Part shown: piece by piece, positions 1-64,000 of the stretch
How positions within the stretch are numbered: the first letter of the stretch is position 1
Layout: the number at the start of each line of letters is the position of its first letter
Source: Mytilus trossulus
Taxonomy: Eukaryota
Length of the DNA: 64,000 nucleotides
Direction of reading: 5' to 3'
Assembly: GCF_036588685.1 (NCBI RefSeq)
Contig: NC_086377.1
Span: 43,586,001 to 43,650,000, forward strand
Translations under genes and position numbers: made by a program
Notes under the pieces: model-generated
Told to the model about the DNA's origin: nothing
The model's input: the letters and a program-made list of their open reading frames with translations, nothing else
Database searches by the model: none

Positions 1-3000
1 GGAGCAGGTGTCCGACAGTAGCAAACACGTGCCTGAGAAACGAAAATGACTTAAGTGGGAAATGTTATAAAATTATTAAAAGTGCATTTTCCATAGAGTT
101 AAAGTCCGATGGAAGCATTGTAACGCTTTCTGATTTGTTGCTTTGCTGAATTGTTCCACTGTACCGATGATGTCCGAGGGTTAACATAATCTTATTTTAA
201 AATGTTTTTTATGTTAACATGTAGACACGGATTTGTGTTGATTTGAGAGGGGCATACTTTCCCTATCCCTGTTATCACGTCTGGATTTTTTTGGTTAATT
301 TTAGTTTGTTGTACTGTGACAGCAACTCTTAAGTTGAGACAAGGATTGGCTTCTTCACACGTCTTTAAACCCGCCACATATTATATGCGAATGTCCAAAG
401 TAAGGAACCTGTAGTTAACTGGTTGTTTTGGTTCATGTTGTAAAAATTAAGAGCTATTCATGGCAGTCGTAGATTTGTTTTTACTTAACCCTCTTGCTGC
501 CAAAGGGAGATTTATGGCTTCTTCACACAAATGCTTGTTTATTATGTAGAACGTCAAAGGTCCATGGTAACGTCACAATACTCAGGGGCCCTGACAACGT
601 CAAAAGACGGTGCCAAAAAGACGATTTTGGCGGGTCGGAAGCAAACTGAATAGAATGCATAATAAGTATACTAAAAACGAATGTAAAAAAAATGATACAG
701 GATCATAAGATTGTAAGTACTATAATAAAAACTAGTTCAACGTGTTTACAAATTATCTAATTCGTCATTTTCATGTAAAATGTTGCATTCTTTCGAGAAA
801 TTTGTTTCACGTTTTTTTCATACATCTTTCAATCAGCAAATCTCATATAATAATCGCGTTTCTAATAAATATTTATAACAAAGGTAACTGTTATACTTGA
901 CTACGCGAAATATTAATATTCAGTCATAATACACGTTTAATTTAAGAGAACTAGATTATTTATTTAGGGCTCAAATGTCGCGATTGAATTGTCAGTTAGG
1001 ATTTTTTTGTAAAGGTACACATATGTTAACCAATATACTTGTTTTTTCCATACGATATTTCAATACATTTTGAACTTGTTTCATCATAAAAGTACTGACC
1101 TAAACATATTTTTTTTCATTCCAAATGGGATGTTAAATTAGTATATGACACAATGATTTCTATTTCTATTTCAATGAAGAGGATTCATTTTTGGAGATCT
1201 ACATAGAGCAAGGTGTACCTAGTTTATTAATGTTTACGATAAATAATCAAATGTTGCCAAAATCGTTAAAAAAAACTCTAGTTTGACTATTAGCTGACCA
1301 TTTAGAGGTTAATTTTCTAGTTATTTGTTTACAATTGATCAATTATATTAAAACGTAAGAGAACATACACTTTGCCGTAATCCATGTATTGGGACTTTGT
1401 TAAACATTGATAGATTTAAACATGGCCCTAGAATGAAATGAAGTCAGGGAGAATTCAGCCTTATGCAACCTCAATCCGTTCGTGTATGACCAATAGCACT
1501 AGAAACGACGTGATAAGACATCATGTTTATCCGGTAGTGTATATAGTCCGCGTGTTAGAAGCCAAATAATGCTAATTACAAAAATGCTTATATTGCAAGA
1601 AGGCGATTTGTTATTTACTTGACCATATATCAAATTATTAAGCTTTACGATGATGTTCTTTTATTTGCGTTCTGTTGAAAAATGTTGATAATTTTGAAAC
1701 ATATGTATCATAAAAGTTCAAAAACCAGTACAGAACCACTATGCACTACTTATATTTGTAAAATCTAGTTATTATCATAGATGCACATACATAAATATAC
1801 ACCTATATAAAGGAAATGGTAGTATACTATCGTAGGAAATTCGTAAGCTAACATGTCTAGAAGAATTTATTTAGTCGTCACCAAAAGAAAAGAAAAGTAA
1901 AAGATAAAAAGTCTGTACGTCGAGAGAATGTCAACAAGAAGCATACTTGGCACCTTTATTTATTTAGAAAGTTAAGTTAAGGACAGTAGCAATGATATTG
2001 TTATATTATACAGTTGCAATAAGGCTTATAGCGGAACGTTTAACTTTATATTATGTTTCATTATAAGTCAAAATGACAACAACTCAACACTAACATAGGT
2101 TCTTATATCTTTTATTTTCTTACTACATGGGCAATGATTTTAATGATGTTCAAATGACAGTACTTATAAAATGTTCTTGAAACGTGCGATATCTGACTTC
2201 GTCACGTAAACATCTGTCCATTTTTTTTTTAAGTTCACCAACAAATATTTTCATTTCTTTTACTTAATATTTGACTTGACTTTTCTTTAAATAATGATTT
2301 TAGAAAACTTATTACTCACGTCGGATAAAAATTATTTCTGTTGCAGTTTTTATTTATTATTTCATTTAACCCTCGACAAATGGATATCATACTCTAAAAC
2401 AATAAATACTCTTTGTTAACATGTCAAGACGTATATATTGCGCTTTATGATATGAAGCTAAATTGCAAGTTATAAATTGTGTACTGCAAACACATGCATA
2501 CTGCATGTATAAATTAACTGAAAATGTACAAAACGTATCAGATTTGTTTCACAACCCTCTAAGTTATCAACTTTGAAGTGCAAACACAGATTATTTTTTA
2601 GTTTGTCTTACAATTTATCTTCATTTGTATAACGAAGGTAATCTGGAGTCATTGGAAATATACCGAGTGATTTCAATGGATCTGGTATATCGAATTCCGA
2701 AATTTATATCTGTTGGTTTCTTTCGAATATTTAATAAATATAATATATATACAATGTATTAAGAAATTGTTGGAATAGCCTAGCTTATATACACTGGTTA
2801 GTTTAATTTTAATTTTGAAATTAAACATATATCTGGTTATTTGAATTCACTTGCAATGACAAATTTAATTAAAATAGCACGTTAACCATGCAGAAAATAA
2901 TTAAACTGCTATCACGACTAAGCACTGTTATAGTTAAAATACGCTTGTAACCCTTTCTCTATAATTATATATTTACCTACACACTTTAGGTCAATCACTG

Positions 3001-3855
3001 AGAAAATAGACACAACAATTGTTATTGCATTGTACATTTCAGTCTATTAATAATGTTTAAAGAATCTAAAAAAAATGATTGAGAGTCAACTTTTGAAAAT
3101 CGTACTGCGCAGTTTCGATTTCCATATTATTATTTTTTTAATCTAATTAATGCTTTAATAGTAATAACGTTTCATTGATTTAAACTGATTGTTTAAATTT
3201 GGCAGCATATACTTGTTAAAACTTACAAACTTCAGTCACTATTTCATCAGCAGGAAGTCCGTTACTAACTTTAAAAGTATAAATTAAATCATATAGATAA
3301 CACCCATTATTAACGGAAGTGTTATAATATTGTTCTTCCCAACAAACCAATCAAGGCGATTGTACAGTTTAAAATTATCAAATAAGAGGCATATTAACGG
3401 TAGATAGATGGTAAATCTCGAGTATATACACAATACATGATTTAATATTCCGATAAATATTAAGTCTTATATATATTTGCTGTATCAATTAATAATTTTT
3501 ATATTATTATGATAAGGAAGTAGATATATATTAACGTATTTTGTAAAAAAAGGTATAAATCTATTGAAATTGTTGCGAAGCTTGTTATATTCACCAAACA
3601 ATATATCCATAATGGTATATTGATTTAAATGCAGTTTGTCAACACAAACAGCTGGAATTAGAGATTATATCAATATAGTCTACGCGAAAAAAAATGCTAT
3701 CTCATGTGACATGGTGCTCATTAATTCTTACAGGTTTGATTAATCATTGATTCGCGTTATTTGGAATAATTTTATAAAGAAAAAAGGTACCAATGTTGTA
3801 TGTATGAAAATTCTAGAAAAAAACCATACATTTCCCACTAAATTTTTGAAAGCTA

Positions 3856-4672
3856 AAGCCTCGGTCACACCTTACCGGATAGCACGAACAGACGTCTAAC
3901 GGATGAACACAAAAGTTGTCCGTTGACAAAATTGTTATCCGTTAGGAGTCCGTTGATGTACTGACCGTATAAAACGGACGCGTAACGGATGCATAACGGA
4001 CACACAACTGATATGCAACGTAAATATTCAAAATGTTTCTGTTTTACTAGCTCTGGTTTGGTCTTCAATAATCCGTCAAAGGGCAGTGTCTGGACTGAAT
4101 AAGAACTGCTTGATTGTGAAGACGTGCCTATACTCTAAGATCAGTTATGAATAATAAAAATTCACGAACCTGAAGAAATCTGGCATACCAATAATTGGCA
4201 TTTCTGACGCGAAATTTTCAATTGGCATTTATCCGTTTCAGATTCGTTCATCATCCGTTTCTTATCCGTTATACGTCCGGTATGAGTCCGTTTCTCATCC
4301 GTTCAATATCCTTTTTATACGTTAAACTTCCGGTATAAGTCTGTTGGTGATTTTTACTTCCAGACTTCCAACGGATGTATAAAGGACACGTAACGAATAC
4401 AAAACGGAAACGAAACGGACGAGTACCGTACAAAACGGACGCCTAACGGACGTTCAACGGACATTTTATCCGTTGGACGTCCGTTCAAAGTTTTGAACAT
4501 ACTCAAAGTTTTCCACCGGACAGAACGAACGTAAATGGATAAAACGTACGTTTAACAGACATGCAACGGATATAGATGGACGTCTAACGGATAATAACCT
4601 ACTTGTAACGGACATGAACGGATTGAAAAAAGTTGTCCGTTTGAGCTATCCGGAAAGGTGTGACCGAGGCTT
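3856..4672. mobile_element. Non-autonomous TIR DNA transposon (MITE), PIF/Harbinger-like or TA-targeting
   Basis: 28-bp TIR AAGCCTCGGTCACACCTT(A/T)CCGGATAGC with 1 mismatch. Flanked by TA/TA, or TAA/TTA if the element is read 1 bp shorter at each end. Interior is full of AACGGA/TCCGTT motifs and has no ORF. Confidence 0.85.
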
Positions 4673-5696
4673 TACATTGTCTACCTCAACACACGGCCAT
4701 ATACTTTAAATAATCACAGCTCTTTTAGTTCTGTTCTTTACCTCCTGTTCATTCAAAGAAGAATTTTAGACAGCTTCGAGATGAATGACGACATGGTTGT
4801 GTTTTGTTTTAGAGTATTACCTTTCAATATCATATGTGATATACCCGAACGAATAAGACATTATTTAAATTGATTCATATTTGCGAATCATGTGCTTGTG
4901 CCGTGGATCAAATCAAATCATTGTTTCGATAAGTTTATGATATTGAAAACCCTGATTGGATACTTTTTAGTAACACAGAAAGGTCTAGCACAACAAAAAT
5001 CAATTTTATTCAGATTTGAATCCAGAGTTAAAGTTTAAGAAATCTAACTCTACAAATGTCCATCAATTAAAGAGTTTTGGCAAAATCTTGGAATGAAGAT
5101 TTAGACTTGATCGCTCAAGGTACATTCTACAAATTTGTTTACAGAATTGATGAAGATTACTACACGGTACTAGATTTTTTAGGTCTAGTTTAACACTGTA
5201 GATAAGAATCTCAGCGCTAAAGATGTTAATTCCAAAATTAAAGGAGAATGTTTTAAATACAAACGGCAAACTGATAAAAGAAAACAATATGTGTATGATT
5301 TAGTTTATTTTCTATCTTTGAGTGTGACTGCCCCTCTGGTACCTTTAGCCCCTCTTCTAGTACATGCACGTACTTCCTAATTGTATAATTTACATTGTTT
5401 GTTGTTAAGTAATAGCTTCCTGAACTAAACTTGGGTACATTTGGAGTTAAACGTGTGAAATACATTGTACAATTTAAAGTATCTACTGATTGCTGACTTA
5501 TTTACCATTTTAGAGAAACATAGTTTTGTAGGTTATTCTGTAATTAGTGTATACAGAGAAATAGTTTTGTCGAGGAAAACATGATTATTTGAAGAAAAAC
5601 AATGTTGTTGTTTTTTTTAGACTACATTTTCAGACAAACGTTCACATTAAAACATTTTGTGAAGTAAAGAATATGTCCATTTTGAAGTCATTCTGT

Positions 5697-8600
5697 TCAG
5701 CACAGTTTAAAATATAATACAGAAAGTTCAACAATAAGAAAAAGATATATGTACTGCAACCATTCATTTCTGTTTTGCTGATAGTTGTCGACCCTTCTTC
5801 TCTGATAAGTTGCACGCTTAAATTCGTCAGGGTGAAAATTATTGCCACATCTGCTGCCGTAATAACTTCCGGTGGCATTAACATTTTCCTGCAAAGGCTT
5901 ATAGCTATCTGTTTGATTTTGGGTTTTAGAAGTTGGTCTTATTTGGTTTTGTCACCTGCCATCAAGGCATTTTCGGAAGTGATTGCTGCAATTAAGTATG
6001 TCTATGCCGATCAGAAAAACCATTGGCAGAACGAGAAAAACAATGCAGCTCCGTCCTATAGATTGTGAAGAGTTTTTTTTGTTTACCGACGAGTTTTTCT
6101 TTCGTACCTCTTTCGATACAATATGTTTGTTAACCGAAATCTCGGGTTTTATATTCTTGTTGAAATCTTCGACGATCATTTTCTTTACTTCAGCATCTGT
6201 TATATTCATTCCGTCAGGGTTGTGCCACTTTGTATTAATTAATCTCTTTGAGCATTTACAAAGGAGTTTCCTTGGTCTCTTTTCTAAAATAACAACATGA
6301 ACGTTTATTCATCCCTGTGTTTTATACATTAGGTTATTAGAAAATAATTTAAATAAGGTTAATTCAGTGGCTAAATACATTAACGAACAGTAGGTTTATA
6401 TAACAAAAACAGCTCACGTGTAGTGAAAGATTAAAATATATACGACACAAAAGGAACAGATAATGGAATACAAGGCAAATTTGTGTCTCGAACTTATAAA
6501 GATTTAAAAACTTATTCTCGCATTATCTTAACACTTTCGCAAACAAACAAAAAACCGTGTATGCGTATATTCATTAAAAACAATCTAAACGTATAGCTAG
6601 ACCATCCTCTGATAACTTCATAATGCTATTTGTATCATTTAACATGTTTAACAAACTGTCCGATTCCGATATAGTACAATCAAGGTTGTTTTAACGTAGC
6701 AAGCAATAAACTAGTGGTAAAGTGGAAATTTGAAGAACAAAACAATGCCACGCATTCTCACTGGATTTATGTAGAGTGATGTTGTTGAATTGTCTACACT
6801 TAAGTAAGGGATATCAAACACATGTAATCTGTTTTGTGCTTGAGGATATCGAACAACATGTCTTGATGAGCGATTTGAACGCTATCTTTACCTTTAAATA
6901 TTGTTTCAACTCTTTAAGTGGTCTTCAGTTGCACTTTCAACGGACAAAACGTGTGGCTCTATCTAACTTAAATCTTGATTAAACAATGGCAGTTCACCTA
7001 ACCACTTAAAATGATAGAAATAGGAATATTAATGAAGGTTGAATTGGAGAAAATTGTGTCTTTCATGTTGTTAAAATCATACAGTTATTCTTAATAAGCA
7101 TAACAATTAAGATATCCTGTGTTTTCAGATAAGGTATGACAATAAATAACGCACGGTGGATACCAATTTGTGTGCCATTATGATGTCGTGGTTTTGATGT
7201 TTCTGTGTACAAAGCCTATAGACTATTAGTTATTCGTTGAAAATTTGTAATAGTGATTCCCCTGTGCTAACGAAACCCACGACAATTGGTACGACCCGAA
7301 AGAATGACGCCATAGTATTGTAGATAACAACGCTTTACCTGTAGATGTATGTTTTATTGTCTCAGTCAAATCAGTTGATGTAGAAGTGTGAGTATTTGCA
7401 GAGGTCGACGTCCTTGACGTTATTGTATTTAAAGGCGTTCTGTATGTCACTGTTGCTGGAGATGTGTTTGTACTTATCATTTTCATGAATGTCGTAGTAG
7501 TAAACTGCCTTACAGGTATTGGCGTTATAATAGAAGTTCTAGCAGCTACTGTGCTAGGTGGTCGGTCTATAAAAAAATAACAGATAAATTGACAGCATAT
7601 CACATAACATTGTGTTGCTTTACACGCTGGAGGCTACTCGTATCATTTATTTGTATCGTACACCTTTCACAATTTAAAACATATCATTCGGCTGACATTT
7701 TAAAACAGATAAGGTGCAAACAAAATAATTAAGGTCAAAGTATACATACAAGTATTCTTGTGTTACTCCCATCTGGTCTGCGTTGTATTCAAAGCGTTAC
7801 GTTAAATCGTTATTATAAGACACCATTGGGTAGACGTCGTAAATACAATACAAACACTTTTCAAATTTAGATACAACTACCAACTATATCGTCTTTTTTA
7901 AGTACAGGAAGTTCACATTTTCTGACATTTCTCAATATTTAGCATTTTTTAAATGCAAAAAAAATCTCTGACAAACGTGATGATTTTATTTTTCAATTTC
8001 CAAAAACCTAGGTTTTAATAGTATCCACTTATTAAAAATTATTAAAAAAATGACTTTTACAAATGGCTTATAATTAAACATGTAAAAGATTAAAAAAAAG
8101 AAAAATTGGGGTTCTTGGGCAATTAGGCTTTTAAAGCATTCAAATGGATAAAACCAGAGGATTTCGAAATCTGAAAAAAAATCCAAACCATGACAAGCAA
8201 ACATCCTTTAGATTCCTTTATAGCAGTGCAGTCTGTTATTTTAGCAACTGTGAACTTTGTTGATTGTGACATGCTGACATTGTGCGAATTCGTAAAGCAG
8301 GTGATGTATGCATTGTGTGTGCAGTATGTTTTCCTTGTGCACGCACTCAGTCTAACTCTGTTTGGAGTTTGTCGATTTCATGAGTTTGTATTTACTACCT
8401 TGCTTTGTTTCCACCTTATCGATTTACCGGATATAAACAACGGTTAACTAAAGTCGCATCAGTTCAACGCCGAAAGAACTTTAAAAAATAAGATATACGA
8501 TGCATCTCATAAAAGAGGGGGAAAATACCAAAAGGACAGTCGAACTCCTCAGTCGAAAATAAAATGACAACGCCATGCATGGCTTAAAATGAAAAAGACA

Positions 8601-11600
8601 AACAGACAAACAATAGTACACATGACACAACAAAGAAAACTAAAGAATAAGCAACACGAACCCCAATGTGCACAATTGTAAAATAGAATATGTATACGAA
8701 TAAATGAAAAAGCATTGCCTTTTGGTTTAAATGTTTTATTCATAATATCAAAAATCAATATTTATCTGACCAATTCAGGAATGTGACAGTTGTTATCAAT
8801 TTGTTTGATGTGTTTGAGCTTTTAAATTTGCCGGTTTATAAGGGACTTTCCGTTTTGAATTTTTCCTGACCGTTCGGTATTTTTATGAAATTACTTTTTA
8901 CTTCAATGTATGTGTATAATTACCTATTTCTGAGACTGTTATTATAAAATCATGTGTGTTCAAGTAACCACCACACATTTCTGAATGGTTTCCGGGACAT
9001 TGTTCAGTACAATTAGTAGGTGTTCTGCTGCCCTTCTTATTAAGAACCACTGTTTGACAAAAGCAATATTTTGACTGAAACACAAAAAAATATATATAGT
9101 TTAACTGAAGCTATGTCCCTAGGTTACAAAAGCAAGCAATAACATCAAATAAATGGAGGTAAATCTAATACAATATTTGTTTCATTTAGTTGTAAACTAG
9201 CATATGTACAATAGTTGTTTCAGCCTGTATAAACTTTGTATTTTGAAAAGGAAACACAATACTCAAATCTCCATCTCTCTGTGTTGTTTTTAGTTATACA
9301 TCGGGTTTGTAATTATAGAAAGAAAGACTATCATATTTATAATTTATTAAATGATTCGAACATAATAGTAACACGTTCTCATCTAAAATTAGAAATTCTC
9401 ATTAACGGTAATTTGTCATAATTCGTACTCAAATAGGTCGAATTATTGCTCATGAGACAAACTGATGCAAAAAAGAGAAAAATAAAGAAAAAACACATTT
9501 TTATTTTAGCAAGCACTTGGAAATCGTGAATCTAGCATTTCAACACCTGGTGTATGCTGAACTGAATTGTAATAAATGAACTTGCATTTCTCAGGCCTGT
9601 ATGCTAGCATACGTACCTGGTGTATGCTAATGTCTACAATTAATTAATACATTGTATTTCTCAGGTATGTATGCTAGCATACGCACCTGGTGTATGCAGA
9701 ACAGCAAATATTGAATCAGATGTTGTTTTTCACGAGGTCTGTATGATAGCAGTTGTGGTTTTACTTTATTGCCGATTTCGAGTTTTTTTTTAAACTAAAA
9801 GCCTACCACTGATCTCTTTATTTTCTCCCGTTGGTAAACAGAAAAGCGTTAATTTGCAAGGCAAACCGGTGAAGCGTTCACTGTTGTAAATCTATAAATG
9901 AAAACCTATTCTCAAGTTCCATGACTATGATCACTTTATTGACCTAACAGGTATCCGTTTTGTTTGCAAATTAAAATTACGGAAAAATGAGGCGATCACA
10001 ATTTGTGCAACGTTCCAAGTTCGAAGTTGTTGACAAAAATTTATATGACGTCAGGGACCTTCTGACGTAAAGCGGAAGGATATAGACGGATAGTCTTGAC
10101 TTACACAAGTTACTTTACCAGTACACTTAATTAGAATAATAGCAATTGATTACAAAACAACCTGTTTTATTTATTATACTTGGTATTGGTAATTATTAAA
10201 AAGTCAAAGAAAAAAGGACTATTTATCTGCGGAGCCACGCACTCCATCTAGATGACGTCATTTATAAGTGTAAACAATTTGAATGATCAATGAAGGAGTT
10301 CCCCTCACGGAGAAGAAAATGGACAAAAATACGCTCTATTATCTTGATTTGAATAAACCAGAAGCAAAACAGAATGTCGGATATATTTATGGTAAGTAAA
10401 CCCAGCTGTTTTTTTTACATTTTTGTACTTTTTTTCACGATTTCATTTAACACCCTCTTTTTTGGAGGTCGGCTTGAACAGGTTCACATGTAGCAAAAGG
10501 TAGAATCTAAGGGGGTGCTATGCCAGTGCTTTGTGGGAAATCTTTAGTTGATTTATTGAGGGAAACAGTACTGAAGCGTCCATCTCTAAAGAAGTCATGC
10601 CGTGCCCTCCCTATCTCATCCCCCTTATGAAACTTCTGGATATGCATGTCTTATTCTTACAACTTTTAGGGAAACAACTGTCCCAGGTATAAAAAAAAGG
10701 GGGGGGGGAGCTGAGCACTCACATGTTAAAACCGGCCACACTATATAGTCTTTATATGATCTTATATGCCTGTCCCAAGTCAGGGTCCTGACTGTTGAAG
10801 TTGTCATTGGTTCATATTTTTCCGGTTTTTCTTTTTCGTAAATGTGTTTTGCTATACATTATTATTTCTTATTTTTCTAGTCCAAATAATTATGACGTCT
10901 TGAAAGGCTATTATAATTTTTTTCTTTGACGCCTTACTTCGATGTAAGGCGTCAAAGAAAAAAATTATAATAGCCTTTCAAGACGTCATAATTATTTGGA
11001 CTATTATTTTTCATGATGTTGGGTCCCATAGGCGGATACAAAAGGTACATTTTTACCTGTCCCCCTTTTGTGGGAAACATTTGGTTGATTATATAGGAAC
11101 CCCCTCCCCCTTCATGAAAATATCTAATCCGCCACTAGACTGTTTAAATCAATACTGTAACAAGGTAATTTATGAAAATCTTTTTTTTAAGATACTTCAG
11201 ATACTTTATTTCACTAATAGTTGTGATAAAGCCCCTTAATGTTACAACAATAGCACTAAGGTTCATCCCTGTATTGTTAATGACCAATAAAACAAGGAAA
11301 TTTCACTAATAGTTGCATTTTTCTTAGCTGTAATCTCTGTCCTGCCTTTGTATTTTTCACTCTGTTTAGTCCTGCCTTTTTTTTTTTTAGTTTATCGTGA
11401 CTTTTTTTTACCTAAATTGTCGTCCTGACTTTTTTCGCAGGTGTCTCACCCTGCCTTTTTTTTTACTCAAAACTCCTGTCCTGCCTATTTTTTTCAAATT
11501 TCATCCTATATTCAAATGTAACCCTTAATGGGTCTTTGTTCTGTGTATTTTGGACAGTCATTATTTTGGATATATATATGTATCTGGGATCTAATCCTTC

Positions 11601-14600
11601 TTGTCCGTTTACATAAGGAAATAGCTATTAAATATTTCGCCGTATATATATAGGCTCACTACCGTCTATATACTAGTAACGAAGTCTGTTTAATGTTCAC
11701 ATGTTTAATCATATTAAAGTACATGTATTATATATGATAAATTTAAAAGGTTCACAGCTCAGGTTCACAGTTATAAATTCCAATACAAAACGTTACTTAG
11801 TTCCAACTCTATAAAACAACATGTTACTTCATTATAATCTATATCGGAACTTAATTGTTACTTCAACCTTCTACACCAATATACGTGATCAATGCAAAAA
11901 GTTTTTACAAAATCGTGCTATGAACCGCTGTCCTTAAATTAATAGATTAAACCTTGCTTTGATAAACGTCCAAATGTTATTACAATTCTACTGTGCAACT
12001 CATGTACCGTACAAACTGTCATATTTAATAATCATGATAAAAGATCATTCAACAAATTAAGTATAAGTGACCATCAAATCTTTGATGTAGTTGACCACGC
12101 CACATCATTGTTAAATTTGCGAAGTGTAAAATATTTACTCGCATATATATATATATATGTATATAATATGTAGTTTCCATTTCTCGTTTCAGCATTTTTC
12201 AAACATTGGCTATACCTTTCATGTAACTATTTATGTGTTGCTTATGAATTTAATTGTAACACTTCTTAGTGACTGGATAGGTTAAAACAATGCCTTCCTA
12301 GAGCAAGTGACACCAATGAACAACACCTGTCTTTTTGCTGTTCCTGCTAATAATGTATGCATGGCTTCACTAGAAAAGGCATCAATTCTTTGCTTTCCTG
12401 GTTGAAGGATTTGAACTCCAGTGTATACACAATTGTTACCATAGTATATAGTTCAACTTGGTTGACCGTTGTGGAAAAACCGTTTCACAGATGATTGCTG
12501 ATATGTTTCTCACGTCATAACTACAATCCCCTTCCCTTTTCATGGATTTGACCTACTGTATAAAGCTAGTTATCGGGTTTGTAAAAACATGAGCAACCCG
12601 ACGGTGCCATGGTTGGACATGTGGAGCAGTATCTGCTTACCCTTCTGGAGCAACCGAGATCATCCGGCCAGTTTTGGTTAGGGTTCGTGTTGCTCAGACT
12701 TTGTTTGTTTTCTATGTTGTTTCTTGTGTACTTTAATTTGTATATGTAGACATTTAAGACTGGGCGCAAATCATTCACTTACTGAACACCAGTTTGGTTT
12801 GACAATCACTAGATTGTATGTATAAAACTACAATTCAATAAAACATAGATTGGTATACAAGCAATTAAAGCTTGTATGTATCCATGCAAGAAAAATAAGT
12901 TTTCACCGTACACCAGTGTTGTATGCAAGAATACCATAAACTGAAAATGGCAAACAAATATGCAAACTTTTATGTTCCAATGGGTATAGAATTATATGTT
13001 GGTATGCCGATAATCAACAAGGGTTTATTGAAAAGCGGGTAAGTATACGGGAATAAACCCCTGAGTGTCGCAGTTAAGAATTTTAAAAATAGCTTTCTTT
13101 CAAATTCAAATGAGATGAAGGCTATACATAAGTAATTCCTTACATCCATGTACTTCGACCTTTTCATTTCACAATCATAAAAATAAAATTGAGAATGGAA
13201 ATGGGGAATGTGTCAAAGAGACAACAACCCGACCAAATAAAAAAAACAACAACAGAAGGTCACCAACAGGTCTTCAATGTAGCGAGAAATTCCTTTAGCC
13301 GGCCCCTAAACAAATATATACTAGTTCAGTGAAAATGAACGCCATACTAATTTTCAAATTGTACACAAGAAACTAAAATCAAAATAATACAAGACTAACA
13401 AAGGCCAGAGGCTCCTGACTTGGGACAGGCGCAAAAATGCGGTGGGGTTAAACATGTTTGTAAGATCTCAACCCTCCCCCTATACCTCTAACCAATGTAG
13501 AAAAGTAAACGCATAACAATACGCACATTAAAATTCAGTTCAAGAGAAGTCCGATTCTGATGTCAGAAGATGTAAACAAGAAAATAAACAAAATGACAAT
13601 AATACATAAATAAACAAAATGACAATCATACATAAATAACAACAGACTACTAGCAGTTAACTGACATGCCAGCTCCAGACTTCAATTAAACTGACTGAAA
13701 GATTACACATCTCCTTATTTTATTAAGGGAGTTATGCAAACATAATTAGATAAGAAATGTTACAACTCAGTAAATACTTAGCATTCAGGCATACAGATTG
13801 GCAATACAAACATGAATCCAGAATAAAATTTTAGAATCCATGCAGGCATACAAGTACCTAGCAGAAAAAAACATAAATAAATTAAAAAAAAAAACATATC
13901 CCAGGTTCGTATACACGCATACAGACCTTAACTAAGCCAAAATAAATATATTAAGGTTCTAAATACACCAGATTTGAATGCAGGAATACAGACCTGACAA
14001 ATACTTAGTTATATACGCAGAAAGTGAGAGTTTAACATACACCAGGTCGGTATGCTAGCATACAGACCTGACAAATACTAGTATATTTGCATAGAGTGAG
14101 AGTTTAACATACACCAGGTCAGTATGCTAGCATACAGACCTGAAAAATGCTAGTATATGCATAGAGTGAGAGTTTAGCATTAACCAGGTCGGTATGCTAG
14201 CATACAGACCTAAAATATATAAGTATATATGCATAGAGTGAGAGTTTAGCATTAACCAAGTCGGTATGCTGGCATACAGACCTGACAAATTCTAGTATAC
14301 ACATACAGTGAGGTTTTAGCATACATCAGGGTGGTATGCAGGCATACAGACCTGACAAATACAAGTAAGATAAAAAAAGACTTAATTTAGCATTCTTTTC
14401 ATTGAAACATCTGAAATATATGGGTAAATGCTATGTTATGTATGTATTTCAAAAATGACATAAAAGTATAACAAAAATGCAGAATGAGTATCTTTTTAAT
14501 GTTTATTTACTTGAACTATTTCCTTGGTGTTAAAAAGGTTCATTCTAGCATCCTATGTAAAAGGTTTATGATAAAATAATGAAATTTTGGTTCTCATTTA

Positions 14601-16270
14601 CGATGAAAGATCACAGATCATCACAAATCTTGCCAAAAGATGACTAACAAATATTGTTAATGCTATACAGTGAGTTTTTTACGCGAAATATATCAATAAT
14701 CCCAAATTTTGTAGCCTTTTCACACAAAAATAAGTTAAGTGGCATATGAGAATTTCTAATTTTAGATGAGAACGTGTTTAGTCAACGAAGTTTGCACAAT
14801 TAATATTACAAACACAAATAATCGAATACAAACAGTATACCAGACACAATTCAAGTTATATTCATATATTAAGTAATTTAGATGTCAAAACATTGCTTAA
14901 ATAATTAACATTTGAAATTTGCTTGTAATGCACTAAGTCGGAAAATAAGATCGAATCAAAAACACATAAATTACTACATGAGAAATAAAGAGATCATCAA
15001 ACTACATTTCTATTGATTTGGTACGTCAGATTTGAGTTTAGATTACACAAAAACAATCAGTCTGCTCAAATTAAACAGTGTGGACCCATTATATCAAATA
15101 CGAAATTGAAAGCATTTTTAACCAAGTAGGATGAAAAACAAATGAACCTGTGCATGTTGTATGAATAAGCAAACTGTGTGTAAAAAACTTTGATAATTGA
15201 AAGATATAACAAATTCAAGTTATTTCGTAGTTTTCTTTTAAGACCTGATGATTAATTACAAATGTTACTTTAAGCATGTGTTAAGTCATACTGCTATATT
15301 TCACTGTCATATGCATTTTGGTATTGATTGCATCCTCCGGCAAGTCTGTGCTGTTTTCAACAATGCATTGTGACTGTAAAGTTATGAGACAACTTAGATT
15401 GCAACCACAATACTCCAAATTTACTATAAACGAATCTGGTTCTTCTGATGAATCCTTATTTGGATTAAATGTTCTGTTATTTTTCAATTACAGCAACAAT
15501 ATTTAATTATTAAACATGTTAAATGGACTGGATCTATGAAACATGTATTGTGTAAATGCAAGTGATTTCAACAGTTATATTTTAATTATAAACTACTTAC
15601 AATTGTTCCAGAAAAACGATAATTTAGATCAGCAGATTTACATTTGTTTTCACACCAAATGTTAGTAGCAGCTTTATCCTCAATCAGAATTTCCCAAGAT
15701 GAGTCGAAGTCATAACATTGATAAAGTATTACGCATTCTGAAAAATACAAGTAATACTTTGTACCTTCAAAGTTACTGATGATTTATGTTTTGAAATATT
15801 AGTTCTTTCATTCTGCATTGACTACTATGATTCTCGAATATAAAACAATAGTTTAAATTGGTTGGTCTGTCAGAACAACAAGATAGCATTTATAATCATG
15901 TGATTCATCTAAAGTCATATGTTACGCACTTTATTTATGTCGTGTCTTTTGTTAACCACTCTTCCAGTATTTCTTTGTCCATGATGTCAACGTCACCAGT
16001 TTACCATCAAGACTATATTTGCATGTTGACAATGAACATGTGTATATATTGATAATATATATATACATTGTCGCAGTGTTTGTGTCTTTTCATGTCTAGC
16101 AGATTTGATTTCAGTAAAATGACATTCTTTAATTGTTATCCTCAAATTGTGATGTAGCTGTCTTGTTGCAAGATGGAATTACAACGTTTTATCATTTATA
16201 TAATCTTACCTGCAAATTTGTCGACAAATCCCCAAAAAATAAATATTTTAAAGATGTTTGCATAGCACAT
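5697..16270 (-). CDS. WSC-domain, Thr-rich-stalk, single-pass membrane protein, paralog A (in-frame TGA in cytoplasmic tail)
   Basis: Phase-compatible GT-AG exons. 16210-16270: signal-like MCYANIFKIFIFWGFVDKFA. 15601-15737: CYDF..TNIWCENKC..YRFSGTI. 8924-9074: YCFC..CTEQCPGNHSEMCGG (the last two form the WSC domain). 7339-7566: Thr-rich. Last exon from 6282 down: LCKC..SSQSIG plus TM CIVFLVLPMVFLIGIDIL. TGA at 5952-5954; the same frame stays open to 5697. Confidence 0.85.
9533..9750 (-). repeat. Left subterminal array (~3 degenerate ~70-bp units)
   Basis: CAGGYCTGTATGCTAGCATACGNACCTGGTGTATGC units, the reverse complement of the 14-kb array. Confidence 0.8.
10878..11003. mobile_element. 126-bp palindromic MITE with 9-bp TSD (TAG...CTA ends; AcademH- or MULE-like)
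   Basis: Two perfect 60-bp inverted arms around TTCGAT. TTATTTTTC is duplicated at 10869-10877 and 11004-11012. Confidence 0.9.
12458..12735 (+). mobile_element. 3' fragment of a Penelope-like retroelement / abundant dispersed repeat
   Basis: Starts with a degenerate LVDR..VSQM ORF end followed by GGAGCAG.ATCTGCTTACCCTT..GGAGCA. Related degenerate copies at ~8510-8660 (-), ~16755-16880, ~24120-24330 and ~49480-49840. Confidence 0.55.
13185..13705 (-). mobile_element. 3'-end copy of the Penelope-like family seen at 34703-36332
   Basis: AAAATTGAGAATGGAAATGGGGAATGTGTCAAAGAGACAACAACCCGACC..., collinear with 34703-35215. Confidence 0.8.
13780..14395 (+). repeat. Right subterminal tandem array, ~70-72-bp unit, 5 good copies plus degenerate ones
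   Basis: GTGAG anchors at ~14024, 14096, 14166, 14238 and 14308. Unit core is the palindrome GTATGCTAGCATAC. Confidence 0.9.
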
Positions 16271-16946
16271 GATATAGAACAAGCACATAATTCCTAATAA
16301 ATATCTCGTGGGAACAAGGTTGTGTAGCCTCTGTGTCCTTAAAAAATACGAATATTCCGATGAAATGAGTTTAGGGTGGTAGCATTTCTATAAATTGAAT
16401 GCAGATCCTTATCTCTATCGTCTGAGTAATTGCATCATAGGGTTGGCCTGATTTTTTAGATATTGCAACTACGTAAGAATTTGACACCATTTAGAATCAA
16501 TAGATACTTAATAAGTGTTATAGATGTCCGTTTAATATTATATTGCATATAATAATGCTAGTATAGTAGAGATCCGATAACATGTCAATATATTTCTCTT
16601 CATAATTAATCTCTTTTAAAATTATTAGTTTTGTATTTTTAGAAAAATTTGATCAGCAGTTGTTTAGGGTAATTATAGTTAAACAAAGTTCCTTGGTACA
16701 GAAATTGTAATTTTAGCAAATAAACCTTGTAAACAGTCAAAATCAAGGAATTGTTAATATGTTGTGTCATGTGAACTATTATTTGTCTGTTTGTGTTTTG
16801 CATCTTTAGTCTTGGCGTTGTCAGTTTATTTTCGATCTATTAGTTTGAACATTCCTCTGGTATTTTTTGCCCCTCTTTTTTGATAAGGTGTAAACATGAT
16901 ATGTACAGGCTTTGCAGCAGTAATGTTTATATATCTGGACACTTAA

Positions 16947-19900
16947 GGTGGCACCCTACAGATATAGTATTTTTTTTTCCCCCATTGATTTTTTTTTAAA
17001 ATTTGCATACATATACTATGCAATGGCCTCTATAAAAATTTGAGTTAAAAATAGTATGTCACCAGACTCGTTTCCATGGTAACGGTCGCCAAAGTTGGTA
17101 TATCACGTGTATGCATAAATACATACCTGATGTAGAAACTCTGGATTTTTTTTAAGCCTTTGAAAGTATTGTGAAAGGTTTGTTTTACAATTATTACAAA
17201 ATTATTATTCAAAATTAAAATAAAACACAAAGAATGGCAGTTTTATTAATTTTAATTGATTTCGGCTACAATTTCATCAACACTGCACCACAAAAAAAAA
17301 CACAGATTTTGTTAAAAATTTCTATTTTTCTTAAATTTCCAAAAAAATGGTCCAATGAATATTTTTTTTAATTTGACATAAGATGGTCATTACAATGAGC
17401 TTTGAAAAGAAATTAAAAAAAATATGGGTCACCAGACTATTTTTTGCCCCAAAAACGTTTTTGTGACCCCTAACGAAACAGTGATCAACAGCAGTTTTTT
17501 GTATATCATTCATCATCGGTGACCAAACTTCACCAAAGTGTGACATATGTTGTCATATTCTTTTTTAAACTAACACAGAATAATACAGTTTCACAAGGCA
17601 ATGAAATGAGAACATTTATTTTGTTTCTATGAACAATGGTTACCATGGCAACAGGACACGAAGTTGGAAAATTCAAGTTTTTGCATTGTTCTGATGTGCA
17701 AGAGTTACAACCCAACAGACAATAGAAGATCAAATCCCATGATTTTAGCGCAACAGCACATGGCTGCTATGTAAATGTAAACAAATACTATGATACATTA
17801 TAATGCAGTTTATATTAGCATTACTGTGGTATTAAATTAGCAAAATAAATTAGTCAGAAGTTAGCAAAAATCACCAAATATTTTTTTTTTTTAAATATCG
17901 ATTCATAGATAACAGTCGTGCAAGTAAATGGATAAAAAGACTTTGTCACCTTTACCTCAATAAATGATTTAAGTTGATGAAGCATAATGATAATACATTA
18001 TATATTTCAGTTGTCATAGTAACATAACCAAAAAATTATGAAATTATAACTTTTTCAAAGGTTTTTCAACTTTCTTTATTTTGAATGCCTCAATAATCAA
18101 GCAAACATATAACTGTTATATTTACAAATATGTAAATAGTTTACTCCTCTGATTCAGTCAAGTATTGATTGATAGTCATAGCATTATTAGAGTTCACTTT
18201 GTTCTCAGTCAAAATTGTCAATCCTTCCATATTGAATAGTACATGTTGCTCCCAGTCAGATATATCATATTACTAATAGTGGCAATTCTTTTCTTTTAAA
18301 ATCTTTGTTTTCTGGTTATCTGTTTCCCTCTCTAATTTCTTATTCATACTTTCCCAAACTCTCTGAGTAAACTTTCCTGGGGAATATTCTGATGCTGCAT
18401 TTACCTGAAATATAAATTATTTGTAATGAAAAGGTGTAATATATACAAATAAACTACTAAATCAATATATTATTTCCGTGAGTGCAAAATTAATCCAATC
18501 ATGCATTACAACATCAATTTAAAAAAATTGTATTTTACCTGACTTACAAAGGTACTCCTTAAGCGTTTTATAATATGATATATGGCCAGGTTTTTGAAGT
18601 GATTGCAATAATTAGGTCAGCTGATGGGTATGCATTTTATATTGCTTCTGCATATGATGGACATCCTTTTGAGTGGTTTTTGTTTTGTGTACAATGACAC
18701 TTTGGCATGCAATAATTGACAATATATATGCTATAGGCAGCATTATAGTGTCCAATGCAAATTCAAGGTCTACATGTATATTTAATAGGTGTGACCTTTA
18801 CTGTCTACCTTAAATCAATACAGTTGAACTGTTCTTTTTGGTATAAATTTGCATATATGCAGCATGCGACCAAGTTTGTGATAAACATAAGTTATCTACA
18901 TCACAAAGTTATCTTCATTGTCATAATTGTGGCACATAAGAACCAGTGGCAGTCTTGACTATATACTTTGTATTTAAGATATAAAATACAGTACAAATCA
19001 ATAGTGTAAAATGTGATCACTGTGACCTTCTTTTGTCTGGAAGCTGAGTTACTAACTGAGACTCTGAGAGTATATATAAGTTTGCATGATATGACACCTT
19101 TAAGTTGCTGAGATATACATTTGTTGTATATGAAATTGGATTTTTAATGTTACCAAAGTCAGTGAAGTGGAAAATGTAGGTCAGTGAGATCTGTGTACAA
19201 ATTTACATGATCCTACATTTTATAGTTGAGTGGACTTAATATATTGTCCAAACAAAAAAATGTTGTAAATGCCTGAAAAACACCATTATCAGATTAAAAA
19301 GTCTCAAATGAAACCTAAGTTTTTTCTCAAAGGTAACTACATGTAATTATCCTAAAATGTATGTATTTACCATTGACAGCTATCCTTCATTTTTCTGAAA
19401 AACTGCTGCTAATAACCTGCTGTTAAATGATGACAATGGGACCTACAATTGATAACAAATATAACAAAAATTAAATAAACAAATGTATATATAATATATA
19501 TATAGATGAAAGTGCATGCAGTGTTCAAATACTATAGCTAAAACATATTCATTTAAAATTAACTGGAAAATCAGGCTGTTAACAATGAAATTTGTAATAA
19601 TAGTATGTATAAAGGCTTTCAAAACCAAATAGGTTACCTTAAATTTGTTGAAATTATACATTAATCTGTTAATATAGATTTCATTTAATAAATTTGAATG
19701 TAATAATTCTAGTTCAATATTTTTGTTGAAACAAATTCTGTCATGTTCTATACATGAAAGTCTTCAAGTATATATAACAATGCTTTACCACAAAATTGTT
19801 TTCGAAATATTGACCCTAAACTTGAAATTATTACCAAGATCTGTTAATTCACTTTTATGACTGCTTACATGTAAGTGCAAATATGAATATAATTATGGTC

Positions 19901-21629
19901 CTCATTATACTTTATATCTACTTATCAAAAAAATACTTTGAAATTACACATGTATATATGACTAAAGGTTTTAATTACCTTCCAATTATTCATTAAATTA
20001 ACCATGTTTAAAACTGTTTCTTCTTTTGCTGAGTTTTGAATTTATTTACAGGATTCTTTTGCAACTGCAAATATTTTCTTTCCAGTTTCATTCTCCTTTT
20101 TCTTTAAGTATGTCTGATGAATTCATAAAAAGCACATTCAATCCATTAAGGAAATTGTTGAAATGTGTGGCACAAATTCCTGCATGTATCATTCCTGAAA
20201 AATATGACATGAAATGTCAGTCTGCACCTGTATTGGTTAATTAGACAAACTATAAACTATTCAGACTTGAGTTCATAATTTTATTTGGGATATTCAATTA
20301 TTTTTTCAATTTATATTTATATAATATGATTGTGAATTCATGTTTACTTTTATTCTTATACATATACAATGTAGATCACAGACTCATATTCATTTCTAAT
20401 AATGTGGAATGAGGGTGGGTGCCCCCCTTCTTAATTTTCTTTTTTGGTGTTTTTAAATTACTACATATGTAAGGTATGACTATCAGACCACTTGGTCTCT
20501 GATCACATGCAAAAGATGACTTAATATGAAAATTCTGATTATAAAATAAAGAAAACTAATAATATTTTAAGTTTGTAAAACATTATTTTTGTGAATGAAT
20601 CATTGTGATATTGCATTTGTTTACTTTTTCAATTCTAATTTTATTTATGGTTATATAATTGCTACCAAATAAGTATTTACAAATTAATCCTCCCCTTTTG
20701 AATGCAAAACTAAAAAGCCCCTTATGTATAGATGTCTTTGTGTTCATTGCAAAAATGATAAATAACTTCCAGGGGCAAAATTCCAGAAAAATTACTAAGT
20801 TCAGCTTCATAAAAAATTTGGGCAGCACTTCCCCTCAAAATAAAGCTTTTTACCCTCAAACCACATAAACCCCAGACCATAATAGAGGGGTATTGAAGAA
20901 AGAAAAAGAGAGGTGTGGGGCAGGTTCATTTATTCAAGACATGAAACCATACACCTTCTCCACCCAGTAAAATGTTTAAAGAGAATATATAATAAGAAGA
21001 AAATTGAACTCTTACCATGTACAGCTTTTGAATTGATAATAAAATTCACCAGTCCCATGTTTTCCCTCGTTTCTACACTGTTAAACGTGTATGATATGCA
21101 GGTTACGAGCACTGCAGCTACAACGATATGGTATGGACAAAATGCCTTCCTGGTTCAAGCTTTGAAGCTCGTATTTCCGTTCACAGACAGTATCCGCAGG
21201 GGATTTACTCTTAACGAACATATTCTGTGGTAGGTGATCAGCCAGAGCTAGCCGTCGACCTTCTTTCCAGGTTTCGTCATACGAAAGATCACTGTGATCG
21301 GATGCCGAATTTCTCCAACTTCCAGTTCCGAAAACTTATATCATATGACCTGATAAGTTGAGAATCATTCAATACTGTGTGAACTTTCAGGCTGAAGCTA
21401 TTCATATTCTTTATTTTAAAAGAACGCATGTATTTATCCTTTATGATAAACCTTCCTTTCTTCTGAGCGATGAGCTGTAACTTAGAAGTTGTTTACACAC
21501 GTTGTCAACAGACGACATCGGAACTGTTACCGTGACCTATATATACAGGCGATATATCCTATTTTTTTTAACGGGAACCAGTTTTACATGAGTAAAACGT
21601 TGTTATCTCCCTTAGTGTCGGGAGCTACC
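16947..21629 (-). mobile_element. Kolobok-like DNA transposon (TTAA TSD, GG...CC ends)
   Basis: TTAA at 16943-16946 and 21630-21633. TIR GGTGGCACCCTACA vs GGTAGCTCCCGACA (11/14). Contains decayed transposase exons. Confidence 0.75.
19979..21470 (-). pseudogene. Decayed N-terminal transposase region of the Kolobok-like element
   Basis: Exon ~21470-21016 (KGRFI..TWKEGRRL..C.C..FIINSKAVH) splices in phase 1 to an exon starting at 20194 (GMIHAGICATHFNNFLNGLNV..LKKKENETGKKIFAVAKESC). Stops and frameshifts present. From memory, it resembles invertebrate proteins annotated as Mutator-like transposase. Confidence 0.7.
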
Positions 21630-23514
21630 TTAAATCAATAATAAATAAATAATATAGACTTCAAGAGTATGAATGCCTAGTATTTTTTTTCTATTTTAAT
21701 TGATAAGAAGAGTTTTCTATAGCAAAATATATAAAACTATTGCTAATACATATCTAGGTGTCCTAAACAGGGGGGAAATGTAAACCACTATCAAAAGAGA
21801 TCTAGCGACAATTGCTCAATAAGTGACTAGCTCTGTTCACGTAAGTTTATTGCTAAAGATATTTTAAACAAATGGAGCTCAAAAACTGAAAACTGAACTA
21901 TAATGCTAATGTTAGCAACTCAAACTATGAATATATGAAGAATTGAACATAGTTATTAGGAACGTGTCAAAGTGACAACCCCCTGATTAAGGAATAGAAT
22001 ACAGCCGATATCACCAATGGGTTTTTGAACACAGCAAGCAAAGAAAATAAAAGGCGGGCTTCAGTAAAAGAAAACTGACTAAATTTTGAAAACATATAAA
22101 TGAACCAGAACAAAAAAGAAACTAACAAGACTAACCAAGTTCAGAGGTTCTCAGGCTTGAGACATGTTGTGACATGCAACCGGGTTAAACATGTTTTGGA
22201 TGTTTCAACCCTCTACTAGTGCACCAGGTCAATGTGGAATAACAAAAACACAATAATTAGCACAGTCCATGTCCAATATAAGAATATGAAATAAAAGAAT
22301 CTGAGCAACGTAACAATGATCAACAAAAAACGACACACAACTTCAGCAGTTACGGACATACCAGATCCAGATCTATACTAAACTGAATGAAATAATATAT
22401 GTTAATCATAAAAAAAAATAACACATTCACACCCTGTATTGGTTAAGTATCGTACTATTACAAAATATACAAGCAGAACATACATGTAACCCACATCATG
22501 TCAACAGCCTGATTTTAGAAAAAAATGTGTGTGTTTCCGATACATAGGTCATATAGTGAATCAATCAATGTTGACACATATTTGCAAATGGTGACCTTAA
22601 TACAATGCTCAAAGATGGTAAATGTTTTGACTTTTAGATTATATCGAAAACCCTGACGTTACATATATAATTTTGCGATAATTCAGAGAAGTCTAGCTGA
22701 CGAGAGATCGACGTTATACAGATTTTAACACCTGTGCTAGCTTTACAAATCAAAGATCTAGCACTGAAGGTGTAAAGGGAAAAGTAACTTAACGACTGAA
22801 GGTTTAAACATGATTTTTGGATACATCCTGCAAAATTTGTTACAGAGTTGTTGAATATTAATATCCGGCGCGGATGTTTTAATGATAAGTTCAACACTGT
22901 AGAATAGAATTGTAGCGCGGAAGACATTAAGTCACTGTTGAAGTTTATTTTATTTCTTTACAATATTTAGTGTTAAGACATCACTGCAGGTCTCAAACAG
23001 ATTAAACGTTACATATTAGAACTTTGAGCAGGAGATGGAGAATCAAGGACTCAAGATATTGTATAAATTATTGTTAAAATAAGAGCGCTGCAGATGTAAA
23101 TATAATAAAGTCAAACACTAAATATTGATAAAACTAGCGCTGAATGTAAAATAAATTATTAATGAGTTATATCAGAATTAATAGCAAAAGATATACTGTC
23201 AAGCGCTGTGATGATACAATCTTTTTCTGAAGGAATAAAGTTCAACGCTTTGGAAGTTAAGTCAATCGCTGCAGTTTTGAAGTGCAGTGCTGACAATTCG
23301 AACCTAAGCGTAAATGTTTAAGGCAAATTAACATTAACTCCGGTGATAAAGATCTTGTTTTGCGATTGTGTTACAAAAAGCTCTTATTTTAAAGGTTTTG
23401 TGCATCATACATTTGTCATATGAATAGTAAAATAGTAAAATTCGACAAAAGACATGTAAATCTTGAGCTAGATTATAGATGTCGACGTCATTTTAAGCGA
23501 TGATTAATTATATA

Positions 23515-23757
23515 TTCGAGCAGGCCTTTATTGGTCTTGTATGATTTTTTATTTTAGTTTCTTGTGTATAATTTTGAGTTTAGTATGACGTCCATTATCA
23601 CTGAACTAGTATATATAGTTGTTTATGGGCCATCTGAAGGACGCCTATGGGTGTGGGAGTTTTTCTGCATTGAAGACCTATTGGTGACCTTCTGCCGTTG
23701 TCTGTTCTATGGTCGGGTTGTTGTCGCTTTGACACATTCCCCTTTCCAATTTTCAAA
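23515..23757 (+). mobile_element. Dispersed 3'-end copy of the Penelope-like family
   Basis: Reverse complement of 13185-13410 (…GGTCGGGTTGTTGTCGCTTTGACACATTCCCC…). Confidence 0.75.
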
Positions 23758-25634
23758 TTTATACGATTTAATGTTTAACGCTGCAGATTTGTATGACAAA
23801 ATACCAGTAAAGAAGACCTAAATCAAATGCTAAAGTTTTTATGTTTGGTACAGATTTGAAGATGATTTTACAGAATAACCATAACATGTATAAATACAGT
23901 TAACGCATGATTGGATACCTCATTTAGATGGGAAATATTGATTATACACTGTAAAGCTACAACATAGCTCCGAAGATGCAAAAGTGTTTGTAGCTTAGTA
24001 AAGACTTATGATTGTGTCTATGCAATTGTTCATTAAAAAAATAACGACGTTTATGATCCAACTGGCGCAACTACAAAACGATTTCTTTTACCTTAATGTA
24101 ATATGTAGAATTTGACTAATCACCGCATGTATACTTATATGAGCAACAACACAGGTGCAACATCTGGGGAATGCTTTGCTTTCCATTCCGGAGCACCTGA
24201 GATCAACCGCTGTTTTGATGGGTATGTGTTGTTCAGTCTTCAGTTTTGTATAAATTTTGTATGTATACAATACTGTTGTTTGTCTGTTGGTGTTCTGACA
24301 TATGAATTTAAAAGTCCCTTCGGTAACTTACAACTTCCTATGACTACTCTTCTATATTTAGACTCCAACCAAAAAAAGACATCATGATGTCTACTCATTA
24401 GGTGATGAATCATGATTTAAATTTCCAGTCGTTTCCCTTAATAATCAAGTGAACTCTTAAACGACCATTTTGATCTAAACATCAACTAAAAAGTGTGAAT
24501 AATAAATCGGTTCATAAGTCTCTGTAAACGGTTCTTGTACAAAAACTTCGGCCGGAAAAGGTGACACATCTGCTTATTGACTGTTACCTCGTGAAGTAGC
24601 ATGGTCAGCGTGTATCTTAAGTACAAAACAGGGTTCATATTTCTATAACATTTGCACTATTTGCTTTTGACTCTTGACTGTAATTGAAACGTATTACAAA
24701 TGAATATGTCATTGTTTTCTTTTGATATTGTTATTGCGATCTCATTCCTGTATAAAAACACTAATCTTTAATTTCCTGTTTACTACATCTGACCAGATAT
24801 ATTTTAGAGATATCGACAAATCTTTCTAACACATCTGTAGTTGCTTGACATTTTTTTAGGCGTTGTGATAGCTTTAAACTGACAACAGTTCAATTAACGA
24901 AATACAATATGACACATACACCAACAACTGAATTTCAGGCTCTTGACTAAAAAGTTTGACATGACGACATTGGCTAGCCTAAGCATGGCTTGGCGCTTAA
25001 TCCTCAAATAGCCTTAGACGGATATAACAGCACAACATAAAAAAAAACAGTAGCAATTAGTTGCCATTGTCTTAACTATTGAAAGCAGTAGGGATCACAC
25101 AACTATTAATCATAAATATAATATACACCGGACCAATACACATGTACTCGAAGTGAATTGAAGCCAGTACAAAATCAATTACAACTAGGTAATGATCCAA
25201 ATGAGAAAGTGTAAATGCGTCATAATCAATCTTAAAACCGCATTACCTTATGCATTGACGTATCTATCTAGGGTGTAGCCTGGTGAATATGCTCTCCTGT
25301 CCATGTATATTCATATATGATTTTAATTTTGAAAAACAAAATAGAGTTAATTCCTTTAGACTTTAGATGTAAATGCAACACAAATCAACAAATAGATAAC
25401 ATATATAAACTTGAAATACAGAAAGCAGACTTCAAATAAAGGAAACACAGTAAAAATAATCAGGCATGTCTTATTTTAAATGCAAATATTCAATAAAACG
25501 ACAAAACGGTCAGCAAACACAAATATTATATAAAAAAGAATGGTTAAGTACATGTACCTATTAAGTCCAGAATTTTAAAATTCACATTATATTATAAAGT
25601 TGCAAACATCTTGTCTAGACTTGGTTACAACACA

Positions 25635-28600
25635 TTACATATACTGTAGCCATTTATCGCGGTCTTCTTCATTGTTGTCGTCCCTTCCCCTTGAATACGT
25701 TTTAAGTTTCACCTCGTCAGGATGAAAATCGTTGCCACATCTGCTGGCATACGAACTTTCGGTGATATTGATATTTTCTTGCAGAGGCTTAGAGCTATCT
25801 CTCAAATCTTGGATGTTAAGAGTTGGACCAATTCGGTTCCGTTTCCTGTCACCAAGCCGTGATTGGAAATGAATGCAGCAATTCAGTATGTCTATGGCGA
25901 CCAAGAAAACCACTGGAAGAATGAGTAAAACAATGCAGCCCCATCCAATAGATTGTGAAGATTTTCTTTTGTTTACCGATGAGTTCTTCTTTCTTACCTC
26001 CTTTGATACCGTTTTCTTGTCAACTGAGATTTCGGATATTATATTCTTGTTGAAGTCTTCGACGACCATTTTCCTTACTCCATCATCTGTTATGTTCTTT
26101 CCATCAAGGAAGTGCCATTTTTTATTAATCAACCTCTTCGGGCATTTGCATAACAGTTTTCTGGGTCTCATTCCTAAAATAACAAAATGATTTTATTTTG
26201 TGTCATATTTAAGTTTTTACTTATCGAGTACATAACATACATACTCTCATACCACATATAGTATTATTCTATATATCATTAAATCTTGTGAATGAATAGT
26301 TAATTTAAATGATTTTATGGACCTCATTGTACTACTAATTTGATACATTTTTGTATGACAATAGATATGACTTAATACTGGGTAAGTTATGCATTCTTAT
26401 TAACAACACGTGACTTCGGCCCTTCTGATTGAACTACCTTTATTGTGGATATAAATTATAGAGCACTTAATTCAGTACTTTTCCCTCTTGAGTCTTAAAC
26501 TAACGTTACCTTAAACACTTCCTGTGATGGGTATTTATAAACAATGCTGTGTAATGCAAAGAAAAAAATGCCTAACATCTGACAATTTACGAAATCATGT
26601 TCCTAAGAGAATTTGGCCAACAACTTGAGAGAGCAAGTGAGATTAAAGATATTGAACCAGAAAATCAACCAGCAATGTTGTCTTGTATCTGTAAGCCTGT
26701 TTGAGTCTTTCTATTTTACGTTTTTTCATTATTCTATAAGTATGCTACACATGCTACAGTTACGCTTCCGGCTTTTAAGCCGAAAGCTGTCAAAGTAAAC
26801 ACTATGTATTTGTACATGAACAGATGTATACCTATGTACATTTTACATATAGGCTAACACATTGATGATGTGACTTGGGAAGTGGCATGTTTGCATCTTT
26901 ATTATATGGGTTGACAACTCACTATTGTAATGGTTTGACTGTCGATAAGGATATAAAGCCGCTATGACAATTAAGAAAAAAAACAAAAATTTGCCGTTCA
27001 GAAGGAACGAAATTGACGGATTGGTTATAAAAAAAACACGCTTGTCTCAAATTAAAGGTGATAGTTTTTTTAGATTTTAGATTTTAGATTGTCTAATACA
27101 CCTCGAAAAGCAAATGTATACCGTTTTTGCGATTTTTACCAACTAACTGTGTATGCATTTTTTTTTTAAATGCAATTCTTGCAACCTTACACGGTTTTAT
27201 GGAACCTACTTAACGTCACACACACTCCTACCAGGTACTTAACTTAAAAGACTAGTTCAGTTGTGTTTTATCGTTGTTCAGTCTTCGATAATTTCTGACA
27301 GCTTTAAAATGCAGGGTACGTAATTTGATGTTAGACGCTATTTGAGCTGTTTTCAATTACATAGATAGAGTTATACAAATGATAACCTTTTTTTAGGTTG
27401 TTGGGAATTTTCAATTTAAGTAATTAGAATATATATAAATGGTAAATGTTTTTGAAACGTTAACACAATATTCATACTAGTAATTGTGTTTTATGTAAAA
27501 ATGATGAATAATAAGCTGTTATGATATATATTTATTTTAAGTTTACAGATAATTAGAAATACATGAAACAGTATACAAAATATTTAGAACAACTATTGAA
27601 TACGATTCAACAAGAAGATCAACAAAATTTACAAAATGTCAAAGAGTAGGACAATCATAGAATTAGACAATATAAAATAAAACACCGTCTTATTTAATGT
27701 GTTATACAAAGTTGACTTTTCAAATACGAAGTCTTAATATCGGTAGGTAAAGGTAATTGCTAAATCAGAATGTCAAATGTGATAATAGAATTAATCCCAA
27801 ATACATTGAACGCGAATATAATGACACTTTCATACCTTTGCATATTGCTGGCTCTGTACATGTTCGTTCTTCCATGTCATTACCATAGCATTCCGCGCCA
27901 TTACATGTTCTCCATCTCCTCTGTATACCATTGGTTGTATCCTCCCGAACACAATTTACTTCACAGAACCTCCAGTCATTCCACATACCCCAGTTTCCAC
28001 TGGCTTATAAAACATAAACGTTAATTATGATATAAGATAATATTATACCCAAAAGAATTCCAAATATACTAAAACCGAGAAAACCACATCAACTATAGGA
28101 AGAAGAAAAACGTGAGGACTTTTATATTATCATAGGAATTTTTGTTTAAATGAAATACATTTGTTGTATCTACGGGGCGTGCAATAATATAAAATTAAAA
28201 TTAAGTTTGAAACGGTGGCATTTTATTCTCTCTCTAACCATGAAAATGATAATTAAAATCTCTTCGAATAAAAATAACAAACTATTAAACAGATTTTTGG
28301 GAAAACAAAACCAAATGATATTACTTTTAAATGCACTAGAACACATACGCAAATGAGATCAGAATTATGAATTAAGCCATTTTACAATACTTAATAAACA
28401 ATCCGATGTGTGCACGAAACCGTCATATTTCATTAAATTCATGAAATAGCGTCAAAAAAAAAATTAAATTGTAGTTTAAGAAAACAAACTACTTCTAACA
28501 TAGGGTGCTTTTCACGTCATATCAAAAGAGCCATAATAAAATAATAAAAAAAAAAAAAAAAAAAAGACAACCACTATAAATCGACGACGTCACAACAAAG

Positions 28601-31600
28601 CCATTTTTACTTCAGGGGAAACTTTAACTTATAATCAGATATTCCCAAAATATATGACTTGCGTGAATGTTTTCTTAAAATACATTTTATTTAATCAAGT
28701 AAGGAATTAGCAGTTGTTTGTAAATTTATCCAAATTCTGTGCAATTTCATGCAGTGCTAAACGGAAGTCTTGTCTAAGACCGTATTATCTGGCCGATGAC
28801 GGACACAATACATGGAAGCTTTTATTTTTGTTTTCCTTCCACCTAACCAAAACGAAATAATCACAACCGAGGATGACAAATGTGACTATGCATGATACCT
28901 GTAGTACAAATAGGCTTGATGATTAATTTATTGTGGAAGGAAGAGGAGCGACATATTAGCTGATGTCTACTCATTTAATCATGTTCATATTATAGAAGTG
29001 GTTGAGATTGATATTTTATATATAATATAATAGTATTCTTGGTATTGCAATTCAACATTAAAATAAAACGAAGTACTTTGTTTAATTGCTTGTATCTAGA
29101 AACATTATGAGTGATCAAATTTAACATTATGTGTGATACTGTGTCAATGAAATATAATAACAATATAACAAAAATAAGATTTAAATGGTATCCAACGGTT
29201 GTATTAAGTTTCACCGTCGGTGTTTGAATTAAAAAAAAACAATGAGCTTTTTATAAAATTATGCATATAAGTTGTACTCCCAACTTAGATGCTCTGCCAC
29301 AAAATATGTATAACATTCGGTGAAATGCAGGGTTTCTTTTAACATCAAGAAAATAAGGGCAGTACATTCACTGGTGTTTACACGACTTCCTATATATTTT
29401 TCGTGTTGAAGTAAGAGGAAGTATAAGAAAAATATTGTGTTTGAATTTAATTTTTAAAATGATTTAAATGCTATTCATTGGTAACCTTTGGCTGACCTAG
29501 TTCCAATACGCCACCTGTGAAATTGATATCTTTGAGCATCCATCGTAAGTACATTTTATATTTCCACTTTCTTCAGAATTGATTTAAGGATTCTAAAATG
29601 ATTGTCGTTACCAATACACAAACCAGTGCAACTTTATTCATATAATTCTGTTTTTTTCTTCTTAAATCACCTTTTCAATATTTATATTTGGACAAAAATT
29701 GACTGTTCTGGGTAGAAAATTATCTGCAACAAAGATATCAATTATTTCCAAATTTTCAACTTTATTTTTTTTTTAAATTAGCTGTCTATCGGATTTTTTT
29801 TGTTATTATCAAAACATTATTTTAATTATTCTGATTGTATGGTGTGAAAAACATCTGGAATTCAATATTGATTTTTGAGTGTACCCCGGGTCGAATTAAA
29901 CCACTAAATGCATGATTCGTTGAGTATCTATATCAATTTCGTATTCATATTGGATACCATTGAAAATCATATATGCTGAATAGATACTTGATCATTTTGT
30001 TTTAATGAATCCATGTCCAGCTAAGAACTTGACCACCAGTAGTTTTTTTATTTATTCAAGTGATATGCAATTTTAACTGGTAAACCATAAGTGAAAGATA
30101 CCTTCGGTATTGATCTCGTTGGTCCAAAAAAAAAGAGAAATAAGGTCAAGGTCATCAGTCAATGTCATATTTTGGATTCTAATTTTTGGCGTTTTTTAAT
30201 TCCTGCAAAAATAGTACAGGATATCGACAACACATTTCTATTTAATTGTCATTTGTAACATGTCATTACTCCAAAATTTGGGTTGGAAGGGTGCATAGAC
30301 AATAAGTACGAGTTTTCGCCTTTCTTATATTTAAAATAAATCTTTAAAAGGGGAAACNNNNNNNNNNNNNNNNNNNNNNNNNNNNNNNNNNNNNNNNNNN
30401 NNNNNNNNNNNNNNNNNNNNNNNNNNNNNNNNNNNNNNNNNNNNNNNNNNNNNNNNNNNNNNNNNNNNNNNNNNNNNNNNNNNNNNNNNNNNNNNNNNNN
30501 NNNNNNNNNNNNNATGATCATGTGGAAAGTTAAGCTCCATATCAGTGTTGTTGGAATTTATTTAATTAAGGTAGAAGCTATGAAAAAGCTTGAAGTGTTG
30601 TCATAATGTGCAGATATTTTCAGAGAAGTTTTAATACCAAATATATTTTTGCAAAGATAAACATGGATAATACGTGTTATTGTTTTTGTTGAAGCCATTA
30701 AAATTGAAACTGCATTTTTTTTTTTTTTTTTTTTTTTTGTACATAATATTGTAGAAATCATACTCTGCGTTAGTGTTACTGTAGCTGTGGATGTGGTACT
30801 GGTTAATAAGTTGCTGAAATATTGCGTCGTTGAGGTTCGCATAGACACAGACATTGCAATAGTGGCTTTGGTATTTTTCGGAGTCACCGTTTCTGTTGAT
30901 AAATGTACCTCTAAAAATAAAGGAACAATAATTTTACAAAAGAAGCCAAATGTATAACAAATTTACAAAAGGCAGGTATAAAACAAACGATAGCAAAAAT
31001 GAAGAAACAAAAAACAAGTTGGTTACTTATTCCTTATTCCTTGTTTGTCACTTATTCCTTATCCGTTACTTATTCCTTATCCGTTACTTATTCCTTATCC
31101 GTTACTTATTCCTTATCCGTATAGATAAAGTCATTTTTGACACAAAATTAGTTTTAACCAGACTACAAATACCTGTACAATACAATGTAAACGCTGATTG
31201 ATCTCTATTACTCCTTGGGTCTTCTGATGAAAAATATGAACGTCTTTAGAACGAAACATGATTTCCTGCTTGCAGTCAAAACGTTTCTTCTGGTTCACCA
31301 GTTTAAAAAAAAACTGTTATTTTTCTAATTTATTAGAAGACAGTTAAGTACAATTTTAAAGCGTGACTGAACTTTAGAAAGTGAACACTTAGAGTTATTG
31401 TTAATTATTTTACGGTTGATGAATTGTATTTTCAAATGAAACGGAATAAAATGTGTGTTCATGTAGATATACTTAAATGATACTTATATTATAAATGTCA
31501 CTGTACCATCGCTGTTTTAAAAAATCGTTCTACCATGGATACACATAATTATTTGAATTTTTGATATATTTTTACAATATTTGAATATAGTTTTTAATTG

Positions 31601-34600
31601 AAATTACCAATTTTCGAGACTGTAATCCGACTTTCAAAAACATGACCAGTGTTATAAGATCCTCCGCAAATTTCCGATCTGTTACCTGGACATTCAAAAG
31701 TGTCTGTACATAGATAACTTGAATTCCATAACTGTGGCAGTTTCCATGGTCGACAATAGCATTCTGTTGACTAAAAAAAGGCAAATTTAGACAATTTAAG
31801 GTTAAAAAAGAAGTACAAATCTTTGAATGTAGAATCTTAATGTTTCCAAACTTTTATAATAAACTATTATAAAGTAATTACTATAGATGTAATAAAATAC
31901 AAAATATGCTTACTGAATGGGTATGCGTGGAATAGTTAGTTCATTGTTCCTCAAGGTGCAACTATTGCCATGAGACGTAGCCGAGGGCAATAATTGTATC
32001 CGAGGGGACAATTAAATTGCTGTTCCACGAATATCCAGTCACTAAGTGCTTTATTATACTAAAAGAAAAGATGCAATTAATGACAGGAATATTTTCTTTA
32101 GATCTGAGTTTCGTCTTAAATCATTCCGAATCTACAAATACTATGGATTCATTATTATATGTTTGATACCAATTAAGCGGCTTTCGTGAGAACAATTGAC
32201 CCACGAAATTTAAGGTTCAACGAATTACAAATTGCATATAGGTTTATATACAGACTTCGGCAAAACCACGAAATATCTCGAACATGCAAGATTTTCGTAA
32301 TCAACGAAAATTGGTACCTAAAAGAAATTAAATGGATCCACAGTAATATTAAAAGTTGCCAACTTTTTCCTTATGCTTAATTTTCTAAGAACATGTTTTT
32401 AATCTATGAATATTGTTTTTAAATTCACTAAACTGATACAAATTAATCGGTTAGTCATTACAATTACAATTTTTCCTTTTTTAACGTTCATAACGTTATA
32501 AAAGTAAACGCGCTAGGATTTATTCTTCAAATCAAGTGAATGACATAAAATTAAAAGGAGACATTACGGCCGTATATTGTACATGCTACCCACACAATTG
32601 ATGTATATATGATAAATACAATCGAAAACATTTAAAGTTTGATATGTTGTTTAGACGGATTATGGTTGTTTGTGCTGTTAAGTTGTTGTCTACTTGACGT
32701 ATCCATCATATTTCTATTTATTCATAAGGTGTTTACGTATATATATGTAAGCGACATCGATATCCATTTAAACCTCGTTTCTTTCACAAAAATGTTTACA
32801 CTTTGTTTTATTTTATTTTTGTCTACTTGATTAATATACATTTAGGAGCTTTGGTATTATATACAATATATAATGTTTATAGTGTTATTATTAATTAACT
32901 ACACTGTTATTGGACTTAATATGATGAAAACTGCCTATGCAATATATGGTGTAAACTCGGCCAATACAGAATAACTCGGCCAATATAGATTTTTTTTCTG
33001 TATAGGCCGAGTTATTGTGTATTGGCCGAGTTGGCACAAGTGCAGGATTTCGAAACGTCTCTAGTTTTTACATCGAAAGTCATGAAAAACAGAAACTGAA
33101 AGTAAACAGTTGTTTTAAAGACGCAGTTGTCATTTAGTCATCTTGAACATGATGAAAATGTCAGTTTGGCATACATTTCAGGCTAAAGACGGTCACATTC
33201 ATTTAAAAAGTTTTTTGGAAGCAGACGATAGAACTATTTTAGGTTTGGAAAACGAGTAGATAATCACAAAGTTCATTTCTTGACGACCTCGGACCTGTTT
33301 ACTTTCGCTCTTTTTTTTTGGAAAACTGTCATTTATTTTTAAACCCGAACCAGGCATTCTGTAATTATGAAAATCTCTGTTCTTTCGTAATTTGGCTTAT
33401 GGATAGTGGTATCAATATCAACTCCAACATCATTGGCGGATACAGGGTTGGAACCCCCTTTTTTTAGCCGATCAATGCATGCGAATGGGGACATGTAGTT
33501 GGAAACCCCCCCCCCCATTTTTTGTCCTGGGTTTGGAATCCCCTTTCAAAATGGCTTGATCCGCCCCTGTACACTTTTTTTTTCAATATATTCAATTTGT
33601 TTCTGCATATAAAAACATGCAAAAGCAGTACCTTTCCAATTACTATTTATGTGTTGCGTCTAATTGTAACACTGTGTAGTGACTGGAAAGGGTAGAAAAA
33701 CTCATCAGATGAAAAAATGCTGAAGACACCTGGAAACAGCACAGATCATTATATATATTGCAACTTATAAAAAGAAACTGAGATTTGGATAGTTCCATTT
33801 AAAGGTAAAAATATTTATCTCTTGTGAAATGAAAAAAAAAATTGTTACACTGTACAGCTGTAGTTAATTAATAAAGATACTTTTACGTGTTTTTCTGTAT
33901 TGCCTCAGGCCAATACAACAAGCCTTGAACCAATAAAAAGGCCAATACAGAAATACTTACGTAATAATATCATGTTATTTGATTTTGATTTTGTCATGAT
34001 TTCACAAATGTGTTATCATCAATTATCAAAGTCTAGGTTGTCACATGCTCTTTTTCATGTGCCGCAAATAAACCATGTGAAAATATAAATTTTCACATTG
34101 TACCAAGTATTTCAGCAATTGCTGAACGTTAAAATGTTTACCATCGCTTTAAGTCAGATTAATATAGTCTTATACACACGTGTAATATAAAAAAATAGTA
34201 CATTCTATTAAAATATAAGCAGTTCAAACTATTAATTTAAGGATATTTATATATTTTTTATGATATTGATTTTCTTTGTGCATGATTTGTATATGTAAGT
34301 ACTTGTTTCTTTGATTATTACGAAAGACCAAAAATGGAGATTGAAAACACAATCCTAAATTGTCATATCGAAAAGGAAACACTGTTTAGAGTATCTAGTT
34401 TACGCAGATCTCATACCGTACTTATGTATTTTAAGTATATGACGACATACTCGACGTCGGATGAGTCTAATACTTGTGTCCGGTCCCTTCGAATTCGGCA
34501 CCACGAGGTTCTACCGTATACGTTAAAATATGATGTTATGGGGTCCTGTCGATTAAAGTTGTCTGGGCTATGTTAAACTAGTATAATATGTCTTAAAACA

Positions 34601-37600
34601 TTATTTAAGATGGTCTTATGACGTGTCTGAGACATCTCTTATTGTGTATGTAAATCTAAGCTAAGTACAGTAATAACTACGATTTTACTAGTACCATCCA
34701 ATAAAATATTGAGAATGGAAATGAGGAATGTGTCAAAGGGACAACAACCCGACCATAGAGCAGACAACAGCAGAAGGTCAGCAACAGGTCTTCAATGCAG
34801 CAATAAATTCCCGGACCCGGAGGCGTCCTTAAGCTTGCCCCTAAACAAATATGTAACATAGTTCAGTGATAATGAACGCCATACTAAACTCAAAATTGTT
34901 TACAAGAAACTAAAAGTTAAAATAATACAAGACTAACAAAGGTCAGAGGCCCCTGACTTGGGACAAGCGCAAAAATGCGGCGGGGTTAAACATGTTTGTG
35001 AGATCTCAACCCCCCCCCCCCTATAACTAGCCAATGCGGAAAAGAAACGCATAACAATACGCACATTTAAATTCAGTTCAAGAAAAGGTCCGAGTCTGAT
35101 GTCAGAAGATGTTACCAAAGAAAATAAACAAAATTACAGTAATACAAAAATAACATCAGACTACTAGCAGTTAACTGACATGCCAGCTCCAGACTTCAAT
35201 TTAACTGATTGAAAAATTATGTTTTCATCATATGAATATCAGGCACACTCCTCCCCGTGAGGGGTTAAGTATCATACGATCATAAAATAATAATGCCAAC
35301 AACTGGTTTTTAAATAAATGTTTTAGTTCCGATGCAAAGACCCTATAAGTGAATCAATATTAACGCCAAAATAATCTTTAATGACCTGACAACAGTATCG
35401 TAATTATATCCCTTCTTAATAAATCTATTTAAAGGTTTTGTTAGCTTTTGAGGTGAATACTGACATGCTTGTGCTTTATATTGAATATTTACATTAAATA
35501 TTGGATGTGAAATACCTGAACGTATAAGCAGTCTGGATGTTGAGCTATATTTACGAATAATGTTCTTATACCGATAAATTTAGTTAATGTTTTGACCAGT
35601 TTGTGATATCGAAAACACTGGAGTAATAATCTTTCAGTTATACAAAAATTTCTCTCGTTAAAATCTAGAACATTGTTACATACACGAGCGAATCGTACAA
35701 TTTTAGATATATGATCACCGTAAGATGGTGACAAGGGAACGTCATTATCTAAAAATGGATAATTAACGATAGGAAATGAGAAATCTATCTCTTTTATCAT
35801 AAACTGTAGTATTAAGCTTTCCGTTAATGATATAGATATCAAGATCCAGGAAAGGGCAGTGGTCCTTGTTAGTATTAGTTTTATTTAAAATAAGTTCAAC
35901 AGGATAAATTTCTTTAGTATACATACTGAAGTCGTCATTATTGAGAGCCAAAATATCATCAACATATCTTAAAATTTGTGTATCAGATATTTTTTCGATG
36001 GGTCTTCTAAATTGTAACTTATAGCAATACAAAAACAGGTCCTAAATAAGTGGTGCACAGTTAGTCCCCAATGGAATTCCGATAACCTGACGATATACGG
36101 AATCTCCAAAGCGAACAAAAATGTTATCTAGTAAAAATTCAAGGGCAGATATAGTATCAAAGCATGTCCAATTGACATAGTTTTTTTGTTTATTGCTACT
36201 AAAAAATAACATAAAAGAGTTTGAACATATATATTCACATTCTGACTTTTTAAATGTCCATTTAATTAGGTGTGTGATTTTTTTCTAATGAGAATGTGAG
36301 GCAATGTGGTATATAGGGAAGAAAAATCGAAACACACATTTATTTAATTTAGAAAATTATGACGAGAATTATTTAGATATATTTTAATGTATTTCATTTA
36401 ATATATTAAGGCTGGGAACGTTGCTTCTTTTATGGAAAAGAATCATGCAAAATTAGAGCGGTTTTTTTTTCAAATCCCTGCGTGTCTACATACTCAAATT
36501 TCGAAGGACCACTTTGACAATTTATAGTTAAATAGTAATTTCTGTCATTCGTTAGGTGTAATAACAAAGTATTTCAAATTAGTTTGAGTTCTAGATTGAC
36601 CTTTGTTAGATATTTTCTGAAATCTCAGAAGTTACAAAACACTTTTCTCACCAACCAAAACAGTTGCAGACAAAGTTAAAAGTAGTTGACGTATATTTTA
36701 ATCTCACGCTAGAATAAGTTGAGACGCTACGTCAACTTTATCTTATATAAAAGTAATACTGTTACAGAAATAACTCATCAACACGTCTTGATTCCTCTGA
36801 AATGAACCTATTTTTGGATAAACAACATAACGTAACATACTTGAGGCAAACATATGTGTCTGTGTAATTGGTAACACATTTGATAGCATTATAGACCTAC
36901 TAACAATTGTTCCGGAAAATTGGTATTGTACAGAAGATACTCTACAGTACTTTTCACACCAAATGTTAGTAACGATATCACCCTGATTTTTGTGAGGCCA
37001 ATAATTCGGGTAAAACCCAAAACACTCATGAAGCACTGCACAATCTGAAATAAAAACGATTTTCATATAAATACGATTTTGATTTTTGTTTTCTGTATTC
37101 TCATTCAAGTACAAAAGTTTTTATTGGATATATGTTCATTAAACGAGATATATCTTTGAAGTTAAATCTTTGTATGATATTAAAAACGAAAGAATGTCTT
37201 AAACTTTTCTTTCTTTTTATTTGGAGATAATTGTTACTCCGTCAGTAGTAAAGAGTCAGATATTTATTTTTTTCGAGAGAAATAATACAAGATACAAACA
37301 TGATTTGGGGAGGTTTAATGTGTGTGCGGGCGAACAACCCATCCCTTACCTGATATAATAGCATATAATTAACTAGGAAAACTTATGGAGGAGTGTTTTG
37401 TGTATTGTGTATTGATGCGTGCAGTAAAAATGATTATGTTGCACTGATTGATGGTATGAAAATATACGTCATGAAGAATACATGAAGTGTAGACAAAATG
37501 ACAAATTGACTGTCACACTTTGTTATTCAAACATTTAAACCACAAATTACTTGTTTCATTATACATGGATATATGAAATAAACATGTGTAGGTGTCGTCA

Positions 37601-38601
37601 GGTTTTAAGTGCTTCAGTACTGACATTATTAAAAACACTTATTCATTTTATTTGTAACGCATGACAATAAGTAAGTGTTATGTTAATGAAAGCATCAAGA
37701 ATACCACTCGCGGAGTATATCAGTGGTACTTGGAAATAACTAATAATCACTTCAGGATAAAAAAAAAAGCATGTTGTAAACATCTTGTTTGTTGTAGATC
37801 TTAGATTCAAGTCTTTAAAAAATTGAGCGATTTGCAGAAAAGTATATTTATCTTATATTTACTGAGTTTGACAAAGTTTTGTTTTTTAACATATTGCTCA
37901 GTTTTTATATTGCTATGTTTTGTGAACTTATCTGTGTGTGTTTGTCTTTGATCTTTTAGCCACGGCGTTGTCAGTTATTTTACTGATGCGGTTCGCGTCT
38001 CTTTTTAAAATAAATCCCAGGGATAAGAAGGTTAAGACCAAACAGTTGGCGTTGATACTTTGTCCATTTTATTTCGTTCAGAGGAACATTAAAGTGTACC
38101 GCGAATTGGCAAAAACAAACACGACCAGAAAGGAAGTAAAATATGTTACGCAATATCAATAAGGCATTATTAATGATTATAAAACCAATTTAGATATAAA
38201 ACTCTAAGATGATGCTCGTATCAAAGATATATTTTCACTGTGATAAAAGCGCAGTTCATTGATTTAATATAAATGTATTTATTGTCAGCATCTATATTGT
38301 ATTGCTTAACTAGCCACTATCAAAGTTTCATATATGGCCAGGTTGATTTTGATTGATTGTGAAATTTCAGTATAACTCGGTAGATTTAAAAGTACATGTA
38401 AGTAAGAGCTATTGAATGCCTCTTTACTCTTTTATCTAGTCAAATTAGAAATCGATAAGAAGACAAAATCAACGTTTATGAAAATAATGTAATGCATCTG
38501 ATAGACAATAGTTACGCGTTGTTAATTATTATAATCTTACCTGCACTCTTTAGGTAAATAACTGAACTAATCACGATCATAATTATAACTGATTTGTTCA
38601 T
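25635..38601 (-). CDS. WSC + Thr-rich + TSP1 single-pass membrane protein, paralog B (middle unresolved at assembly gap)
   Basis: Exon 38541-38601: signal MNKSVIIMIVISSVIYLKSA, 61 bp like paralog A. Exons 36905-37044 and 31608-31770: WSC (TNIWCEKYC..FSGTI/STECYC..CPGNRSEICGG). Exon from 30910 down to an unresolved end: Thr-rich. Exon 27836-28003: TSP1 (WGMWNDWRFC..C..QRRWRTC..C.G..EERTC). Exon 25635-26173: TM plus tail. Phases match where testable. Confidence 0.8.
30358..30513. other. Assembly gap (156 N)
   Basis: Run of N. Confidence 1.
31023..31120 (+). repeat. 18-bp minisatellite TTACTTATTCCTTATCCG, ~4-5 copies
   Basis: Visible directly; explains the RYLFLI repeat in ORF 30950..31201. 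Confidence 0.9.
32949..33960. mobile_element. Probable DNA-transposon remnant with (CTC)GGCCAATACA motif clusters
   Basis: AACTCGGCCAATA twice, then TATWGGCCGAGTT twice (hairpin 32956-33031). GGCCAATACA recurs at 33908-33950. No clean TIR pair or TSD found. Confidence 0.45.
34703..36332 (-). mobile_element. 5'-truncated, decayed Penelope-like retroelement (RT C-terminal half + 3' region)
   Basis: Frameshifted RT with GIP.GTNCAPL, RYVDDIL, EIYPVEL.LNK, FLDLDI, YDKRD, FPIVNYPFLD..VP.SPSYG..ISKIVRFARVC. Confidence 0.85.
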
Positions 38602-41600
38602 ATCAGCATCGACAACGGTACTTGCCAATTCGGTTTGAAAAGTTTCTGTCTAAAAAGAATCGAAACTCTAAAGTTCTCTTTCCATAATTATGCTGCGCAG
38701 TCTCGGTGTCTTTTTTTATTACACCGTGTCCTAAATATGTGAATCATATTTACTTTTCCATACAACAGATATTGTCATTTTGATATAACTTCTCTTTTTA
38801 AATTATCATGTTATATTGAAGAATTAACAAAGGTATTCCGATATCTGAAATGTGGTTTTGGTATATAATAGACAAGTATTATCATAATGGCATTTATTGA
38901 TCTCATTCTGGTGTTTCAAAAATCCTAACAAAAATTTAAATGTATTCTGTCAACGGGTTTTAGATGAATTGGAGGAACGAAATGTTTCATTTGTTTAATG
39001 TACATCGACTGTTGTTGAACACTAACCGTGGGTTATATAAAGTATTGACTGCTTTTTGCAAAATGACCAGTGGTAAAATACAGATAAGGTATTAGCATGA
39101 TCAAGTTATTTTTGAAATTGGGGTTCTTGGTGAAAGAAAACAAAATGCCATTCAACGAAAACACTTCACAAAACATTAAAAATAAATCAACACGAACTCG
39201 TTTGAATAAGAACTGATCATGACAGTACCTTTCAGCAGATAAGATATAATTTTTGTATTGCAAGATATTATTGTTAGTAATAAAACAAATAACAAATATG
39301 AAGCGTCAACAGGATAGGCGGCTCATGTAATGTTTTACTGACCCGTCAAGGAAATATTAATTAAATCGTTAAGTCATTTACACCCCAAGTCGAACAGACT
39401 TTTGACTGAAACAAACATTATGTGCCGGGGTAAGATAAGTTTGCAGGGAAATAACCCTCTCCTGACTTGGACAGTAGTGTAAAAGCAGTTAGGAACTATC
39501 TTTCAAAATCAGTTGATTAGGACATGGCTCATCAAATCGACAGAAACCATAAAAAAACAACTAACAAAAAAAAGGAATTTAAGAGTACTGGCAGTTATTG
39601 GTACATGAAACAAAAATTATTAAAATGCGTGTTATTGACTGGCAATACCTTATCAATATAGATTATAGTAAAAACAAAGATTTTTAAGAGATGTCGTTCG
39701 TTCTGTCTTCCTATCGAGATTAAGAATGTGATTTAGGAGAAACATCAGTTTCTTCTTCACATGTTAAATATTTTATGATCAGGCAAGTATAAATGTTGTG
39801 TATCGCTCATAGAAAAGGGGAACATACTTATGATATACGTGATCCTTGTTGCTTACATGTTGATATACATATGTATGATTTATAAAAAAAACCATTAAAG
39901 ATTATCTGGTTTATATCATTTCTTTCTAAGAACATACCTAGTGAATTACAATGGTTGATGCCAGCATAAGTTGTTCCCTTTGTAAAATAAGGTGAACTTT
40001 CAACAAAATATTTACCATATATTATGTTAGTTGCTGAAGAAGGAATGGTTGTTGCTGTATTTTATCATTATCTTCTGAACGTTTCACAATATAAATCTAT
40101 AACAATGTAAACGATTGTATTTTTTTTATCATTTGTGTCGTGTCGACTTTAAAGAAGCGTAAGAAAGGGAAAAGATTTTGTTTTACTCATGTGAAAATAT
40201 TCAAATGATAAACTTAGCTGAATATAATCATAAAAGAAGCAGCGAAATTAATACAAGGAAGTCAATTTAAATGGTTTAGTTAGATGATCTGATTACTTGA
40301 GTCAAATTTCATAAACGAGAAAAAGACAGCTTGGGAATGGAAATCATAATTACTTATTTTAAATACTATAGTGATATTTAAAACTTCTGTGTAGTATATC
40401 TGAAACAAGCAATATAAACGGACATGAATTATGAAATATTATCAATAGTTATAGAATACCATACGTAACACGCTTCAAGCTCTAGTTACACCAATACGTT
40501 TTCCTAAAACAAATTGTAGATTAAATGTAGTTTGAAATGAAAAATCAATGCAGTACGTTTGATATTGACAAATGACCAAATACAATCTTTCTAGGCACAA
40601 ATGTCAAATTGATACAGCTTGCTTATAACTATTTTCATCACTTAAAAATATGTACATAACAATGAGGAAATTCTGATATATGGAAAAACATTTTTTTTTC
40701 AAGAGCAGATGCATCATAATGCGGAATTATGATCTTTGAAAATTGTTGAGACTAATTTAAAATTATATAAAGTTTAACGTCTTCGTTGATTTCGAATTTG
40801 CTTGATCAATTTAATAAATGACATGGATCAACCACTTGTATATGACATTTTTCTATTCTTATAACAACCATTGGTTTGCTTGAAAATATGATTTTCATCA
40901 TGCCTTTAGACTAATTGTATATTTCCAAATTTCAATAATAGTTTAATAGTCTACCTTTGTCAATGTTTGTATTTATTTTACATACTTCTTTGTGATTGGT
41001 CGGCTTTTTAAAGACGGCGTATAATGCCTAATCTTTATTTATTAATATAACTCCGTAGTTTTGTTAACAATTTTTTGACAATTGTCAGTTTATAAATATT
41101 TCCAAACAAACTGGTTCTAAAGGCAACGTCTAAGTGTGTGCCCACTTGACATGTTGATGAGGACAACATGGATACTAGCGTTGTTTTCAGCTTTTTTTTT
41201 TCTGTATATAGATATAGGAAGATGTGGTGTGAGTGCTAGTGAGACAACTCTCCATCCAAATAACAATTTAAAAAAATGTGCGTATTCTAATTTTGATACA
41301 TTGATGGGTCCTATCTTTTTTTTCTCTATTAGATGAGGTAAACTTGAACATATCGTCGAGCTTATTATTCGAGGTGTCTTATACAATCCCTATTTAAGTG
41401 TTAACCATATGTTATTTCTTGGGGTTAAAAGTATGACGTAATTAGTGCACGAATCATATGTAAGACTGATAACTTACCTTTTAGCTTCTGATGAACATGA
41501 AATGTTTTAAAAGAAGGTTACTTATACGTTATACGTGGATTACCACCAAGTCATAGTATGTCACATCCTGTTTCATACAATAAAAGGTTTAAAAAAAGTT

Positions 41601-43952
41601 CCGTGCGTTTGACAGTTGTAGAATTTTTTTATTATTTGTTATTTGGTGTTTCCATAAACTATTTTGATACATGTTTACCAACGATTATACACAGTTAAAA
41701 AGAACAATGGAAACAAAAGAATGAAAATGAATTGATGAACTTCAAGTGATAGTTGTTTTCTTATATGCATGAGAGAAAGTTTTTTATTAACAAAAACTAG
41801 AACATATGCATCGTCCTCTGTGAGACTGTGATACAGATATTTAATCAAAGTTAACCAATTCGTGATGACGTACGTACAATTTACGCATCGATGATTGTAA
41901 ATGTTGACAGTAACATTAGAAATATGAAAATGATTTCAATTTTGTATCATTGTACTATCTTCATTATGAATTGATAGACTGAATTGATATGTTACATATC
42001 ACAACTCACCAGGGACAATTGTCGCGGGTATTATGACGTCAGTGTCTGCATATTATATAATCTGTGGATTTTGATATTAGTTCGCTAAATCGATGTATGC
42101 CTATTGAACAGATGTATACTACTGTTGAATGCACTTCGGAATATAAAATATGCAACACATCCATTACTGCGGAGCTATTTTGTGCTATGTTGGGGACGTT
42201 CATAAAAGTCGAATTATAAGACCGTAAACAACAAAATGACAAATGACAGCACTAAACGTATTAATTGTTAATCATTTGAAATTATTTTATTGTTTTTGAA
42301 AAGTAATTCCATCCGTCACAAACAATTTTAAGGGACAATAACTACTGAAATATTATAGATATTCATTTAAACTATTTCCGTGACGTTAGACCATGTGTTT
42401 ATCGTGTTTTTTTTTGCATAGCAACACTTTCTTCACTTTGTTCTTAAAATACGAAATATCATCCTCATCCAATATCATCCTTCGCGCAGGAAGGCCATCG
42501 AGCTGAAACTTGTATCTCGGAATGATACTGCATTTGATATGATTTTTGCCATGTGTTATACTCTACATTTCACATATCAGTATGTTTGTGAACTTACAAG
42601 ACAGCTTTAAATTGACATGCATGTCTGAGTTCACCAGTGTCAACCTTCAGCAAAAAACTGCAGCTATCCAGTTTAGTTTTTGTAAGGAAATTTCTTCTAC
42701 TATTTCTCCAATTTTTACTTATTAACGCGTCAATATCGTACTATAAAAAAAAAGTGGTTTGATTTTCAATTCGGCAACTGTGGATATAAGATGAAGTATA
42801 ACCAACAAAAGGTCATCATCAGGGCATCACAGAAGTGCAAAAACAAAGCGTAGAGTCAACTACAAAAGACTTTGACGTGACACAATTCACACAAAAAACG
42901 AATTGCATTATTTGTGATAATTAACAGAAAAAAAATATGATAGACATCACCATAAACATGAACTGAATTTTATGATAGCGACTTTGGACATACACATATG
43001 AAGCTTGGTATATTAGTGAATGTATTACACATCCTTTAATATGGATCAGTAGTGTAAAATTATAACATAGGTAAAATCAATTGGGAAGGATTTGGACAAA
43101 GCAATTGATCTGATCATTCTTATGTACCTTTAAATGCATATCAAAATTAAATAAGGCTTGCTTTTCCTTGCTATTGTTTGACCGGTTCATGATCCATAGT
43201 CTCTTATGCTTTCTGTGTTGTGGTTTATGACGTGTTGTTGTTTCTTGTTGATTTTTTTTTATCAAACAACTGCGAGGAAATTTTGCTTACGACTAATACT
43301 GTTCATTATCGATTTAGTAATAATATCAAGTAAATTATATACAATTGAAAATAAAAATAAAATTTCTAATTATATTAATCAATAACCTTTAGGAATACGT
43401 TTATTTAAACGACCACAGAGTTACTGCTTAACTTATCTATATCTACTACAAAGCAGGACAAGATATATCGTTTGTAATTAAATCTGTCAATACTGATATT
43501 CATGTTTTTCTAAAACATAATTATTAAATGTATTTTAAAAAGAAACACGTTCCTCGTTTGAACTTTTAATAAAAGGACGATAGCTTTTTTTTTTGTCTTT
43601 GTCAAAAATGTATTCGATCTTTTTTGTACAGTAATTTCGTTTCAGCACTAGTCGTTTAGATTAACATTAAGACTGTACCATATAAGTGTATTTCAATAAA
43701 ATACTTTTACGTTAATAAGCAAATACAGCTAAAAAATAAAACCAACACAATGTCATCACAAATAAATCACATGTATCTAAACATCACACATATAACTTGT
43801 AAATGGTTGAAATACACAAATATAACATAGGTAACAAAAATGCGTCTGCATTATGTGAACCTCAATGCTTATCAAATGCACTGATCAAGAACACTAACAG
43901 TACAATTATCATATGTTTACTAGATTACTACACACAAGTTGTCTTTTCCAAC

Positions 43953-46900
43953 TTAGTTAACACGACATGAAAAACAAATGTTCTTGTCTTGCAAACATTT
44001 AGAGTAGAACTTCCAATCATTAGCAAACTCTGTTACCACAAGTTGTGCCCCGTCAATAATCTCACAGTTCTCTGTTCCCGTTGTACGGTAATTGAACCCA
44101 AGACAATCATCACTTCTGTCACATTCTAAAGCACAATTTGTTCTGATCCTTTGGGTTGATACACTTAAAAAGGTTATTGGTGCTCTAGTGTTGGACACAC
44201 CACAGAAATATCCAGTAGGACGTGCTGTCAAAAAAGAGACAATAGTTAATTAAATACAAAATAACTATCAACTAGATACCTCACCTCACCACCTATCGTC
44301 TTCATGCCGTTCGGCATTTAAAGCCCTGATAAATTAGCTATCAACTAGATACATTAAATAAAATTGAAAAAAAAAATTGGGGAAAGTGGCAAAGAGACAA
44401 CAACCCGACCATAGAAAAAACAACAGCAAAAGGTCACCAATAGGTCGTCAATGTAGCGAGAAACTCCCGCACCCGGGACGTCCTTCAGCTGGCCTATTGA
44501 CAAATACATATACTTGTTCAGTGATAATGAACGTCATACTTAACTTCAAATTATACACAAAAAACTAAAATTTAAATTAATTCAAGACTAACAAAGACCA
44601 GAGGCTCCTGAATGTCTTGAAGTTATCTTTTTTATTTTATTTTGTGCGCGCAGTCTCGAACTGTCCGTTGTAACTAAATATATTATAGGAATATAGTAGT
44701 AACAAAATTTTTTTTTTTCTCAAATATTACCAATTAATAAAAGTAATCTTGAGCTTTTAAGGGACGGATAGTAAATGTGATTCAAATGACAAGAATGCAA
44801 CAATCAAATTTACATATCGAACAATCAAATATTTGAGAATTCTATCGATCAGAAATCAAAACGAATAAATTGTCTAACGTAAATGTACCTTATTTATGAA
44901 TTTTGAAAAACACCAAGATCATAAATTCTGGCCAAAGCAAATGACATTTAATTATTCCGATGCTTTATTAAAAGGGCTTTTCACCACTCATTTAGTAAAT
45001 ATAAAGTACAGCTACCTTGAATGTTCATTTTCCATATACCATCAATACTGAATGTTGTTATTATTCCAATTCCACGTATGTCAAAGGGCTGGTTGTCAGT
45101 TGCCAGGACTAAACTGTTTTCTTCATCCATTTCGGAATCTACTCCGATATAAATCTGACCATCATTCCAGAAAACCCAAATGTTGGAAAATCCTCCAGTG
45201 CAATCGAGAAGAGAAGTTTTCACCAAGTTTCCCATTTCGCTTGTAGAACCGTCTGCATTCCCTCGCCATATGTTCAACATTCTATTGATCTGTGCAAAAC
45301 ATATTTCATAGAAAACATTAGACAGTAATGTTTCTGTATCGGACAACAGGATACATGTATCACGACATGACTTTACCCAAAAACTGGTTCGATTGTCTTT
45401 TAAGGTTGGTATCAATCCAAATGATGTCAATTTTGTATAATAATTGTAGATTTGAGCTGTAATGCTACTTCGGATATTACCTTGGCTCAATGTTTTCAGA
45501 TATACATGGTTTATCCTTCCACCATAAACATCTTCAAAATAAAAATAAAGCAAAATTAATATCCACATACACTTGAAAATAATTTCAATAAAAAACAAAC
45601 TTCGCTATCAGCTCAATATCCCGGAGCTAAGTAATGCTAGCAAGGAAATTTGAAAGATTCAGGAACATGTTTGGGCTACACCACTTCTAACACCTTTTTG
45701 ACATCAAATTTAAAAGGTTTTGTTGTCTATGAAGAATATACATGATTGCACAATAGACATTGAATCGAATTCTTTTAATGCAGTCATCGATGTTTGTGTT
45801 ACTCATAAATTAATTTGTATTTTGTTAGGAAATGCGTTTGGTTTTTTGGTCTTATTGGATTATTTGGGCCATAGCACGTAGTTTCAGTTTTTCCTTTAAT
45901 TATTTGGTTTGATTGACAACTTTTTATCTTACAATTTTTTAAATGGTATCTAAACTTGCGATTTGAATAATCTTATTCTTTTTGTTCTGACTTGTAACTG
46001 GAGCTCATATGATTGAACGAACTTAATTGAATGAATTTCTGTTCCAATCTGTTTTCATATGTGTGTCTATTATCGTGCCGTGTTTCTGTAAGTCTAGTTT
46101 TAGTTGATTTGTGGATGTTGCTTTCCATGGGATTCGTCTGTCTGAAATTCAAGCTTCCTATACAGTGTTATATGTACCTCTAACGATTGGTTTCAATAGC
46201 AATGTTGTATTTTTATTGAGGTACTGATTGTCAGTTTTTATTTTAAATTAGTTTCTGAGTTTCTTTGTTGTGTGTTGTTGACAAGGTTTGACTACTCATA
46301 ATGTCGTTACTCACATTAACATAAACTTTAATGAAGAATCTTCTCAATATACTGCTGAAATTTACCCCAAGGAACTTACTTTAAATAAATCAAATGTATT
46401 CAATAATAACTGTCCTTTCCTGGATTTAGATATTTCGATTTTAAACGGGAAACTACACACTAAAATTAACGACAAAAGAGACGATTTTTCGTTCCCTATT
46501 GTTAATTTTTCTATTTGTAGATGGTGATGTTCCTTTGGCACCATCTTACGGTGTTTATATTTCACAACTTGTTCGCTATGCCCGTGTCTGTTGTGACGTT
46601 TTTTATTTTAACGAACGCAACCTATGTATTACTGGTAAATTATTAAACCATGGATATCGTTACCAAAAATTACTTAAAACCTTTACTAAATTTTTCCATA
46701 GATATAAATATTTGGTTTTGAAGTTTAGTTGTACCTGTAGAAAACTTATTTCAAACGGGATAGCACATTATCATTTTTACGGAAATATTGTTAACTGTGC
46801 CCGGAAATTTAGAAATGATCCATGTAAACGTGTTGCTCCTTTAAATAAACTTATTCTTAAAGGTTAAAATTGAGAATGGAAATGGGGAATGTGTCAAAGA

Positions 46901-48119
46901 GTCAACAACCCGATCAAATAAAAAACACAACAGCAGAAGGTCATCAACAGGTCTTCAATGTAGCGAGAAATTCCCGCACCCGGAGGCGGCCTTTCAGCTG
47001 GCCCATAAACAAATATATACAAGTCCAGTGATAATGAACGCCATACTAATTTCCAAATTTTACACAAGAAACTAAAATTAAAATAATACCTATTCAAAAC
47101 TGTAATAAGATCATTGAATATTGTTTTATTGGTATAAATATTGACTTTGTTATCAGTAGATTAAAAGCTACCTATATATAACTAGTATATTATATACATA
47201 TACATTTTCATGGATCTACAATCAGTCGATACCTGTAACTTGGCATTGCACAAGGTCATGTTTTCCTCTGGCTGTTTATGACGTCTTTACACTAAATCCA
47301 TTGTATGTTGGATGTGTACGGATTGATTGCTTAGTTTTAGAGGCATGATTTTTTTATTAGTTGTTAATGGCTTTGAACTAGCTGTCAGATAACTGCGAGT
47401 ACTCTCAGATATGTTCATTGTGTCTTTATGTGTCGGGATGTATAAGTACCCGGCCACGTCCACTTGTATTGTGTGTCTATCTGATGAGTTACGCCTTTTT
47501 CAACTGATTTTTATATTTCGTTCTTATGTAGTACTGTTATACCACTGTCCCAGGTTAGGGGGAGTGATTTGTATCCCGATAACATGTTTAACCCCGCCAC
47601 ATTATTTATGTATGTGCCTCTTCCAAGTCAGGAGCCTGTAATTCAGTGGTTGTCGTTTGTTTATGTGTTACATATTTGTTTTTCGTTCATTTTTTTACAT
47701 AAATAAGGCCGTTAGTTTTCTCGTTTGTATTGTTTTACATTGTCTTATCGGGGCCTTTTACAGCTGACTATATGCGGTATGGGCTTTGCTCATTGTTGAA
47801 GGCCGTGCGGCCACCTATTATTGTTAATGTTTGTGTCATTTTGGTCTTTTGTGGATAGTTGTATCATTGGCAATCATACCACATCTTCTTTTTTATATTT
47901 ACATGAAAAAAAATATTTCACCAAATAAATACACACATATTAAACGATTCAATCATGTTATCGTCTGAATGTGTTTTAAAATTAGTTTGTTTTTGAAGAA
48001 TACAAAGGGCTATTATTACCTTAAAAGTTTCCATAATTCTGTAAAATTAATAACTGTAATGTCTTACCATTTGATATTTCCATCGCGCACAGGCACAGAA
48101 CAAGAAAACCAAACCACAT
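43953..48119 (-). CDS. Secreted protein: farnesoic acid O-methyltransferase-like (FAMeT) domain + C-terminal PAN/apple domain
   Basis: Signal exon 48068-48119 (MWFGFLVLCLCAMEISN, phase 1, GTAAG donor). Exon 45016-45531, alternative acceptor 45456 (FWVKSCRDTCILLS..YEICF..LLDC..IWVFWNDGQIYIG..PFDIRGIGI..GIW). Exon 43953-44224 (CALEC..DCLGFNY..CEI). All phases compatible. Confidence 0.85.
44368..44610 (-). mobile_element. Dispersed 3'-end copy of the Penelope-like family in the last FAMeT intron
   Basis: Collinear with 13190-13420. Confidence 0.7.
46310..47897 (+). mobile_element. Second Penelope-like family, 5'-truncated copy, in FAMeT intron 1
   Basis: EIYPKELTLNKSN..CPFLDLDI..NDKRDDFSFPIVNF / DGDVPLAPSYGVYISQLVRYARVC (1 frameshift). 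3' region ends ATCATACCACATCTTCTTTTTTATA. Confidence 0.85.
46866..47088 (-). mobile_element. Family-1 3'-end fragment nested inside the family-2 Penelope-like ORF
   Basis: AAAATTGAGAATGG… interrupts the ORF right after LILKG; near-identical to 13185-13390. Confidence 0.75.
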
Positions 48120-50404
48120 CTTTGATATATACAACATAAACTTAGCACTGCGAAGAATGAATCCGTTTTACATTAAGGAATCTATGTCAAAAGTAATCGC
48201 AAGATGAATATTAGACGTTATATCTGACTTCAGTAAACAAATAGGCAATATGTTGAAACGGCAAATCATTAACACGTGTTTTTACAGTGGTAATATGCAT
48301 ATCATCTTATACGTTGCATATTTTTTTCACGATACAATTTAATTTCTCATTTTGTCATAGCAACAGCAATACATAAAGGATACATTAATTCATTATTAAC
48401 AGCGACGTATGAACTTTCGGAAAACTTTACTATCATAAAGTCACTTTACAAAAATATAAAAAGTTTCATTGACGTGATTATATTTGTTTTCACTTTTTTA
48501 TTAGTTTACTCTTATCAGTAACTTGTGAGTGAATATTTTATATTGTGCATAAATAGATATGCATTAAAAACACTCAACACGCCCTTTAAAGTGATTGGAT
48601 GGACACCTTTTTTTCTTAAATCAAAGATACACAGTATATGTATATAGATGTATCATAATATAAATAATGAATTGAAATATTATGCTTGACTTTTAGCTAT
48701 CAGCTTTTTTCTCTTAAAAATTGTGATACGTTTTTTACTCACTTTATTAAATTTTTATATCTAATGCTTTCAAGTGGATAAACATATATTTGAACGCTAA
48801 ATTCTCTCTCAAACAGTATTATATTGTTTTTAAATCATTTGAAAGGGATTCAATTATTATATAGGTACTACACCCTAAAACATTGCATATTGTCGGCTTC
48901 AGTATGGACTCGCCCTAGCTACTGACCGCTAGCTCATGTAATGCATTTTCACTTAACTGATACTAGTCACGGGTATAAAAATATTAGATTTTAAGGAAAA
49001 CGTTTGTTATAGATAAAACAAATACATAGCCAAAAGTCCGTTATGTTATGTATTAAATTTTAAATCATTAAATTAGTGCACGTGGGAATGACGTATTTAA
49101 ACATAAAAAGTGCAAAAACCAATATCTTCTCTGAATTATTTTTTACAGTGATAGGCTCAAAATTTATAAATTCTGCAAAAAGAATTATGATTTTCACGCA
49201 GACGCCTTCATATCAAGAACAAAGAATATAAAGGCAGTAGATTAGTATTGGTCATTTCGAATTTTATGAACACAATAATGATGACAAAATGTTTCATTGA
49301 GACTTTCCACTGTGTCTTTATTCCAACAGCAGTCTGAGGTAAAACATTTTTGATATGCGAATTAATTTATCAAAATTTAGTAGTTTACGTATTTTACTTG
49401 TGTTTATATCGTTGGATATTCTAAAGATATATATACTCCTGTGGGTACGTTTGCAAGGTCATACTGATATGTGTGACAAACCGAATTAGATGTGTAACCG
49501 GATCTGTACAAACATGACTAACACGACGTATGCAATATGAAATCACTCCCTGTGTTGGTTGTGTTCGTGTTACTTAGTCATGTATATTCTAAGTTGTGTT
49601 TTCTACTACTGTTTGTCTTTTTTTTGTTTAGCAATTGCGTTGTCAGTTCATTTTCGATTAATAAGTTTGTTTAATGCCCTCTGTTTTGTTTGGAACCGTA
49701 CAACTTAGTCATTAGTACTCTACGTTGTGTTTTGTGTCCTACTGTTTGTCTGTTTGTCTGTTTTGCTCTATTTAGCAATGGCGTTGTCATTTTGGTTTAA
49801 TTGATAAGTGTGAATGTCCCTCTGGAATATTTCACCCCTTTTTCATAGTTCTATTTAGATTTGATTGATTTGCTATCTGTAATTCCCATGCTCCCATTTG
49901 TTGCATTTGTCATATACAGGTTGCATTTCTGTAAATACTGACAATGCAATTTCCCTTATACGACTAAAACTGTACAACTTTTACCATGAAGTTTTGAAAA
50001 AATCTTATCATGGAATTGAAAGTTCACATGCATTACATTTTTTTCCAAAGGTCAAAATATAGGGATGTGTGGCTAATTTTCAACGTCTTTATGCCCTGAA
50101 CTTCTCAAATTTTAGACTAACACTTTTTTTCTTAACTACCCCTCACTCGAATGAAAGGTAACTGCAGATATCAATGTAAACAATATGCACATGTTTATAT
50201 ACTGGTAACATTCCCAAATTATTTCTCTGTGACACGGAACACAGAGAGCATAACTGGGAACCAGTATGTAAACAAAATTAGTTTCTATGAATATTCAAAA
50301 TCTCCCCAAAAGAGGCGTTATCAAAATTTATCAAACCATGACAAAAATATTTAACACACACAATAAATTCTGAAATTACATAAGTTTTCAACTCAATCAT
50401 ATCA

Positions 50405-50540
50405 ATTCAACGTTGTATATCAATCATACTAATCAACATTTCAACGTAGTAAATCAACTATATTTTACAACAGTTCAACAGAGTATATCAATTATACTAT
50501 AAAACAGTTCAACTTAGTATATCAACCATACTATGCAACA
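50405..50540 (+). repeat. ~34-bp degenerate tandem repeat, ~4 copies
   Basis: TTCAACNNAGTATATCAANCATACTA units. Confidence 0.7.
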
Positions 50541-50559
50541 TGCAGACATCCATCAATCC

Positions 50560-53129
50560 ATAGTTTTTTATCTGATTTTCAGATTTACCAGACATAAGAC
50601 CGAAGTCGCTTCTCCAATTCTAAACAAATAGGTAGTATATATAGTTGTTTCAAAATCCACAAACTTGAAACTGAACTCTTGTCAAGGATTTCCCAGTAAT
50701 ATGGCAAAAAAGAGGACCATCATTTCCATGCCTTATTTGAAAATATTGAAACTATGTAGGGGACAAATCATAGTTGATTCATTATTACCAACAACTTAAG
50801 TAATGGATATCTCTGTTTAATCAGTTTTCAAAATTTGTAGTATCAAAAAGCTGATTTACATTGTCAATGTTAAACATGCTCTTGTATACAACATTTGCTG
50901 TAGTGGCAAATTTACTCACACGTACAAAGCAGTAAATGCGAAGTTAAATGCCGTTTGAAACATCATGATTTCATGTATAGAAGAGCACACGTTCCTCAAC
51001 GCCACATAAATCTGTTTATAATATCAATATTTAATGGTGCTCCGAGATTGAGACATGTAAAGTATATTACAACCACCCAAGTGTTTCTGAATGTTCAGAT
51101 TTAGAAAATCAGAGAACCTTGAATTTTGGAATTGTAACTTATCTGTATGATCTAATTGAAGATGAAAAATGAGGATTGTAAAATAGCAACAACACTAATA
51201 AGTTGTCTGTTTCGTGTTGGCCAATAAAGTGGAATAGAATATTTCGTCCTGAACATGTTAAACGAACGCATTGCATTTTCATTAACGTTTTCGTTATTTG
51301 AGAAATTGATTAGTTCAATCATTTTAAAGCTTATACATCAAAATATCTAAGAATATTTTGAGGATTAGTTTGTGGCTGCAAGTCGACATTGCAATCACGT
51401 CATCTGTCCAAGAGGATAAGCATCAGCAACAAAATTGTCTTGAAAAAATATGCAATGCTTTAAACTGAAAATTGAAAACTTAAATCCACAAAACATGTCA
51501 TTTGTTGAAAATTTTGTAATCTAATATTACGTGTTTCTACAGCTTTGTAAACAACACTGTGAGAAAATTCTCGATAACATAGACTTAGCGCTGACTCAGA
51601 GATATACATAAAAATGGCTGTTGTAATATACTTCCCACGTAAATCTACATGTATTGGAACCTGTTTGCAGACCCTTTACCGATTTTTTTTTTTTTTTAAA
51701 AGTGCAATTAATAAAATAAATAACTTTTATTCTTATTCGTATGCATAATAAAAAAAAAGCGATGAACAAAAGCGTAGGTTTTGTTTTATTTTCTATTCTA
51801 TTGCAATATTCGTATATTTACTCATTTCAGCAAGTCAACATAGCGGCTCCTTAGTTACAAAATGTCAACTTTGGATTTGACGGAAGCTTACGAGAAAAAC
51901 ATATTAATTAAAAATGGCAAATGTTAGGTTTGGGAATTTAAAGAAATTAAAAAGTTTTTTCAAGCATTTATTCCCGAAATTACCTACGCAAGCTACAAGA
52001 AACCATCTATGGATGATAATTTTTGTATGACCCCTAATACCCTTAAACGGAATTGTTGGTCAAAACAATACCACTTTTCAAAAAGATGATCAGCTGCTGC
52101 ACCCCTTATTATTGACATATACAAGAAAATTTTACTTGCTTTTCCAGGATACCTTTCGATCAGGACCTGGGCATAGGCAATACATGAATCAGTCCAATCT
52201 TCAACAGAATTAACAGAACGTTTTTTTTAACTTTGTTTTGAATAACTAGCATACCGTCATTAATGCCAATGGTGTTTTCATTATTTGTTTAACTGTTGAA
52301 ATTGTTGAAATGCATAATGGACAAATCAATATACTCAAAATTACAAATTTTATCAATTTCATCCTTAAGCTTTTGGCTAATAAATATGTCAACCTCATTA
52401 AAACCAGGCAACATTAGAGGTTCATCAAAAACTTCATTAACCTCACCTAAGGCAGCTAATTGCGGCTCATTATCTTGAATGTCTACATATGGATACAAGG
52501 CAATTATAGTTCATCAACCCTCCATCTTCTTACTATAAGGACTTCTTCATTAACATCAGCTTGAGGACGCCTCCTTTTATTCCTAACAACTAATTGTGAT
52601 TCATCAACCCTCCGTATAGGGGCTTTTTCGTCAACATCAGATTGAGGACGTCTCCTCTTATCCCTAACAACTTATTGTGATTCATCAACCCTCCGTCTTC
52701 TTACTATAGGGGGTTCTTCGTTAACATCAGCCTGAGGACGCCTCCTATTATTCCTAACAACTAGTTGTGGTTCATCAACCATCCATCTTCTTACTATAGG
52801 GGCTTCTTCGTTAACATCAGCCTGAGGAAGCCTCTTCTTATCCCTTACAACTAGTTGTGGTTTATCAACCCTCCGTCTTCTTACTGTATGGACTTCTTCG
52901 TTAACATCAGCTTAAGGACGCCTCCTCTTATTCCTAACAACTAGTTGTGGTTCATCAACCCTCCGAGTTCTTACTATAGGGGCTTCTTCGTAAACATCAG
53001 CTTGAGGACGCCTCCTCTTATTCTTACAAATAGCTATGGCTGTTGTTCCCTAGGAACCCTCCTAAGACGTAGTTCCCGACCTCCTCCAACCGGTTCCTGC
53101 CGGCGACGCCTACCTCTACCTCTTGGCAT
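50560..53129 (-). mobile_element. Decayed tyrosine-recombinase retrotransposon (DIRS/Ngaro type)
   Basis: Gag-like ORF from ATG 53129 (MPRGRGRRRR..ISQKLKDEI..EYIDLS..SVEDWTD..Y..V..RYPGKA..YMSIIRGAA..W..FDQQFRLR). RNase H tail remnant ~51400-51500 (FKALHI..DNFVADA). YR remnants ~50900-51300 (RAPLNIDII..NVCSS.HE..MFQTAF..RVSKF). Many stops; most of the RT is missing. Confidence 0.75.
52510..53030 (-). repeat. 90-bp coding tandem repeat (~6 units) in the gag-like N-terminus
   Basis: Units start at 52510, 52600 (9-bp deletion), 52681, 52771, 52861 and 52951. Minus strand reads NKRRRPQADVNEEAPIVRRRRVDEPQLVVR. Confidence 0.9.
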
Positions 53130-53141
53130 TGGTATAAACTA

Positions 53142-53900
53142 TCTATAATACTAAAATTACGAGGTCCAATTTGTCAGCCGTCATCACGTAAAAACGATGA
53201 ATCAGAGAATTCAACTTTATATATAACTAATATAGTACAATGCTGTTGGTTAAAAATTACACCACTCCAGACCCTTTTTGTTTTCCACATAATTAATATT
53301 GCCAATAATTAAGAAGTTCCGGGTCGAATCCGACACCGATACCAATAGTATATTCAGCTGTCACCTATTACCTAATCTGTACGTTCCGCATCTGACAGGC
53401 GCACCACCAAACGCTGTAATTAGAATTTTGCTATATACACGGGTCGTAATCACAGGGTTGACACTACTTAATTAAATCATTGTCACATTGTTCCCGATTG
53501 TAGTATTTTAATCAGTATGACTTTCTAAGATGACAATACGAATAATAAAAATCTGGACTTAAAATAAGGCGTATAGGTACAGCATGTACAGTTTTCAATT
53601 TGACGTAAAACAGCGAATCAAACAATTCAACTTTATATAACTCATAAAGGACAATGATGTTGTTTAAAAAAATACTCCTTTCCAGGCCCTTTTGTTTTCC
53701 AAATAAAATTAATGATACCAATAATTGATAAGTTCCAGGTCGACGGGTTCAAACAGAAAGATATTGAAAGCAGAGAAAACCGTGCATCTTATATTCGGCA
53801 TGACTTTATCAGATGACAATACTAATACTAAAATAAGGCTTTCGCATAGTTATATTCTTTAATTCAGTCACAAACCCGCGATATCACGGGTGTGTTCTAG
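53142..53900 (+). mobile_element. Non-autonomous Helitron (759 bp)
   Basis: 5' TC and 3' CTAG, inserted between A53141 and T53901 with no TSD. Subterminal hairpin ACCCGCGAT/ATCACGGGT 5 bp before CTAG. Internal duplication (~53190-53330 vs ~53605-53745). Confidence 0.88.
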
Positions 53901-54693
53901 TTATAATTATAAAGACAAACTAGATACATGCATCAAGTCGTAAAAGCCCTATTCATACTTAAAAATAAGAATTCAACTTTTCCTTCAATCATTCAATTCA
54001 GATAAATTGAAATACCAACATATTACCCCACTAAGTTGTTTTAAATTATAAATTTAATACATTTGAATGCATTAAGCAACTGACGTTGGTTACAAAACAT
54101 AATTAAAACAAGTACAATGTGTTCCTTTTAACAAAATAAGACATCATTATAAACGGTGAGTTGATTCTATTACCAAACTTATTTAATTATCCGCAAATTT
54201 AAAACTTATAACAGATGTAACGTGTAACAAAATTAATCATTAGCTGGCATGTAAATGTTAACACGGCTTACACAACACAAAGCATTTTTATTTAATACAT
54301 CTAAGCACAAATGTAACTTAACTATTAAAAAATAGTTTAATCAGTATAAATGCTACCCAAGTAAGCGATAAGATAAATTAATGAATCAAACTATTTGCAA
54401 GAAATAACTTTCAAATAAAATAAAATTATTCTTTTACAAATTACAGAAATAAAATTATTCGGAAAATTCAACTGAAATAACTAAATCTATCTATCAATAA
54501 AACATATGTCTTATATTATATCTAAATCAGCCTATCCCTTTTGTGTTCCTTCAGTTCAAATCACGCTATGAACAAATCACGAAAAGCATGCAATGTTATA
54601 CCAAATAAAAGCGGGAAAACCGCGTATGAAATTATATGGGTAAATAAAAGACGCTCAAGTCCTTAAAAATTGAAGACAAGTTAACTCTAGTTT

Positions 54694-55085
54694 CACTGGG
54701 GTAAAGCTGATGACCGTAACTGCATTCACGGTCATCCCAAGATGTCAGCTGAAAAAATAGGTCAGTATTTTTATTGTCTGTTAAGGTGTTTCTACATCAT
54801 TTTCTTTACAAAGCATACATTGGTACGATGTAAATTTATAAAAGATTCACACAGAAGTCACAAATCTCTACCTAGGAACGTGTATAGAACGGGAAATTGG
54901 ATTTGAAAAATTCGCTAAGATGATCGTAAATCATCTTTAAAATATTTTCAGGATGACCGTAACATATAATAAGGATGACCGTGATTGGTAAAATGATGAC
55001 CGTAATTTCGAAAGGATGACCGTAATTTATAAAGGATGACCGTAACTTTCATAGTATAACCGTCATTTCTAAGAAATATCCGTCT
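54694..55085 (+). repeat. Putative left end and subterminal GATGACCGT(AA) motif array of the P-like element
   Basis: Motif at 54709, inverted at 54728-54737, then at 54951, 54973, 54995, 55014 and 55034 plus 2 degenerate copies at ~20-bp spacing. Candidate terminus CACTG at 54694. Confidence 0.7.
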
Positions 55086-58000
55086 TTGCATTACCTTTTT
55101 TTGTAACAAATAATTAATCGTGTTAGTGTAAGACGTATCTATAAGACAACATTATCATAAAGGTAGAGAAAAATAAGACGTGCTTCAAATACATGGTTCG
55201 TCATATGAAACATCAAACTACAAGCCAAAAGATTTTTTTATTTCTGAGATTCCTATTAATCTTATATAATAAATACATCTTTTTAGAAATGACAAAAAAA
55301 GGCAATGGATGTACAGCCATTTATATCATGTCGTTTCAACTACCATTGCAGATGTCGTTTTTTTTATTTCAGATACGTACATGTGTTATCAATTTTCCAC
55401 TTGCAAGTTCACCTCATCTAATGTAGACAGCATTTTAATACACACTATAGACAATCATTTTGGTCCACAAACATTTAGTTTTAGGAAGAAAGTTTTGGAT
55501 GAAAACACTGGTCATACAGCATATAGGTCCGTACATTTCGGAATTGAAGTCACAAAACTTAAAATGATGTTAGCAAAAGGTTATAAGCCAAATATAAATT
55601 TAGAAGAACAAACCATATGTTTCAAAAGATGTTCCTCGACTTTGAAAGTGAGTGGCGATTATATCGAACAAGAGTGTCAAACTGAATTAAACAATGAACT
55701 TTATGATATATTGCCAAATATTGAAACAAAGCTAAAAGAGATTGGAAGATACGAGAACTTCATTTCAGTGTTGAAATCCATAGCTAGTGGAATATTAACT
55801 CAAAATATTGCTTTTCATTTGTTACTGGATGTCGGAAGATTCTATTCCCAGTCAACAATTTACTCGACAAGATATGTTCCAGAAACTCTGGCATTCTGGA
55901 TAACGATTAAGAAACTATTCAAGGGTAAAGGAGTTAACTTTTTTAGAGGTTATAAAGCACAAGATATATCCGCTGAAAACGCACCAGTCAAACCAACTGA
56001 ATGCAAAATAAATTTTGCTGTTCCATCAGATCCAGTATTGACAAGAGAATGTGTTAGTTTTCTGGCAGATGCCGAAAAAACTGGAATGTTACATACATCA
56101 CTAGATGCCTTCACAAAGAATAAAACTGGTCAAGATGTCAAACTGTCGATAGATGGTACAAAGTTGGCATGTGGTTTAGGTGTACTTGGTGATGAAGATT
56201 TGTGCGGGTTTGAAAATCCCCCAACTCTGTCTGACCGTAAAAGAAATCTTGAAATAGAACTTAACACTCTGAAAGAAGTAAAAGACATCACAGAAACAAA
56301 CTCAATAGATAACACGATAAATATTACTGATTTAGACAAGGACAATATTTTAACAATGAAACAAGCAATTCTTATATCGATCACAAACCTAAGCATCCGC
56401 ATTAAAGACTTGAGGGAGCTAATTGTGAAAAAGAAGTTAGGATTGACAAACCTGATGAAAGAAGTAGAAGGTGACTGGAAAGATAGTAAACTCGCACCAG
56501 CGATCAGTTTTTGCAAGACAAAAATTATTCACTCACAGTCAACAATAAAGGATCTGTTAAACTGTATTGACAATCTTGGCTTTATTGTTGCGTGCATTAA
56601 TGGCACCGCTGCAGACTATGTAATAGGATGTGGGACAAAAGTTCATCTAGATAATCAAACTAATTATATATGCTTGAAGCATCTTACAACAGACCTCGAG
56701 ATAAATGCCGAAACGTCAGACAGCATAAAACAAAGGAGTGATAACTGGAAAAACTTGAGAGCAGGTAGTCGAGTAACTGGTAGTACATTGTTCCGTGCTA
56801 TAGGATTGGGCACTCTGAAAGAACAACAAACACATTACGACAAAGTGTATCGTGGTGTTGAAGTTCCGGTGTCTTCAAAACTGCAGCAGCTTTTCGACTA
56901 TGGTACAGCCCAGGAAATAAATGCAATAGGAACACTAGTTGGGACGATCATACCTGTCTACTTTCCTCAGTTGCAATATAGGGAAGATGGTTGTAAGATT
57001 CTTCCGATTGGAGATTCATATGCCATAATCAGCGGTGATGGCAGTGGTATTGATCATATGGGTGAAAATAAAGTAGCATTTGAAATTAAATGTCCGATTC
57101 CAAATAAGGAAAGAACTACTGATTTACACTACGAGATACCCGTGTACTACTCAACTCAAGTTTTAAGTCAACTGAAAGCCAAACAAAGTTTAAAGTTTTG
57201 TTACTTGAGTTACAATCCAGGAAGCACAACCTTCATTGAAGGCATTATGAATGATGATTTATGGGGTAAGGTATGGGATTCTACTTCGGAACTGTATGGT
57301 AGAGTGGATGCAACAAGGCCTACGAGAAATAAACCAGAGCAGAAAGTGTTGCTAGCTGATCTGAAAGAGTATGCAACAGCATCTTAATTCGTTGCCGAGT
57401 TTCCTTCGTTGTTAAGCGTCCAGTGTAGTTGTGAGTCTACTGATGATTATGATAATGTATACGGATATCGTCGTTGAACACTTCTTTGGACACACTTTCA
57501 ATTGTAGTGGATAAAACGTGTACTGCGTTGAATGATGCCTACCAAACTTTGCGCAAGCCAGCAAAAGAGATTTTGCTGACTGTTGTTTCCGATCTTGAAC
57601 GCAAGACCTCTGATGATTTTGACACAGCAAACTATGCAGTTCCTATCCAATATGCTCTTTCTGGATACAGTCTTTCAATGTGTTGCGTTCGAAAATTACT
57701 AGACATGTCGTTGGTAGAATGTTCAAGTCGAAAATTAAATGTTAAGGCAATCGCCTTCGATGGGCAATTTCTTGAGTTGGCGGTTTCTGACGACTGTGGC
57801 CGACCTCTTACAATCTGTCGTTTTATGAAGCAGTTCTGGGATCAGGTAAAAAGGACCGACAAAGCTATTAAATTGACTACTTTATTGAACCTGAACAAGT
57901 TGCCGTCTATATCAACGTCTAAAGATCTGTTTGAACATTTTGATATTCATAAAACTCCAAACTCAATGATAACAATAAGTAAGAAAGAAAAAAGTAACAA

Positions 58001-60900
58001 AAACTCTATCTGGGAAGAATATCAGCAAAGCAATTCAGGCTTCACAGTCAAACGTCAAGAATGTCGAAACAGAAACTACATCAGATGATAACCTAAAGAC
58101 TGCCCACCTGGATATTTTGCAATACATTCCGAATGAGATTGTATCCGAATTGGATGAGTCCATGCTCGAAATTCTTAGACAACCATGTAAAGCTGTTACA
58201 GATGATGCAAATACCAATGAGCTATCACTGGCAAATGAAACTGACTACAAACCAGAGGATATTGACTTTGAAACGTTAATAATATCGCTGATTGCATCAT
58301 CAGATGAAGGGACAAAATGGATGCAAGTCTCGTTTGAATGTTTCAAGCAATGCTTTGCAAATGCAAAAACTATAAAAAAATCCTTTACATCAGCAGAATT
58401 GAAAGTAATTGCAGGTGTTACCGAGACTTTGGCGTTATATTCAAAGATGTTGAAACCAGCATTAGTAAACTTAGTGTGCAAGCTATATGGCGATGGGTCC
58501 AATATATCTTCTGTTAGAACAACCAATCCGAAATCACTAAAGGCACTCGTTATGTGCAAGATAAAGAAATGGCCAATTTCAGCAGTTAATGTTGCATTTG
58601 CACAATTAAACTTTCGAAGTGCACTAAATGAATGGGAAAGTGAAAACGCTTTTAATGGGTCATGGAATATGGAAACGGAAAATGGACAACAATATGAAAT
58701 TCATCGATGGTACGCACAACCGATGATAGCAAAGGGCCAAATGATCCAGCCTATTATAGATCCTCATCATCTGTTTGTCAATAATAGGGCAAGATGTTGT
58801 TCTAAAGGTATTTCTGGTATGGGAGTCAGCAGTGAAGCTTGGTGGAAAGTAGCTGGGAATTGCACAGAAAACGGCACAGGTCTATCATTGGAGATAGCTA
58901 AGGAACTTCGTGACAAACAAAAAAATTCTTATGCGCAGACCACTTTCAGCGAAAAAGTACAATTTGAAATGATGAAAAATGGAGATTATACAGAGGCTGA
59001 ATGGTGTAGACTGATTCGAAATTGGTATGCAGCTATCGATGAGGGTGGTATGTGTATAGAGAAACGTATTGAATGCTTACTAGCGATGAGGGATAAATTA
59101 CTGCCATATTTACATGTTGGTCACTTTCCGCCGCCAGGAGCATATGTAGCCTCTCTTCCAATGGCCCAGTTTGAAGGGATACTGAGCAATGTTGACAGGC
59201 GATTGCAGCTGTATGGAATGGTACAACGAGGAAGTTATAACCAAAGAGCTGTTACCAGCCTGGACTCAGAAACATTTTTTTCAGGGTTTCAGGTAAATAT
59301 GAAAAATATGTTTAACTGACATTACAAATTAAAATTCATGACCACTGCCATTGATCATACATCAAAAAATGAACAGAAAATATTGTTATGGACTATATAT
59401 ATGGCTAACTTTAATTATTGTGTACGATGATTTGAAATTGAGCCTTTGATCATGAGACATGAAAGCTTAAGCCAAGTTTGACGAATTCACTATTTTGGAT
59501 TATAGCTTGAAACTATTATAAATACATACTGTTCCATGTTTGATTGGTTAATATTAAAATGATCAGCGTACGGTTAGTATTTTGATAAGTGTAATGTATT
59601 GTGTAACCATTTTCTGAAGTCTTCAATAATTATAAATATCATATAAAAGTACTTCGTTATATTTAGATAATTGTTTTTAATGGACAACTTAATACAAAAT
59701 TAATTTTTTTAGGACTATGACCCAAAGGGGACTGGTGTGTTGAGACCAGATGATATACCAACAGCTTTAGGTGCAGCAGTGTGTTTGTTCAGTCAACGAA
59801 TGGATTCTAACAGGTGATTTAAACGCTATAATGTGCTCAGTTTTATCGTCAAATGCAGTTTTGTCTCATATATCTCAAAATATTCTCTGTTGATACAGAT
59901 TTATTTGACCATGCTTGTCGTTAATCTCTCTAAATGGTCAACTATTCAGTGCTTATTATGTACATTACTAGTATACTAAATATCATATTTGAATTATTTA
60001 AATTGTAAATTATAGGAAGATCTACTCTCAGGCATCTGATTGTCTTATTTTGATAGTTGTTGATGGTATTTTCAATACTATGAACACCATTCCCTGTCAT
60101 TATATTTAACATTTCATTGTAGAAAATTTTATATGAAGACGTCCAAGAAAACAAGAGTTTATCCAGAACAAAGTCTCAGTCAAAACTGTAGCGCCGATGG
60201 AGAAATGGAAGAAACTGAGTTGTACAACTGTTTCAATACTCGTATCATTAAAATAAAGTAAGTCAGGTATATGACAGATGTTATCCATTCGTTTGATTTT
60301 CTTGAGTTTCTGATTTTGCCATTTGATTAGAGACTTTCTGGTGTAGAAAACCGCAGAGATTTTTTGTAATTTTTCCTTTTACTACATTTCCGTATAAAAT
60401 ATCATGATGTTTTATGTATGACAATGTTTGAAGTTAAAACACACAATCGATGTCAAGTGCACAGTAATTTAATTGCAATGATATTCATAGGCAAAATTGA
60501 GAACTGAAAAGTCTTTAAGCTTTTGAACTTCATTAGTCATTAACAGAATTGTGTACAAGCGGATAACATTTTGTCATCTGTTGATCGGATTTACTTATTT
60601 TCTATTGAAATGGGTATTAATAATAATACTACCATTAAACTATATGCTTGATGTATTCGAATGAAATAATATTTATCCCTCAAATGTATGATGTTTTATG
60701 TATATTACAGATCAAACCAATTTGATCTCCCTGAAAGAAAAGCTGTTAATCCCAAAAGAAAATGTGGAAGAATTTCTTCATTTGGTGTCCCTAGTAGAGG
60801 TGCAGAAGGAGCACGATCTCACCACAAGACAAATGAGGAAAAGATATTAGCGCATAGACGATATGGAATTTCTGATGACAATATAGATTTAAAAAATTAA
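54742..60900 (+). pseudogene. P-element-like DDE transposase with inserted YqaJ (lambda-exonuclease) domain and N-terminal C2H2-like finger; 1 nonsense + 2 frameshifts
   Basis: Phase-compatible exons 54742-54760, 55373-59292, 59713-59813, 60123-60257 and 60711-60900 (4365 nt). P-like motifs in order: KLSIDG, KAIAFDG, IIDPHHL..NR, DKQK..AQTTFSEKV, CRLIRNWYAAID, TSLDSETFFS. YqaJ motifs: QRSDNW..R...VTGS, G...E, SGDG, EIKCP, YYSTQV.SQL. Lesions: TAA 57385, frameshifts at ~57456-57474 and ~57981-57993. Confidence 0.8.
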
Positions 60901-60998
60901 TTGCTGCTGTCCAATTGAATCTGTAATGAAAATGAAAAATAACCACACACATGTCAATTTCTTCATCTGTTATTTAATGCATTTTTTATGTACATTAT

Positions 60999-62528
60999 TT
61001 AATGTTTTTTTGTCATGTGTCTCTTATAATTGGATCTATATTTATATGAAATGTTACAGATTATACACACTAAACACTTGGCCATGTGTTCTGCTTGTTC
61101 ATGTCTTCTTAAAGATCTTTTATAAGAAAAGCTGGTGCCACACTCCTTGCACGCAAATTTCTGTTGTAAGTGTTTTGCCTTGATGTGTATCTGTAGGTCC
61201 TTATTGTGGACATAGTCCTTTCCACAATCCTTACACTTGTATTGCTTCTCCTGAAATAAATTAACCGAAAAATAGATTCAATATACAATGACAAATAAGA
61301 CAATAAATACAATGTGGTTTGTTGTCGAGCCTGCAATTGTTGTTGCAGAAAACTAGGTATAGGGATAGTGATCATGTGGCGGCTACTGCGGCATGAGCTC
61401 AATGTTTAAAAGTTATATATTTTAGAAGTTGGAAAACTCTGATGCTTCATACTTTGTATATAGATGCCTCATGTTACAACGTTATCGTCTGTCACATGTC
61501 CGTGCTCCTTGGCCTCATTTTCATGGTTTAGTGACTATTTTAAAAAAGAGTTAGGAATTTTTGTAATGTTAATTTTCTATCTTATTATGGGCAACAGGGT
61601 AACTATATTTGGTATGTGCGTACCTTGTAAGTCCCTCATACCCGCCAGACAGTTTTCACATGACATGGGCCTCATATTATGTATCAGTGAATAAGGTAAA
61701 GTTCAATATTTCAGATACAATAAGCTATATGTCTAGTATATTCGGTGTATGGAAGGACTGTAAGGTGTACATGTCTACTGGCAGGGGTCATAAGACCTTG
61801 ACCCCATTTTCATAAAATTTATTTGTTCAATGTGAGATTCAATTAATCATCTAAAGTTTACCTGCACATGATTCAAAACATGAGATCGAAACAAAGTCCT
61901 TGATACATATTTTTTAGGACACTGTGCACAACTGAAAGGAGGTTCCTCATGTTCTCTTTTCTTATGGACTCTTAGACCCTGCGTGGTTTGGTATGTTTTC
62001 CCACATTTGTCACATTGTTGAGTCGCTGAAATAACAAAATATTGATTTAAATTTTATATTTGTCATTAAAAATATTCTGGAGTAACCACTTATGCAATAC
62101 TGAAGAGTTATCAGTCACAATTTGAATATTTCGTATTCACAAAACCCTTGATTGGTTATACTATAAGTTATAAAGATGTCTACTGCCATCAAATAAATTA
62201 TATATTTCTTTTAACTCAGGATTGTTTTAACATTGAAGTGAACGGACGTTGACAACGACCTTGTTTACAGAAATGTTGAGAGTTCAATTTCAGTTTGTCT
62301 TTTACTTTTACTATATTTTATTGCTTTCTATGTAATGTATTGCACGATTGTTTGTTGTTTGCTCTACGTCCAGTGGGAACTATCTAAAGCATTATTCGGA
62401 CGAGTATTGTTATTTGACAGTTTCCAAATACATCTTACCAGTGACCGTTTTTTCCAAAGGGGTACTTGCACTCTGGGTTTCAGGGTCAAAATTAAGAATT
62501 GACCCGTCGTGACCTGATATATCCTTTC
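60999..62528 (-). CDS. C2H2 zinc-finger protein, 5 tandem fingers (5' exons unresolved)
   Basis: Exons 62439-62528, 61862-62025 (CDKCGKTY..LRVHKKREH; CAQCPKKY..FRSHVLNH) and 60999-61250 (CKDCGKDY..HIKAKH; CKECGTSF..HEQAEH; CIICNISY..HMTKKH*). GT-AG junctions, phases match, no stops. Not in the ORF track. Confidence 0.9.
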
Positions 62529-64000
62529 CTGTAATATATAAATGATAACTAAGTCATAGCTGCAACAATGTATATCAAGAAAAAGATAATCATGAGATTT
62601 TTAATAAAGTTCCAGATTTTTATTTTTCAACAATAGATTTATCATTTTTAACTTGGGATCAGAAACCTTAAAATTCTTATAACTTTCAGCCAAAAATTAA
62701 AAAAAAAAAGTAATTTGAATTGAAATTTTCCTTAGATGAATATTAAAAACAATCGATTCTGTTATTTAGTTTCATCGGAAATATCAATTATGGACTATGT
62801 TTTCTTAACAAACGAAACAAACAAAACAAAACAAAACTCAAGAATAATGAATAAAAAACAACATTTTAAGGTAGCCAGAGGGTCCTTCACTTACCATGTT
62901 GCAAATGTTATACCCTTGGACTACCTAAAGTACATTTCCTTATAAAATCCAGATGATATTAAATTATAGTCTGACTGAATAACACAGTTGTGTTCTGTTC
63001 AGGGGTGATGAAAGAATTTCTAGAAAAACACATATTTGAAAATTTAATAACTTTTTAGGTAATGGAACGATCATTTGATTCTGAGTTGAGTGCCAGGCCA
63101 GGTAGATTCGATCATGTCAAATTTTTATTAAGACAGTTTTACGGTTCAGAAAATATATTACAAATACTGCAAAACAATTCCAATTTTTACTGAAAAAGTA
63201 CACGGAGATATGAAACGATTAGCCTGAATTTTATTTTCAAATTTATCGAGGTTAGAAGAAATTTATGAAAAAGCTGTCAGCCCTACAACCACCAACCCCG
63301 ACCCCCTTTCCCCTGGAGTTTTACCAAGAAATGTACTTTTCAACAACAATAAAAAAACAAATAGAACATAACTCATAAACGAATCTGTCTCGGGCACTTT
63401 CACAATGACATGCATGAATCAAGGTTAATTTAATATCATATAGGTTGCCATATATGCATCTGCATATTTGCCAATAAACAGTATGTGATCACGAGTTTTA
63501 ATTGTATATACTTTCAAAAATGCAGATGGGCAACTTATTAATTTCTTATGCTAGTATTTAATTTTGTAGCTGTCTTAATTGTTGGAAAAGAGGGGCGAAA
63601 GATACCAGAGGAACATAGTGAAAACATATAATAGTCGTTATCTCGGGATCACATAACAGTTTTTAGTATATCTGCAGATGCGTATACATACTTCAACGTT
63701 TATGATACGACCCCGTCTAATAGAAAACCAACAGAGTGATTCAAAATTTTGCAATGACTCAAATCATGAAGTTTACATCATTAGACTCATAACAATTGAT
63801 AGCTAAAATAAAATTACTAAAATTAAGAGTTGATCATGTGTTCATAAGTGTAAGTGCCCAGACTATCTATATACCATCAATACTGTCCAACGATATATCC
63901 TTAAAAAGTAAAAATAATTCATTTAAATAGAACAAATTGTTAAAAAAAAAAGAAAGTCAATTGATTAGTTGTGATCCATTGCATGTTATTAACAACTTAA

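What the first reader, a model, noticed from the sequence alone, without database searches (positions are those of the whole stretch)
54742..60900. P-element-type transposase with a lambda-exonuclease (YqaJ) domain inserted inside its DDE core
Seen: one spliced ~1,450-codon frame carrying, in order, KLSIDG (~56140), a YqaJ domain with its catalytic-type motifs intact (~56725-57270: QRSxxW..TGS, SGDG, EIKCP, YYxxQ), KAIAFDG (~57750), DPHH (~58760), DKQK..AQTTFS, and SLDSETFFS (~59260). Established: P-element/THAP9 transposases have D1 (LxFDE), D2 (AIVxDxG), a D(2)H motif opening the GTP-binding insertion, and QDxLExFF; YqaJ domains are PD-(D/E)xK 5'->3' exonucleases. Inference: the exonuclease sits between D1 and D2, the D2-to-D(2)H spacer is greatly expanded, and a C2H2-like finger (CYQFSTC-x12-HTIDNH) replaces THAP. 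A DDE enzyme with an internal resecting nuclease could process the long staggered ends typical of P excision, or promote gap repair. I do not know of a described P lineage with this architecture, but cannot exclude an existing Repbase/Dfam entry.
Basis: partly seen in the sequence, partly recalled or inferred. Interest (0 to 1): 0.9.

Follow-up and report, generated by a model that had tools for sequence, protein, structure and literature searches.

The report
P-like transposon with built-in exonuclease
The window holds a dead copy of an 11-kb mussel transposon whose cut-and-paste enzyme has the fold of the fruit-fly P-element transposase with a lambda-exonuclease-type nuclease built into its catalytic core. 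I found no description of this design in the searchable literature.

Summary
They do not form one spliced frame. The window copy is broken by a TAA stop (57385-57387), a 31-bp deletion (57467) and a 1-bp insertion (57988).

The copy sits inside a complete transposon, 54694 to 1,752 bp past the window end (11,059 bp). The element has about 410-bp inverted ends starting CACTGGGG, a 5-bp target duplication (AGTTT) and a convergent 5-finger C2H2 gene.

Intact relatives in the same genome are single intronless ORFs of 1,386-1,477 aa in elements of about 7-11 kb.

An AlphaFold model of a compact member (pLDDT 88) matches Drosophila P transposase at Z 27.2 (349 residues). Transib scores 11, RAG1 9.7 and Hermes 8.6. 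The inserted domain matches lambda/LHK exonuclease at Z 15-17, and this was also shown for the window's own sequence.

Both catalytic sets are nearly invariant across 98 relatives from molluscs, an annelid and amphioxus: D, D, D(2)H and E for the transposase, and D, E-x-K for the nuclease.

The family lacks THAP, makes 5-bp rather than 8-bp duplications (10 of 10 insertions) and has CAC...GTG ends. It is therefore P-like in fold but not a canonical P element.

No paper pairing YqaJ with P, THAP9 or Transib was found. Repbase and Dfam could not be searched.

The scan had noted the same stretch twice more (two-gene transposon; GATGACCGT array).

The parts
54689..54693 (.). 5' copy of the 5-bp target-site duplication AGTTT. 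The 3' copy lies just after the element end, 1,753-1,757 bp past the window end.
54694..64000 (+). Full transposon insertion. It runs on to position 65752 on the window's scale (C5:43651752), total 11,059 bp, so the last 1,752 bp lie outside the window.
   Evidence: Both ends start CACTGGGGTAAAGCTG in inverted orientation and are flanked by AGTTT.
54694..55103 (+). 5' terminal inverted repeat, about 410 bp, 84% identical to the 3' arm. It carries six ATGACCGT motifs, which are candidate protein-binding sites.
55381..57384 (+). Transposase coding segment 1. It contains the N-terminal C2H2-type finger (55384-55458), the HTH-like region, the D1 motif KLSIDG (D at 56152-56154), a long helical stalk and the YqaJ/lambda-exonuclease domain.
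56683..57318 (+). YqaJ / lambda-exonuclease-fold domain of the window copy (residues 435-646 counted from 55381). Its D (57037-57039), E (57082-57084) and K (57088-57090) are intact.
   Evidence: The AlphaFold model of the window's own ORF (pLDDT 89) matches LHK-Exo at Z 16.8, rmsd 2.4, 171 of 195 residues, and lambda exonuclease at Z 15.9.
57385..57387 (+). In-frame TAA nonsense codon inside conserved coding sequence.
57486..57983 (+). Transposase coding segment 2, shifted in frame by a 31-bp deletion at 57467. It holds the D2 motif KAIAFDG (D at 57759-57761).
58009..59294 (+). Transposase coding segment 3. A 1-bp insertion at 57988 restores the frame. It holds the expanded helical spacer, the D(2)H motif DPHH (58759-58770), DKQK..AQTTFS and the catalytic-E motif SLDSETFFS (E at 59269-59271).
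59295..59713 (+). Canonical GT-AG intron with a polypyrimidine tract.
59714..59814 (+). Penultimate exon. It matches residues 1430-1465 of the intact 1,467-aa relative and is followed by a GT donor. The short last exon was not found.
61002..62053 (-). Convergent accessory gene encoding five C2H2 zinc fingers in at least two exons (61850-62053 and 61002-61277).
   Evidence: The same kind of gene is present in the intact C41 and C6a elements.

Best explanation
The stretch is a decayed copy of an autonomous cut-and-paste DNA transposon, about 11 kb long. The transposon family is widespread in marine invertebrates.

Its roughly 1,450-aa transposase has the P-element/THAP9 type of catalytic core, namely an HTH, a split RNase H fold and an alpha-helical insertion domain that opens with D(2)H. 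The core is remodelled in several ways:
- A module of about 470 aa is inserted between strand beta1 (carrying D1) and strand beta2 of the RNase H fold. The module is a four-helix stalk carrying a lambda-exonuclease/YqaJ PD-(D/E)xK nuclease.
- A partly disordered helical spacer of about 250-350 aa separates D2 from D(2)H.
- A C2H2-type finger stands where P has THAP.

The elements end in CAC...GTG, have long inverted repeats with subterminal repeat arrays, make 5-bp target duplications, and often carry a convergent multi-finger C2H2 gene.

Shown here: the element structure, recent mobility of sister subfamilies, both folds, and conservation of both catalytic sets.

Inferred:
- The DDE site cuts the 3' ends and joins them to target DNA with a 5-bp stagger.
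- The embedded nuclease cuts or resects the 5' (non-transferred) strand at the transposon ends. TnsA does this for TnsB in Tn7, but here both activities sit in one polypeptide.
- Resection of the donor break to favour homologous gap repair is the second option.

The window copy itself cannot make this protein.
For: Element structure:
- The window element has TIRs and the TSD AGTTT.
- Nine further insertions from four other subfamilies all have CAC...GTG ends and 5-bp TSDs.
- The C41 and C10 copies are 98-99% identical over 11.4 kb with different flanks. At least 462 candidate termini were found, including 1.6-3.6-kb non-autonomous derivatives.

Fused gene:
- Intact intronless ORFs of 1,386-1,477 aa occur in this genome.
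- Proteins of 1,400-1,690 aa occur in Batillaria, Owenia, Branchiostoma, Ruditapes and Mytilus.
- The representative library holds 1,178 clusters of relatives.

Folds:
- P0087 model, pLDDT 88, pTM 0.80.
- P transposase Z 27.2, against Transib 11.0, RAG1 9.7 and Hermes 8.6.
- Foldseek gives P transposase E 5.5e-4 and LHK-Exo E 3.6e-5.
- The window's own ORF gives LHK-Exo Z 16.8.

Sequence:
- Pfam YqaJ hits 16 of 26 members (best 2.9e-14). TNP-like_RNaseH_N hits 4 of 26 (best 1.4e-5).
- hhalign motif correspondences for D1, D2, D(2)H and E.

Conservation over 98 sequences (non-gap counts):
- D1 54/54, D2 94/95, D(2)H 93/93 and 93/93, E 81/82.
- Nuclease D 80/82, E 82/83, K 80/83.

Topology:
- In the full model the D1 segment is a 10-residue strand at pLDDT above 90.
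- In the model of the N-terminal piece alone it is unstructured at pLDDT 50-72.
- This fits pairing of that strand with strands that follow the nuclease.

Window copy is dead.
Against: - Model coordinates are not exposed. Convergence of the three acidic residues and the exact residue-level alignment to P (D230/D303/E531) are inferred from ranges, secondary structure and weak profile alignments (20-31% hhalign probability).
- Pfam P-family models stay below their gathering cut-offs, and the GBD and RNase H C models do not hit at all.
- Only P, hAT, Transib/RAG and a few other superfamilies have solved structures. A superfamily without a structure could be the true nearest relative.
- Nothing here shows any biochemical activity, GTP use, or what the nuclease cuts.
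Confidence: 0.8

Rival explanations
1. It is a Transib/RAG-type transposon, because the ends and target duplication are those of Transib.
For: 5-bp TSD in 10 of 10 insertions. All ends start CAC, and the C41 subfamily starts with the exact RSS-type heptamer CACAGTG. The literature search ties that combination only to Transib/RAG.
Against: HzTransib scores Z 11.0 and RAG1 Z 9.7, with rmsd above 5, against Z 27.2 and rmsd 3.1 for P transposase. There is no RAG1 Pfam hit. Other subfamilies share only CAC (CACTGGG, CACCGTG, CACGGTC, CACGGCC).
Confidence: 0.04
2. It belongs to a DDE superfamily that has the D(2)H motif but no solved structure, such as Dada, Kolobok or CMC. It looks P-like only because P is the nearest solved structure.
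For: Dada transposases are also about 1,400 aa, have DxxH, and in some lineages carry an exonuclease (DEDDy) inside the core (PMC3706591). Pfam P models are sub-threshold here.
Against: The only transposase Pfam family that hits at all is the P/THAP9 RNase H N model. P-specific motifs line up: LPSxxxL before D1, and DxxHL[IL][KT]xxR. Dada makes 6-7-bp TSDs in small-RNA genes, whereas these elements make 5-bp TSDs of ten different sequences.
Confidence: 0.12
3. The window locus is an intact, spliced, possibly domesticated host gene.
For: One real GT-AG intron lies near the 3' end. The ORFs are long.
Against: A TAA sits inside conserved sequence, and there are two frame-shifting indels relative to a 98% paralogue. 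The gene lies between TIRs with a TSD. The gaps between frames are 12-26 bp, too short for introns.
Confidence: 0.03
4. The nuclease is a secondary nested insertion or a gene-prediction fusion, for example of an ISL2EU YqaJ gene, and not part of the transposase.
For: ISL2EU elements encode YqaJ as a separate ORF (PMC4482050). Earlier notes of the scan report such elements in this genome.
Against: The raw genomic DNA holds uninterrupted ORFs with the nuclease between D1 and D2 in five subfamilies that are 28-45% identical. The same order is found in four phyla. In the model both flanks of the nuclease form one helical stalk.
Confidence: 0.01

Closest known systems
Drosophila P element transposase / THAP9 (P superfamily)
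   Same: The HTH, split RNase H and helical insertion-domain fold (Z 27.2, 349 residues). The D, D, D(2)H, E motif order, with P-like local motifs.
   Different: No THAP domain; a C2H2-type finger stands in its place. A nuclease-on-stalk module of about 470 aa lies between beta1 and beta2. About 250-350 extra residues separate D2 from D(2)H. TSDs are 5 bp, not 8 bp. Ends are CAC...GTG with TIRs of 60 to 550 bp. A convergent C2H2 gene is often present. Pfam P models score below their cut-offs. GTP use was not tested.
Lambda exonuclease / LHK-Exo (YqaJ, PD-(D/E)xK)
   Same: The fold (Z 15-17, rmsd 2.4-3.4) and the D...E-x-K catalytic set, plus the conserved Q and W.
   Different: Here it is an internal domain of a transposase, not a free toroidal trimer working with a single-strand annealing protein.
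Transib / RAG1
   Same: 5-bp target duplications and CAC ends. One subfamily starts CACAGTG.
   Different: The structural match is much weaker (Z 9.7-11). There are no RAG1/Transib sequence signatures.
ISL2EU transposons (PIF/Harbinger group)
   Same: A eukaryotic cut-and-paste transposon that brings its own YqaJ nuclease (PMC4482050).
   Different: In ISL2EU the YqaJ protein is a separate second ORF, the transposase is Harbinger-like with THAP, and the TSD is 2 bp.
Dada transposons with an internal DEDDy exonuclease
   Same: An exonuclease domain is inserted inside a D(2)H-type DDE core (PMC3706591).
   Different: The exonuclease family differs (3'-5' DnaQ-like). The insertion point differs (between D2 and DxxH). 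Dada inserts specifically into small-RNA genes.
Tn7 TnsA + TnsB
   Same: A PD-(D/E)xK nuclease and a DDE transposase cooperate to cut both strands for cut-and-paste, with 5-bp TSDs. This rests on established knowledge and on the abstract of 10.1101/2021.02.11.430876 listed.
   Different: Tn7 is bacterial and uses two separate proteins with a restriction-enzyme-like TnsA, not a YqaJ domain. The analogy is functional and untested here.

Membership tests
P superfamily (P element / THAP9) | RNase H catalytic core with an HTH before it, homologous to P transposase | tested here: met
   VIA Z 27.2, rmsd 3.1, 349 of 442 residues, chain 166-569. Foldseek E 5.5e-4. Weak profile alignments place D1 and D2 on P's.
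P superfamily (P element / THAP9) | Helical insertion domain that opens with D(2)H, between D2 and E (the GTP-binding domain in P) | tested here: inconclusive
   The fold match spans the chain range that contains the P insertion domain. D(2)H is 93/93 conserved and aligns to P's. The Pfam GBD model does not hit. GTP-contact residues were not examined.
P superfamily (P element / THAP9) | [quoted passage not shown] | tested here: not met
   No THAP hit in any of 26 members. C41, C4 and the window have a C-x2/5-C-x12-H-x4-H finger instead.
P superfamily (P element / THAP9) | 8-bp (7-8) target-site duplication | tested here: not met
   5 bp in 10 of 10 insertions from five subfamilies. The 8-bp value for P is from PMC7776569.
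P superfamily (P element / THAP9) | Pfam TNP-like models above the gathering score | tested here: not met
   Best 1.4e-5, 4 of 26 members, below the 24.6-bit cut-off. Canonical P copies in the same genome score 70-96 bits.
YqaJ / lambda exonuclease family | PD-(D/E)xK fold of lambda exonuclease type | tested here: met
   Window ORF model against LHK-Exo: Z 16.8, 171 of 195 residues. Family model: Z about 15.
YqaJ / lambda exonuclease family | Catalytic D ... E-x-K | tested here: met
   80/82, 82/83 and 80/83 conserved. Present in the window as SGDG and EIKCP.
YqaJ / lambda exonuclease family | Pfam PF09588 above the gathering score | tested here: met
   Relatives: 16 of 26 at E up to 0.01, best 2.9e-14. 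The window piece alone scores only E 0.11.
YqaJ / lambda exonuclease family | Toroidal homotrimer and processive 5'-3' digestion | not testable with these tools
   No oligomer or activity test was run.
Transib superfamily | 5-bp TSD and CAC(A/T)(A/G)TG termini | tested here: met
   TSD in 10 of 10 insertions. The exact CACAGTG occurs in one subfamily and CAC only in the others.
Transib superfamily | RAG1-core-like transposase | tested here: not met
   Z 11.0 (Transib) and 9.7 (RAG1), against 27.2 for P. No RAG1 Pfam hit.
ISL2EU | Harbinger-type DDE plus a separate YqaJ ORF, with 2-bp TSD | tested here: not met
   Here the nuclease is fused inside one ORF and TSDs are 5 bp. The ISL2EU features are from PMC4482050.

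The most novel reading that the evidence does not exclude
These elements form an unclassified, bilaterian-wide lineage of cut-and-paste transposons at about superfamily rank. In this lineage a P-type DDE core has captured a catalytically intact lambda-exonuclease-type nuclease. That nuclease does the 5'-strand cleavage or resection at the transposon ends, as a single-polypeptide counterpart of Tn7 TnsA-TnsB. The chemistry at the ends is changed as a result: CAC...GTG termini and a 5-bp stagger, in place of P's 17-nt staggered cut and 8-bp duplication.
Probability: 0.3. Interest if true: 0.85.

Novelty: new variant of a known kind. Interest (0 to 1): 0.7.

Why it matters
How eukaryotic DDE transposases deal with the second (5') DNA strand is a defining difference between superfamilies. 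Some form hairpins, some use the same active site twice, and P makes a 17-nt stagger whose mechanism is still open (PMC7776569).

A P-fold enzyme that carries its own PD-(D/E)xK nuclease inside the RNase H fold offers a third solution in eukaryotes, one so far known from bacterial Tn7.

The genome holds near-identical full-length copies with defined ends and intact ORFs, together with non-autonomous derivatives. The idea can therefore be tested directly in excision and integration assays.

There is also an annotation point. About a thousand protein clusters are now labelled only 'YqaJ viral recombinase domain-containing' or 'hypothetical'. They are transposases and should be masked or annotated as such in invertebrate genomes.

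Tried and rejected
- Pfam and PDB sequence searches on the window pieces alone gave almost nothing: YqaJ at E 0.11 and no P hit.
- A profile search of the PDB found only lambda-type exonucleases, weakly (E 0.03-0.09).
- An inverted-repeat scan restricted to the window missed the TIRs, because the 3' arm lies outside the window. The TIRs appeared only after I fetched 10 kb beyond the window.
- I first took the 98% paralogue on C1 as marking the element ends (55219 to about 65023). That was wrong. The C1 stretch is an internal partial duplicate without TIRs.
- The ESM Atlas gave only an unnamed YqaJ cluster at 0.81.
- Whole-alignment hhalign against canonical P gave only 23% probability.
No reads were laid, and neither expression nor the window's stop and indels could be checked against raw data.
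- The pieces were searched separately by reference.

Full report
**What is in the window**

They lie in three long ORFs: 55309-57387, 57474-58088 and 58117-59319.

Full-length relatives align colinearly over all three ORFs, and over a further exon at 59714-59814. The junctions between the ORFs are not introns.
- A TAA at 57385-57387 sits directly before the conserved FVAEFPSL.
- The two frame changes are a 31-bp deletion at 57467 and a 1-bp insertion at 57988, relative to a 98%-identical partial paralogue on contig C1.
- One canonical GT-AG intron (59295-59713) is present, followed by an exon and a further donor.
- The start is most likely the ATG at 55381, where the Mytilus edulis homologue begins.
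- The proposed exons at 54742 and 60688-60900 have no homology support.

The window gene is therefore a decayed copy.

**The gene sits in a complete transposon**

I fetched the 10 kb beyond the window. This showed inverted ends that both start CACTGGGGTAAAGCTG, one at 54694 and one at 65752 on the window's scale.
- The element is 11,059 bp long.
- The arms are about 410 bp and 84% identical, each with six ATGACCGT motifs.
- The element is flanked by the direct repeat AGTTT.
- On the minus strand a five-finger C2H2 gene (61002-62053, at least two exons) converges on the transposase gene.

This agrees with two other first-stage notes on the same stretch.

**A mobile family**

The genome is a Mytilus, 1.3 Gb. 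One relative is 98% identical to a M. galloprovincialis protein. The genome has at least 37 matches to the C-terminal third of the protein, several of them in long uninterrupted frames.

I recovered five subfamilies with defined ends.

| Subfamily | Element size | Ends start | TSDs seen |
|---|---|---|---|
| C41 type | 11.4 kb | CACAGTGTGGGAACGG | TAAGG, GGATG, AGGCT, TAATT, AATAT, TATAT |
| C6a | about 9.0 kb | CACCGTG | AATAT |
| C6b | about 7.1 kb | CACGGTC | TAAGT |
| C11 | about 9.9 kb | CACGGCC | ATAAT |
| Window type | 11,059 bp | CACTGGG | AGTTT |

- All ten insertions examined have 5-bp target duplications and CAC...GTG termini.
- The C41 and C10 copies are 98-99% identical over the whole element, with unrelated flanks.
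- The terminal 200 bp of the C41 type has at least 462 candidate matches, including 1.6-3.6-kb non-autonomous derivatives. That subfamily was therefore active recently.
- C41 and C6a also carry a convergent C2H2 gene.

**The protein**

Intact copies encode single intronless ORFs of 1,386-1,477 aa.

A scan of 1.84 billion representative proteins with the C-terminal 778 aa found 1,178 clusters at E up to 1e-3. Named members come from Batillaria (gastropod), Owenia (annelid), Branchiostoma belcheri, Ruditapes and Mytilus. They are labelled only 'hypothetical' or 'YqaJ viral recombinase domain-containing'.

In a 26-sequence full-length alignment the invariant residues include the following (C41 numbering):
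- D308 in DGKK.
- D861 in FDGQ.
- D1253 and H1256.
- E1424 in ExFF.
- The nuclease residues D609, E628 and K630, which are conserved in at least 90% of the sequences.

Counts in a 98-sequence alignment (non-gap):

| Site | Conserved |
|---|---|
| D1 | 54/54 |
| D2 | 94/95 |
| D of D(2)H | 93/93 |
| H of D(2)H | 93/93 |
| E | 81/82 |
| Nuclease D | 80/82 |
| Nuclease E | 82/83 |
| Nuclease K | 80/83 |

Pfam finds YqaJ in 16 of 26 members (best 2.9e-14). It finds the P/THAP9 model TNP-like_RNaseH_N in 4 of 26 (best 1.4e-5, below its cut-off). No other transposase family hits.

**Structure**

A natural compact member, P0087 (1,145 aa), contains all the motifs. With a 98-sequence alignment it gave a confident AlphaFold model (pLDDT 88, pTM 0.80).

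Foldseek's best hits were LHK-Exo and lambda exonuclease (3.6e-5 and 5.5e-4) and the Drosophila P element transposase strand-transfer complex (5.5e-4). RAG1 scored 0.07 and Hermes 0.33.

Re-alignment with VIA-align gave the following:
- P transposase 6p5a_A: Z 27.2, rmsd 3.1 Å, 349 of 442 residues, model 1-1137 onto chain 166-569.
- Lambda-type exonucleases: Z about 15, for model residues 266-485.
- HzTransib Z 11.0, RAG1 Z 9.7, Hermes Z 8.6.

The secondary structure of the model runs in this order:
- An N-terminal helical region.
- Strand 83-92, which carries D89.
- Three long helices (108-230).
- The nuclease (about 257-504).
- A fourth long helix (549-570).
- Strands 576-584 and 596-604.
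- Helix 610-626.
- Strand 630-636, ending at D637.
- A partly disordered helical spacer (640-900).
- Strands 909-924, leading into D925xxH928.
- A helical domain up to E1095.

I read this as an insertion of a four-helix stalk plus nuclease between beta1 and beta2 of the RNase H fold. Two facts support it indirectly.
- The P match starts at model residue 1 and covers 86% of P's residues 166-569, a range that includes D230.
- The D1 segment is a confident strand in the full model, but is unstructured (pLDDT 50-72) when the N-terminal 668 aa of the window copy are modelled alone.

**Sequence-level cross-check against P**

The same genome has canonical P/THAP9-like transposases with all three Pfam P domains. 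I compared their profile with this family by hhalign. The motifs line up as follows:
- INFAVPSxxxL with GFITLPSxRTL.
- LsxDGKKI with LLFDEIKIK (D1).
- sfDGQW with tCDGAS (D2).
- iDxxHLLTNlR with sDvPHLIKTtRN.
- SLxxExFF with QDxxExxF.

Probabilities are only 20-31%, so on their own these alignments are weak. They agree with each other and with the structure.

D2 to D(2)H is 392 aa in C41 and 288 aa in P0087, against about 40 aa in canonical P.

**The window's own nuclease domain**

The window segment 55381-57384, modelled with 57 relatives (pLDDT 89), matches LHK-Exo at Z 16.8 (rmsd 2.4, 171 of 195 residues). It matches lambda exonuclease at Z 15.9 over residues 435-646, which is 56683-57318 in the window. 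The D, E and K are intact.

**How it probably works**

Shown:
- A transposon with TIRs and 5-bp TSDs that moved recently in this genome.
- A P-fold DDE core.
- An embedded lambda-exonuclease-fold domain.
- Purifying conservation of both catalytic sets.

Inferred:
- The DDE site nicks the 3' ends and transfers them to target sites 5 bp apart.
- The nuclease handles the 5' strand. Either it makes the second-strand cut, as TnsA does next to TnsB in Tn7, or it resects 5' ends after the break, which would favour homologous repair of the donor gap.
- The subterminal ATGACCGT arrays are binding sites for the transposase's N-terminal finger/HTH or for the C2H2 partner protein.

I rate the 5'-strand-processing role at roughly 0.4. 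It has no direct evidence.

**Comparison with known systems**

- Against P (8-bp TSD, THAP, D230/D303/E531, GTP-binding insertion domain, 17-nt stagger; PMC7776569): the fold and motif order are the same. The DNA-binding domain, the TSD length, the termini and the two large insertions differ. The Pfam P models do not reach threshold. So I do not file it as a canonical P element.
- Transib shares only the ends and the TSD.
- Precedents for transposon-borne exonucleases exist. ISL2EU has a separate YqaJ ORF (PMC4482050). Some Dada transposases carry a DEDDy exonuclease between D2 and DxxH (PMC3706591). Earlier notes of this scan report ISL2EU elements elsewhere in this genome; I did not test them.
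- No paper in the searchable library pairs YqaJ with P element, THAP9 or Transib.
- Pfam's precomputed hits already put PF21787 and PF09588 on one Batillaria protein. The architecture is therefore visible in databases but, as far as I could find, undescribed.
- Repbase and Dfam could not be searched.

**Limits**

- As a result, elements in other species, expression, and read-level confirmation of the window's lesions were not examined.

**Verdict**

- The window copy is dead.
- The family is a new variant of a known kind: P-like in fold, with a distinct architecture and distinct end chemistry.

Noticed in passing
window 61002-62053 (-); L022:3613-4251 (-); C6a element: A multi-finger C2H2 gene converges on the transposase gene in three of five subfamilies. 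It has five fingers in the window copy. It may be an accessory DNA-binding or regulatory protein of the element.
   Followed up: partly
window 54694-55103, and the mirror arm 1.3-1.75 kb past the window end (L041:1340-1752): Each 410-bp terminal arm carries six ATGACCGT motifs about 20 bp apart, plus one inverted copy near the tip. This looks like an array of protein-binding sites.
   Followed up: partly
G000:C1:95234077-95249548 (L017, L002, L040, L042): A 98%-identical partial duplicate of the element's interior (window 55219 to about 65023). It has no TIRs, has its own frameshifts and a 214-bp deletion, and carries two large insertions. It looks like a segmental or aberrant copy rather than a transposition product.
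   Followed up: partly
G000, e.g. C13:27068477-27070046, C17:635772-639045, C4:10096138-10099696, C1:60519857-60523265 (L024-L027): Short (1.6-3.6 kb) non-autonomous derivatives of the C41-type element with perfect ends and 5-bp TSDs. At least 462 candidate termini occur genome-wide.
   Followed up: partly
G000, 41 matches, e.g. L028 (C1:84829504-84832941), L035: Canonical P/THAP9-like transposases occur in the same genome, with ORFs of 750-930 aa and all three Pfam P domains. Several copies are identical in length, which suggests recent activity.
   Followed up: partly
P0087 model residues 640-900 (C41 residues about 865-1175): The long spacer between D2 and D(2)H is variable in length, partly disordered and otherwise helical. 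No fold match was assigned to it.
   Followed up: no
L012:3892 onward: The C41 subfamily's terminus is the exact V(D)J RSS heptamer CACAGTG with a 5-bp TSD, although the enzyme has a P fold and not a RAG/Transib fold. Other subfamilies keep only CAC.
   Followed up: yes

What the first reader, a model, noticed from the sequence alone, without database searches (positions are those of the whole stretch)
54694..62938. Candidate two-gene transposon: transposase tail-to-tail with a 5-finger C2H2 gene
Seen: the transposase stop (60900) and the zinc-finger stop (60999) are only 98 bp apart on opposite strands, in a region where other genes are kilobases apart. Established: Harbinger (Myb-like partner), CACTA (TnpA) and Kolobok (KolX) elements carry a second gene alongside the transposase. 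Inference: the C2H2 gene is element cargo, acting either as the end-binding partner for the GATGACCGT repeats or as an autoregulator. The overlapping 3' UTRs could also form dsRNA. The right end is probably beyond 64000.
Basis: partly seen in the sequence, partly recalled or inferred. Interest (0 to 1): 0.8.

Follow-up and report, generated by a model that had tools for sequence, protein, structure and literature searches.

The report
Two-gene mussel transposon with zinc-finger partner
This is an 11-kb cut-and-paste transposon of the mussel Mytilus trossulus that carries a P-element-type transposase gene and, tail to tail with it, a small five-zinc-finger gene. The same gene pair recurs in about twenty diverged relatives in this genome, so the zinc-finger protein is a regular part of the element, probably the part that recognises its ends.

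Summary

- **Element:** it runs from window 54694 to 1752 bp beyond the window (C5:43651752), 11,059 bp. It has 239-bp terminal inverted repeats (5'-CACTGGGG...CCCCAGTG-3') and a 5-bp target-site duplication (AGTTT). Both genes lie inside it.
- **Target-site duplication:** ten short derivatives of this lineage and three of a sister lineage also show 5-bp duplications.
- **Transposase:** the catalytic domain folds like the Drosophila P element transposase (Z 23.2) and follows a lambda-exonuclease (YqaJ) domain.
- **Zinc-finger partner:** a convergent 5-7-finger C2H2 gene lies 1-5 kb downstream of the transposase at 20 of 21 family loci examined, with transposase identity down to about 30%. No finger array occurs in 80 kb of control DNA. 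The two proteins co-diverge (Mantel r 0.95, p 0.00025), and the finger gene shows purifying selection.
- **Expression:** spliced RNA contigs exist for both genes.
- **Likely function (inferred):** each end carries eight phased GATGACCGTRA repeats. In the sister lineage the repeat reads GATATnCGTAAC, and the specificity residues differ most in finger 4, the finger that a canonical register places on the changed triplet. This suggests end binding.
- **State of the copies:** the window copy's transposase has three inactivating lesions. The finger gene's start codon was not found.

The scan had noted this stretch before; no paper found describes this arrangement.

The parts
54689..54693 (.). Left copy of the 5-bp target-site duplication, AGTTT. 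The right copy is at C5:43651753-43651757, outside the window.
   Evidence: All 10 non-autonomous derivatives checked in this lineage also have perfect duplications of at least 5 bp. So do 3 of 3 in the sister lineage.
54694..54932 (+). Left terminal inverted repeat, beginning 5'-CACTGGGGTAAAGCTGATGACCGT.
   Evidence: 240-bp inverted match at 93.75% identity to C5:43651753-43651514 (right end, beyond the window).: more than 40 repeat copies start at this base.
54709..55047 (+). Left subterminal array of eight copies of GATGACCGT(A/G)AnT. They lie 16, 43 (inverted), 226, 259, 281, 302, 322 and 342 bp from the terminus. The right end mirrors this at the same distances.
   Evidence: The 9-bp core is invariant in 15-16 of the 16 copies at the two ends. 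The sister lineage has copies at the same positions.
55309..59292 (+). Main transposase exon: N-terminal C2H2-like finger, helical region, YqaJ/lambda-exonuclease domain and most of the P-type DDE core. In this copy it is broken by a TAA at 57385-57387, a 29-bp deletion at 57468 and a 1-bp insertion at 57988.
   Evidence: the RNA contigs lack the 1-bp insertion, and one (run X2) keeps the 29 bp.: fold match to P element transposase.
59713..59813 (+). Transposase exon encoding ...RPDDIPTALGAAV...MDSN. This is the end of the long ORF in the relatives that lack an intron here.
   Evidence: (GT..AG joint).
60123..60257 (+). Transposase exon encoding ...KTRVYPEQSLSQNC....
   Evidence: (joints in runs X1 and X2). 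The homologous stretch is contiguous with the main ORF in L029.
60711..60900 (+). Last transposase coding exon (SNQFDLPERK...DLKN*), stop at 60898-60900. The RNA contig continues to at least 60953.
   Evidence: The exon is conserved in all 8 other lineages tested, and always lies between the main ORF and the finger gene.
60999..61250 (-). Last exon of the zinc-finger gene (fingers 3-5), stop at 61001-60999.
   Evidence: 55% amino-acid identity to the sister-lineage copy.
61316..61813 (.). Unrelated high-copy interspersed repeat nested in intron 2 of the finger gene.
   Evidence: at least 40 copies at about 81% identity. (the only part covered by the raw RNA reads).
61862..62025 (-). Zinc-finger exon with fingers 1-2.
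   Evidence: The reading phase is continuous with the last exon.
62439..62530 (-). Upstream RNA-supported exon of the finger gene. It is open in the finger frame but has no ATG, so the start of the coding sequence is unresolved.
62531..64000 (.). Remaining interior of the element. It continues beyond the window to the right subterminal array and TIR, which end at C5:43651752.

Best explanation
**Shown.** Window 54694 to C5:43651752 is one 11,059-bp copy of a cut-and-paste DNA transposon of Mytilus trossulus.
- It has 239-bp TIRs (CACTGGGG...), eight phased GATGACCGTRA repeats at each end and a 5-bp TSD.
- It carries two convergent, spliced and transcribed genes.
- Gene 1 encodes a transposase of about 1,480 aa. 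In order, it has an N-terminal C2H2-like finger, a helical/coiled-coil region, a lambda-exonuclease (YqaJ) domain, and a P-element-type RNase-H-like catalytic domain.
  - Inferred catalytic residues, in L025 numbering: D827/D829, D880, a DxxH motif at 1266-1269, and E1436.
- Gene 2 encodes a small protein with five C2H2 fingers.
- The pair is ancestral to the whole family in this genome, and the two genes have co-diverged.
- The window copy is decayed: its transposase has three inactivating lesions. RNA contigs from other individuals lack at least two of these lesions. Hundreds of 2-3-kb internally deleted derivatives at 90-95% identity show recent mobility.

**Inferred mechanism.** The finger protein is the element's sequence-specific end-recognition subunit.
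- Fingers 5 to 2 would read the roughly 12-bp subterminal repeat as GAT-GAC-CGT-AAn.
- The phased arrays at both ends would load several copies, which would recruit or organise the transposase for synapsis.
- This is the role the Myb-like protein plays in Harbinger and TnpA plays in En/Spm.
- The tight tail-to-tail layout probably also couples the expression of the two genes.

**Confidence by part.** About 0.95 for the two-gene element; about 0.45 for the end-binding role.
For: **Architecture**
- TIRs and TSD enclose both genes.
- The left end is shared by more than 40 copies, and the right 640 bp by more than 40 copies.
- In the C1 copy the match to this right-end 640 bp (C1:95270026-95270665) stops exactly at the element end, so the flank beyond it is unrelated and the insertion looks independent.

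**Conservation of the pair**
- Convergent finger genes lie next to the transposase at 20 of 21 loci.
- 7 of the 8 best partner hits lie next to a transposase or a transposase fragment.
- No finger array occurs in 80.6 kb of control DNA.
- In the sister lineage the right terminus lies outside the finger gene.
- Co-divergence: r 0.95, Mantel p 0.00025.
- Purifying selection on the finger exons: pN/pS 0.37, with pS saturated.

**Transposase type**
- VIA-align Z 23.2 to P element transposase 6P5A, against 8.0 for RAG1 and 7.2 for Hermes.
- Foldseek E 3e-4 to the same structure.
- YqaJ by Pfam and by PDB profile search.

**Transcription**
- Spliced contigs for both genes.

**End binding**
- 16 phased repeats with a conserved core of 12-13 bp, which is about four fingers' worth.
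- The sister lineage has repeats at the same positions, reading GATATnCGTAACTG.
- Between the two lineages, fingers 2 and 5 keep all four specificity residues and finger 3 keeps three of four.
- Finger 4 changes most: position 6 R to Q, position 3 S to T, position 2 R to K (from the sequences).
- Under canonical docking (my knowledge of the Zif268-type code: Arg6-G, Gln6-A, Asn3-A), finger 5 (R6, N3) reads GAt and finger 4 reads GAC in one lineage and ATn in the other. That triplet is the one that differs most between the two repeats.
- Every deletion derivative keeps the arrays.
Against: - No binding was measured, and the register was chosen after seeing the data. Several registers and both strands are possible. 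Fingers 2 and 3 do not fit the simple code.
- The fingers have H-x4-H spacing and non-TGEKP linkers, so canonical docking may not apply.
- The transposase has its own N-terminal finger domain, which could bind the ends instead.
- In a third lineage (C19) the repeats (CTTCCTTTCCGATA) could not be matched to its 7-finger partner by the code.
- The start codon of the window lineage's finger gene was not found, so this lineage's partner may not be translated as modelled.
- Two raw RNA-seq runs show essentially no reads on either gene.
Confidence: 0.55

Rival explanations
1. The finger protein is an element-encoded regulator rather than a transposition cofactor. It would bind the element's own repeats or promoters to repress or time expression of the two genes. 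Convergent transcription, with stop codons 80-400 bp apart in most lineages, would add antisense or dsRNA control.
For: - The tail-to-tail spacing is tight in many lineages: 98, about 100, about 80, about 115, about 220 and about 380 bp.
- The transposase RNA runs to at least 60953, only 46 bp from the finger gene's stop.
- The subterminal arrays overlap the likely promoter regions at both ends.
- Some deletion derivatives keep only the finger gene intact, as expected of a trans-acting repressor that spreads.
Against: - The spacing is 0.8-1.1 kb in two lineages, so overlap is not universal.
- No overlapping reads or small RNAs were seen.
- This reading does not explain why repeats sit symmetrically at both termini and are kept in every mobilised derivative, although it is compatible with that.
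Confidence: 0.25
2. The finger protein acts on host DNA or chromatin rather than on the element's ends. It might choose target sites, tether the element or counter host silencing.
For: - The family is maintained under purifying selection with variable finger number (5-7) and fast-evolving contact residues. This could track host targets.
- One solo partner gene has no transposase within 5 kb.
Against: - The 14 TSDs seen show no common target motif beyond AT-richness.
- The changes in finger 4 between two lineages fit the changed triplet of the element's own repeat. Host-directed binding would not predict this.
Confidence: 0.12
3. The finger gene is a host gene that merely lies next to a transposase, or both were copied together by segmental duplication.
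For: RefSeq annotates related copies as ordinary zinc-finger proteins, for example 'zinc finger protein 227-like'.
Against: - Both genes lie inside one TIR/TSD-bounded unit.
- The right-end match in the C1 copy stops at the element's end, so the flank there is unrelated.
- The same convergent pair occurs at 20 of 21 loci across lineages with 30-60% transposase identity, and the proteins co-diverge.
Confidence: 0.02

Closest known systems
Drosophila P element transposase / THAP9 (P superfamily)
   Same: - The catalytic domain has the same fold (Z 23.2, 290 residues, rmsd 3.5).
- It has a weak Pfam TNP-like_RNaseH_N match.
- It carries DxxH and ...ENFF motifs.
- The element has TIRs plus internal repeated binding-site-like motifs.
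   Different: - The TSD is 5 bp, not 8 bp.
- No THAP domain was detected.
- A lambda-exonuclease domain is fused upstream of the core.
- The TIRs are 239 bp long.
- A second, convergent C2H2 gene is conserved. P elements encode one protein and its splice variants.
PIF/Harbinger (transposase plus Myb-like DNA-binding partner)
   Same: It is a two-gene cut-and-paste element in which a small DNA-binding protein is a constant companion of the transposase. The proposed role, partner recognition of subterminal sites and recruitment of the transposase, is the same.
   Different: - The transposase fold is unrelated (DDE_Tnp_4 against P type).
- The partner is a Myb/SANT protein, not a C2H2 array.
- The TSD is 3 bp.
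- The partner's role here is not demonstrated.
En/Spm (CACTA) TnpA/TnpD system
   Same: - CACTG-type termini.
- Arrays of short subterminal repeats at both ends.
- Two element-encoded proteins, one of which (TnpA) binds the repeats.
   Different: - The TSD is 3 bp.
- The two proteins come from alternative splicing of one transcription unit.
- The transposase family is different; no Transposase_21-type match was found here.
ProtoRAG / RAG1-RAG2
   Same: - Two convergent (tail-to-tail) genes between TIRs.
- A 5-bp TSD.
- CAC... termini.
   Different: - The fold match to RAG1 and BbRAGL is weak (Z 7.4-8.0) against 23.2 for P.
- The partner is a finger array, not a kelch/PHD protein.
Kolobok lineages with accessory genes (KolobokE with a lambda-exonuclease-like nuclease; KolobokP with a His-Me nuclease gene on the complementary strand; PMC9587614)
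   Same: - A DDE transposase related to the P, hAT and MuDR group, with a C/DxxH motif.
- Abundant in bivalves.
- An exonuclease module or a downstream second gene on the opposite strand.
   Different: - Kolobok makes TTAA TSDs.
[quoted passage not shown]
- No long terminal direct repeats.
- The partner is a C2H2 array, not KolX or a nuclease.
- No Kolobok structure exists to compare folds.

Membership tests
P superfamily (P element/THAP9) | RNase-H-like DDE catalytic domain of the P element transposase type | tested here: met
   An AF2 model of L025 aa 500-1477 aligns to 6P5A/6PE2 with Z 23.2/23.1 over 290 residues. The next transposases are RAG1 (8.0) and Hermes (7.2). Foldseek E 3e-4. Weak Pfam PF21787 match.
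P superfamily (P element/THAP9) | 7-8-bp target-site duplication | tested here: not met
   The full-length copy, 10 of 10 derivatives and 3 of 3 sister-lineage derivatives all show 5-bp TSDs.
P superfamily (P element/THAP9) | N-terminal THAP DNA-binding domain | tested here: not met
   No THAP hit in Pfam on two full-length proteins at E up to 1. The N-terminal 520-aa model has no PDB match at E up to 0.001. The N-terminus carries a single C-x2-C...H-x4-5-H motif instead.
P superfamily (P element/THAP9) | GTP-binding insertion domain within the catalytic core | not tested
   A large insertion of about 380 aa lies between D880 and the DxxH motif, but its nature was not examined.
Kolobok superfamily | TTAA target-site duplication | tested here: not met
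   The TSDs are 5 bp and of varied sequence.
Transib/RAG-like | RAG1-type catalytic core (with 5-bp TSD and CAC termini) | tested here: not met
   The 5-bp TSD and CAC termini are present. The fold match to RAG1 and BbRAGL is only Z 7.4-8.0 against 23.2 for P, and there is no RAG1 Pfam hit.
CACTA/En-Spm (CMC) | 3-bp TSD and a Transposase_21-type transposase | tested here: not met
   5-bp TSD. No such Pfam domain.
ISL2EU (PHIS) elements with a YqaJ second gene | PIF-like DDE transposase, a separate YqaJ protein and a 2-bp TSD | tested here: not met
   Here YqaJ is a domain of the transposase itself, the core is P type and the TSD is 5 bp.
Two-gene cut-and-paste transposons (general kind) | Both genes lie inside one TIR/TSD-bounded unit, and the pair recurs in independent and diverged copies | tested here: met

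The most novel reading that the evidence does not exclude
This would be a previously undescribed branch of P-type transposons, found so far in molluscs, an annelid and amphioxus. In it, DNA-end recognition has been handed to a separate, modular C2H2 array that co-evolves base by base with the element's subterminal repeats. That would make it a natural zinc-finger-guided transposase, coupled to a built-in 5'-3' exonuclease that may process the excision or insertion gaps and relate to the unusual 5-bp TSD.
Probability: 0.35. Interest if true: 0.75.

Novelty: new variant of a known kind. Interest (0 to 1): 0.62.

Why it matters
Two-gene DNA transposons are few: Harbinger, CACTA, MuDR, some Kolobok lineages and ProtoRAG. 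Each has taught something about how transposases find their ends or were later domesticated.

- **Separate recogniser.** This family pairs a P-type core with a separately encoded finger array. Finger specificity can in principle be read from sequence, so the family gives a testable case of recogniser and binding site co-evolving across many lineages in one genome.
- **P-type fold.** The family shows that a P-type fold can go with a 5-bp TSD, no detectable THAP domain and a fused lambda-type exonuclease.
- **Annotation.** Dozens of "zinc finger protein 227-like", "ZBTB49-like" and "KRAB" gene models in Mytilus assemblies are transposon genes.

Tried and rejected
**Segmental duplication.** I considered this as the explanation for the 98-99% identical C1 block. 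I rejected it because the match to the element's right-end 640 bp stops at the element's right terminus and the window copy has its own TSD.

**Element ends at 55219 and about 65113.** The limits of the C1 homology have no TIRs. The true ends came from the high-copy derivatives.

**Start codon of the finger gene.**
- The ATG|GTAAGT at 62897 is out of frame.
- A scan for phase-compatible first exons gave nothing convincing.
- Both genomic copies read ATA at 62520-62518, where relatives would have their N-terminus.
- This remains unresolved.

**Searches that gave nothing useful.**
- The search of protein representatives with the three-finger exon was swamped by giant poly-finger proteins.
- A profile search of PDB sequences found only the exonuclease domain. 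The P-type relationship needed the structure route.
- No repeated motif could be defined within 1 kb upstream of several distant lineages.
- The simple recognition code could not be fitted to the C19 lineage.
- Literature searches for YqaJ with P element, Kolobok or zinc finger found no description of this family.

Full report
**The observation**

The window is G000:C5:43586001-43650000 of a 1.3-Gb genome. A protein that is 100% identical, on a contig of the same length as C4, identifies the genome as Mytilus trossulus.

A six-frame scan finds five C2H2 fingers on the minus strand. Two lie at 62014-61868 and three at 61235-61002, with the stop at 61001-60999. On the plus strand there are long open frames at 55309-57387, 57474-58088 and 58117-59319, and a short one at 60688-60900.

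Contigs from public runs that carry GT..AG joints join these pieces:
- Transposase: ...59292 | 59713-59813 | 60123-60257 | 60711-60953.
- Finger gene, on the other strand: 62530-62439 | 62025-61862 | 61250-...

Exon-wise translation shows the transposase frame runs through these exons to TAA at 60898-60900. Finger exons B and C are in phase with each other. Spliced models were handled exon by exon only; the joined step was left out.

**The element**

The near-identical block shared with C1:95.23 Mb (98-99%) covers both genes. Its limits (55219 and about 65113) have no inverted repeats.

The true ends came from high-copy DNA. More than 40 copies at 87-96% identity start at window 54692-54694. 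A 640-bp repeat lies just past the C1 block, 93-95% identical in more than 40 copies, and ends at C5:43651753. Several of these lie 1.5-2 kb from fragments of the first 105 transposase codons, on the same strand. They are therefore internally deleted derivatives of this element.

The two ends are 240-bp inverted repeats at 93.75% identity, 5'-CACTGGGGTAAAGCTGATGACCGT...-3'. The window copy is flanked by AGTTT on both sides. Ten derivatives of 2.2-2.9 kb all have perfect duplications of at least 5 bp. Three derivatives of a sister lineage do too (ATAGA, ACAAT, ACAGT).

The element therefore spans 54694 to C5:43651752, 11,059 bp, and contains both genes. The predicted 7-8-bp TSD is not.

**What the transposase is**

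Pfam finds nothing in the window's own broken frames. Uninterrupted 1,467-1,477-aa ORFs of the same family elsewhere in the genome give a YqaJ match and a weak TNP-like_RNaseH_N match. I found no THAP domain.

An AlphaFold2 model of residues 500-1477 (mean pLDDT 77.7) has two parts:
- Residues 5-223 of the model match lambda exonuclease (Z 16.5).
- Residues 308-976 match the Drosophila P element transposase (Z 23.2, 290 residues, rmsd 3.5). RAG1 reaches only 8.0 and Hermes 7.2.

Invariant residues in a 27-sequence alignment, together with the Pfam register, place the catalytic acids at D827/D829 (SDLDR), D880 (SFDGQW) and E1436 (ENFF), with a DxxH motif at 1266-1269. This placement is an inference. 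On it, the exonuclease domain lies upstream of the whole core, not inside it.

The N-terminal 520 residues fold into a small finger-containing beta domain, a helical domain and long coiled coils. They have no PDB match.

Homologues with 27-46% identity occur in other bivalves, a gastropod, the annelid Owenia and Branchiostoma belcheri. All are annotated as uncharacterised or 'YqaJ domain-containing'.

**State of the copies**

Relative to the C1 copy and to the RNA contigs, the window's transposase has three lesions:
- An in-frame TAA at 57385-57387.
- A 29-bp deletion at 57468.
- A 1-bp insertion at 57988.

The C1 copy has its own frameshift, a 213-bp deletion and three insertions. Its finger gene has two frameshifting indels.

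The window's finger exons B and C are intact, but no start codon was found. The RNA contig from run X2 keeps the 29 bp that the window has lost, so less decayed copies or alleles are transcribed in other individuals. Two raw RNA-seq runs show almost no reads on either gene.

**Is the finger gene part of the element?**

- **Enclosure.** The gene lies between the TIRs of a TSD-flanked unit.
- **Sister lineage.** At C5:10.9 Mb the transposase is 59% identical and the finger exon 55% identical. It has the same 2+3-finger exon structure, convergent with the transposase. Its right terminus (73% identical to the window's) lies 2.9 kb outside the finger gene.
- **Distant lineages.** In every distant lineage for which downstream DNA was in hand or could be fetched, a 5-7-finger ORF of about 200-230 aa sits 1-3 kb downstream, always on the opposite strand. 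These are C4:8.6M, C7:25.4M, C10:11.6M, C41, C10:61.4M, C19, C12:24.2M, C3:63.6M, C5:28.4M, C7:68.3M, C7:73.5M, C9:50.5M, C6:50.6M, C6:82.8M, C40, C11:11.6M and C3:29.9M. The one exception, C10:78.08M, is a stop-ridden fragment.
- **One family.** The partners share an acidic N-terminus, a finger pair with H-x4-H then H-x3-H spacing, and a last finger reading ...K(W/Y)RS(S/N)(L/Y)xxH.
- **Control.** Unrelated flanks totalling 80.6 kb contain no array of three or more fingers.
- **The reverse test.** 7 of the 8 best partner hits lie beside a transposase or a truncated one. Two (C3:9.5M and C42:2.4M) are deletion derivatives that keep transposase residues 1-209 and an intact partner ORF. One (C5:31.28M) has no transposase within 5 kb.
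- **Co-divergence.** Over nine pairs, transposase and partner distances correlate (Pearson 0.95, Mantel p 0.00025; Spearman 0.49). Both give the same groupings.
- **Selection.** Between the window and sister lineages the finger exons have pN 0.31 against a saturated pS of 0.84.

Host-gene capture or coincidence is therefore excluded, and the pair is old.

**How it may work**

Each end carries eight copies of GATGACCGT(A/G)AnT, at 16, 43 (inverted), 226, 259, 281, 302, 322 and 342 bp from the terminus. The spacing is about 20-22 bp and the orientation relative to the terminus is the same at both ends. All derivatives retain these arrays.

The sister lineage is itself recently active, with eight ends at 97-100% identity. 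It has copies at the same positions, but they read GATATnCGTAACTG.

I compared the four specificity positions (-1, 2, 3, 6) of each finger between the two lineages:
- Fingers 2 and 5 are unchanged.
- Finger 3 changes only at position 6.
- Finger 4 changes at 6 (R to Q), 3 (S to T) and 2 (R to K).
- Finger 1 changes at -1 and 6.

Under canonical antiparallel docking (Arg6-G, Gln6-A, Asn3-A; my knowledge, not a tool result), finger 5 (R6, N3) fits GAt. Finger 4 fits GAC in the window lineage and ATn in the sister lineage. That triplet is the one that differs most between the two repeats.

This co-variation is the main support for end binding, and it has clear weaknesses:
- The register was chosen after seeing the data.
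- Fingers 2 and 3 do not obey the simple code.
- The fingers are non-canonical.
- A third lineage could not be fitted.

The transposase's own N-terminal finger domain remains an alternative end-binder.

The terminal transposase exon is conserved in all lineages and always lies between the main ORF and the partner gene. Stop-to-stop gaps are about 80-400 bp in seven lineages and 0.8-1.1 kb in two. Compaction, and possibly 3' overlap, is therefore common but not universal. Actual overlap was not observed.

**Comparison with known systems, and novelty**

- The catalytic fold is P type, but the TSD (5 bp) and the missing THAP domain fail two P criteria.
- The TSD also excludes Kolobok (TTAA), CACTA (3 bp) and ISL2EU (2 bp).
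- The 5-bp TSD, CAC termini and convergent gene pair recall ProtoRAG, but the fold does not.
- Functionally the nearest analogues are Harbinger's Myb-like partner and En/Spm TnpA.
- The Kolobok survey (PMC9587614) lists accessory nucleases, helicases and KolX, but no finger-array partner.
- My full-text searches found no description of a P-type element with YqaJ or a C2H2 partner. Repbase could not be consulted.

I class it as a new variant of a known kind.

**Earlier notes of this scan**

Two notes touch this stretch:
- The phased GATGACCGT array is confirmed and extended.
- The idea that YqaJ is inserted inside the DDE core does not agree with my domain order.

**Limits**

- The N run at 30358-30513 was left untouched.

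Noticed in passing
window 61316-61813: A high-copy interspersed repeat (about 81% identity, at least 40 copies) lies inside intron 2 of the finger gene. It is the only part of the stretch covered by the raw RNA reads (depth up to 78). Reads show 'goes back 269' joints (61775 to 61507), so other copies are tandem arrays of a unit of about 269 bp.
   Followed up: partly
window 53140-53901: Another high-copy repeat of about 760 bp (88-95% identity, at least 40 copies) lies just left of the element and is unrelated to it.
   Followed up: no
L051 (C1:95249548-95250131): The C1 copy of the element carries a nested MITE of about 580 bp, with GGTTCATCATAA... inverted ends and a TTAA duplication (piggyBac-like). 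The window copy lacks it.
   Followed up: no
L083 (C3:9517800-9522800) and L084 (C42:2370200-2375200): These are deletion derivatives of the C4 lineage. They keep transposase residues 1-209 and, next to them, an intact convergent 221-aa finger ORF.
   Followed up: partly
G000:C5:31277566-31278216 (minus strand); L082: An intact 230-aa member of the partner family has no transposase match within 5 kb on the expected side. It may be a solo or domesticated copy.
   Followed up: partly
G000:C1:95250228-95270026: In the C1 copy, the match to the last 640 bp of the element is 100% identical to the window's. It lies about 20 kb beyond the rest of the copy, which is 98-99% identical. The intervening DNA was not read, so this could be large nested insertions, a rearrangement or an assembly effect.
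   Followed up: no
window 55309-55460: In place of a THAP domain, the transposase N-terminus has a single C-x5-C-x12-H-x4-H motif (C-x2-C in relatives). In the AF2 model it folds as a confident small beta/alpha domain (pLDDT above 85) with no PDB match.
   Followed up: partly
P0043: A family member is deposited as 'MAG: YqaJ viral recombinase family protein [Candidatus Thiodiazotropha sp.]'. It is probably host (clam) transposon DNA binned into a symbiont genome.
   Followed up: no
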